Part shown: positions 1 through 64,000 of the stretch, one piece after another | How positions within the stretch are numbered: position 1 is the first letter of the stretch | How the letters are laid out: each line of letters starts with the position of its first letter | Origin: Adineta vaga | Taxonomy: Eukaryota > Animalia > Rotifera | DNA: 64,000 nt | Assembly (NCBI GenBank): GCA_021613535.1 | Contig: CP075494.1 | Span: 14,818,001 to 14,882,000, forward strand | Direction: 5' to 3' | Translations under genes and position numbers: made by a program | Notes under the pieces: generated by a model | What the model was told of the DNA's origin: nothing | Seen by the model: the letters and a program-made list of their open reading frames with translations, nothing else | Databases searched by the model: none

Positions 1-292
1 CATATAATTCATAACGATTCAGTTTTTTTCTTTTTTCAGACTAAACCATATAGTATTTATGGCCAACGTATTTGTTATTTTTAGTTCTTTCTGTATAATA
101 TATCAAACTTAGAGTACGTTGTGTGCTTAGCAATTTAAATAAGTTGACACTCTTGCATTTTTTTAATCAATTTTTTACGATGATTCATTCTATGTCTCAT
201 CATAAACGACAATACTTACTCATACATAAGATTGAGTATATAAAGTATTGAAGTTTCTATTTTTCTTCATATTATTTAAGACAAATCGAATT

Positions 293-3200
293 ATGGATTC
301 ATTAAATAGTACGGAACAAATATTTCAACAAGAGAATAAACATTATTTACATAAACCAGTCCAACAAGTTCGAAGTTATGATAATACTCGTCAAAAACAA
401 AAGAAACAACAAACATTTATTAGACATAATCGTTCAAAGTCTACCGGTTTTCGACATTCTATACGACATTTAACTTCATGTGCTTTAGTCAGGTAAATCA
501 TTGTGACTGAATAATTATAAACCGTCTTCAGGTATGTGACATTTTTCTGTTTCTCTAGAACTAGGTTTTCCCTTATGTTCTGGAACGTTCATACGATGCT
601 TATCGGACTCGACAGCCTAGTCGTTCGATTCCACCATTATATATTCTGCATTTTGCCGAAGAGAAAAAGCGAGAAGATAGTAAACATAGTTTCTATTGTG
701 GAGATTTTTCTTCTTCTTCTTCTTCTTCTTCTATCGCCTAATAAAGAGGATCTAATGTTGCCGTGAGCGTCCTGACGGTATGTGGAAAAAAAAGAGATGT
801 TGATGTCACTTAGTCGATTTTCTAGCGTCTCGTTTTTGTTTTATCGCACGTTCGCAGTTTAAATGTAGAAGTAAGTAATCAAGAAAACAAAAGGCAACAA
901 TAGACAAAAACAAAAAAAAAGAAATTTTAACACGTGCTTAATGAATAGAAAAATGAAAGAAGGGTAAGTCGTTTTTCCCATTGTACTGAAATTAGAAACT
1001 AACATTTTTTTTCTTTTTAAGAAAATATTTATATATATGTGTGTTTATTCATCTTGAATGAGCTGAGAAATATTTCTTCATTTATAGTTTCTCTTTGATT
1101 AGAAGCAGAAGGACAAGAATAGGATAGATATCAATATCATTTTTCATTTATTATTCAAAAGAGTGAAATAATATAAGATAGAAAATGTTTTGTTAGTACA
1201 ATTTTCTTCATTCTAGTGGTGAATAGGAGTGCCATTCTCCTGAATATATAGAAAATGTTTTACTTCAGTTGTCGTCTCGTTCGACAGCTACTAGTTGAAT
1301 CATTAAGTATTGCCATAACTAGAAGTCGTCAGAGAAAAAACAACAGGAAAACGAACATTTATAATCGATTACTTTTTCTTTAAATGAGAAAAAAACGAGT
1401 ATGTGAATGTGTCACTACATCGACAATAGCTTTCTTAGTTTGATAAAAATCGACGAGAAATAAGAAGAATATTGAATTTACTTTAACGTTCTTTTATTTC
1501 TCGAGAACGCGACTACTATTCAAATTTTCTTCTTCTTCTTCTTCTTCTTCTTCCCAATGTTTATCACTTTATAAACACTATTCAAAAACCAAATGTTATT
1601 ATTCAGGTAGGGAAAATGAATTTCATTAGGAAGACTTTGATAAAAAAACAGACATATAATTATTTACGGAGGAGTTTCAAAATATACATTCACATATAGG
1701 CGAATGAATAACCTATAATATTACTTCTGAAGAAAGACATTTTCTTCGTGTAGGTGTATTCCTTTATTTTTTTAAATTTATTCATCAATACCATCATCAA
1801 TCGGAAATGCAATTTTCTTCCGACTACTTTCACGAGATATATATATATGAAAGAAAATATTGATAATGATCATCAAAAATAAACAAAAGAATATTGAGAT
1901 GAGAGATATCGATCATTTCTTCTGATCAAATGTCAAGTATACTTAGAAAAGATTATATCAATGATATAATATATCCGAAATTGTTGTATTTTATTTGGAT
2001 TTCTCTCAAGTAAGTCATCGAGAATTGGATATGTCTGTTTATCATTTCATCGAGAGAGAGAGAGAGATTATCGATGAGTTTTATTTAGAAGGAGAAGAAA
2101 AAAAAACGTATCTCTCGTGTCGGAAACCACATTCCATCGTTTTTTTCTATGACAGAGATCGTCGCTATTATCAAACTTGTTATTGATTGTTGAATGAGAT
2201 AGAATAATTTGAATTTGATTTAGACGAAAACCCGGTCGAACAACAAATTCTGAAGATCATCATTCTTCAACAACTGATATAAGTATTGACATTGAGGATA
2301 CCCAATCTCAATTACCAAAAAGTCATTTACTTCCAAATGAACCGTCGTCGTCGTCTTCATCACCGTTGAAAACAACGCATCGAAATATTGAACAATTGAA
2401 AAAAACTGCGAGTGATGGTAATTCATCAACAGTTCCACTTCATAAACAATTAGAAAAAAAGAATAGTAGTCAATCACATTCAACAACATTTGCTGGCAAT
2501 TCTCCCCTACCTAAACAAGCAATTCCCAATGAAAATATCTCAATACTTAATATACGTAAATTATCAAATAAAGAGGTATGAATTGTTCATTCATAAACGA
2601 TTGAGTTGACGAGTATAATCTGACACGACGTATCTTCTTTTCTTTCTCATATTTGTATGCATATCAATAGAGCTTATAACTTTCTAATCTTCTCTCTACA
2701 TGTCAAATTGAATTGATTTAAAAGGAGAGAAAAAAAAACAAACTTTCATTGTCAACATTCGATTACTTTTAATGAATTCATTCATTTCAATCTTCTTTCT
2801 ATTTCTTATTTAGATTAGTACAAGTCTTGTTAATCTGATGGGTACTGCATCGGATTCAGTCTCACATACTAATACAGCACAAATGCCAATTCAACAAACT
2901 AAAGTATGTATTTCTATTCGAAATGAACGAACGGTTTGTTTTTGATCTATGACCTTGCTTATTTTTGGCGTTTGCCTGTTTTTGTTGTTGTTGCTGTTGA
3001 TGTCACGTCAACAAAAAAAAGGAAAAAGAAATCGATGATGATGAACAAAGACGCAGGGCGATGGAGATAAATATATTCGAATAACAGAGAGAGAGAAAAA
3101 AAGAAACGGCATGCAGAAAGTTTTCATCATCAGACAAGCAAAGCACGTCTCGAGAAATTCTCGTGCACCGCCTGCTATTCTATACCGAAATTATTGATAG

Positions 3201-5977
3201 CGAGAAGAGAAAAAATGCAAGAATTCCTTTCTTCTCTCCTTTGTCTATTGACTATCGTCGATGGTTGCGAGTTGTTATTGTACGAAATCATAATGATAAT
3301 AAGAAGCAAACAAATGTATCTTTTTATGAATCGATCTTTGTCGTCGTTTTTCTAAGATCTGATCGATATGCGTCGACGACAACGAACAATAGCAACTGAA
3401 ATTCATGTAAACATGAATTCCAATGAGAAGATATCTTCGACTATTTCACCTATATTTTCGCATCGTTTGATTAATCTTTCGCCTTTATTATCACTTCGAA
3501 ATCAAAATCTTTTCGTAGGCTTTTTCTTTTCTTGTCTGTATCATAAAGATCTTTCATTTTTTCTTTTGCTTCCCAGCACATATCTCCGACGTCTGCTTCT
3601 TCTGTGGATCGATTGGTAAGTAAAAAGATCATAAATTTATTTCGATTTTTTTCTATTGATTTCTTCAGGGATCTTTTGGATCATCATCAAATGTTGGAGC
3701 TACTGGAATGTCGGATTCGACATCATTACAGCGAACAATTACGACAGGAAATAATCATATTGGTAATACATCACCATCAAATTCATATTCATGGAATTAT
3801 GAAAGTTCAGTGACGATCTCGACAAATAATGACGATGAATGTTTATCTGGATTAGAAATTGATGATAAACCATTAATATATCGTCAACAATTTCAATCAT
3901 TTGTAGGATAAAACAATTCTCTTATAGATATTTATCATCTTTTTACTTTATAAGGATCATTCGAATTGGTATGGAATCAGTGAAGCGAACGGTCCTATTA
4001 TTATTTCATATAAATATGCTAATGATCAAGATAAACAACGATATATAATGGCAATTGTTCGGTTCGTATTTCTTGAAAGTAAATATTTAACAGTTCATGA
4101 TTAGTCAATTTTATTATCTAGAACTCGACAACGAACATATGTTGAACAATTATTCGATATACCAGTATCATGTTTTTCATTAGATATCTTACGTCGAATA
4201 TGTGATCAATGTGCTTTGACTGATATTGAATATTTCGATCCGGTGCTTTGTGATGGGGTAATTTTGAACGCAAAGAAAAAAACAAATCATCAAGATTATT
4301 TTCTTTCTTTTTATCAGACTCGTGATCTTCTTTTGAAATATGATGAATCACATGTATCTAATCAACATAAATTTGGTATTATTTATCAACGTACTAATCA
4401 AATGACTGAAGAAGATATATTCAGTAATGAAATATAGTGTAGCAATGAATAGATTTCTTGATCTAATTGGTGATCGTGTTAAACTCAAAGATTTTCAAGG
4501 GTAAATTATCATTTCAAATCAAGAATTTTATTTCAAAGAAAATCTTTTCTTTAGATTTCGTGGTGGTCTTGATAATAAATCTGATCATACAGGAACGGAA
4601 TCTATCTATGAAAAATTTCATAATCATGAAATCATGTTTCATGTTAGTACATTATTACCACATTCGAAAATAGAACGACAACAACTTGAACGTAAACGAC
4701 ATATTGGAAATGATATTGTTTCGATTATTTTTCAAGAAGATGAAACAATTTTCAATCCCGAATGTATCACATCACAATTTTTACATGTTTATCTCGTTAT
4801 AACACCATTAGATTCTAATGGAAATCAATATAAAGTAGCCATTATTCATCGTGATAGTGTTCCATCATTTGGACCAGTTTCGAATTCGTCAAAAATATTT
4901 CAATGTGATCAAATATTTAAAGAATGGTTATTAACAAAATTGATCAATGCAGAAATGGCGTCATGTCGATCGAATACTTTTCAAAAATATCAAGTAGAGT
5001 TGTTTTGTTTTTTTTTGTAAATTTAATTTTTCAATGAAATGAAATTCTTTTAGGAACGTACAAAAATGAATTTATTCAATAATCTTTATCGAACATTACA
5101 CGATAATAATCGACCATATATGGATTTGATTCTTAATCATAGTCAATATAAACATGAATGTGAATTAGAACAACAACGTGAAGATTCTTCACCGAAAACT
5201 TATGATCGTCATATAGATAATTCTTTACTTGGCTCAATGAAACGTCGTCTTATCGCACCGAAATTACGCGTACAACATGCAAATCCATCAACACCAACGA
5301 CTTATATTATCACATCATCGACAGTTAATAATACAAATGATCCGAAATTAAAAGTACGTTCATTGGCCGATGAGATCAAACGAAGTGTCTCGAAAGAATC
5401 AGTGATATCAAATGGAAAAATAACATCCATATTTTCATCATCGAAGGTAACGATCGATAAGACTTCTCTATCACAATCGATAAACTTAAATTTTTAGAAT
5501 CAAAATTCCAAAACCGATAAATCAAATACAAATCGTCCGGTATTAGAATCGGAAAATTTCGATTCATCTTCAAAGTAATATATTCTATGTTCATCATCTT
5601 TTCATTAGAAATATCACCTTGATTCTCGTTCTAGTACAAAATGTATTTCACCAATTTCGAATGATAATTCAAATAATGTTTCCACAACACTCAATTCGAA
5701 TAATTCATCATCTGATGATATTGATTCCGATCAATTTTCCTACGATTATCTTCAATCTTCATCAAAAGATGGTTTGAATCTCATCTAAAATAATCTTAAA
5801 AAAAGTCGAACTTTTCCTTCTTATCATTTAGAATTAATCAAATGCATTCAGACATTACAACAACAAAATTCCACAAAATTAACTCAATTAAATCAAATGC
5901 ATTCTCAAACAGTTCAACAATTGAAAACTCAATTGATTAAACAACAAAATTCATTCGACAAAGACCTATTATCATAG
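293..5977 (+). CDS. RAP1GAP: Rap1 GTPase-activating protein (Rap_GAP domain), multi-exon; apparent frameshift at ~4432-4437
   Basis: Spliced exons give HKFGIIYQ..QMTEEDIFSN, FLDLIGDRVKLKDFQGFRGGLD and IMFHVSTLLP..QQLERKRHIGNDIV (catalytic Asn motif), plus WLLTKLINAE and a C-terminal coiled coil ending TAG 5975-5977. 5' exon structure is uncertain: exon 293-492 joins exon 2224 in phase, and other first exons are possible. Confidence 0.85.
1527..1553. repeat. (TTC)n microsatellite
   Basis: Run of TTC/TCT triplets in an intron. Confidence 0.8.
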
Positions 5978-6440
5978 AAATTATTCTCCATTCTATCTAC
6001 TCCGTCCTTATTATTAATGTAAATTATCGATAATATCTTCTATCATAATATTAAGATTGAAAAAATCTCATTGTTTTGTGTTCATTAATCTTTGTATTAT
6101 TATTATTTATCTGTCTTTGTTTTTATTTCAGTGATTGAATATCATCGAAAGTTCGATAAATGTAAAAATAAATTTTCAATTTCAAACAAAATTATTCTCT
6201 TTTTTTTGTTTCCAATGTTATTCTATTCTTTGTTTTTCTTGTAAACAAGAGTACAATGAACAGTGCTAGATGACATAACGAATGTTTTTGAAACACAACA
6301 AATCAAGACATGGAAGAAACAGAGAGAGAGAAAGAGAGAGAGAAGAAAAATCTAATAATGAACAAATGTAACAATAAAAAAAGAAGAAACCGAAGAATGT
6401 CTAATTACGATATTGTCATATTGAAGATATTTGCCGTTGT

Positions 6441-6803
6441 TTATTCATTGTATTTTTCTTTATGATTAAGTAAATATTCAGAAAGAAAACTAATTGGTTT
6501 TGCAGGTCGTTCTTTTGCAAGTTGAGACATGGCTTGAAGAAGAATAGGAACAACAGTTTGATCCAAATAGGCTCGTGTTGGTAATGTTGATAAATCGGGT
6601 TTGGTTTTATCAGTTGATTGTTGCGAATTGCTATTATTTTCCTTAGTCGTATCCGATGTTGTTGTTTTCTCATTATTGGATTGTGGTTCACTTGAATCAG
6701 CTGCTGTTTGAGCTTCCATTTGTTCCGATGTTGTACTTACAACATTCTTTTCACCCGATTCATCAGCTGGTGTTTGTGCATTTTCACCTGAAACTTCAGA
6801 CAT
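6441..6803 (-). CDS. DPY30: Dpy-30 homolog, tandem copy A
   Basis: [38 protein letters not shown] is the Dpy-30 dimerisation motif; acidic disordered N-terminus; intronless. Confidence 0.92.
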
Positions 6804-6946
6804 TTTGTTTTTTTATTAATCTAAAATGAAAAAAAAATCAAAACTTGATATAAAAAAGAAACGAATGACTTCGGTAAACTAGGTTTAAAATATCTGAACA
6901 ATACAATCAAATCTAAATGTACTACAAAAACAAGGTCTGACAAGAT

Positions 6947-7279
6947 TTATTCGCCATATTTTTCTTTGTTTTGTTGTAAATATAAAGCCAAATTTTCAAT
7001 TGGTTTTGCTGGACGATCACGTGCAAGTTGTGACATACCTTGAAGAAGAATAGGTACAACAGTTTGATCAAGATATGCACGTGTTGGTAAGGTTGAAACA
7101 TCAACTTTTTGTTTAGTTGTTGCTGAATCATCTTTCGAATTCTCGCTATTATTGACCTTTGTTGTATCACTTATCTGTTGATCCATTGGTTCATTTGTTG
7201 ATGTTTTTTCAACATCATTACCATTAACAGATGATTGTCCATTTTCTTCAGGTGGATTTTCAACAACAGTATCTGACAT
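6947..7279 (-). CDS. DPY30: Dpy-30 homolog, tandem copy B
   Basis: [38 protein letters not shown]. Start taken at MSDTVVENP (7279), parallel to copy A MSEVSGEN. Confidence 0.9.
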
Positions 7280-7933
7280 GTTTTCTTTTTCGTCGTTCAA
7301 CGAGACGAGAGATAGTAGAAGGTGATAAATGAATGAACAAAGAAACGTGTCCGTCGAGTAGTCTTTCTCTACAATCGCCATTGTTGACCGACCATCGAAT
7401 AACTTTTTCGAAGAGAGGTTTCAAAGAAATTTGCATTTGAGAAGAAAATAATGAATGCTGATTTCTTTTCTACCTTTGATGAGACTTAGTAATAATGAAA
7501 ATAGATTGATAGAAAAGAATTAAGTTCATGACAGATGTCACTACTGAACAGTACTGATTCCGATTCTATCCGTCGATCTTAATTAAGAAATTTCAAGCCG
7601 AAAACATCGATTTATTTTGGAAACTTTTAAGAAAGATCAGTGGAACAACATAGAAGACGGTACAATAGATTCACGCACGATAAAAAAATCTTTGTCGTAA
7701 TGAAAGACAACAAAAATGAGGCACAATAGTATTAAGTTTACAATAGAGAAAAAAAAAGATTATGATTTTTTTGTGTTCATTTCAAAGATGTAAATGGACA
7801 TGAGCATATGACAATAATAGCAACAACAATTAGAAAAAAAAGAAGAAATGCATCGTATGGAAAAATAAATATAAATATAAAACATCAATTATGTTCAAGA
7901 TTTTTAATAGAAGATTCATTTTTGAGTTTCGTT

Positions 7934-10214
7934 TCACTTTCGTACATTCGCTCTAGAAATTTCAAATAGATTATTGATTTCTAATGAAATATGCAATCTT
8001 CTTACTTATTTCCATCACCACCACCCGATTGAACAGATCCAGCAATTGCTGCATTACCCGTAGTAGCCAATGGAGCTGTAAGTGGTTGAGTTTTATTACC
8101 AGTATTAGCCGCAGGAGTACCTGCTGTTTCACCTTTATGGGCGGAATCATCCGAATCATATTCATCTTCACTACTACTCGATGATGTTCGGAAATAATTG
8201 TCTTTAACAAAATGAAATATTCCACTAAATATTTGAAGAAACATTTCTCTACAAAGAAAAGCGAATAGATGATTTTTCTTACGTTTTCTTTGGTACTGGA
8301 TTGGATGCATTCTGCAAAAGATTACGATATTGTTCCGATTGAATAAAACGTGGATAACTATTCTTTTTCATTAATTCAACAATATGTTTTTCAGCTTCAA
8401 GAAATATTTCTCTGAAAAAATAAATCGATTTCTATTGAAATTTTTCATTGATTCAAAGGTCGATTTACCGATTAGGATTGGTTAATAGTTTAATAATTTT
8501 AGTTCGAATAGTATCATTAATATTAACTTCTTGAGGAGCATTTGGCGCTAAATGTTCACTAATAAATAAATAAAGCGAGATTTATTATCTTGAAGCTTTC
8601 TTTCTCTTACCGATAGACAAGTTCAGCTTTTTCTTTGATTGTTGATAGTGGACAATTTCGTATTTCTTGCACGTGTAAGTAGAAATTTAAACTTTCAGTG
8701 GAAAAATCTGCTTTACAAAACTTCATAAATTCTCGTACACCAGTTGGATCGGAAAGAAGTTCTTTACAATTAAATGACCAACGACGAACACGAAGTTGAG
8801 TTGGATTTTCCACTCTAAATTAAATCCACATTTCTCTTCTTTATCTTTCGATTCAATATAAAATTACTACATACAATGGTTGCATCAAATCCCACCGATC
8901 TGTATCTGATGTTAACCATGGATTCGATGGTGGACAATGACCCAAAAATGGATCATAATCACTCAGTACTTCAAAAAACGCACATAAACTAAAACAAAAT
9001 AAAAGAAGTAGAAGTTTGTTTTCTTAATTAACAACATACGAAAACGAATGCAACATAAAGCATTTGGTGCATTAACATTGAGAAAAAAACAGAGAGGATG
9101 ACATCGATCGCTTAGCAGGGAATATAGAAACGAGTAATAAAAAAAACCTTTGATGTGTTTGAGATGATTTTGTGCGTACTCGATTGGTTAATGCCTGTTG
9201 CAGATATTCAAGCTGAAAAATACGTTAGTTCAATGATTTTTGTTTATCATCTATACGATTTGTCATCAAACAAAACTAAATATTGATTTACTCACACGAC
9301 GTTTTAAAGCTTCATCACGTCTTATTGGTCGAAATGTATAGAGATCATTTCGAATATCCATTTCCAAAACAGATGTTTCATCCGGCTATAAATATAAATG
9401 TTTTTTTTTATAACAATATTGATGTAAAGAAGAAAACAAATACTGACTGATGGACGCATGACACGCCAAAATGCTCGTTCCTGACTATCAATGATAGTCT
9501 TATCTGTCTTTTTACGATCTTTGAGAACTCGAAATTGTGCTTCCGCTTGCATTGTAACAAAATCCCATTGATGAAGTAGCTTCTTTTTCAAATCATCTAA
9601 TGCACGCTAAAAAAAGAATAGAAATAAAAACGAATAAAATGATGATAGCAATGGTCAGACCATTTCGTGTTCTTCAAGACCATGTCGTTGTCGATTTCTT
9701 AATGTTCGTTTAATTAAATAGATCGCTAGAAAAGAATACCGAATCAATCAATAAAACAAGAAGAAATAAATTTTCACCAACCATATTCGGTATTTCCTGT
9801 AGTCCAATTTGTTGAAACCCAAAAATATGGTGCTTGAAAACGAAATAATTCATTGTCTTCTTTAATCTGAACAGCGCCATTGGTTGTTACATGAAAGAAA
9901 TATCCATAATAACATAATAATGAAGCTAAATGAAGTGCTTCAACTGAAAAATAAAAAGGAAAAAAATATTCAATTCAGTTCATTCAAGACAATCATATGA
10001 ACATACTGGAATCTTTGACACCTAATTTCTGCATAATCCATTCAGTAACATCATTTCCGGTGAATGCATTCGGTACTGTTGTAAGAAAAAGTTTTTGACT
10101 TCGAACAGGTACACCTGCTGTTGGATGTTGCATGGCTTTTACAATTCGTTCCATTCGTTGAAATTGAAGAGAACGTGGTAAACCTTTTCGTTGTGTATTC
10201 GTTGTAATTTCCAT
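7934..10214 (-). CDS. RGS7: R7-family regulator of G-protein signalling (RGS6/7/EGL-10-like; DEP-GGL-RGS)
   Basis: DEP (GVPVRSQKLFLTTVPNAFTGNDVTEW, FRFQAPYFW), DHEX (QWDFVTMQAEAQ..DSQERAFWRVMRP), GGL (YDPFL..PSNPW) and RGS (RWSFNCKELLSDPTG..FSTESLNFY, YPRFIQS). The 3' end is either the stop at 8002 or a final micro-exon ending at 7934. Confidence 0.9.
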
Positions 10215-10861
10215 TCTTTTTTTGATGGTATTTTCTGAAAGTAAATTAAACAAATCATTATATAGATGTAATATGAAATAGGTTTTGTTTTTCACAGATA
10301 AGAAGAACATGATACACAAAAGTTCTTATTCAATATTTATATAGATATATATGTATAAAGAGAAAACATAGTATTAGATACCGAAAAATGAAAAACAAGA
10401 AGAAGAAGAGGAAAAGCAAGAGTATTATTATTAGTGAGATATATATCGAGATTGAGAGAAAGATTTTGTTTTTGTCAGAAGACACAATAAATAAAAGAGA
10501 GAAGAAAAGCTGACCAAATAAACATAGTAAAGAAACGAATATGTAGAAAAAAAACGTCACACATCTCTTCTATTGCTCTGTATTTCTGTCCAAAGAAAAC
10601 AGCACGTTTAAGTGAGTTCATAGAAAAGAGACAGAAAAAAAAATATTTGTTCATCACTATATTTCTGTATTGCTCAATTGCGCATTGTCAATTCAGTCTT
10701 TTTTAGAATGCGCAAATAAATGAAAACTATTAGAGTAAGAGTAAGAGAGAGAGAAAGAATGAGATAGTCAAACACAAACACAGGCAAAAAACAACAACAC
10801 CAACACAACCAAAGCAATGTTTAATAGAAAAATAAGCGATGTAAAAACGAGTAGAAATTGA

Positions 10862-12127
10862 TTAAATTTTGGTATGTTGCAGATTATCAAGGATAGCATT
10901 AAGAATTTCTTGTTTGGCCTTTTCAATATCTTTGCGTAGTTCAGTTAAAATTTCCATCTTAAATTTCTCTAAATCATTCGATGTATATGATGATTCAGTT
11001 GCTTTTCGTGTAACTCTTGGTGAAGTAACACCAGATGTAGTTGTTGTTGTAACTTTTGCTGTAGCTTTATTAATTGAATTATTTGGTTCATTTTTTTCAT
11101 TTTCATCAATATATTTACGTCGTTGGGCAAATTTAGCTGCCATTTCTGACATTAAATCCATCTGTGGTGCATTATTAGTTGTGTTTGCCTTACGTGTCGT
11201 ATTGTTAGCATTCGGAAGTATTAATGCAGGTGCAGGTGGAGGCCCGTTACCAAAACCATTTGGAAATGGCGGTGGAGGTGGAGGTGGTGGTGGTGGTGGT
11301 GGTGGCGGAGCAGCAGCAGCACTATTCGGAGTTGTCATAGGTTGATTTAATGGTGGTGCTGGTGGTATATTGATATTATTTTTATTAGACGGATTGTCGC
11401 CGTAATATGAGTAGGAATCTGAAATGAGAGCATAGTTTGTTTCTTCATCGTCGTTTGATTGCTGTTGTTGACTGTAATAATTATTATTTATTGATGTTGG
11501 TGTCGAACTCGATGGATTGGAATTTTGACGTAAATGATTAGAATAAGGTGATGATGAATATTGTTGCTGCTGACCATCAGATGGATGAGAAGAAAGTGAA
11601 GGAGAATTGATAGATGCTGTCGTCGATGGTGTAGGAAGTGTTGAAGGAGGTTGGCTCGATTGACGTTTATATGGTGGTGTATGAATAGTGTTATTATTAT
11701 TATTATTTGTATTATTCATGATTGAAGATGACGATGGAAGTGTTGCACCACCATTAACAATTGCATGCGACGATGATGAATTAACATTTTCAAGAATTTT
11801 CATCATTGTACTTCCAAATTCTTGTGCATCTAATTTGGATGAAAAATTTAATCCATAAACACATGATTGATCACGCCATTGATGAAATGTTGGTGTTGCT
11901 TGATTATATTTAATACCTTTACTTATTGAATGATTTAAAACAACTTCATGATCTTGAATTTGTCGACCAACAATACGATATGTTTGAGTATCTGGACAGA
12001 ATAATAATTGAATTTTTGCTGGACCATTCGGTGCACAATGTAACCATTTCTTTTGTGCATCATTATAAATCATTGCTGTTGCTTTGCAACTTGTTAGAAT
12101 ATCTTCTCGAGGATTATTACCTACCAT
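10862..12127 (-). CDS. ENAH: Ena/VASP family actin regulator
   Basis: EVH1 (MIYNDAQKKW..YRIVGR..YNQATPTFHQWRD..VYGLNF), polyproline tract, F-actin-binding MDLMSEMAAKFAQRRK and tetramerisation coil (DLEKFKMEILTELRKDIEKAKQEIL). CDS is intronless. Confidence 0.93.
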   Translation of the reverse strand: MVGNNPREDILTSCKATAMIYNDAQKKWLHCAPNGPAKIQLLFCPDTQTYRIVGRQIQDHEVVLNHSISKGIKYNQATPTFHQWRDQSCVYGLNFSSKLDAQEFGSTMMKILENVNSSSSHAIVNGGATLPSSSSIMNNTNNNNNNTIHTPPYKRQSSQPPSTLPTPSTTASINSPSLSSHPSDGQQQQYSSSPYSNHLRQNSNPSSSTPTSINNNYYSQQQQSNDDEETNYALISDSYSYYGDNPSNKNNINIPPAPPLNQPMTTPNSAAAAPPPPPPPPPPPPPPFPNGFGNGPPPAPALILPNANNTTRKANTTNNAPQMDLMSEMAAKFAQRRKYIDENEKNEPNNSINKATAKVTTTTTSGVTSPRVTRKATESSYTSNDLEKFKMEILTELRKDIEKAKQEILNAILDNLQHTKI

Positions 12128-14132
12128 AGTTGATTTATTGAAAGAAATTTATTCAAGTTAGATCGAGATGGACTAGAAAAAAACAACAACATATTTTTCT
12201 CAACAATACAGAAGATTAGTTTATTTTCTATCGATCTATGCCGAACAAAATCAGCTCATCTTACATATTCTTTTACACTTGATGCAATTAAGAACAATAC
12301 TCAAGTATACATGTCCTAAGAACATCATATCAAATAGCTGGATCAACATCTGTAGAAGAGGTATCATCATCTAAAAAAAATACTCCTTCCTTTCTTTGCT
12401 CTTCTCGGATGTTTACTATTGACTATACTACTACTGATTACTCACGTCTGCCTTATTGATCTATACAAGTCAAGAAACGTTGAAGTGTCATTTTCTGTTA
12501 GAAACAAGAGAATGTAATGATGCACAATAAACTAATCGATTTATATGGAGATAGAGATGAAAAAAAGACCTAGTCATTTAATTGTTTCTATGTGTCAATA
12601 TTGATCGTATTCTATTAGAAAAAAAAGAGATTGATGGCAAGAATATGTTCCTTGTTCTTACCTGAAATTTATATTTCAAGTATAATTATGATTAGTGATT
12701 TTTCTTTTCTCTTTACAGTGTAATAGAAACAAAAAGTCAATCAATTATATGAATGTGTGCATTTATTTGCCTGTCAGTAGCGGTATTTTTCATCAAGAAA
12801 TCATTTCCTTTTTCTTTCTTTCTAATTTATCTAATTGAACGCGATCTCCTTTTTATTCTATTCAATAATCTAAACAAGCATTTTCCTTCTTGTTTTACCT
12901 GATAAATAGAGAAGAATCACGAATGAATTTCACGTTAATTCTAAATACAGAAAAAGAAAAAAAAAGAATTTCAACAAAAACAATCTTTTCTTTCTTACCA
13001 CAAAATAAAACGAAACAAATAACTCTTCTACGACTTGAAAACAACTTGTTTTAATCATCTAGAAGAATAATTTGTTTAGCAATCGAATTAACTGAACATC
13101 TGTTCTCATTTCATGTTCAATAGACTCACATTTTTTTTTTATTGACATGACCTTTTTTATTTATCTCATTGGGTGTCAACGTTTCTAAGAGAAAAGCTCT
13201 TGTTTTTTTCTTTAAAGGAAACTCTCATCAATAAAAAAAGGATTTAAAAAATAATTCAACAATTATATCTTTTTGACATATCATTTGATAATAAATATGC
13301 ATAGATATGTTAGACAAGAGTTTGTAGAGGTCGATAACTTCATTTGGATTGGTTCATTCTATCTCATACTTCTTTCTATGCGTAGTTAGTTAGATGCTCG
13401 ACTGTATTCAATTCAATTTCGATGAATCTAATGATAATGTAACGTAGCTAAAAATTGATTCATGTATAACGAAAAACTATATTGTAAAAAGTACCGAATA
13501 TCTTTATCTGTTAAAGTGAACAACGAAGGTTATAAGAATCTTTTCGTTGTTATTCGGAAAATGACGACATTGATTCAATCAAAAAGTTTTAATTTCAGTT
13601 CGACAGTTATTTTCTACAATCTATCAACGCAATCATTGCATTGAATCATTACTAGAGAGCACCTTTATTACATATTTTCTACGTTGGAATCTCATTCAAG
13701 TATGATGACTAATGAAAATACTCAAATTTGATAAATTTTTTTCTCAAACATCATTATCAATAACATTTGAATATTTCACAAGGAATGACGAAAATGTTTA
13801 TTTATATTATATGATATGAAATCATTTTACATTCGATCGATATTTCATTTTATACTTATTCTCGTTCTGTTGCAGAACCTTCATATAAAATCAACCAATG
13901 AGAATCAAGTTGATATCCTCTACGAGTTCATTTCTATCGATGGTAAAAAAAAGAATCAACAGAAAATTATAAGTATGATAAACAGCTGGTTTACATTGAT
14001 CGATCTTGACGGTTAGAAATTAGTTTTTCTGTTTTTTTTCTTCAGATAGATTCAATGAAATTTTCAAATCTATCTTTTGGATGAAGAAACGACGTCGAAT
14101 TGTATCAATATAAATCTTAAAACTTCAAAATC

Positions 14133-16220
<2,088 letters not shown>

Positions 16221-16977
16221 ATTATCATAAACATTTTAATGTAATACTCTTTGATGAGTATTATATGATGTATTCTTTTTTTTTCTTCTTTTGTTTCGTT
16301 CATTACCCATCCATCTTCACTCTCATTTTCTCTCCTCCTTTCTTTATTCCATTTTCTTTCATTTGAGTAACAAAAAAAGAAAAAAAAAAGTTTTTTTTCT
16401 CTGCTGCTTGTTGAAAATCGTTCGTTTCTTCTTCTTCTTCTTCTTTGGTTTGTCTATTTCTGTGTTTCTTGTTTGGTTCATCTGCTGTATATAGAAGCGC
16501 TTGTGGTACATACAACACAAAATGAACCCAAAAAAATTATAAAATCGTATAGTAAAGTTTAACAAAAAAATAAAACGGATGCACATATATAAAACTAACA
16601 TCTTTGCATATCACGATTCATGAATTCGAATACAAATGCACGCTCAGCTGTTTGCTATCACTTCAAAAATAATCGACAAAACTTTATTTATCCAACAACA
16701 GTTGTGTTGGAACCGATCAATCTTCGTTGGTTTAATAAAAACTCTCAGATATTTATACCTCGATTCCTAATCTAATCATCATTTATATTCGAATTCGAAT
16801 TAGACAATTACTTCGATTGTTCTTCAATTTATTCAATGAAAAATATATCGAATTTCAGAAAAACAAAAATGCACATCACCGGTATATATTCAAAAAAGAG
16901 AGAAGCATCTGAACGATTTTCGATAAAACAAAAACAAAAACAAAATAAATTCTCATTCTTGCGTCATATTTAGATGA

Positions 16978-19388
16978 TTATTTTTGTTCAAAATAATTAG
17001 TAATACCAAGAAAAAATACGGTGAAATTTTCTAATAATTCATGATTAAGACTTGCATTATTGACAACATGTTCAATAACATTACGTTGTTTGTTATCTTC
17101 ATAATTTGCTTTTTCAGATATCAAAAATAAACGTAATTTATCATTATCAACAGTTAATTTTTTTAATTCATTTGTATCACTCAATTGACGATGTGTAAGA
17201 AGATGTATAATACAATAAACTAACAATCGATCTTCATGATGAATAGTAAATTGACGAATATAGGCAAAGAGTTTAGCCAATAATTCAATAGTACCACATT
17301 GAAACTAAATAAAGAAAATATACAACGAGAAAACAAATCACTCTTTACTTTATTTAATTGCGATAAAATTGTTGTCGGTTGTTGAACATCAGTTTTAGTA
17401 AATAATTTATAATCTTGATTTGTTATCACTGGATGCTGAAATAGATAGAAATCAGTGGAGTTTGTTTTTCGTAAATAAAAACTACATTCTTCATTTACTT
17501 TAAGTAATTTTAACCATGTCCATAGAACACCACTGATAATACAAGGATCTGTTTCTTCGAAAATTTCATCAATTCCATTGTTTACTTTATTAATTTTTTG
17601 TTTCCATGTTGAAATTTTCATCAGTTGATCTGACGTAAGAAAATCTTCATGAATTGACATAATCATACAATTTATTATTTGTTGATATGAACTGAAATCA
17701 TGATGTGATAAACGTTCATGTTCATAGAAAAATGATGGTGCAAAATCCAACCATGTCGCTTTTTCTTCATCAGTAAAACTTTGAAAACTTTCACGAATAA
17801 AAACAGGTTTAGCTTTCACACGACGATTGATTGTAATTAATATTGTATCAATCATATAACCGGTACATAATTCAATCAAACGAGCTGCACACACAAATAA
17901 AACCTAAACATCATTTAAGATTAAAAAACAGATGGTTGATGAATAAATAAGTTTACTCGTGGAATATATTTGTATATATATGCATCACGACCATGAATAA
18001 ATGCTTGTTGATTTCGTAAATGTTCTTCCAATGAAAGATGAACATGAACATCCGTACTAGAAAGGCAAACGAAATTGTTTTTTTTAATAGAAAGAAAGAA
18101 ACTATATTACAAACCAATCGGTAAAAACACGTCGTTTAGGTATTATAAATCGTTCATATTCTTCGACAGCTACAAACAAGAAAATGTTTGATATTGGTTA
18201 GAAGTTATTTAGATGCATTTTTACCTTCAATTTGTTTTGTCATTTGTACACTACCTGGTCGTTTAGCACGAATGTAATGAATTGATTCATGTGCAGTCAT
18301 ACGATATTCATGTACAAGATATGAACAGATAACAAAACCAGTACGACCAAGACCAGCATGACAATGCACTGCAATCTATTAAACGTATTCTTTTATTATT
18401 TATCTTCTTTCTCTAGCGAAAATCAACATACTTTTCCTTGTTTCATAGCAAAACTCATAACTTTCATTATATCAAGTATAGTTTCAACTTTTACTGTTCC
18501 ATAATCTTCCATCGCATAATTATAAACAAAAACTTTCAGAAGAAAAACGGATTTTATTAATCAAAACTATTCAAATAATCTTATTTTTCTCTCTTTCTTA
18601 CTTCCTAAATCCATAAAAGCACTTGGATCATACGAAAAGCCTGAAGTATGATTTCCATGTCCACAAGAAATATGTTCATCAGGTGTTTCCAAATTAAATA
18701 TGGCACGAATACCAGCACTATAAATCAATCAACTTCATTATATGTTCATCATCAAATTCAAAATTTTACTCATGAAACAGATTTTTCAAAGTACTATGTC
18801 GTACAGTTGGACGAGAACACGCTAAAATACTATCAGTAATCCTAAATAAAAGGAATCTTTCGATAAGAAGAAAAAGAAATGAAATTTTTTACCAATGAGA
18901 AAAAATTCCATGAATAGCCATTTGTTCAGGTTGCCAATAATCCATTCGTTCATATTTACAATTTGCTCCTCGACAACCTACAGATGTTTTTCTTTCAAAA
19001 TTTCTATGAATAAATATAGATTTGATCTACCTAATCGACATGCGGTTTTTTCTGGTAATAATTTCTTTACTGCTTGAGATAATGGTGAATAAGCACCTTG
19101 TGGTGCTGATCGTGGTGAAACAAAATCACTAAGCCATGATTCATTAAGATGTTGAGGCTTTTTTCGAACTAATCCAGGATCAATAAATGGACGAATGACA
19201 TGATTATGACGCTGATGATTAGCGCTGTTTGAACTACGTGAAGAAGAATCATCGTCCGTAATCGTACTATCATTTAATTCAATTCCAGAATGAACGATAT
19301 TATCACCGAGTACAAGTGGAGCAAGTCCAGCTATTAAAGTTGAATTATTTTCTTCACTTTCTCCTTCATTATTTTCAATTGTTGCCAT
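16978..19388 (-). CDS. PTPDC1: Protein tyrosine phosphatase domain-containing protein 1 (CDC14-like PTP)
   Basis: Spliced [14 protein letters not shown]5R active site (~18340-18375), [54 protein letters not shown]. Confidence 0.9.
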
Positions 19389-19936
19389 GTTTGAAAAAAA
19401 ATTATTGATTAAAAAACATTTACAAACTAAAATAAACTAAACGAAGAAAAATATTAGACCAAATAACAATTAAAAATCGTTAGTTATAACACGTATGTAG
19501 AAAGAAATAGCTGTGAATTGATTTTCTCCTTAGTTACACATTGTTCCACTTTCATATAATAAAAAGCAACTATATGATTATATTCTTTTGAGAAATCTCT
19601 TGTTAAACAACATAAATCTTTAATTAAAACAAATTCTATTTTGTATTGACTGAATGAATAGAATCAAAATATTTGTATATTTTATTTAGAAAGAAATTCT
19701 ATCTTTTGATTATTCACATCCGATACCATAGTTAATAATATTTCTATTGAAACATCCTCCTTTGATTCAATCTAGCGACATTTATTCCACTAAAAGTTCA
19801 TTTAATATTTTCATTGGTTGTGACTAAGCCAAATAACGATCTGACAACAGTTGATGGCATCAATTCTGACACGACAGACGACATACATACATTCTCAATT
19901 AAATAAAGACAAATCTGTAACATAAATTTCCAAATC

Positions 19937-20655
19937 ATGCAGTTCATATCCTCTTGCACATTCCTTCTTGTCATTCTATCCAACTTTGCCTTCGTACAAT
20001 CGAAAAAAGCGCTCGATGAACAACATTGTGAAGGTAGAAACTCCTATACATTTCTTTGGTTTTCATCAACTTTATCGTTTAGTTTGTATCAAAACCATTA
20101 GTACATTTGCTGATACATTATCTGCTGAAGATAAATCCAATGTAGAAAAGATTGAAAAAGCTTTTAAAACCTATTGTAAGAAAGTTAAAGTTGATTCTAA
20201 AGAACATCGATTGGTAAATTTGACATTTTTGTCTTTGTTAAATTCTAACAAATCAATTGTTTTAGTGTTATTATGTTGGAGCTTTGGAAACTTCAGCTAC
20301 CTATGCAATTGGTGATTTATCTAAACCATTATCATGGGGAATTCCAGTTGAGAAAATTTGTCAAGAACGACTTTTTAAAACAAATCCACAAATCTGTGAT
20401 TTGAAATATGGTAAAAATGCATTCCTTATTTTGAATTTGAATATCTAATTATTTAAATTTTTTGTAGAAAAACCAATTGATATCAATGGAGTAGATTTAA
20501 ATAAATTAAAAGTAAAAGATTTAAAAAAGATTCTGACTGATTGGAATGAAGCTGCTGATTTCATGGAAAAATCCGAATATATTCGACGAATTAATGAAGT
20601 TAAAGATAAATATGTTAAACCAACAACAGTTGATTCAAATAAAAAAGATTTGTAA
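19937..20655 (+). CDS. MANF: MANF/CDNF (ARMET) ER-stress factor, 4 exons
   Basis: Signal peptide [20 protein letters not shown]; saposin-like CEVC..C..LCYYVGA..KICQ..QICDLKYEK; SAP-like [16 protein letters not shown]; C-terminal KKDL ER-retrieval signal. Mostly missing from the ORF track. Confidence 0.93.
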
Positions 20656-21197
20656 TCATATTTAAGTTTCATTTTGTAGTCGTGTGCTTATCGCTTGTTA
20701 ATGAATATGTTTGTTTTTCGAAATAATCTGATAAATGTCAAATTATAGTTTATTTATTTTGTTTATTAAATTCGCTCATTCTTTGTTTTGAAATAAATTT
20801 ACTTTCGAATTAAATACATCACAAAATACTAACGAATGATCTAAGTAGATTTGACATTTTCTTTGACATCATACATTTGTACCTTTATCAATCTAATGCA
20901 ACGAAAGTCGAGTGACCTCACGCCACTTATGGGAACTGAAAAAAAAATTCGATTTGTTTTTTTTTCTTTTCATTAATTTTTAATACATTTTTTGTAGTCA
21001 ATACGAGATATATGTTTTGTTTGTTAATATACAAAAGAATAGGCTCTTTATAATGAAAGAAGCCTTTTCTTAGACGGACAAAGTACAGAAACTATTTTTT
21101 AATCAAATCAGCTTCACAATATATATATGTATATAAATCAATCAAACTCACGCCATTCTCTAAATTTTCTTCTTCACTTTCACGAAAACAATTGACA

Positions 21198-22727
21198 ATG
21201 TCTTCTTCACCATTTTCACATACTCATGTATCACATTTAGTAAAGAAGAAACGTCGACGATCTCAATCATTAACATTACCTAATTTCAATGATTTAGACA
21301 GTCAAGTTGAAAATGAACATCAAGTTAGTTTTTGATTGATGAAAAAAGCTTTTGTTATACGTATGTTGAATGATTTTAGAGACAATTTTTGTCACAATTG
21401 AAAAAAGAAAGACAAAAACAGAAACAAATTCACGAAGATGAAGATGATTTTCAGCCAACGGTCACGCGAATACCGCGTACAAATACATCAGTAACAACAA
21501 AAAAACATACATTATCTACAACAGCTATTTCAGTTGCGACTAAACAACACATGTCATCAACAACAATTAAAACTACAGGTGTATATGATACTGTAGATGA
21601 TTTCCAACCATCCGTTACTCGAGTAAACGGAACGACTGCAACAGCATCGACAAATAAACAAACTTCAACCAAAAAAGAAATGCAATCAGTAACGTCCAAA
21701 ATCATGCATATACAAGAAGATGATGATGAAGAGTATGATGACCAACGTACACAAGTTACACGAATGCCACGAACAAACTCAACAAAATCACTTAAAAATC
21801 AATTTTCAAATGCTAGTTTATCGAGAAAATATTTGAATACAAAATCCGATACACCTATATCACATAATGATATAGATTTTAATTCATCACAAACATCCTA
21901 TAATCCTCTTGCGACATCAACATCGAATATCATCAGTAAATCTAGTTTAGTCGATCAAGAATTTCGTCTTGATGATGGAAAAGAACATGCACGAAGAAAT
22001 GACGTAAAAAGTTTAGGTAGTGTCAAAATCAATGAACGAGAAAAGTAAGTTTTTCATTGGAATATTTGATGAAATCAATTCCTATTTCTTTTAATTCTAG
22101 TTATTATGCAGTTCATGGAAGGAAATTATCAACAAAATCAAGTGCAAGTTTTATGGCAGCTGTAATTGCAATTATTATTGGTATAATCGCTTTTGCTTTA
22201 GCTCTTACGGCATTTATTCTTCTATTATTACTTCGATCGACTGTTGAAGCACAGTTATGTAAGATTAAATTTATATTTGAATTCTCATTGGAAACATTTC
22301 ATTTGTTTTAATAGCAAATTCAACATCAAAAACATATTCTGGAAGTTTACCAACGGAATGTTCAACTTATACAACTGTTGATGATCCAACTCGAAGTATA
22401 AATGCACCAGGTTATGCACTTGGTTGTGATAATGTATCACCATTCCTTAATCGAAGTCAATCGATTTGGATACGATTTATCGGAACAGGTGGAACGACAT
22501 TGCCGTTAACAACACCAGGCATGAATATATGTGGTTCACAAGGTACTGGTTGGTATTATGGAACAATGCCTTCCACAGGACAACTTTTGAATGGTACTGC
22601 ATGTTTTACTTGGGATACGAGTGTATGTCGATTTTCTGCGAGTATTAGTGTTGCAAATTGTGGCTCATTTTATATCTATCTCTTGCCTCCACCACCAGCA
22701 TGTATGATGCGTTATTGTACTATCTGA
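21198..22727 (+). CDS. Single-pass (type II-like) membrane protein with C-terminal Cys-rich UMOD/GP2/OIT3-like D8C domain
   Basis: Four exons. S/T-rich N-terminal region without signal peptide; TM FMAAVIAIIIGIIAFALALTAFILLLL; then WIRFIG.GG..P..CG...GW...ACFTW..C.F...ISVANCGSFYIYLL.P...C..RYC. Confidence 0.75.
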
Positions 22728-23424
22728 TTAGATTCTATATATCGAACATTTATTTTTATAATCGTCTTCTTTTTTTTCTTTTTTTCTGAATGAATATAAC
22801 AGTAATGATTGATTTATTTCAGAGAATAGAAAGATCTATGATTTGATCACTGTATTTACTGAGTACATTTGAAAGTGAATTAATTATGGATTAATACAGA
22901 AATGGGATATGTACGCCTATTCTTCTTTGAATAATTAGGATAGTAATAAAACAAATTGCAAACAGAAAAGTAAAGAATGCGTTTTCGTATTCATTTTCTT
23001 TCGTGAAGTCAAATAAATGAGATTTACATCGTTTGCATTGATTCTATTTTAATAATAAAAAACACATCGAAAGAAGACTGTATAAAATAATGAAAGAGAG
23101 AGAGAGAAAAAGAGCACAAATACAAAAACAAAATCATTCTTTTTGATTTACTGGAACTATGAATTATTCTAGATGAAATCAAAAGGTATCGACAAGAGAG
23201 AAAATACTAAAAAGTTGTAATCCATTCATAAAAAAGAAGATGTTGTTGTTAACATATGAAATGATTATTCCGCAAAGAAAAAAAACTCGTTTAATTTCTC
23301 AGTTCCGTCTTGACAATCTGAACTGTGTTACTCTTAGAATAAAGAGTTTTATGTGTTAAGAATAAAATGACGTTTTTTTTTCACACATTTTTTTTGATGT
23401 TGCAAGTAATGTCAGTAGTCATCA

Positions 23425-23752
23425 TGTTTAATTTCAAATCGTTTACTTGGACGAAAGTGTCTACCATTTGGCAGTTTCTATTTTTACCGAATGGCCACAG
23501 TAGGTGGTCTAGTAAGTGTGAGAGAATCTCTAGCTCTATTGCTCAAAGCATTGCGCTAGACAGATGAACAGGAAAGAGAAGAGAAGAACGCTTGTGGCAA
23601 TCGTTCAATTAATGGAACTTGTTCGTCGGCATTGTCATCTGAGAATCGATGGCCAGTCGGTAGCACCCTAACGAGCACAAAATCTGCTCGACTAATTCGA
23701 CGAACATGAACATCCTCAATAACGTTCTCTTCTTCCTCTTTCCTTTTTTTTT
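23425..23752. ncRNA. Putative two-domain structured non-coding RNA/element, family unknown
   Basis: Many nested complementary segments (listed in findings) in a locally GC-enriched non-coding stretch ending in T9. No known RNA family recognised. Confidence 0.35.
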
Positions 23753-23967
23753 GCTATTGAAAAACAACTTGCTTTCCTTTTCTTCTTCTTCTTCTTCTGC
23801 TTCTTCTTTTTCTTTATTTCATCATCCAATAATAACAAGTCTTTCATAATCCATCATTTTCTATTGGTTAAAGGGAAAATAAAAGAGAGAAATGGCAAAT
23901 GTTCGAAGGAGAGAAAAGAAGAAATACATTGATTCTCAAGGGCCTTGTGAGTTATGCCGTTCGTGAG

Positions 23968-23973
23968 TATAAA
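23968..23973 (+). promoter_or_regulatory. Candidate TATA box of first Prop gene
   Basis: TATAAA, with an ATTGG (reverse CCAAT) at ~23863 and a TCATTC initiator-like sequence at ~24010. Confidence 0.4.
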
Positions 23974-24439
23974 TGAGTAGGAACAACATTAGCTTAATGG
24001 AAGTAAATTTCATTCGTTAGCTCAAGCTCTTGTGAGTTCTCTTCTTCCGTTAACGAAGTTGTCTCCTTCGTTTCGCCTTCGAGTAGTCATCGGGCGTTCT
24101 AATCTATACATTTTCTCTTCTGTTGTCAATTATTTATTACTCTTCGTCTTCTCTATTCTCGATAATAAGTATAAGTGTTGATTTGTCGTCTAACAAAATT
24201 AGTCACCTCAAATTAAGTGTCTTAAAAAAAGAACTCTAATTCTATGATCATCAAGACGAAAGAAAGAAAGAAAAAAAAAGAAAGAATGCGCGAGAAACAT
24301 GGAAAGAGAGAGAGAGGGAGAGAGAAGCGAGCAAATCATATTTCAACCACTCATTCACTTTTCTCTTTACTAAAATAATAATCATTATCAATGAATAATA
24401 AATAATTCAATTTAGACTAACCATATATACACAAGCAAA

Positions 24440-25990
24440 ATGTCAAGTTTAACCAATAGTACTACAAATCGAATCTCATCTTCATCAAATAATCCAACAT
24501 TTATTATCAATAATGATACGACTAATTCGACAAATACAATTGATTCATCACTATCACCTAATCTAACAACAATGGGTTTAGCTGCAGCAACAGCTAATAA
24601 TATCTCAAATATAGAATCTGATTCTAAACGTAATCTTTCATCTAAATTTGATGATCATTATACTAATTTTTATGCTCTAAATCGAACATTACCACCATCA
24701 TCTTCCTCTTCATCATTTGGATCAACTACATTTAATATCAATAATCAATCATCATCATGTTCTACTAATAATAATAATTTACAATTTATAACAAATCCTA
24801 CAGGTTAATATAAAACCTAATTTTTCGGATTCTATTCTATTCTATTCTTTCTAGGCCATTCTGATAGTGGAGCATTTAAAAAGATCAAACATGAATCTCT
24901 TCTCTTAAATACACATCCTTACAATCAATTGCATTCATATAATCCTCCCTATCAACAAATATCTTCACTATCTACAAATAATCAATCTCCAACACATTCG
25001 TCAACATCAAGTCCATCGTCTCATCATTCCTTGTCGAATTCAACAAATCAATGTTCGACGCCAGCACGACGTCGACATCGAACTACATTTACACAAGAAC
25101 AATTAGCTGAACTTGAAACAGCATTTGGTAAAAGTCATTATCCCGATATATATTGTCGAGAAGAATTAGCTCGTGTTACAAAATTAAATGAAGCTCGCAT
25201 TCAGGTTTGTGATGACGAAATTGGTCAAAAAAGAAAACGAATGACAAGACATTTTTTTCTCTCTCGCTCTCTTTCTTTCTTCTTTGTCAGATGATTGACA
25301 AGCATAAGAGGAAATGTCGAATGAAGCATCGAACATAGACGACAGACCGAAGCGAATGCACGAGCGAGGGCGTCTATATACATAGTCTTATAATTGAATC
25401 ATGTTAGGCACACTCCGTTGTCGCGTAAGAATAGATTTCTAATGAGTATGTGCAGTCGAGCGACAAGAAACTACATCAATACACGAGAGAAAAAGACAAG
25501 TCGTCGGCTTATCGATTAGCTCGTGCATTGACAATTGAATAGTTTTAATTGAAAACTTACGGCTAAATATCTTATATTTTAAAAAGGTTTGGTTTCAAAA
25601 TCGACGAGCAAAATATCGTAAACAAGAAAAACAATTACAAAAAGCTCTATCACCCGTCCTTTCACCATGTAATGCCATGATGAGAAATTTTTATCAAACA
25701 TCAACAGGAAGACCTTATCAATATGGATCATCCAACAATGGAACAAATAATACAACATCAAATCAAATTCGTTATCCATCATCTTCAGTTGTCTATTCAC
25801 AATTCTCACCACTAACAGCAGCTGGCATTCGACAAGTTCGTTCATTTTCATTCGAAAAATCAAAAACGAGCACCTCTCTTATACTTTTTTTTAGGATAAT
25901 CCATTACCTTTTCAAGATGCCGATTGGTACAATAAAAGTCTATCATCATTTCGTGTCGATCATACATCAATGCTTCATTATCCAGCTTGA
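24440..25990 (+). CDS. PROP1: Paired-like (Q50) homeobox protein, Prop/unc-42 family, copy 1
   Basis: [46 protein letters not shown]|[21 protein letters not shown] with an intron at the IQ/VW site; C-terminal DWYNKSL motif; TGA 25988-25990. Confidence 0.88.
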
Positions 25991-25992
25991 AC

Positions 25993-26011
25993 AGTGTGTG
26001 TGTGTGTGTGT
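25993..26011. repeat. (GT)n microsatellite in the Prop copy 1 3'UTR
   Basis: GTGTGTGTGTGTGTGTGT. Confidence 0.8.
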
Positions 26012-26890
26012 ATCTTACCTTTTTACAGTGAAAATATGCCCCTTTTTTTTGTTTGTATGTACGTGCCATTTTGCTCGATGAATAAAATAAAATAGAATAA
26101 AGAAAGCAAGAGATGAAAAAAAATGAGAGATTTTTCTTTTTTTTTCTCCTCACTTAGTTAATTTCATTGTTATAATAACAACTAATTCAATATTAACACT
26201 TCGAACTTCAATAAACTGATGATAGACAATATCCTATCATATCTATTGTTCGAAATGAATTGAATTTATAAAGTTAAAAAAAACATTGAGAATTTTTATA
26301 TTCTCTTCTGTTGTCAATATGTATGAAAGAGGTCAATAAGAGTAATCAAATTTCCAGACAGAACAAAAATCTAATTTTGATTAACATCACCCGTCTTACA
26401 GAAAGAAAAGACAAAAATATTCTAAACATAAACTTAAATTCATCTAACACTTCTACCGATTTCAAGTCAATCGATATCAGTTGTTAATCAACATATGAGC
26501 TTGTTTTCATATTTGAAAACATTATTCTTTGAATACATTCGTTTGTTTCCGATAGAATAACAATTGCTAGTTGATTGCCTTCGTAATTTTCTGTTTCTTC
26601 TTATTTTGTATGTCGGATCAAAATGATGAATGAAACATCTCGCCGATTGGTTGTTGATCATCTTGTTGAACGAAGAACATCTTCTCTACAACCATTCATC
26701 TTTTTTTTCTTTACATTTTTTTCTTCTCTTCTTCCTCTTCTTCTCGTCATTTCTCGTTTCCGTATGCGATTTTATTTCTCTTTCTAATCATTCGACGACA
26801 AATACTTCACTTGTCCGATCGATACAAAAGAAGACGACGATCCTATTAAAAGATTAAGCAAGTACAATCATAAAAAGATAAACTAAACTC

Positions 26891-28091
26891 ATGTTTGAGA
26901 ACAGCAATTGTACCATTACATCGTGTAAGATAAATCAATTTCAAATCTACGGAAAAAAAACATCTATTTTCTTTAGTAAATACAGGTGCATTTAAACGTA
27001 CTAAACAGAATGATAGTACAAGCATCAATCATTCATTTCTTTCACCTGTACCAGAACAACAACAACAACAACAACAGCAACAGCAACAACGAAGTCATTC
27101 CTCAGCTCGTCGTCGACATCGAACAACTTTTACTCAAGAACAACTAAATGAACTTGAAATCTCATTTTCGAAAGGTCATTATCCTGATATATACTTACGT
27201 GAAGAACTAGCTCGAACAACAAAATTAAATGAAGCTCGCATCCAGGTATCTAGATTTACGAATTTCTTTGAAGAATTTTTCTTTTTCTTTTCTTGTTACG
27301 GTATATCTCTAGAGATAGTGATGAAAATTTTCTACTTTAAGATTCTATTTACAGCGATTTTCCACTTCAATCAGATGCCGTCTGTTATGCTAACACGGTT
27401 CATTTGATGGTATAATTTTCCGATTGCTTCTCGCTTGTTTCACACATGGAATACATTCTTTCACTTTTCTTTCCAAGATCAAGACGTGTCATTTTGAACA
27501 ACTGTTCAAAAATCGATAAATAAAACGTGGACATATGGACTTTTTCTTTTCTTGTAATCTAACCTTCTTCCACATGTCACTTTGAATTAGTTCTCTACAT
27601 GCTTCAATAATTCTTATTTGTTTTTTGTCTATAGGTATGGTTTCAAAATCGACGAGCTAAAGCACGTAAACAATCACATAATTCTTCGTCATCGGGTAGT
27701 ACATCGACATCATCATTATCATCCGTTCGTTTATCATCGAAAGCATTTTCGACGAATCCAACATCATCATCATCATTTCATCAAATGTTTAATGGACGAG
27801 CGAATGCATCAACATCATCTCCAACAAGTCTAATGATGACTACTGATCCAACGATGTTCTATCCATCATTTCCACCATCAACATGTGATTTTAATGTTCG
27901 TTCAACGATAGTAATTATTTCAGAAGAAAAAAAAACAATTTTAATTAATTAATTTTATTTTCTTCTAGGAAAATTCCATGTCATTTCATTCACCATATCC
28001 TCCACAACATGCGAATACTGAAGATGAATATACGAGAAATATGCGTATGCAAAATTTGATTACTCATCATCCAAATCTTTATCATGGATAA
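26891..28091 (+). CDS. Paired-like homeobox protein, Prop family, tandem copy 2
   Basis: Spliced [19 protein letters not shown]..poly[47 protein letters not shown]|[13 protein letters not shown]. Same exon layout as copy 1. Not in the ORF track in this frame. Confidence 0.88.
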
Positions 28092-28378
28092 AAGAAAAAT
28101 AGAAATTCTTCTATCACAAGTGATCAACATTGAATTGTTTTTTTGCTCTGTGACTTTCTCTCTCTCTCTCTCTTTATGTGTGTGTTTTGTTTACTTGATT
28201 TCATTTCATATTATATAACAATTTAATTCTTCATATATGAATTTTACTTTACAATTACAAAACAAACGCGTTCTTGAATGGCAATCAATTATTTGAGAAA
28301 GTGAAATTTATTATAAAATAAAAAGAAAATTAAGAAATCATATGCTAGTTTAGGTAAATTTTGTCTGTCAGTGAAGAG

Positions 28379-29620
28379 CTAAACAAAGAACGTGAAAACT
28401 CGAATAAAAATAAGAAAATAAATCAGAATTGGTGTTGTTATTGTCGCTTGCGATGGTGTTGTTGTCATCATTGTCGCTTGCGATGGTGTTGACGTTGGAA
28501 AAGTAACTTTGAGTTCTGCTAAACCTGTTGTTGTATCACATCCTTGATACCAAACTAAAAATGTATTTTCTGCTGTTTTCTTCCAACCTTCAATGAATAT
28601 AACCAGCGGTGTTAAACCACGATCAGTCCATACACCAGATCGATTATCACATTTTTCCCAATCTAATTCGGGTGAAAAAATTGGTTGATCACTTCTTGCT
28701 AAAACTTCTGTTGGATTATTTCCATTTAATATTGTCCAACCTAGATTATATTCAAGTGCCCAACCAGGTTTAGGATTTGAAATATTTGTTCGTCGCGCTG
28801 AATTATAAAGAAATAAGTAATTATTATCACTGAGCTTCAACGGTTCAGGTCCAGCTTCAACAAGATCAGAATCAAAATAATCTGATCGTGTACGTAGAAG
28901 AAAATCATTTGTTAATTCATAGTGAACAAGATCATTCGTTCGTGCAATAGCAATATTTGAATCATTGAAAAATAGATAACGATGAGTTGAATTATGAATT
29001 AATAGACTGCCACTTTTACACCAAAATACATCAGGAAATAATGGACCACGAATATTCCAACTGGCTTTCTTCAAACAATCATTGTTACAAGTAGCTAATG
29101 CTAATTGAGCTCGCCATCGATCATCCGTTGTTTTACTAACAGCAGTGTAAAATCTAATCGAATTTAATGAAAACAATATCTTTTATAAATAACATATTTT
29201 TACTTACAAATAATAAGTTCCTTCATAAAGAACGACACGAGGATCTTCAGCTCCAACCGATTGAATAGGAATATCATTATCAATAATAATATTACCATGA
29301 GTAACATTTGAATATTTCAAATAAGTACTATCTAAACTTTGACTTACGGCTATTTTACTTGGTCCAACATCATAGATTGTTTTGGAATCATTGAGTAAAT
29401 CTTGAACACGTACTAATAATGTAACGACATTTGCATCATTTTCTGTTGGCATATAGGCAACATTATAATTATATAAAAATTCCGAATTCTTATCCCATGA
29501 TGATATAATCGGTTGATTAGAGATACGTTTCATTTCAAAATGTGGAGGATCATAAGATAAACTCCCTGTACTGCATAGCACCAGAAGATATAGAACAACG
29601 TGCACTTTAAAACCAGCCAT
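28379..29620 (-). CDS. Secreted GH130-like glycosidase (beta-mannoside hydrolase/phosphorylase fold), one intron
   Basis: Signal peptide; YNYNVA; GAEDPRVVLYEGTYYL|FYTA; WCKSGSL; RSDYFDSDLVEAGPEP; FLYNSA; PIFSPELDWE; VIFIEG..VWYQGCD; Thr-rich stalk and hydrophobic C-terminal tail. Confidence 0.8.
28441..28491. repeat. Direct repeat, 30-nt period (TTGTCGCTTGCGATGGTGTTG x2), encoding TPSQAT repeats of the GH130 stalk
   Basis: Identical 21-mers at 28441 and 28471. Confidence 0.85.
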
Positions 29621-29660
29621 AAGGATACTTTTTTCAAAGACTACTAACGAAAGGTGAAGA

Positions 29661-29667
29661 TTTTATA
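29661..29667 (-). promoter_or_regulatory. Candidate TATA box of the GH130 gene
   Basis: TATAAAA on the minus strand ~40 nt upstream of the ATG at 29620. Confidence 0.45.
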
Positions 29668-29916
29668 CGGTAGTGTTCTGAAGGACGAGATGTTAAGTCA
29701 ATAAAAGCCTCTGATATTAACACTCACGTTTTAAATCAAGTGTCAATAACTACATAAAACAAAATGATAAAGAGTAATCTTCTTTGAAGAGAATAATTTA
29801 ATCCAATTGAAAGGTTTTTGAGTTCTTTTTTTTTTTATTGAAAACAGTAAAAGTATAAACCAAGATAAAAACAACGAACAAAAAGAAATATTTGAAATAC
29901 TTCTTTTTGATGAAAT

Positions 29917-30455
29917 TTAACTTTGTGTTGCAGCAGTACGATCTAATGAATGTTTAAATTCTTCATAAGTAATAAATCCATCACGATTAAGATCTTCATC
30001 TTTGAGTATATCATCAACAAGACTTGTAAGCTCTTCATCAGCGATACGCGGTTCATGTGTGTCATTGTTTGCATTTGTAGTCGTATTTGATTGATGCTCA
30101 TCATGTGTATGATCAAATGCTGCAATTACTTCTAAACCATCTAAACGATTATCATTATTTGTATCATGTAATTTGAAATAATAGAAATTCTGTTCTTCTA
30201 AGGTCATTTGTTCAACTGGTTTATTGATTTGTTGTTCAAGATCATGTTTCATATGACTAAATAAATTTGAAATAGAATGAAATATTCAAATAAATCATTT
30301 TACTTGAGATCATGAACATGATCTTCCATTTTTCGAGAGATATGTGGCTGTCCACCGGAAGTCATTTGTTGTGGATTACTACCACCATGTTGACCATGGC
30401 CGTTGATGCAATAGATTGAGAGAAGAAGAGGAAGAAGAAGATAGTAAATATGCAT
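29917..30455 (-). CDS. MCFD2: MCFD2 (multiple coagulation factor deficiency 2), EF-hand cargo receptor subunit
   Basis: Signal peptide MHIYYLLLPLLLSIYCING; MTLEEQNFYYFKLHDTNNDNRLDGLE and VDDILKDEDLNRDGFITYEEF EF-hands; one coding intron. Confidence 0.92.
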
Positions 30456-31143
30456 TCTGAAAATAAGAAGTGTTTCATTGACTTTGGGAGGATACAAGTA
30501 AAATGTTTCGTTCATGGATAGTGAACCGTCTATAGAATTTATCAAGTGTTTTCAGATTGACTATTGTAGTTAGGTGTAAGCAAGTGATATCTGTGGAATG
30601 GTTGTGTCTATTCAGTTGATCAAATTGAATGATCTTCCTACCTGAGCGATCTTACTTTATATTCTGTATTTAGATTCATTCAACAGAAATCATGAGGACT
30701 TTTCTTCTCTCATTGATTTGTTCGAATGCATCTGATTTGGATCGATCTATATATATAAAAGATTTCCATTCCATCTTTTCTTTCGCGGGCGCGGTTCGTT
30801 TTTCCCTCTTCTAGTCTCTCTTTCTCTCATGACTCATCTCATTATTGATTCGCTGTTTACGAAAACGAATCGTATAACATAATCGAGCCTCATTTGTTCT
30901 TTTCAATGCATTATTACTTTGAATTAAAAATATATTATTCTTTCATAATTACAAAAAAGAAAACAATCAAATAATTTCATTGATTTAATTGGTAATAAAT
31001 ATCTGCAATGTCCTCAAAGAAAGAATGTCTTAGTCAATAGAACTGATCATGATTGGTGAATAGAAAAACTATGGATAATAAAATTTGGAAAGAAAAGAAA
31101 GTTGTTTTATGCAAGTCAGATAAAAATAGTTATTGTTGCAAGG

Positions 31144-32957
31144 ATGACTTTTCTAAATCCAATTAAAGCAATTATTTTCTATCTCATGGTTATACTTGGA
31201 ATTTGTTTTAATCTTCTTTTTGCTATTACACCGGCTGTTCCATTTATTTTTCTTAACCGACGATTTTATTTACGTTGGTGTTCTTTTGCATTGGGTTATT
31301 ATCTTTTAATGATTACAGTTGAGATTCCTTTCTTTCTCAATCGGACAATTTTCATTCAACGATATTTTTCTATATTTTTCAGTGTCTTCTGGAAGATTTA
31401 CTTGGAATTAAAATTATTCTTACAGGAGACGATTTAACAAACGATAAGACTCGTTCAATTATAGTTTTAAATCATCGAACACGACTTGATTGGTTGTATG
31501 CATGGACATTACAAAGTCGATTTCAAATTCTAAGTCAATTGAAGATTGTCATGAAAGCCGGACTAAAAAGTATGCCGGCATTGGGTAAGATTAACTTGTT
31601 TTGTTTTTAATTTGCACAATACATTCTAATTATTTCTAAGGTTGGGCATGTCAACATGCGGGTTATCTTTTTCTTCATCGTCAATGGGAAAATGATCAAG
31701 AAAGAATCAATAATATTATTGGATATTATAAATCATGTCAATCACCACTTTCCGTACGTATTTTGAACGTCTTTAAAAGCTTTTTGCTTAAAATATGACG
31801 CGTTCGAAAGAGAATTCTACCATCTAATTGATTCTTTTACGTATTAACTATCTTTTTCTAGATCGTATATGAATAATTCATTTTTTCCGAGAAAATAATG
31901 GTAGTGAAATATTGATTTACACTTACGAGAAAATGCTTTTAACTAAACTTCCTTTATTTCTAATCTATTTGCATGTTAATCTAGTCTAGATAATTAGATT
32001 TCGATATTATCTGCATGGTAATCTAATATCGTTCATGTTTGAATGAGAAGTTTTCTAGTCGTTTCATTTTTCGAAATTCAATGAGCAAGAAAACGTTTAG
32101 CTCGTGATAGTTTAGCTGTTTTGCATGTTAGTTTCACCTTGAATTATGTTAATTCGATTGGAAAAGAAAATTATTTTTCCATTTATGGTAGTTATTAATC
32201 TTTCCCGAAGGAACAAATTTAACCAATGAAACTAAAATTAAAAGCAATAATTATGCGTCGAAACAGAAAACTTATAATCGAATTTATGAATATTGTCTTC
32301 ATCCACACGTCACTGGATTTGCATATTTAGTAAATGCAATGCGATCAAGTAAAGATAAAAAATTTCATTGATGTAAGATTTATTTCATTTGATTTAGATG
32401 ATATTGTTGATGCGATTGATGATGTAACGATTGGTTATGAAGGACAATTTCCAATAACAGAACTTGATTTATTAAAAGGTCGTTTTCCAAAAGTTGTTCA
32501 TTTTCATATAAAACGTTATAATATCAATGAATTACCACAAGATAGTGAACAAATCGGTGATTGGTTACGGAAATGTTGGGATGAAAAAGAGAATCGTTTG
32601 AAAGAGTAAAACAAGATTGAATTCGTAATTGAATTTGAAAATTTTCATTAATATTTTAGATTTTATGAAAAAAAGCAATTTGATTCACCAACGAAACGAT
32701 TGAATAATGAACGAATGGAATCTACTGTACGATTTCAACGACGTTTAGCATTAGTTATATGCACATTATTCATTCTATTTTGGTCATATTGTATCATCGC
32801 ATTCGTTAAGATAAAATTTTATGTTGTCTTAGTTTGTATATTTCATTGGGTGATGGAATCTTATACAAATGGTGTCATTGATTTTGTCTGTCAACTTGAT
32901 GCAAACTATCGACGACAACAACAACAACAACAACAACCAGCAATTAGACAGGACTAA
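31144..32957 (+). CDS. LCLAT1: Lysocardiolipin acyltransferase 1 (AGPAT family)
   Basis: NHRTRLDW (HX4D), LKIVMKAGLK..PALGWACQ..YLFLHR.W..D, LLIFPEGT, LHPHVTGF, DVTIGY. Confidence 0.9.
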
Positions 32958-33111
32958 AATTGAATCTCGTAAATGATCTGCCTATTTGTTTCTGTTTTTT
33001 TTCCATAGATCTTTATTTGCTCATAAATATTTTTAATCATTTTAGAGTATAATTTTTTTATAATTAAGAAAATGCTTTCTTCCGATTTTAGATAAAACAA
33101 CTCTAAGAGTT

Positions 33112-33702
33112 ATGCAGATCTTTGTGCGTACTCTCGATGATCGAACATTAACACTCGATGTTCAACCACAAGATACCATCAATGAAATTAAAGAAGTTGT
33201 TGAACAACGGGAAGGTAAAATCAAAAAGTTTTCATTTTTTGAAAAAGTTTCTATTCTTTTACAAATTGATTAGGTATCCCGGTTGATGAACAACGTTTAA
33301 CATTAGGTGGAATTTCATTAGATGATGAATTAACACTTACGGAATGTCGCGTTGAAGATAAAAGTACACTTCACGTTTTACTCGATCTTGAAGGTGGTGG
33401 TAAAAAACGTAAGAAGAAATCTTACAATACACCCAAGAAGAATAAACATAAACACAAGAAAGTCAAATTGGCTGTTCTTAAATATTATAAAGTAAGACAT
33501 TCAATTGATTGAAAAAACAAACAAACATTCTTGATCTGTTTTTGTTCAGGTTGAAGATTCAGGTAAAATTCGTCGTTTAAGACGTGAATGCCAATCAAAA
33601 CAATGCGGTGCTGGTGTTTTCATGGCTGCACATCATGATCGTAATTATTGTGGCAAATGTTGTGTGACATATATGTTCAACAAACGTGAAGAAGAACAAT
33701 AG
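33112..33702 (+). CDS. RPS27A: Ribosomal protein eS31/S27a fused to a divergent ubiquitin-like domain (3 exons)
   Basis: Exons 33112-33214, 33274-33491 and 33550-33702. Ubl ending LDLEGG, then [38 protein letters not shown]...[16 protein letters not shown]. Not in the ORF track. Confidence 0.96.
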
Positions 33703-33885
33703 AGATATATAAATGATGACAAGCAAACGTTGTTTTGAATTCAAACAGCCTTTATCTCTTTTTTTCTTTATAACATCATTCTAAACAAAAGAAAATAAAA
33801 AAACAAAAGAACGAAAAAATCTTGATTATTATTTAATTATCTTTCAGATAAAATAGTTTGTTCAATTTTTCAATTGAAAAACAAA

Positions 33886-34208
33886 ATGACGACAACACAA
33901 ATGAAAACACCATTAAATCCAAGACCTTATATTAATGAATTAGTTGGCAAAAAGATTCTCGTTCGACTTAAATGGGGAATGACATATACCGGTAAATTGA
34001 ATTCATTAATTAATCATCTTTTTTTTCTTTTCTTTTAGGTGTTCTTGTTAGTGTTGATCAATATATGAATGTTCAATTAGGTCATGCTGTTGAATATATT
34101 GATGAACAAAATAAAGGTCCATTAGGTGAAATTCTCATTCGATGTAATAATATTCTTTATATATCCGGTGTTGATGAAGCCGATGAAGATGATGATGCAA
34201 TGGCATAG
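33886..34208 (+). CDS. SNRPF: Small nuclear ribonucleoprotein F (SmF)
   Basis: [45 protein letters not shown]....[14 protein letters not shown]; one intron; not in the ORF track. Confidence 0.95.
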
Positions 34209-34722
34209 ATCAAAATCAAGAAAAATTAAGGATGATTAGAAATTATTTCTTGTTGTTGTTATTGTACGTTCTTTTTTTTATACTTGATGACATGTGTGAT
34301 TGAAAAAACAAAAGCAAAAAATAGACATATACATGTGTCGTTAACCGTTTAATGATCTTTTTTTGTAAATAGAACAATCCACTCTCTTCATAATCTAGGC
34401 AATGAGGATATATTCAATAAACGAGATTTGGTTATATTAGATTATTATTTTCAAAAAATTGAAACTCGAGAAGTTCAGATAACAAATGAGAAAGAAAATT
34501 GATCGAGATATTCTCGTGGAAGTTGTAGAGTTTTCACCATTGAAAATCAACTGTTTCATTACAAAAAAATGCACTTTTGTTTGTTCATATCAAATGTTCG
34601 AAGGTCTTTTCTTTTTGTCTAATGATGATATCATATTCTTCAATAACCTTTAGTAACATGAAGGTTTTTATTTTCATAGGAAAAAAATAATGTCAAATAT
34701 TCATTTACATTCATTCGATTGT

Positions 34723-37447
34723 CTACTCATCTTGTTTAATATCTTGAATAATCATTGAATTTTCTTTTTCAATTGTTTCTTCACATGTTGCTAATGAATT
34801 CGTTTGTTGTTTTATTCGTTTCTTATCGATTATTATTGGTTTTAATTCGATACGTCGTTTTTGTTGAATTTTTCTCATGTTATTCAATGATGAATTTGAT
34901 CGTTTGAAACTTAATTGATTTAATCGATCGATTGAACGAGTTGGCAATGAAAATGTGTATTTTTCTTTTAATGCTCTTAATTTCTTCAAACGTTCTTGTG
35001 TATCATCAGTTTTAATACGTTCTCTTCTTTCGATTGTTTTAGGAAAATTTATTTCGGAATTTGCAGATGGTAAAATAATCTCACTATTAATGATCAAATC
35101 AGTTGCTATGGATGGTGTTGTAACAGTTGATTGTCGTGCCGTACTTATTCGAGGTAATATTCCATTTAAAGTCGATGGAGTTGGTGCTTCTTTCGTTGTC
35201 GGACGTGTAGTTGATTTATCAGTGAAAAGTTGATTATCATCATATATCATACGTTCTTTATCATCATTTTCATTATAAATTAATTGATAATTCTTTAAAC
35301 ATTGAACTGGTAATAATGAATGATTAGTTCTATATTTATCAAAACATTCGAGAACAATATTTAAAGTTTCTTCGAATAAAGGTTTTGTTGTTGTATTCAC
35401 TTGTGTATTGCCCCAACTAATTTATTTAATAAAATAAAGTTCATTATAGAAATCAAATCAACTTACCCAACACCGGGATTATCATTAACTTCTAAGAGCC
35501 ATAAACGAAAATTTTCATCAAGTAAAAAATCACAACCAAATAAACCAAAATGACCAGCGATACGTTCTAATTTATTTTTACTAGCACGAATAACTTGTCG
35601 AATAATTGTATGCATACGATCCTTAAGTACAAAATATAGAAATATCCGATACAAAAGTTTCGTTGTAGGGCAATAGTCATCTTTTATTTATAGACAGATG
35701 AAAAGATTTTTTTGACAGCTTTTTAATCTGGAGTTTACAATAGTAAATCGAAGTTATATTGTGATATAATTCAATTGCATTCCTGTTTTAGACAAGAACG
35801 TTACATTAGGTAAGAAAAGGTTTAGTTTTGTGGAACTTATATGCACTTTTCTAGGAGAAATTTGAAGTCAATTCTATTAACAACAAATGCTGATTACGAA
35901 CATGCCATTATATATAAATGGACTAGAAAAGCTTTATTTACTTGCATAACTGTCATAACCCAATCTTCACATAATTGAGGATGAAATGGTCGGAAACATT
36001 TATTGAAATATTGACTAAAATGATGTAAAAATATTTAGAAAGAAATCTCTAATCATTTTACATTACTTTAATTGTTGCATCGTCATTCCTGTTTCTTCTG
36101 ATGAACTTGCATATCGATAATGATGTTCTTGAACTGACTAAACCCAAAGATTCTTATTTATATGTATAGAATTGAGCAGTTCAACTTACTAAATTCGTTA
36201 GATGTGTTGCACGATCAAAATCAAATTCTCGATAAAGATTAAGTGAAAGACGTATGACTGATGCATTATGATTATAAAAGATAATCAATGGTTTTGTCCA
36301 AGCGACAAGCCAATGTACACGCATATCAAATTTACGACCTTTTATAAGAAGTGGTCGAGAAATATATCTAAGTTAAGCAAAGAAAAAAATAAACGAAATT
36401 TGTTTTTTAATTTTCATGTTCGTATGGAAATTATTGATCATCATACGCTACTCTTGCATTATGTGTCCGGGAAATTTTGGTTGATGTTGAGGACGTTTAC
36501 CGATAGTCGATTGTGTTTTAAATACTGTCTCCATATTGGAATTTCCTGATAGAACCTGTATACCTTGACCAGCGTAGCTATAACGTGGTTTGCATATCCA
36601 AGTTCGATTTTGTTCTATAAGTGGAAAAGGAAATTAATTTTTCTTCTAGAAAATATGCAGTCACGTAGTAGAATATTTCTTTTAAACACATTATCAAGTA
36701 ATTAAACACTATCGAATAGCTTTTTCAAATTGTCATGAAAGTGTAAATTGTACAGAGAATTATTGCTGGTATTTGAACTTTTGAGTTCTTTCCTTATAAT
36801 CTTCTTGTCGATAATGAAGACTGGAAATTTAATCCTTTTAGTAAACAAGATATATGAAGACTTTTTTCTATCTTGATTGAATATTCTATTATGAGAAAAA
36901 AAAAGAAGAAGTATTACACGTACTTTTATGAATACGTAGGAATTCAGCCAATTCATTAGCATCGTCAAGCACAAATGTCATTGGCAGAAAAGTCTGAACA
37001 TGATTACCGACAGAATTTCTTCTACTATTTATATAATCTCGTATTGTATACCAGAGATTAACTTTATCAGCAAATGTTATTTGACCAGGTATGTTATTGA
37101 TTAATTGTTTTCCTTCTTGAAATTTTTTCCAATCTACTTGATGTTCAAGACACCATTTGATTGTGAAATTAGTCACAGCTTGATCTTTCGTACGTGACCA
37201 ACCACGTTCTTCAAGTATTTCTGTAATTCTATTTTGCAAAAAAAGAAAAAAGGAAAAGATAATAGTGTTTTTTTTTTAAATAATAAATTCCTTTGACTTA
37301 CACTTGTGCTTTGTCAGTGCATGCATAGAAAACTAAATTAGATCCTGATCTTTTGCGTAAAATTAAATCTCCCAATTGAGTACTTTTTGAACGTACGACT
37401 TTTCGTTCTTGGTCTTTTTTTTGACCATTTACGCTTCCATTGCCCAT
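34723..37447 (-). CDS. TTLL10: Tubulin-tyrosine-ligase-like protein, TTLL10 (glycylase) type
   Basis: FQEGKQLINNIPG, FLPMTFVL, WICKP...GQGI, YISRPLLIKGRKFDMRVY, HLTN, GHFGLFGCDFLLDENFRLWLLEVNDNP. Confidence 0.82.
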
Positions 37448-40420
37448 GATGAAACTAATAGATTGTTCGTTTCTTTCTTTCTTTCTTTTTTTCTTCCTTT
37501 CTTGTCTATTCAAAAAATATGAACATTGATTGTTGCTACTGGAGATATGTTTGAAAACAATTTCATTTGTCACAATCGAGAATGTGTTTTTTTTCCTCGT
37601 TCTTTAGTTAAATAAAACGGTAACTAACTATATGTTGTTTGATGGGATGTCGATGTTTTGAGAACAAGAATTCTTATTGACGCTATTCAAATGTTGTTGT
37701 GGTATACACTTTTGAAATAATAGAGATGAATGGTAGTCATTTCGACTTCAGTTTTTTTTTTAATATTTTCTCATATGTATATATATTTCTGCAAAGAAAG
37801 AAAAGAAAAAAATCAGCTTGTCTGAGTGTTGTCATTGATGAAAAGGTGAATTTGACGTTCTCCTCTTATTTGCTTGTAGTTGAATGATGTAGGTTGAAAT
37901 GATTTGTTTTGTTACGATTGATATCAAATGAAAACATGTCGCATTCGATTATTATATTAATAAAAATCCGACAAAGAACATTATTCAAAAGACATTGATT
38001 GATAAAAAGTACCAGACTATAATTGTTTCTTTGTTTTATTTTTCATATGCTACTCTAGGTTCTACTTCAATTTCGTTCTTCCTGTTGGAAAGTACTTTTT
38101 TCAATTATGAACTACAATACTTGAATGTTCGTTTATTCATGTTTCCTTAACTCTACTCTGAGATATTTTTAATTAGTTAGTTTTAAATTGCAAATGTTTT
38201 ATTCAAAAGACAAGAATCTCTCCTTTTTTTTCTCCTGTTTTATAAATAGCAACATTCTATATCAAAGCTTGAATAAGAGACAAATGCAGATTGATTGTCT
38301 ATTGATGGATCATTTTCACTTCCATATTCATCTTATTCATTTCGCTTCTTCCTCTTTTTTTTAAGCTAGACTAGTTTCTATTATATTTTCACATTTTATA
38401 AAATTCTTATTATCAATAAAAGTTTTATTTCACTCAAATATATTGTTCTAGTAATAGCTCATTAGATAAATTCTATATTTCATATCAAGAATATACGCTA
38501 TCTAATAATTGTCAAGTATTGAATATTTCTCTTGATAAATTATTTAACATGTCTTTCATATAATGAAAAAGTACATGAAGAATTCGTATATGTAATAAAA
38601 ACCATTCCTATTGAAGTTTTTCTTGTTTGTTTTTTTCTCCTACGAAAATTGATGTAATTTGATCAGTTATTGTGAGTATTAATTGGTAAGTATTCAATGT
38701 TTTTTGCTTATCAAAACAGATATTATTTCAGTTCAGTCTTTATCACAGATATATCAATATATATTCTACGAATGTGAATTCGAGTAAGTAGCTAACAAAG
38801 TGATCAGATCTGTCGGACGTTTATTTTTCGAGTTTTTTCTATTATTTTAACGTAGATCTATTCAGTAATTCATTCGTATAATAAAACGAGAAGGCATTTA
38901 TTATTTGTCATTCTGACATATCTATGAACTAAAGATATCTGTAATTGTGTTATTAATGTTATCTAACTGACAATTTGCGCTTTCATATTACACATGAAAA
39001 TGTTCGTTAATTAAAATGTGTAAAACGACATTATGTGTGAACATTGACATTGATCAAATGATTATTTTCATATAATTTTCCGTGCGACAAAGTAAATTCT
39101 CTATCAATTAATTTCGAAGGGCGCGGGTGATGCCTGGATTGCATCAAACAATATTCTGCTTTCCTTATGAATTATTTTCAAGTGAAATTATCCGAAAAAG
39201 TTCATTTAGTATTTTTGTTTAATATTTCTACTTCAACTTTACTTTAATGTTGGAACTAAACGTTCTTTCCTACTTCTCTATTTTGTTGTTTTCTTTAAGA
39301 TGTTTCATAAAATCTCTTGAGCATTAATTTAGTCAGTTATAATAGCGATAAGGATCAAAAAGAAAAGCCAGATTAACTTAAAAACAGATTAAAGTGTCAT
39401 CTTGGTTTTTTGTTTTAATATATTCGGATTGAAAAGCATTTAGAAGAAATTTTTAATTTAATTCCATATCTTTCATTCATAAAAGTCCGAGAAAAGTAGT
39501 CTTTTGGTATTTTTCATAATAGGTGTGAATTTGTCAATTACATAAATATCTTGTAACTATTTACAAAGTTTTTCATAATGAAAAACTAAAGTAAGATGTT
39601 GAACAGCATTTTTATTTGAGATTAGATGATGTGAAGTAAATTATACGGTAGAATTCATTTATATGTCGTGAGTAAATTATCATATAGATAAGAGGTTGGC
39701 GTAGGTCTTGTATTGTTATTATCACAGACCAATAATAAAATATGTGAGTAGAGTTAAACCAAATAGAAAATTGTTCATGTTTTGACTATTAAGAATCAAA
39801 TAGAAAAGCCATTTATCATGTATCTTTTTGATAGAGATTGTTATTTGTCAGTCTTGATTTACTTGCTTTCCGTTAGCTGTCAAAACGACATTTTTCCTGT
39901 TGATTTTGTCAACATTCTAGAGAAAAATATATCCTGCTGAAAGATTCACAGCGATGAATGAGGTTTCATTAAGTATATTCTTGGAATTATCGATGCTATT
40001 CAACTAATAATTGTAGTTTTGATAAGTTCCAGATATAAAAGATCTTCTATTTTTTCGAACGTCATTCCCTTGAATAACTCATTTTAATAGAAACTAAAAG
40101 AGAAAAGTTAATTTCTTTTTCTTTAAAAGCATGAATACATAAGCATAATGTTTTATTCATCAATCATATCTTTTAACTTTGTTTTAGATCATTTCATTTC
40201 TAGTTTATTCATTGTTTTTTCCTTTAAAACAAAACACTTCATCTATCGACGTATTATTTTTCTAAATCGATAGCGTGATTCAACAGATTACGTATATCCT
40301 TTCTCTTCGTTATATACCTTCGAGAAATTTACTTCCATTTCATCGGTACGTAGATATGATGAAAACAAAGAAGGAAAACACTAAACGGACCATTGTTTTA
40401 TCTTTAGTAACTAAATCCGT

Positions 40421-41741
40421 ATGGCAACAACAATTCCACCAGTATTATTATCGAATGATTCGATAATATGTTCGGGTAAGTACAACGATTTTCTTTTCGA
40501 AAATTCCTATGTATCGTTTTGTAGAACAATTAATTAGTGACATACTTGATGGTCCATCAGGTCGAATTATATGGGGAATTTTACAGATTATCCTCACAGT
40601 TTTTGGCGATCTCGGTAAATATATATATATATATATGATTACTTTGTAAACATGTCGAAAATTTGTATATATTTTTTGCAGGAAATATTCTCACATTAAT
40701 AGTACTTAATCGTCGTCTGATGAGAAAAGGAGGTGTCAACAATCTTTTACAAGGTCTTGCTATTAGCGATATAGTTGCTCCAACACTCGCTTGTGTTCCA
40801 CATCTTATATATTATTATGGATCAGAAGAAAATGATGATTTAATTAATTCTATCAATCTATATATAATGCCAATTGCAACAGGTGCAACATTTTGTTCGA
40901 ATTGGATCGGTAAAAATGATTTTCTATTGGAAAAATGAAATTTATATGTAAATCATTTTTAGTTGTAACAATAACAAGTTTTCGTTTATTGATTGTTCTA
41001 AAACCACTCCATTCTCAAGTTTATTGTTCAAGTCAAAATGAAAAACGAGTGTTAATTATTATTATTCTCTTCAGTATTCTTTCCATAACACCTTATTATT
41101 ATTATCATGCACATATTAAAGCATTAGATATTATACGAGTTATATCCGTTGTTCTCTCTCTACTAGGTCCATGGGTAGTCTGTGTTGTCCTTTGGATTTT
41201 ACTTCTTCGTATTGTCAATCGAGAAATTGGTACGAAAAAATCAAATGAATTCATTCTTCATTCAGATATTATTGCCCAACGTTTAAAATCAAAATCTCGT
41301 ATAACACGAATGATCTTAATTATCTGCTTTTTTAATATCATTTGTCAATTACCAGTATTGATTCTAACAATCTACAGTCTTATCGATGGTAATCCATGTG
41401 GTTATGTGTCACCCATTATCTTTGTTTGTTTACTTTTTCTCTCAAATCTCTTGCTAATTGTCAATCATTCCATCAATTTTTTTATTTATTCATTAACCAA
41501 TACGAAATTTCGTTGTGCCTTAAAAATTATGTGTCGACGAATTTGTTCCTGTTATCATCGTCGACTTCTTCAACGACAAATGACTGTTGTTACCAAATAT
41601 GATGAGAAACAAAAGAAACATGACTATCATGAATGTTCAAATTCGAATAGTGATGAAAGTCCACATTTAGTTATATCAATGCGAACTGTTCATTTAATAA
41701 AATACAATAAGACAAAGAAATCGAGACGTTTACCTTTATGA
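40421..41741 (+). CDS. Rhodopsin-like (class A) peptide GPCR, FMRFamide/sex-peptide-receptor-like
   Basis: Four exons: GDLGNILTLIVL (TM1), LQGLAISD (TM2), SNWIVVTITSFRL (TM3), FNIICQLP (TM6), NHSINFFIYSLTNTKFR (TM7/helix 8). Confidence 0.85.
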
Positions 41742-42466
41742 ATATTGTGCCTTTTTTTTTAATTTTCAAATAAATTATTTTGTGAATATATCCGATTCTT
41801 TACGAAAATGATTGACGTAGTCGAATGATAACTTGAGAAGTTTTGATTTTGTCAAGTGAAGATCTATGACGATAATTGTATAAAATGTTGTTAGAGTTCA
41901 AAACAAATATTTTCTTTTTAAAGATTGAATATGAAATTAAAAGTACATGTAATATTACACAAAGTTCTTTGATCAGGTTTCGTCTGATGAGGATGAACTG
42001 TGATTATTAGAAATGAAAAGAAATTGTATACTAATGTTGTAATTTAAAGATGTTTACTTTTATAATCATGTCGGATTTATCTTAATCTTTTAATGAATAA
42101 TCAAGCGGTAAACCTATCGTACATTCGTAAATCTTTAAAAAGTTATTTCATGCGTGAAATTCGACAACATTTATAATAAAAATGCTCCATATAGATAGAT
42201 TAGTTTTGAAATCCTATATTATACATTGTTTGGCGTTTATGACATTGTGAGTATGAAACCTATCAGATACATATTCAGATTCAGATTCAGATCAGAGCAG
42301 GAAGACTATTGGTGAAAAAAAATGACCAATGAAAACATTTCTTCGAAGAGGTTTCTATTCTGTTTATAACTATTCATCAATGGTTGATCTAAACAAACGA
42401 AAAAGAATCAATCTTTTTTGCTAGACGAAATTGTCGTATATTGTGATTGTTGTAAACATTAAGAAA

Positions 42467-42940
42467 ATGAGCGATGATCTTATTCAAACAATTATACGAG
42501 ATCCTCGACAACGTTTTTTACTTGATTTGGAATTCGTTCAAACATTAGCTAATCCTCAATATTTAAATTTTCTTGCTCAACGAAATTATTTTAAAAATCC
42601 AGCATTTATTAATTATTTAAAATATTTACTCTATTTCAAAGAAGATAATTATATTAAATATGTTCGTTATCCTCAAGCACTTTATTTTCTCGATCTTTTA
42701 CAACGTGAACAATTTCGACAAGAACTTGTCAATGCAACTTATTGTCGATATATTGAAGATCAACAATTACTTGCTTGGCAACGACTTCAACGTCGAAAAA
42801 GTCAACTTTTAACCAATGCAACAGGTACATCCACATCAACTGCAAATAATAATAATAATGAAACAGACACAGCGACTACACAGAATAGTACAAATGCAAT
42901 ATCAACATCGACAACAGCGAATAATAATCCACTTCGTTAG
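42467..42940 (+). CDS. MED31: Mediator subunit 31 (SOH1)
   Basis: RFLLDLEFVQTLANPQYLNFLAQRNYFKNPAFINYLKYLLYFK...Y.KYVRYPQALYFLDLLQ..FR; first ATG at 42467. Confidence 0.95.
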   Translation: MSDDLIQTIIRDPRQRFLLDLEFVQTLANPQYLNFLAQRNYFKNPAFINYLKYLLYFKEDNYIKYVRYPQALYFLDLLQREQFRQELVNATYCRYIEDQQLLAWQRLQRRKSQLLTNATGTSTSTANNNNNETDTATTQNSTNAISTSTTANNNPLR

Positions 42941-43063
42941 AGAAATCAAATATCATTTTCTTCTTCTTTTTGTTATTTGAATGAATATACAGAATAAATG
43001 AAATTCTTTGAAAAAGAACTTCAATTCTGTTGGGTTTTGTTATTTACTTTTCTTTCATTCTAG

Positions 43064-43813
43064 ATGACAACAATCGATGATGGAACAGCAGGTTCATCTG
43101 CAACGAATGGTCTTATTCTACCGAATATTATCTATCCCGTCTTAGAACAACTTGATAGATCAGGTTTTAAAGATGTTCAAAATGATCTACGTCAACAATT
43201 CTATCAACTTGAACAATTTTATCCGGGATTTTCTCATTGTTTTCTTCAATCATTTTTTCGTCGACAGAATCCATCATTAACGCTCAATACGAATGAATTA
43301 ACACTTAAATTAGAGAAATATTGTGATAAATCTTCTTATTTAATCTCATCATTACGAAATGAACCCGAATTTCATGAATTAAATCTTCGTACAAAGAATC
43401 TCAAACGAATTTTAAGTCGTATACCAGATGATATCAATGAAAAACGTGAATTTCTCGAAACAATCAAAGAAATTGCAAGTGCTATTAAGAAAACTCTTGA
43501 TAGTGTTTCTAATACTTATCAATATTTGAAAACATCAGATGGAAGACAAGCTTTAGAGAATGAAAAAAAAGAATTTATAAAATCAAGTAAAAACTTTAGT
43601 AATACATTGAAAGCTTATTTTCGTGATAATCAACGTGATGATGTTTATATTGCTGCTAATCATTTACTTGTTCAAACAGATTATTTATTACGTACGATAA
43701 AAATTTATTGTCAAACAGATGCATTCGATCAATGTTTATATCCTTTAATATCAAATCGAATCCTTCCAACAACACGTTATCATAATCATCGATCAAATTT
43801 ATCTTATGAATAA
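43064..43813 (+). CDS. PDCD10: Programmed cell death protein 10 (CCM3)
   Basis: LKRILSRIPDDINEKREFLETIKEIASAIKKTLD and LENEKKEFIKSSKNFSNTLKAYF match the FAT-homology domain. Confidence 0.92.
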   Translation: MTTIDDGTAGSSATNGLILPNIIYPVLEQLDRSGFKDVQNDLRQQFYQLEQFYPGFSHCFLQSFFRRQNPSLTLNTNELTLKLEKYCDKSSYLISSLRNEPEFHELNLRTKNLKRILSRIPDDINEKREFLETIKEIASAIKKTLDSVSNTYQYLKTSDGRQALENEKKEFIKSSKNFSNTLKAYFRDNQRDDVYIAANHLLVQTDYLLRTIKIYCQTDAFDQCLYPLISNRILPTTRYHNHRSNLSYE

Positions 43814-44544
43814 ATTTCTGAACTAATCTTATCTTTGAATGTACAGTTCTTGTTGTTCTTCTTATTAGTTATGTGGGGAATCTATTATGTTAAATTTCTC
43901 TTCCAGATACGTATGTACAGTAGAATTTGTTTTATTAAAGAATCATTCTTTGTTGAATTATCAATTTTCTGTTTTTGTTTTTCTTCCTGAGGAAGAAATT
44001 GTTGTTTTTATGTCTTGTTGATAGTGAAATGGAATCTCCTGTTGATTAGTCATCGAACCCGACAGAATTCAAGACAATAGAGAGAGAAGAAGAAAAAATA
44101 AGAACATGTGCATTGATGTGTGGGCAAATGCATCAGCTCGAGTTAAATAGTTAACTATTGTTGATATATGATATAAACTCAAAGAAAAATAGAACGATGA
44201 AGAGAAACAAAAAATCCGCCTACGTAACTTTTCTGTTTTTTTTCCTCTCTTCGACGAGCCAAAGTCAGAAAAAGAGAATAGACCGGCTTTTACACTCATT
44301 CTTCGTCGTTCTCTTTTCCTCTTTTCAATCGGCAACAATTCTTCATGATCGTATGAATTAAATCTCATATAATATCATGTCGAGTATCTCTGCTTTATTG
44401 ACGTCATTGCAGTCGAATGAGTAGAGTTTCTTTTTTCTGCTTCGTTTGTATCATATCCGATTCGAATTTCAATTGTGTATATTTCAGATCGAAAAGCGAA
44501 CAACGATTATATTTCTTTATTAAATACAACAAAACAAAAAAAAC

Positions 44545-45203
44545 ATGGCACCTTCATCTAATGTAGATAATCGTACATTTAAACAACGTAAAAATTTTGG
44601 TAAGACGATGAAAATTTTCTTTTAAATCAAATTTTGAATTGAATTTTAGCAACACGCAAAGAAGAAGTCGCTGGAATTCGAAGTAAATTTCCAAATAGTA
44701 AGTTTGGATATTTTTGGAACTTTAATTTAGATGTTTTTCTTTTTCAAATAGAAATTCCTGTTATTGTCGAACGATATCATAAAGAAAAAGATTTACCTAT
44801 ACTTGGTAACTAAATTCAATTAGTTCGATTGTTTTTATGTTCTGATTTTGTAGACAAAACGAAATTTTTGGTGCCACAAGAATTGACAATGTCGCAATTC
44901 GTCACGATTATTCGGTAAATAAATCTTATTTTTAAAAATACGATTTTTTTAAACAAAGAATTTTTAAAAAAAAAAATAATAGAAATCGTATGCAATTAAA
45001 TGCTAATCAAGCGTTCTATTTATTGGTTAATAATAAAAGTATTGCTTCGATGTCGACTTCCATGGCAGAAATTTATCGTGATGACAAAGTAATATCATTA
45101 AATAATCTTAAAATTCTTATACATTTGTTTTCTTTTTGAAAAGGATGATGATGGATTTCTTTATATGACTTATGCTAGTCAAGAAATGTTCGGAGGAATG
45201 TAA
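44545..45203 (+). CDS. MAP1LC3C: Atg8-family protein, LC3 subfamily (LC3C-like), 6 exons
   Basis: Spliced FKQRKNFATRKEEVAGIRSKFPNKIPVIVERYHKEKDLPILDKTKFLVPQELTMSQFVTIIRNRM...DDDGFLYMTYASQEMFG-GM*. Not in the ORF track. Confidence 0.93.
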
Positions 45204-45765
45204 TTAACTAAACCAGCGATTCTGTTTATAAATATACATATAGTTTTTTTTCTTCTTTGTTGTTTGTTTGTCTTTGTAAAACGAAAACTAATGTCATCAG
45301 TTGATTTGCTCATTATTTCGAGAGCAACCGGTGAGCAAATAAGAGGAAAAAAAGAAGAAGATGATATCTTATCAATATGTGCAATTTCGATTTATTTCTT
45401 TTGACGTAATAACAATATAAAACTATCTACTTTCTTTTTTGCATGTGTGTATTTGGTCGACATATAATTATTTTTCTTTTCTTTGTTTATTCTATGATTA
45501 TTGTGCATTTTTATTTTCTCTTTCAATATGTGTTGTGTCTTCATTTTTCTTCTTCTTCTACTTATTAAGATGTATTGATCCTAAAAACATGTTTTATTTT
45601 GTATTATATGACAAAAAAATAGAGAGAGGGAAATATACATATATATATATATATTCAAGAATTGTTTTGTTTTGAAGAAACTCATTTGAAATCTGCATGA
45701 AAACTTTAGAGATCTTTTAATAAGAAACAAGTTCGATATTTCAGATATATTTGTTGTGAAGCAAA

Positions 45766-46652
45766 ATGTTTCATAAATATAATTCATTTACAAATACTTT
45801 AACATCGTCTGATCAAGTCTCTGCTTATGTGCCACAGGTTAGAGAGATGACTTGAAGGGAAAGTAATGATGAATTATTTCATTTTTACAGGGATTTAGTA
45901 CCAAAGAAGCAACCAATAATTTCTTTGTTGCTCCACAACCGAAAGGACGACAAGCCGGTGGATCGGGTTCTCATTCTGAAGCAAGTTTAGCAGCCCGTAA
46001 AATGTCTATATCTCGCTTCTTTTTGAGTAAATTCGGTCTTGGTGGTTCATCACTTGCTTCTACCGCCCAAACCATAGCTGATAAAGCACAAACAGTAGCT
46101 GCAACTGCCCAACAAGCTGTTGCAAGTAGTGTCAGTAGTCACGGTACTCAACAAACCCACCAAGCTAGTAGCAGTAGTCATGCAGTTAAGAGTCATGGCC
46201 ATGGACATGGTTCACATGCGGCACCATGGGAAGGTGTTAATCTTTGGCGTACACCTTACAAAGGTGATACCGATACAATCACACAAGTGAAACGTAATAA
46301 AGGTACACTTGATAAATATGTTGAAAATCGTACTCGTCATATCCAACAATTACAATTACTTGCATTAGTAAATAGTTTTAATTGATTTTTCTTCAGTATA
46401 TATTTGTTAATACCCTTTTTTTTTAGCGTAATAAGACTATTCCCACTTGGATTATGATGCCACGTGATAAACTTCTTTTTGCTGCACAAGGTGTTATCGT
46501 TGTTTATGTTCTTTATCAAGTAACGACCTCGGTATATCAACATTTAAAAGCAAAAGATCGTCTGAAACGTATGTATACATTCTTCTTTTACTTCTACTCT
46601 TTCATTTCTTGTTTTAGTCCTCAAATTACTTTACAAAGACAATGTCGATTAA
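45766..46652 (+). CDS. COX7A2L: COX7A2L/SCAF1-like mitochondrial protein with a large insertion (~241 aa, 4 exons)
   Basis: N-terminus MFHKYNSFTNTL..SAYVPQG resembles COX7A2L MYYKFSGFTQKL..AYSPQG. The C-terminal segment IQQLQ..IPTWIMMPRDKLLF plus a TM helix fits the COX7a pattern. Exons 45766-45837, 45891-46367, 46427-46568, 46618-46652. Confidence 0.7.
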
Positions 46653-46861
46653 TTTGCTTCTCCTACATTTGATTATCAACCATCAATTCTTCCTTGTCCT
46701 ATAAAACACATTTATTTCTAGTTTGTTTTCTGTATCCCTTTTAAAAATAAACAACATAGACATATTTACGAATAAATCTGCTTTATTTATAACAGAAAAA
46801 GAAGAAAAAAAAAGGAACCTAGTTTATTTTAATTACAAACAAAAAGTTCATGTATAAACTG

Positions 46862-49800
46862 TCATTGTTGATTGTACAATGTTGCACTACAATCCATTAA
46901 TCTAAAGAGAAAACGAAAGTGAATGATTTCGATTTCTTTTCTTATATTACTTCATCAATTGAATCAAAAGATCTTGTTTTATCTTAGGTGTTGATATTCG
47001 ATCAATTGGCATTTGACAGAAATTGAATAGAATAGATTTTTCATCTTGAGAAAGATTTGTAATATTCAATGTAATCCATTCACATAGTTTAAGTATAGCT
47101 GGAAGATGTTCAGTAAGTTCAGGACTATCTGAAAAGCAATGTTTATATTTGTTATATGTGCATTTGAAATCAAATGAATGAATTACTTTGATGAAGTAGA
47201 CGAATAGCCATGGCTAAGATGGAGAAACAGACGCGCCAGTATGTACTGGAAATGATGTGTCGAGCACGAGTTGCTTCAATTTGTGATAATAAATGATGAA
47301 ATAGATCATCACGACATAGAAGTGTAAGTAATTTGAATGACGATTGACGCATTCGTTGTAATTGAGCATCAATAGTTCGTGCATTTAGATCAGCTAAAGA
47401 ATGTTTTGGAAATATAAATAATTTGAAAAATTGAACGAAAGTCTTTACTTGATGCATCGAGTGTTGAGACTAATTTGAGAACAGTATCAATTTCATGTAA
47501 AGTACAAAGATTATCTAATGGACTTGCTAAGATTTTAAGAATCAATTCAGTTAATTGATTAGCAAATTGATAGATCTAAGAATAAATTCAAACGTTGTTT
47601 TTCCCAAGATTTCTATTAAATTCTTAACAAAATTTACTTTTTCTTTTGACCGAACATTTGCCATTAGTGAAGCAACTGTTAAATCAATAACAAATGCAAG
47701 TGTTCGACCAAACATCCAACGACCATTACGACTTGATTCATTATCACTATATTCATGTACATATAAAACATTCCTTTATCATCAAATAAATGCAATTCTT
47801 ACTGTAATAAACGTCGAGTATCCACATGAAAATCCATTAATGGTAAAAGAGCATCAAATATATTACTTGATACAAGCAATTGAGCACCATTACTAACGGA
47901 TGAAATTCGTAAAAGTAATGCCTAAATATTAATTGAAATTTTGCAGAAGATAAATCAAACTACTTTTGTTTTACCATATAGGATGAAAATGAATGCCATG
48001 TTTTAAGATCAACTGTACCCGATGTTTGTAAGGATTGAATAACAGCAACGGTCAATTGACGTAGTTCACCTTCGAGTGAACGTAAAAATGTTTGATTGAA
48101 ATTATTTGATATAATATCAGATGTGTCAACTGTGATTAAAGATGTCAACAGACTTGATGCAGATGACTAAAAATATCAAAATAAACAATCAGATATAGAG
48201 ACACTCTCCTTAGCACCACCACTGATTTAATCTTCATACGGTGAAATATGATGAAGAGATCGTCATTATGCAATTTAAAACACTAATTCTCACTATCGTG
48301 TCACAATTCTATCTCTGAAGAACTTACTCGAACAGCAGGTACACTAGAAAGTGCATCATCATAAACAATAGTTAATAAATTTTGATTATGTTGAATAGCA
48401 TTATTAAATATTCTTCTAAGATCATCTTGTTGTTGTTGTTGTTCAACATTTTCAATAATCTCAATCGATTGTACAATTGCACCATAAATAGCTGCTCGAC
48501 CTTTTGCCGTAAAACGTGATTGAATAAATTCAAATAAATGTCTTAGAATTCCAATTAAATTTGTTCGATATTCTCCTGTAATATTCATTTGTTTCATTGA
48601 AATAATTCCCGTTAAGAATATATTCATTAGATGACTTATTTGTTGATCATCAAGAATTGAATTTGATTGATTGAAAATTTTCTCATATAAAAAATTACAT
48701 AAATCAAATGGAAATGTTTTTGTTTGATTTAAATTTAAATAAAGTATCAATTCAACTAATGAACGCCATGCATCAATATGACAATTTCTCCAATAGAAAT
48801 CAATCTGTTCATTATTTAATTGATTGGCATAAGCAAGAATGATTTTACAATCATGAATATAACTATCTTGATAATTATTCATGTCATTAAGTAATTCAGT
48901 ATTATTGGAATGATTTGTTTGTTGAATTGTTTTAATTTCATTGGAAAGAAATTTTCTTAAGGATTCTAAACGATATAATTTCAAATTTGTTCGTTCATTA
49001 TATTGACAAGCTTGAAGAATATGATTGATTTTTGTTAGATCAATATTTGGTGTTTTTAATTGTGATAAAATTTCATGGTCAGATTTTTCATAGGAAAGAT
49101 TTAATAATGATAATGTTAAACGATTTAATTTAATATCAATTAATTCAAAAAGAAGATTCATTGTTGTATCAATAAGATTTTTTGAAATGATTGTTGGTTG
49201 ATTTGTTAGATGAAATAATTCTAATGATGTTAAACGTAATAAATAAGTTTCAATTGAATGTTTAAATATATTCGATGATAATGAAGTTTTTAATGGAAAA
49301 TATAATTGAATTTGTTTAGGAATAAAGATATGTTCATGAAGAATATCAAATGTTATTTTCATAATATTTGTTGAATGATTTGTGCAAAGAAGATAAATGA
49401 CTTCATAACATAGTGGAAGTGTTTTTTGATAGAAATCAATTTTTATTGGTGATAAATCATCGAAGAAATTTAAAATTGCTTGAAAACAATTGTTTACTCG
49501 ACAACTTTTACCCGTTAAAGTAAAATAGGAATCTATGGTTTCAAGTTGTTGTTGACGAGTAAAACCACAGAGATAATGACCGATATTTGTTTGTACACAT
49601 TTTGTTAATAACCAGAGAACACTATAACGCATTCGACCTTTCAAATCTACGAATTAAAATAGAAGATTTTCTTTTGTAAACCACGTTAAGAATATTCGAA
49701 TTCATGATTTTCTACTTACCGACATCGTCTGTTTCATTATTTTCATCTATATCTGGTTCTGTAAATTCTAAACATCGTACTAAACCATTTCTTAATAAAG

Positions 49801-52800
49801 CTTTATCTTTCTAAAAGTATCGATGAACAAAATTTATAATCGATATATCAGAATGAATAATCTTACATGTTCTTTTGGTAAAAGTCGGAGAAATGGCTTT
49901 TGTAATTTATCTTCACTCAATGTTTTAGCAATGATAGATAATGCTTGACTGGCTAGTTTTGGAAAATAATCAATCATATCAATTAGTCTAAAATAGAATG
50001 AATTCAATCATCGATATTAATCGAGAAATATCGTTTATACTTCATTATATTCGGAAATAAATCTTTGGTATTCGCATCAGTAACAATACGTTCAATGGGT
50101 GTTTGACAAAATGTAAATGTTGATGATCGATCAGTTTGTAAGATTTGTTGACTATTAATTGTGACTAATTCTAATAATTCCATAATTAAAATTAAACTTC
50201 GTGACAATTCTTGTTCACCTATTCGAAAAAAGATAAACATTGTGATTTCTTTTTACTGATCAAAAATATATTTGTTACCAGTAAATGGAGAATATTCTGA
50301 TAGTTTTTCACAACCATCTGTAATCAATGCAGTTAACTGAAAGAAGAAAACAAAATGCCGATGGAAAAGTTCCGAATGAGAAAATTTCAACAAACCAAAT
50401 TGTAAAGAATACCACCACGAAGTAAATCATTGACTAATAATTCTCCAGCTGAAACAATATTTGTTTCATTCGTGTCATTTTCAATAATTTGATTTGAAAA
50501 ATAATTCATTACAATCTCATTTAATATAATTAAAACAGTTTCCACGATTTGCCACTAGAATAGAAAAACTAAAGTTAGAATAACAAACGAAAGACAAATT
50601 TTTCTTACTTTTTCTTGTTGTGATTTGAATGTTCTTGTTGGTATTTTTAAAAGAACATGATTGACTAAGAAAACAACACAATAACCTAATGTTCGCATAT
50701 CCAAATTGGTTTTTAATTGTTGTGTAATAATTGGTTGAAGAAATTTCAAACATGCTTTTAGAAATGTATATTTCTGTGATGGAACTTCAAATTCTTCAAT
50801 TTCATAAGCTAATGCTGGCATATCAGAATTTTCCATTGGTGCAAATAACTTCAATAAAGACAAAGTTTATGTTAATTAAAATAAGAAACGATTCTCTTAC
50901 ATCAATTTCTCCAATAATTTTCCAGAAATGTACAGCTATTTCCGATGTTTTGGTAAATGCTGATAGTGTATTAAACAAAGCTGCTTTTAAATCTAATGAA
51001 ATTCGACATGATAATAATCCGAAAAATGCTCCAGTTATTTGCCATTGTGGATGTTCAAAAAAGCCAATTCGTGAAACTTCATCCTAGAAAAATCTTTGAT
51101 TGAAATAGAAAGAATTAATTCATTGTTTTATACTTGTGATGCAATAACTTCAATGAGATTTAAAACAGCAATTAGAGCTGTTACTTCTTTAGGTGCAATC
51201 GTTTTTATTGCTGATGGAGATGGTGTTCCAGTAAACGATGTTTGAACTTGTTGATTTAATAAAGTATCTGGTCGATATGTATTTCGATAGAGAAGAAATG
51301 CTTGAAATATTCGATTCCAACATGTTGGTCCACCCGTATCTTAAAACAATCGACAATAGAATGAAAAAGAAATGTCAATGGGCAAGTTTACCTTTAGCAA
51401 ATCGAAGTAATTCAAAGCAAGCATGAGCACTCGATTGTGTTGAGGATATTCCAGCTAACATATGAATATAATGACAGTAGAGATAAGCAGAAAGAGTACC
51501 ACCAGCCGATTCAACAAAATTTGCTAATGCAACCTGATAACAATGAAATAAAATAAGATTTTTCTTATTGTCTATCGAATAAAATTTACTTGTTGTTGAG
51601 TTGGTGATTGCATCATTCGATGACCAGCTAATGCATCAGCAGCAATCCAAAATTCTTCACTTAAATGTAATTCCATATGATCATTTGCATAGAACATTGA
51701 TAACTAAAAGAATTAATAAGTGCATTTCTAATAAGAAAAATCAAACAAACCAATTCAAGAAAATATTCATAATCTCTTTGTAAATTATCTGGTAAAGGTT
51801 TTCTTGCACGTTCACAATCTTCAATCATTCGTGCTGTATCTTCTGCTTGTACACGTAATTCTTTTAATTTAAATGGTAAATAATAAATAAAATCCACAAA
51901 TAATGTATGAAAACGTCGAATTAAAAATTCCTTAAAGATAAACAAAACATGACTTCACGATGAGAAGAAGAGAACAACAAACTTCTTGTTCAAAGAGAGA
52001 ACTTTTAATCACTATTTCCGATAAGAATGCAAAGACATGAGCTTCAACTGCTGTATCGGCTAATGCTTCAATATCTTCCGAATAAATATGTCCTAACAAA
52101 TGAAAATACGATGGTCTAAGTAAATATTTGGTTAACGTTTTTCTTTACCATCAGGTAACGTATGTGATCGTGCACGTAAAATAATCGCCCAAGCTAATTG
52201 ACAAACAGCTTTCATTTCAGGTACAATCCAACGTTCATCATTCGATAATATATCACGAATGGTTGTTAATAATGTTGGATCAATTGACGATGATGATGTT
52301 GTTGTATTATTATCCAATGAAGTTAATGGTTGATCTAAATTTAAGTAAATTTTTATAGAAGAAAGAAAACAAAGATGAAAATTGATTGATGAAAACCTTC
52401 TTGTAAACTAAATTGTTGATGTTTTGTTGTTAGAATTGATGATGAACCCGTCATTGTATCATTTGGAATGGTTAATGCTAATGTTATTCCGTAAAGAAAT
52501 GCACCGAGAATGTAAAGAGTTGATTCATCAATGATTCCATCATCTTGTATTGTTGAATATTTGGAAAGATAATTAATAATTGCAAGAAAATGTGATTGTG
52601 TTAAACGTATTTGACAACTGTAAAGAAAGACAGATTTGGCTTGAAATGATCGAATATGTTTAATTGAATCTTGAACACGTCGTCGATGTTTAACATTACC
52701 TAAACCAGCTTTTGAATATAATTTCTGTTCTTCATTTCGAATTTGAAAAGATATTAATTGTTCAATTATATTTTCAATTAAACGTTGTTCAATAAGTTCA

Positions 52801-53348
52801 TTGATAAAATTCGTACAGAATTCAATGGATTTAGAAAGTTTAAGTAATGATTGAAATGTTCGACCAGGTAAACAAGCCATTAGATATGCTAAACATGCTG
52901 CTAAACGTTCCTTGGATTCATAATATAATTGTACAGCTAATAAACCACGTGTACAATCGGGATAATTTGATTGTAAAGATTCTCCTTCAATTAATAATAA
53001 TAGAGAATCATATTCATTTAATTGAAATAAATCACTAATAGCAAAACATTCATCAATGAATAAACGTGGTAGTTTTCGACGTTCAGGTAATGAATCGAAT
53101 TGAATACCATCGAGATCTGCACGAGAAAGACTAGCACGTTGTGCAGCATTTTGTGGCTAGAATGAATAGAGAAGTTTTTTTTTTAGTATAAAAACATCGG
53201 TTTTTGTTTTGCCTACTGAATTCGAGATAATATTGAGTAGATTGCTTTTATTTGATGTAATTGTTTGAATTTTTTCAATATCAATCGATTCATTTGATGT
53301 TAATAATGATCGAAGTGTGTCAAATAAGGTATTAAATGTATCGAACAT
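46862..53348 (-). CDS. NUP205: Nucleoporin Nup205/Nup192, multi-exon
   Basis: EFLIRRFHTLFVDFIYYLPFKLKELRVQAEDTARMI, GLGNVKHRR, GLSRLYTWFI..YYESKE, WQITGAFFGLLSCRI..DLKAALF, NIGHYLCGF; large helical protein; TGA at 46864-46862. Confidence 0.88.
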
Positions 53349-54037
53349 GATCTAAAGTTAGAAAGAATTATCTTTTTCTTTTCTTCGTTAGGAAATAAAA
53401 TTTCAACCGGCGGTTTTGTCTTTATAAATTTAACCAGTCAGAGAACGGTTGATTCTCTACCAATGACGAAAAGGGATTTATTGTCTTTAAAAAGTGGTCG
53501 CTGGATGTCTCGTACTTAATAATTGTATTGATTTTATTGAATTGAAATCTACGAAAAAATAAATGATTTGTTCAATTCGCATGAACATTCTCTTTTGCAA
53601 TATAGATCAAAGGAAGAACTCTCGTTAGTTCCGAGCAAATGCAGGATATATTGAATTTCGCTACGAGATTAACTTGATTAATTAGAATAAAACTTGCCGA
53701 TGATAATAATTCTTTCGTATAATTAATGAAAAAATATTTTCTATAAAATCTATGAATAACATGATTTTCGAGAATAATGACATTGTCTTTCTTCAAGTTT
53801 TTGAAAAAAACATCAACAATAATGATCAATCAGTTGTAATGTTCGATTACTCGGACATTGATACATTTTAAATTCTTTCATTGAGATTCAAAAAGAAGAA
53901 CTGACCATCGGTTGTATACTACGACATCTATTGAATCTAACCATACAAGGAAGTGGAGGAGTTGCATAGTGAGTCGCTTTACCTATGGAGAGAAACAATT
54001 TCTTTCACTTTCATCTTAGCAATATTAGATAACAAAT

Positions 54038-56629
54038 ATGGTACGTATGATTTGTTTCAAAGAAAAAGAATTCTCTTTTTTGTTTAATGTATTTGATTAG
54101 ATTCTTTCACGAACGAAAGCAGTAGAAGATCCAAAGAAGAAAGGAGCTACATCAACTCAAGATAAAACTAAAAAGAAAGTTACTGAAGTTGAAGATTTCA
54201 TTGCCGATCGTGACTATACGGGTGCAATTGCTTATCTCGAAGTATTCAATTGATTATTTTTAATAGAAAAGATTTCCTTCTATTCATTACTTTTTATTTC
54301 TTAGTTTTGTCGTCAAAGCGAAAAAGAAGTCAAAGATCTTGATCTTTGGTTAGCATTTGCAGCATTTCATGCTGGTGATTATCAACGCGCAAGTGATGTA
54401 AATTCAAAAATAGTCATTTGTCATTTCATTTTCTATTCATTGATCTTTATTTTCATCTAGGAATATGAAAATATTCTCAAAACTGATCCACGTAATGGTC
54501 AAGTCTGTATATATCTTGCCTGTTGTTATTTTATGTTAGGCAAATATGATGAAGCTGAAGAAACAGCATCAAAAGGTTTGATTTCGACAACATGTCTTCA
54601 TTTATTTACTTATATTAAATTGAAAATCGTTTCACAGGTCCAAAATCTCCATTACAAGCTCGTGTTTTATTTCATGTTGCACATAAACAAAATAATGAAG
54701 AAAAATTAATGGGATTACATCGACAATTACAAGATGTAATTGAAGATCAAATGTGTTTAGCTAGTATGCATTATATGAGAAGTCATTTTCAAGAGGCATT
54801 AGATATTTACAAACGTTATTTAGTAGAAAATCGGTATGATTTGTGTTCGTTTTGTTGAATAAAATACCAGAAAATCTGTCTTTTTCTTTTTCTAGCGAAT
54901 ATTTGGCATTAAATGTCTATGTTGCATTGTGTTATTATAAACTTGATTATTATGATATATCTCAAGAAATTCTTGATGTTTATTTGAAGAAAAATCCCGA
55001 ATCAGCTACAGCAACTAATCTTCAAGCATGTAATCAATATCGATTATTTAATGGCAAAGCTGCAGAGGTAAAAACACAAAATAATCATGAAGAAAAATTC
55101 TATTTTCACAAAACAAATTCATTTAGAATGATTTAAAACAATTTTTGGATAAAATGAGTACATCATTCAATTATGCTAAAGAATTATTTCGTCATAATAT
55201 GGTACGAATATATCTTTGAAGAATTTTGATGAAGGTTTTTTCTTTTTTTCAGGTTGTTTTTCAAAGTGGAGAAGGTGCAATGCAAATTCTTCCATCATTA
55301 GTTGACGTTATTCCTGAAGCTCGTTTAAATTTAGTTATTTATTATCTGAAAGAAGGTTTGAAATAATTCTTAAGAAAATTCTTAGATAAATTTTGAAAAA
55401 AACCTATGTTTAGATGATCTTGAACATGCATATGAATTAATGAAAGATGTTGAACCTTTACAACCAGCGGAATATATTCTCAAAGGTGTTGTTAATGCTG
55501 CATATGGACAAGAACATAATTCAGTAAGATAAACATTAAAAATAACAAATGAGATGAAAATTTTCTTATATATTTAGCGTGATCATATTAAAACAGCACA
55601 ATCCTATTTTCAATTAGTAGGTGGTTCACAAAGTGAATGCGGTAAGTTTCTTTTCTTTCCAGACTAATCATCAACGACACGTTTGTCGTACGAGATAAAA
55701 TTTCATTGACAGATGAGCTTCGAAAGTACTAAATGTTTTGCAGACAGTGTTAAAAGTTATTTTTTTATTTGTTTAGATACAATTCCAGGTCGTCAAAGTA
55801 TGGCTTCATGTTATTTTCTACATAAACGATTCGATGACGTCATCGTTTATTTAAGTTCAATAAAAGTTTGTATCTGTTTCTTGAAATTCAATCGAAATTA
55901 TTCGATTTTGATTTAGACATATTTTTACAATGATGATGCATTCAATTTCAATTATGCACAAGCGAAAGCTCATGAAGAAAAATGGAAAGAAGCGGAAGAA
56001 GTACGAATGATTTCATGTGAATTTCTTATGAAAAATTACTTTGTTTCTTTAGGCATTTTTACTTATTCAAAGTGAAAAATTAAAAAATGATTATGTTTAT
56101 TTAAGTTGGTTAGCACGATGTTATATCTATAATGGTAAACCACGTCTTGCCTGGGAACTTTACCTTAAGCTTGAACATTCTACGGAATCATTCTCATTAC
56201 TTCAATTAATTGCCAATGATTGTTATAAAGTACGAAGAATTTCTCATTTGAAAAGAAATAAAATCTAGTTGTGATTTAGCGTGGACATTTCTTTTATGCT
56301 GCACGTGGATTCGATATTCTTGAACGTATGGATCCAAATCCGGAATTTTGGGAAGGAAAACAAGGTGCATGTGCTGGAGCATTTCAACAGATTGTTGCAG
56401 GTCATGAACCTCGGTGAGTAAAAACTTTTCGAATGTATATTCAAACAACGTTCTCTTTGAATTTCTAGTGATACACTTCGTGATATTTTGTCATTATTAC
56501 GAAATACTAACCATCCTCAAGGTAAGCGAAAAGAAAAATAAGAAAACGTTAATGAATATCTTTTATCTAGGAGATCATATGATCAAAATAATGCGATCAT
56601 GGGCAAGAACAAATAATATTCCTGTTTAA
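54038..56629 (+). CDS. TTC26: Intraflagellar transport protein 56 (TPR protein), multi-exon
   Basis: ATG-only first exon, then ILSRTK; [83 protein letters not shown]. Confidence 0.93.
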
Positions 56630-56737
56630 GAAAGCATTTGTTGTTGTTGTTTTTTATTGCAGATGAGAGAGAGAGAGACAAAAGGAAGGAAAATAAATGT
56701 AAAGGGTTGAAAGAACAAAAAAGAGACCTCTTTCTTT

Positions 56738-57572
56738 CTAAGAAACTAAACAATCAGGTGTTCCAGAGGAATGTTTCTCATTCGATGGTGTTGACTTTTT
56801 TTTCATAGACGTTCGTCGAATAAGACTTCGACTTCGTCCAAGACCTTTGTCGGATTTATCATCGAATTCTTTTTTCTTCAGACGTTCACTAACTTTTCGT
56901 CGTAAAATTGGACTTAGTTGTCTTGCGGCTGATAATTGAACGAGACTAAGTAATTTAAGAAAGATATCAATGATTGATGCACGATCAAGTGCTGTACATT
57001 CAGCGAAACGACAATGTAATGGACCAAGTTCATTGAGCATTGTTCGAACTTGTTTTTCTTCAACTTCTCGAACAACAGTACGATCAGTTTTATTTCCAAC
57101 AACAACAATCGGAATTTCAGCATAATTGGTTCGTTGTTCTTTGATTTGTTCGATTATCCGACGAATTTCTTCAAACGATGCCATACTATCAACACCTAAT
57201 CGAAAGACAATACAAATCTCTGATTCAATTTTTCAAAGAGAAAAAACTTTACTATAAACAAGAATAAATGCATGTGATGTAGCAATTGATAAACGACGCA
57301 TGGCAGGAAATTCCATATTACCTAATTTATAAAAAAAAAAGCATGGAAATTCTTTTCATAATGATCATTATCTTTTACTTACCAGCTGTGTCTAAGATAT
57401 CAACTTTAATTGTTTTATCATCAATTGTAAATTCTCGATAATGTAAATCTTCGACTGTTTCTTTATATGTATCCAAAAATTTTCCATTTAAAAACATATG
57501 AATAATTGATGATTTTCCCGTACGACTTGCCCCAAGAAGTACAAGTCGATAGCGTGTATCTTGATCGGTCAT
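56738..57572 (-). CDS. Ras-family small GTPase, RASD/Rhes/Di-Ras-like
   Basis: GASRTGKS (G1), YKETVED (G2), DTAGNMEFPAMRRLSI (G3), VVGNKTD (G4), CAAX CLVS; two introns. An upstream coding exon cannot be excluded. Confidence 0.87.
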
Positions 57573-58695
57573 ACTGATTGGTATTGGTCGTAGAGTACTT
57601 AGCAATGATATTGCAGAATTTGATTTCTAAACAGAAATATTATTCATCAAGAGATTTTTATTCTTTCAATTCATTGACTTACACTCGACACACACTAATA
57701 CCAAAAAGTCTGAAAAGCGGAAATGCGAGAGAAAGAAGAAAAAAAAGTAAGTTACATAGCAGGAAAAAAAGTGTCAATAGTACACTACATATGTTTTCTT
57801 CCGATGCGATTGACTTATTGTCATGAAGAAAAAAAAAACTCATCACACTGGTTATTTACATTCAAAGTTCAATTCCAAACGAAGAATTTAACTTTATCCT
57901 ATCAATTTGCACTCGTTGATCTAGATTATAATTATTGAAAAGAGAGAAGAAAAAAAATCGTTTTATTGATACAGAAATGAAGTAAGATAATAAAAAAAAA
58001 GGAAAAGTTGAGAAAATAAACTATTTATTTTTTGATTACTTAATATTATTCATGTACACAAAAGAAAAATGAATACTTCACCAAATCAATACCCCCCCCC
58101 CTTCTCTCCACACACATGCATCGAACGATGACTATAAGGGTAAGTACATCTTTTTTCTTGTAACATGTTCTTAAAGTATTCTATTTTCACTCCAAGAAAA
58201 AGTTGTCATCCTTTAAATAGCATACCTCGTTGTCTCGTATGTTCATTGTAAGTTCAAGTCGATTTGGATAGTTAAATAATAATAATAATGTATATGACAA
58301 TCTTTAATGAAATGTCTATAGGTAGAATCCGGACAAGTCTAATGATGATAGGTTCTTTTATTCGTGATGAAAATAGACGGTTTAAGCTTGTATAGATGAA
58401 TGAATGACGAAAAGAAAGCGAAGGAGAACGAGAGAGAAAGAAAGGGACTAATAATAATTGATATCAAAAAAGATGAGTGAATGATAATATAAGGAAGACG
58501 AAAAAGAAGAAGAAGAAGAAGAAGAGAGTAAGGTGAGAATTTCGATGATTAATGTTGATGTTAGTGCACGATGAATTGAATAAAATGATGTTGACAACAA
58601 AATCGCTCGAGACTTCCAGTTTCTGTCTATATACACCGCTGTGTGAAAGTAAAGCACAATAACCGAGAAATTTACGTACTCATGACTGCCTTCGG

Positions 58696-58703
58696 CTTTT
58701 TAT
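58696..58703 (-). promoter_or_regulatory. Candidate TATA box of the RASD-like gene
   Basis: CCCTATAAAAAGCC on the minus strand in a locally GC-richer patch ~1.1 kb upstream of the ATG. An acceptor (TTTAG) at ~57627 implies a 5'UTR intron or outron. Confidence 0.35.
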
Positions 58704-61700
58704 AGGGAAAAAAGGAAAAAAGGATGTGGATCGCCTGACGGACGATGCGCACGACAAGACTCAGTGAGACTTAGAAGAAAACTGAAGTAGAAAAATAGCA
58801 AATTAGCAGAGCTAGACAATTTTAGTTTCACAAAAACAAGATTCATAATCTGGAGAAAGAAAGAACGTTTTTTTCACTATATATATAATTTAGCAGTCGT
58901 GCTTATAAGAGACAAGTAAATAGGCCGACTCAATAATGATTATATTGAGCTTGAATGACAGCAGTATTTTTTCTATATACTCCTGCTGCTTAGTCTACTT
59001 TATCAATCCATAGTTTTTCCGTTAAAAGTATTCATTTCCCTTTTTTTCACTTGCATGTTCTATCGAATAAATAATGATAAAGAAGAAGAAGAAAAATTAG
59101 AATCAATTCGCAAGTACCCTTACAATTCATCTCATATAAAACAATTATAATATAAGCATTTATTGAATATATGCATGTATGCGTAGTTCCTTGTTAACCT
59201 CTTCATTCTTGATCTTTGAGAACAACATAATATGAAATCTCTCTTCTCAATGTTCATTCAAACAAATGAATATCTTGTCTAACACGATAGTGTGATAATA
59301 TATTACCAACTGAATTGAATTAGAAATCTTATTCCCTAAAATCGTTTGTACAATACTGTATGAGTGTCTTTTATTCATTCTATTCATGTAGTTTTTTAAT
59401 TGATTATCGGACTCTTTTCCCTTATATAGAGAAGTCTGACATGTACATTACAAGCGTGACGTATGAATATAAGCCTCAATGTCTTTTTTCTTCTTCTTCT
59501 TCTTCTTCTTCATCTTTGTATATGTCAGTTGCAAGACCGTCTTATTCTCTCGTGCTCAATTAAATAGGCACTAATATTACATTGAAACATTGGCAAGAAG
59601 AGTAGATAAGAAGAAGAAGAAAAGAAATCTGCTTGAGGAAAAGAGTAACTGTTGAACACATAAATAAATCTTAATATATTTTTTGTCAAAAAAAAACACA
59701 ACAACAACAACTAATAATTAACCGACTATTGCATTCAAAACAAGATTTTGAACTTTTACACGTCTCTTCACTGTTAACAAGTGCTTCCGAAGGTTGTTTG
59801 ACACAACCAGAACAGAATGATTTTCCTTTTTTTAGTCTGCCTTTAAAAGTAATCAACACTTCAATTTAATTCTCATGTTGAGTAAAAGAATTACTAATTT
59901 TCAAGTCATTTACCTTTATTATAATATTGTAAATAAGCAGATAATCAAGTGATTTGTTTCGTTGAAGATATTATTCATCTACAATCATCCAAAAAAAAAG
60001 GAAAATTTCTTTTTAGTTTCTTACTGTTTCTTTTGAAGTTTAGTGTGCGTGTAGTCCGGATGTTGTTAGTATTCTATCATCTACAAGATCTAACTGTCTT
60101 TGAAGCGTAAAAAAACGACTGAATTAAAATCAGTTTTTCTCTTGTATGTGCTTTTTGATAGAGAAACTATTGTAAATATTCAATTGTTAGTTTCTTCGAA
60201 ATCATACGAATAGAAAATGAATGCTATCTGAGCATACATCATCTTTGACGCAGGTCTATCATCAAACTAATTGATGTCTGCTTCTGTCTTTCCTCTTCGT
60301 TTTTTCCCTTTTTTTTCTCCTCTTTTCCTCTGATGATACTAATAACTGTGATGGCGTCGAGGTGTATGAGTGTAAAAAAACACGTCTGATTACCTATTCT
60401 CGAAGCTAATTATGAATACAATTCATATGTATGCATAGAAAACAAAATCAATGAAGAGTCGGTTAATAGAAATAAACTAAAAAATATTCGCGAAAAAGAA
60501 ACTCATCTGATATGAGAGACTTAGAAATCAGGTATGCGAATGAAAAGCTCGAGAAAGATTGAATTAATTGCTGAAAGCGTCAGTTTTATTTGATAATAAT
60601 TAAAAAGAAATGTTCTTAGGTTCGGTAAGAATGAATGTACTTATTCTTATCTTTTGTATATCGAGGTGAGTTTTTTTTTATAAATAATCATGATTATTGA
60701 AGAGATTTACAACAGACAACTTACTTAATGATTCTATTTTAACAAGAAGAATTAATTTAAAGTAAAGGTGAAACAAATTCGTCTATCCGATTATCTATTC
60801 CTAATCATCTTCTCTCAACATGTTTCTTTTTCGTTGATTCAACTAAACAATAATAAATATATAGTCGAGATTTTCTTGACAATATTTCTACCTTGAAATT
60901 ATATTCATTCAAGGCACACTAAGACATGCATAGTATTTCTTCTTTCCAATAATTTAATTCTAATCAAAAACAGACAGATTTTAGTCGACATATGCAATAA
61001 GATATGTTTTCAGATGAAATTAGATTATATGTCTATTCTTACTGTTGTCAACAACATCGTTGATTTAATGAAGTGAAAAGATAAATACAGGTTATCTATT
61101 GAATGTTCATCTCGTATGATTTATTTATTGTTACTAAAAGTCAGGGATAATTAAAAAAGAAACGAATCCAATTTCATTAATTGTTACATATGGAATGTCA
61201 AATTCTTTTTCTTTATTCTCTGTATGTGAAATGATAGCATGAAAAGGTGTAAAATCATGGAAAGAAAAAGATTTGTCCTTTGAAATCAGGAACATCGAAT
61301 GAATTGATCAAATATATTTGCGACTGATTGGAATGACGTAAGTTAAATAAACTCATTAAATTTCAATGTTTTGATGTACAGAAATCATGTTTTACATTGA
61401 ACGAAAGAGAAGAATAAACGATGATTCTATTCCCAACAGATTGCACTATTTCTGATTTAATTAGTTTTCTCTCGTGCATCGAAACTAGTATAAATAGAAG
61501 CAAAAAAAACAAATAAGAAAATTGCTCGTTTTACATTCAGTTGAGAATAAGAGAAGATTGTTCATTTATAAAATTCTTCTTCTTCTTACTATCAGGTGCA
61601 TTACATTGATCATCTTCTTCAATAATGAAACAGATTCTCTTGTCATTTATCAATATGTTATATTCAACGTTTCGTTAGTCAAAGCAATAAAACTATACTT

Positions 61701-62678
61701 AAAAACTAAGTGAAGCATTTATTTATTTCAAATATTACATTTTTTTCTTCCCATCATAATAATGAATGATCTTCAGTTTCGACGAACAAATATATCTAAA
61801 TAGATGTTATTTTCCTCGATTATCATTCATCAATGCTTCTGACGCATTTCCTCACCAGAGATGATAATTACTTTTTTACCTTTTTCTTCTTCTTTTTTTA
61901 AATCAATGTTAGGTAGTAAATAATTCATTTTCTTTATAAATCTTCTTGTTAGAAACATAGTTTGAGATTGTAAATGAGAACTATTTGTTAATCTATTTTT
62001 AGTTGAAAATAATTATAGATTTTTCATCAATTGAGAACTAGTTCCTTTTCTGTTTTCCACGTGGGTAGGTCAAATGTATTTACTATGCTAATAAATATTA
62101 TTGTAATGTTTATTCAAAAAACAACGGTGAATAATGGGCATAAAGAATTTCTTTTTCTTTCTAACGTTCATATTCAAGGTTGAGACATTGTTTTTCAAAT
62201 ATAGTGGAAGAAATAATTTGAATAACATGAATAGTGATGTTTTGTTTTTCAAATGGAAAATATTTCTATTGAATCAAACGAGTTTTTCTCTCCTTTTTCA
62301 TCAGAATGAAAAATCATTCGAGCAGAATAGTTTGAGAGAAATCGATGTACTTCATTAGTTGATAACATAGAACGTAGAACGAGTGTTTATTAAATACGAT
62401 GAGACAGTCCGATGACTTGAAGAAAAAGAATTATATTACTTTTCTCGAGGAAATCTAACCGAAAGAAATAGTTGTATTTTGTTTTATATATATGTCGTGT
62501 TTTCCCTTCGGTTACAGTTCAAGATAGAAAGAAGAAAAAAACCTCTTGCGACGTTTTTCTCTCTTTTGGATAATTTTGTTAAATGTATTTACCGATTTTC
62601 TTCCTAATAATTCTGTTAGTTCCGAGAAAGAAACATGCATTGATGAAGTTTAACTATCGTTCGTTTTTTTTTCTTTAA

Positions 62679-63383
62679 TCAGGTAAAAGATTTCTCTTTA
62701 TATTTATTTCGTAAATCTTTGACAACAATCGAACAACCTTTATGAATAGAAATATTTTGAAATGTTTTCTCGCCCGAATAATTTTCGTAGGAATTATAAT
62801 TAATTGTTTTGAAAATTTGAAAATTATATTTAAGAAATGCCTTCAGTGAATAGTCACCAGTGACATCAGCGTAGATTAAATCAAAATTGTTTTCTTTTGC
62901 AAATTGAATTGATTTATCAATTAATTGACTTGCTAATTGATTTCGTCGATATTTAGGATTAACACCAAGAAGATAAACATGAAATAGATTATTACATTGA
63001 AATTCTTTGAATAGATCAATATTTTCATGTAATTTTGTTAGAAGACCACTGATATGTTCATGTTTATGTAAATAATGACGATTTAAGGACGAATAGAGAA
63101 TATCAGAATGATCAGTTGTATCATCGTCTTTTTTATCATGAAGATTAAGTGAATAAGCGATTGGTAGAGAACAATTCTTTTCTAAATCATAGAAAGCTAA
63201 ACTAAGATGATCAGTTTTTGCTTTATAGAAGACTTGTTTTAACCAAGGTAAATCAATTTCATCCGGTACTTTTGTTTTCAAATATTGATTCATTGGTTCA
63301 TAGGGAAAAAATGTTTCCATAACAAATAATTCGAATTCCATTGTAAATTCATCTTCACGCATTAAACGACATGTAAAAGACAT
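62679..63383 (-). CDS. GNAT acetyltransferase, arylalkylamine N-acetyltransferase (invertebrate AANAT-like) family
   Basis: FFPYEPMN (FxxxEP), LLGVNPKYRRNQLASQLI (motif A), ADVTGDYSLKAFLKYNFQ (motif B); intronless. Confidence 0.85.
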   Translation of the reverse strand: MSFTCRLMREDEFTMEFELFVMETFFPYEPMNQYLKTKVPDEIDLPWLKQVFYKAKTDHLSLAFYDLEKNCSLPIAYSLNLHDKKDDDTTDHSDILYSSLNRHYLHKHEHISGLLTKLHENIDLFKEFQCNNLFHVYLLGVNPKYRRNQLASQLIDKSIQFAKENNFDLIYADVTGDYSLKAFLKYNFQIFKTINYNSYENYSGEKTFQNISIHKGCSIVVKDLRNKYKEKSFT

Positions 63384-64000
63384 CTAGAAAAGAAATTTTT
63401 ATTTGCGATTATATCTTGATGTCTCAAGTTAGTTTGATAGAAAACTCTCGTCTGGTAATAATCATCAATTGAATAATCGAAGAAAAAGAAAAGTTAATGT
63501 TCGGAGAAACAATATTCAATCGGAGCTGATAGCGAGCAAGAAAACATTAGTCTGTTCTCTGAACAAAGAACATTCTTTTGTAAGACGAAGAAAAAAGAAA
63601 AGATAGTCATCTGCTTTGAGATGTTATTATAATCAGAAGCATAACCATTGAAATACATTAGAAAAAAAAACCGATGTAATCTATCATGACAGAAAAGAAA
63701 AGAAATGAGATTTTTTTTCTTCTTAGTTCACTGTAAAAAATCAATCTTCTATCTTTTTTTATATTAATCATAAACAACTATATATATATATATATAGGTC
63801 ATGTAGATAATTAATTAAAATCAATCTTATACGAATAGAAAATATTCTTTTAATTTTTATTTCTATCTATGAAATTCTCCATAGATTTGAATTGTTGTTG
63901 TTTGTTTTTCTTCCTATCAAGCAATACTTCGATTATTTCTAGGTATAAAAGATAATTTATGGCAGATTTACGAACAACTGTCAAAGAGTATTATTTTGTG

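Follow-up and report, generated by a model that had tools for sequence, protein, structure and literature searches.

The fusion of ubiquitin to the ribosomal protein eS31 (S27a, encoded by RPS27A) is among the most conserved gene fusions of eukaryotes. Why the two are joined is debated, the explanations being ubiquitin supply or chaperoning. Within ubiquitin, R72 and R74 are recognized by UBA1, and the same two residues are read by most deubiquitinases (DUBs). Diverged ubiquitin-like (Ubl) leaders on 40S proteins are already known, from FUBI-eS30 and from the UBL-1/S27a fusion of nematodes, whose leader is reportedly a diverged ubiquitin-like domain (work of Jones and Candido in 1993). The ubl-1 gene is named as an RPS27A homologue elsewhere, yet it is described there as encoding a ubiquitin copy (PMC10556562). 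In yeast, ubiquitin is a cis chaperone for eS31, and Ub-eS31 that stays uncleaved assembles poorly, is unstable partly via ubiquitin-fusion-degradation and disturbs translation initiation (PMC8122580). The Giardia Ub-eS31 is naturally uncleaved, and its di-glycine is disrupted (PMC8122580; PMC11354881). FUBI is 36% identical to ubiquitin, keeps the C-terminal di-glycine and has a single lysine, the equivalent of K27, with no known chains. An intact GG is needed for the USP36-dependent removal of FUBI, and this removal is required for 40S maturation; there are reports that FUBI becomes conjugated to protein partners, although the conjugating enzymes have not been identified (PMC8354635).

Here we describe an animal RPS27A gene whose leader is no longer ubiquitin. 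The window, by which we mean the whole stretch of 64,000 nucleotides that was analysed, comes from the bdelloid rotifer Adineta vaga (C5:14818001-14882000, in an assembly of 100.8 Mb and six contigs). Its RPS27A (eS31) gene lies at 33112-33702 on the + strand and has three exons, and the spliced product is 157 residues long when the splice sites are read from the sequence. The features are as follows.

33090..33091, + strand: spliced-leader (SL) trans-splice acceptor AG; GCTTATTACAACTTACCAAG directly precedes 33090 in a cDNA-like contig
33092-33111, + strand: 5' UTR of RPS27A, between the trans-splice acceptor and exon 1
33112..33214, + strand: exon 1, translated as Ubl residues 1-34 and the first base of G35; Pfam ubiquitin positions 1-32, E 4.3e-7
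33215..33273, + strand: intron 1, 59 nt, GT..AG; skipped in contigs of four runs
33274..33398, + strand: Ubl part of exon 2, residues 35-76, ending in LDLEGG; Pfam ubiquitin positions 34-70 over the first 37 residues of exon 2, E 2.5e-9
33381..33398, + strand: charge-reversed tail LDLEGG (residues 71-76 of ubiquitin are LRLRGG), with presumed cleavage after G76; identical in 88 fetched relatives
33399..33491, + strand: eS31 part of exon 2, translated as a lysine-rich N-terminal extension that begins GKKRKKK
33492..33549, + strand: intron 2, 58 nt, GT..AG; joint from 33491 to 33550 in three runs
33550..33702, + strand: exon 3, the eS31 zinc-ribbon domain and the TAG stop; Pfam Ribosomal_S27, E 1.4e-18

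The architecture is that of an RPS27A gene, with ubiquitin (PF00240) in exons 1 and 2 and Ribosomal_S27 (PF01599) in exon 3, and the exons are joined in cDNA-like contigs. Positions 33112-33398 hold exactly a 76-residue Ubl and intron 1, so the spliced gene model bears out the domain length given in the first-pass annotation. The eS31 part carries a four-cysteine zinc ribbon with a C..C / C..C pattern across exons 2 and 3, and it reaches 88-98% identity between named bdelloid species and 72-78% against other animals. Its GKKRKKK extension is identical in the second copy of the gene on C2, the ohnologue, and near-identical in canonical Ub-S27a proteins.

The end of an acyltransferase gene (32700-32957) lies upstream of RPS27A in the window, and an Sm F / SNRPF-like gene (33887-34208) lies downstream. 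The order acyltransferase, RPS27A, Sm F recurs in Rotaria sordida, whose gene models run RPS27A together with either Sm F or the acyltransferase, and the same order of neighbours is seen in one bdelloid-like contig with an LSM gene downstream of RPS27A. One cDNA-like contig spans the 3' end of RPS27A into Sm F, which does not by itself demonstrate a single transcript.

To describe the leader we took as the reference ubiquitin a unit of this genome's own polyubiquitin locus L013. The leader is identical to it at 37 of 76 positions, made up of 36 whole-codon positions and the split-codon G35, in agreement with the earlier hand count. All substitutions that the first-pass annotation had listed were found again in this alignment. 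Six of the seven lysines are lost (K6R, K11R, K29V, K33R, K48I and K63D) and K27 is kept, the Ile44 patch is broken (I44T, V70L), and the tail has become acidic at both arginines (R72D, R74E) with the di-glycine (G75, G76) kept. The leader retains L8, H68 and L73 of ubiquitin; H68 is Tyr in most relatives, and the window copy has an extra lysine at position 64, where nearly all relatives have Glu. Its net charge is -11, compared with 0 for ubiquitin. Ubiquitin proper is defined as near-invariant, with seven lysines, the L8/I44/H68/V70 patch and LRLRGG, and the window leader falls outside this definition. Because six lysines, I44, V70, R72 and R74 are missing, it is not a source of ubiquitin.

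The fold appears to have been kept. An AlphaFold2 model, computed from an alignment of bdelloid Ubls with the Adineta steineri sequence (P0154:1-76) as the first sequence, has a mean pLDDT of 91.9 and the strand and helix order of ubiquitin, with less confidence at the last residues. The best Foldseek matches of this model are ubiquitin chains (TM 0.86-0.95). By sequence, the closest solved protein is likewise ubiquitin (about 70 bits and E about 1e-18 for a single unit), and hence the leader descends from the resident ubiquitin of RPS27A and not from FUBI.

Is the gene used? We called contigs cDNA-like from the absence of introns, none of the runs being recorded as RNA. Positions 33215-33273 are skipped exactly in such contigs from four runs and 33492-33549 in contigs from three. 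Another set, showing 7-20 differences, corresponds to the C2 copy and covers its 5' UTR as well; both S27a copies are thus represented in spliced form. The concern of the first-pass annotation that this copy might be unexpressed is therefore answered by spliced cDNA-like contigs, with an SL attached.

In one contig, GCTTATTACAACTTACCAAG stands immediately before 33090 and is missing upstream in the window. The leader sequence has at least 59 genomic copies, many of them paired head to head at a distance of about 150 bp, followed by AG/GTAAAT, and a multi-copy leader with a GT donor is the signature of spliced-leader RNA genes. Since the leader is joined at AG 33090-33091 and encoded elsewhere, this AG is the trans-splice acceptor. 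The exact SL pattern with leading GG had no match in the genome; when mismatches were allowed, the genomic leader was seen to begin GCTTATT, and the extra G's are therefore read as additions at the cDNA 5' end. The RPS27A mRNA accordingly bears the rotifer spliced leader GCTTATTACAACTTACCAAGAG, which presumably matches the published bdelloid SL; an example of an SL gene is at G000:C1:2551162-2551182 (L051), and there are about 58 more places.

A six-frame search of the 100.8-Mb assembly for Ribosomal_S27 returned two loci only, the window gene and C2:2436036-2436155. The C2 ohnologue (L001) has the same three-exon structure, an acyltransferase gene upstream, the LDLEGG tail and K27 as its sole lysine. 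No canonical Ub-S27a was found in the assembly, both PF01599 loci being of the LDLEGG type, and the suggestion that a canonical copy might exist beside this one was thus not upheld. The window RPS27A is a functional eS31 gene, one of two S27a loci and not a spare copy. Ubiquitin itself is intact elsewhere in the genome: there are several polyubiquitin loci (115 bits per unit) with canonical units identical to one another, and two Ub-L40 loci with canonical ubiquitin exons. The divergence is therefore confined to the S27a fusion. In the nine-unit polyubiquitin locus L013 (G000:C3:11608718-11610745), one unit no longer matches ubiquitin beyond residue 61 and continues for about 70 additional residues with no stop before the next unit, which could reflect either a frameshift in that unit or an insertion that keeps the frame.

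Relatives were gathered by a HMMER search with exon 2 and by word searches seeded with the returned proteins. LDLEGG followed by GKKRKKK was found in 88 fetched proteins, and the species with this tail are A. ricciae, A. steineri, R. socialis, R. magnacalcarata, R. sordida, Rotaria sp. Silwood1, Rotaria sp. Silwood2 and Didymodactylos carnosus. The named bdelloid relatives are annotated merely as "unnamed protein product" or "ubiquitin-like domain-containing protein". One relative has LDLDGG followed by A, with an LSM gene just downstream of its RPS27A, as in the window. The GG is invariant in all bdelloid leader sequences examined. The first-pass annotation had considered that the tail and the lysine losses might not be conserved in relatives, and we find both kept across Adineta, Rotaria and Didymodactylos.

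Column and charge tallies were made on 23 distinct Ubl sequences from three genera, with the two halves of each Ubl rejoined and G35 inserted. Of the 76 positions, 39 are invariant in this set, and at 27 positions a residue other than that of ubiquitin is conserved in at least 80% of the sequences. The arginines R6, R11 and R33 never vary. All the sequences share one lysine, K27, which is the sole lysine in 20 of the 23; further lysines occur at 48, 60 or 64 without being conserved. The net charge ranges from -11 to -16. The Ubl of D. carnosus retains I44 and K48, yet the new tail and the other lysine losses are already present in it. If D. carnosus is the deepest-branching sampled bdelloid, as we take it to be, its intermediate state means that the new tail arose before I44 and K48 were lost. 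Molluscs, arthropods and vertebrates from the same searches carry canonical ubiquitin on S27a, and the canonical state of molluscs and arthropods supports a lineage-specific change. Representative and word searches recovered no monogonont, seisonid or acanthocephalan RPS27A, the named matches being bdelloids and distant phyla only, and the literature yielded no sequence-level information on these groups. As far as sampled, the LDLEGG clade is limited to bdelloid rotifers.

Selection on the two parts of the protein was estimated by the Nei-Gojobori method on whole codons, exon by exon. The segments analysed in the window were 33112-33213, 33276-33491 and 33550-33699; search queries were single exons or database proteins, and the split codon (G35) was omitted from the selection statistics. 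Between the window gene and the C2 copy, dN/dS is 0.19 for the Ubl (dN 0.072, dS 0.37) and 0.026 for eS31. The values are 0.16 and 0.051 between the window gene and a metagenomic bdelloid locus (L037), and 0.24 and 0.045 between the C2 copy and L037. The Ubl is under purifying selection, which is weaker than that on eS31.

These numbers bear on the simplest alternative, a relaxed or decaying copy in which the Ubl drifts neutrally and has no function beyond not disturbing eS31. The Ubl does evolve about 4-7 times faster than the eS31 part relative to dS, as such drift would have it. However, the dN/dS values of 0.16-0.24 in the three pairs are not about 1, and the 39 invariant positions have held over three genera. 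The predicted fold is intact, K6, K11 and K33 have consistently become Arg and not random residues, and there is no canonical copy to take over. We give drift a negligible chance, and the neutral decay that the first-pass annotation had allowed for did not hold up. A pseudogene or neutral decay as such is ruled out by the two-locus inventory, the spliced expression, dN/dS and conservation.

What, then, does the leader do? A useful comparison comes from the same genome, which has at least four eS30 loci (G000:C5:9797631-9797951, L043; G000:C2:8792595-8794053, L044-L046; and G000:C5:962323-962568). In the C5 and C2 copies examined, the eS30 leader has 75 residues, starts with MQIFVR, contains two lysines, has a net charge of -13 and ends in KLFGG, followed by KVHGSL. 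The ohnologues of this leader differ by a dN of 0.088 with a dN/dS of 0.11, and the S27a Ubl ohnologues by a dN of 0.072. The S27a leader is thus like the FUBI-type leader of its own genome in charge, lysine content and rate. As in FUBI-type leaders generally, it is a beta-grasp Ubl with GG at the junction to a 40S protein and a lone conserved lysine, K27; with a single lysine at this position it would, as for FUBI, form no chains. The first-pass annotation had proposed a lineage-specific change into either a FUBI-like leader or an orthogonal modifier. Its FUBI-like half is supported, since the K27 lysine, the charge and the divergence match the eS30 leader, and its modifier half found no positive support.

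We consider it probable that the bdelloid leader is a cleaved, E1-incompetent, FUBI-like cis-chaperone leader on a working eS31 gene. According to this model, the ubiquitin of RPS27A would have evolved in place into a folded beta-grasp domain that is strongly acidic (-11 to -16), is nearly lysine-free with no lysine at the surface, and has a non-basic tail with the GG kept. The precursor is translated from an mRNA that the contigs show to be SL-trans-spliced and intron-spliced. We hypothesize that the acidic Ubl serves as a folding and solubility chaperone in cis for the extremely basic eS31, its acidity neutralizing the polybasic partner; this role is carried over by analogy from yeast work on real ubiquitin. 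A USP-type protease would then cut after LDLEGG, most plausibly one that already processes the rotifer FUBI-like-eS30 precursor with its KLFGG tail. Since the arginines at 72 and 74 that UBA1 reads have turned into Asp and Glu, the freed Ubl presumably does not join the ubiquitin pool. The loss of lysines (K6, K11 and K33 to Arg) and of I44 may shield the precursor or the free leader from ubiquitylation, and so from ubiquitin-fusion-degradation, or from ubiquitin receptors. Free ubiquitin would come from the canonical polyubiquitin and Ub-L40 genes. Some points speak against the model. Even for a Ubl tail it is unusual to have acidic residues at both 72 and 74, which could impede ordinary deubiquitinases, and the invariance of 39 of 76 positions would seem to exceed the apparent needs of a passive solubility tag.

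In an alternative, the acidic tail blocks deubiquitinases and the Ubl remains part of the 40S subunit, as an additional, permanent domain of eS31. R72D and R74E remove residues that most DUBs read, and lysine loss together with a DUB-resistant tail would suit a leader that is never removed. There is a precedent in the naturally uncleaved Ub-eS31 of Giardia (PMC8122580; PMC11354881), and lysine loss would guard an uncleaved fusion from the ubiquitin-fusion-degradation route (PMC8122580). However, the GG is disrupted in Giardia and invariant in bdelloids, the similar FUBI-type leader is cleaved (PMC8354635), and uncleaved Ub-eS31 assembles poorly in yeast and disturbs translation initiation (PMC8122580). 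Moreover, the N-terminal extension of eS31 is unchanged and therefore presumably occupies its usual place. A retained domain is, in our view, unlikely.

The conservation of the Ubl could also be explained if it were an orthogonal modifier, released from eS31, activated via LDLEGG by a dedicated E1/E2 and attached to targets in insulation from the ubiquitin system. In this case the invariance of GG and of the whole tail and the conservation of many surface positions would be expected, and FUBI has been reported to be conjugated to partner proteins (PMC8354635). The genome also holds a candidate enzyme: next to a strong pair of UBA1-type E1 loci (C6:9.536 Mb and C3:6.923 Mb) there is a second, weak and divergent UBA1-family E1-like pair at C5:3.527 Mb and C2:3.626 Mb. 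These divergent E1-like genes lie within G000:C5:3523000-3532999 (L049; minus strand, about 4400-6600) and G000:C2:3621000-3630999 (L050), and L049 matches UBA1 better than UBA6 among PDB entries. However, in alignment the divergent gene keeps an Asp in the column of the SSSQD/SSSRD Asp of UBA1, and its cysteine is shifted to one position after the catalytic Cys column. In the structure of yeast Uba1 with ubiquitin, the SSSQD Asp is said to pair with R72 of ubiquitin, and an enzyme that keeps this Asp would therefore not favour D72. No E1 with a basic (inverted) pocket was found among the UBA1-type loci.

The source of the Ubl also speaks against a modifier. It is encoded solely as the two eS31 fusions: the genome search returned no free-standing or tandem Ubl gene, the C-terminal Ubl half matching the two S27a loci only, and the next-best matches were canonical ubiquitin at 46% identity. 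Furthermore, all features of the Ubl are matched by FUBI-type leaders, whose conjugating enzymes remain to be identified (PMC8354635). We therefore regard a modifier as rather improbable, and it is still more doubtful that the bdelloid Ubl is a true orthogonal modifier whose LDLEGG would be recognized both by an E1 that co-evolved with it, possibly that of the C5:3.527 Mb / C2:3.626 Mb gene, and by a co-evolved protease. If a modifier did exist, it would provide bdelloids with a tagging system coupled to the ribosome that neither ubiquitin enzymes nor tryptic di-Gly proteomics could see.

With the cleaved FUBI-like leader as the preferred reading, the bdelloid gene speaks to the debate on why ubiquitin precedes eS31. 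Throughout an animal clade the fold, the exact leader length and the Gly-Gly junction have been retained, and the lysines, the I44 patch and the basic tail have been discarded. The leader is a natural separation-of-function experiment, which argues that the job of the eS31 leader needs no ubiquitin signalling. It also reveals the traits that are selected once such a domain leaves the ubiquitin pool, namely acidity, the replacement of Lys by Arg and a kept GG, and Didymodactylos, with I44, K48 and the new tail, gives an ordered series of steps. In addition, the leader predicts a protease that is able to cut after an acidic tail.

The bdelloids are not alone in having such a leader. Other diverged Ubl-S27a fusions came up with the tails PSLVGG or PTLPGG (P0278 group), LSLIGG (P0351) and IDLLGG (P0324), and the loss of ubiquitin identity on eS31 is therefore recurrent and not unique. 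The proteins with such leaders (P0278, P0284, P0290, P0322 and P0349, loci L038-L041; P0351, locus L042; and P0324) come from eukaryotes in metatranscriptome/Logan contigs of about 1 kb. The leaders of the P0278 group, P0351 and P0324 retain GG and no longer have R72/R74, and the rotifer spliced leader was not present on their contigs. A literature search found no description of the bdelloid LDLEGG S27a leader. From the sequences compared, what appears notable in the bdelloid case is the doubly acidic tail, the clade-wide conservation and the Didymodactylos intermediate.

How does the locus compare with the described systems? It is the same gene as the canonical Ub-eS31 fusion (RPS27A, yeast Ubi3) and has the same architecture, with a leader of 76 residues, a GG junction and an eS31 part in common. 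It differs in a leader that matches ubiquitin at only 37 of 76 positions and lacks six lysines, I44, V70, R72 and R74. Nematode UBL-1 of Caenorhabditis is alike in being an S27a leader, reportedly diverged, in an animal lineage. Given the distance between the phyla and the canonical ubiquitin of molluscs and arthropods, we infer that the bdelloid leader arose independently of UBL-1. In Giardia lamblia, too, the ubiquitin moiety of eS31 is out of the ubiquitin pool, but there an interrupted di-glycine goes with a fusion that is not cut, whereas the GG is invariant in bdelloids.

The closest parallel is FUBI-eS30 (FAU), in which a Ubl leader likewise precedes a small, very basic 40S protein with GG at the junction. 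Like FUBI, the bdelloid leader is acidic, is without the R72/R74 pair and carries a lone lysine in the place of K27; FUBI is 36% identical to ubiquitin and the bdelloid leader 49%. However, the bdelloid partner is eS31 and not eS30, the gene is not a FAU orthologue, and the leader comes from the resident ubiquitin of RPS27A and not from FUBI. The tails differ as well, the S27a leader ending in the doubly acidic LDLEGG and the rotifer's own FUBI-like leader in KLFGG. Judged from sequence, the bdelloid eS31 leader appears to be an independent second instance of the arrangement that FUBI represents on eS30.
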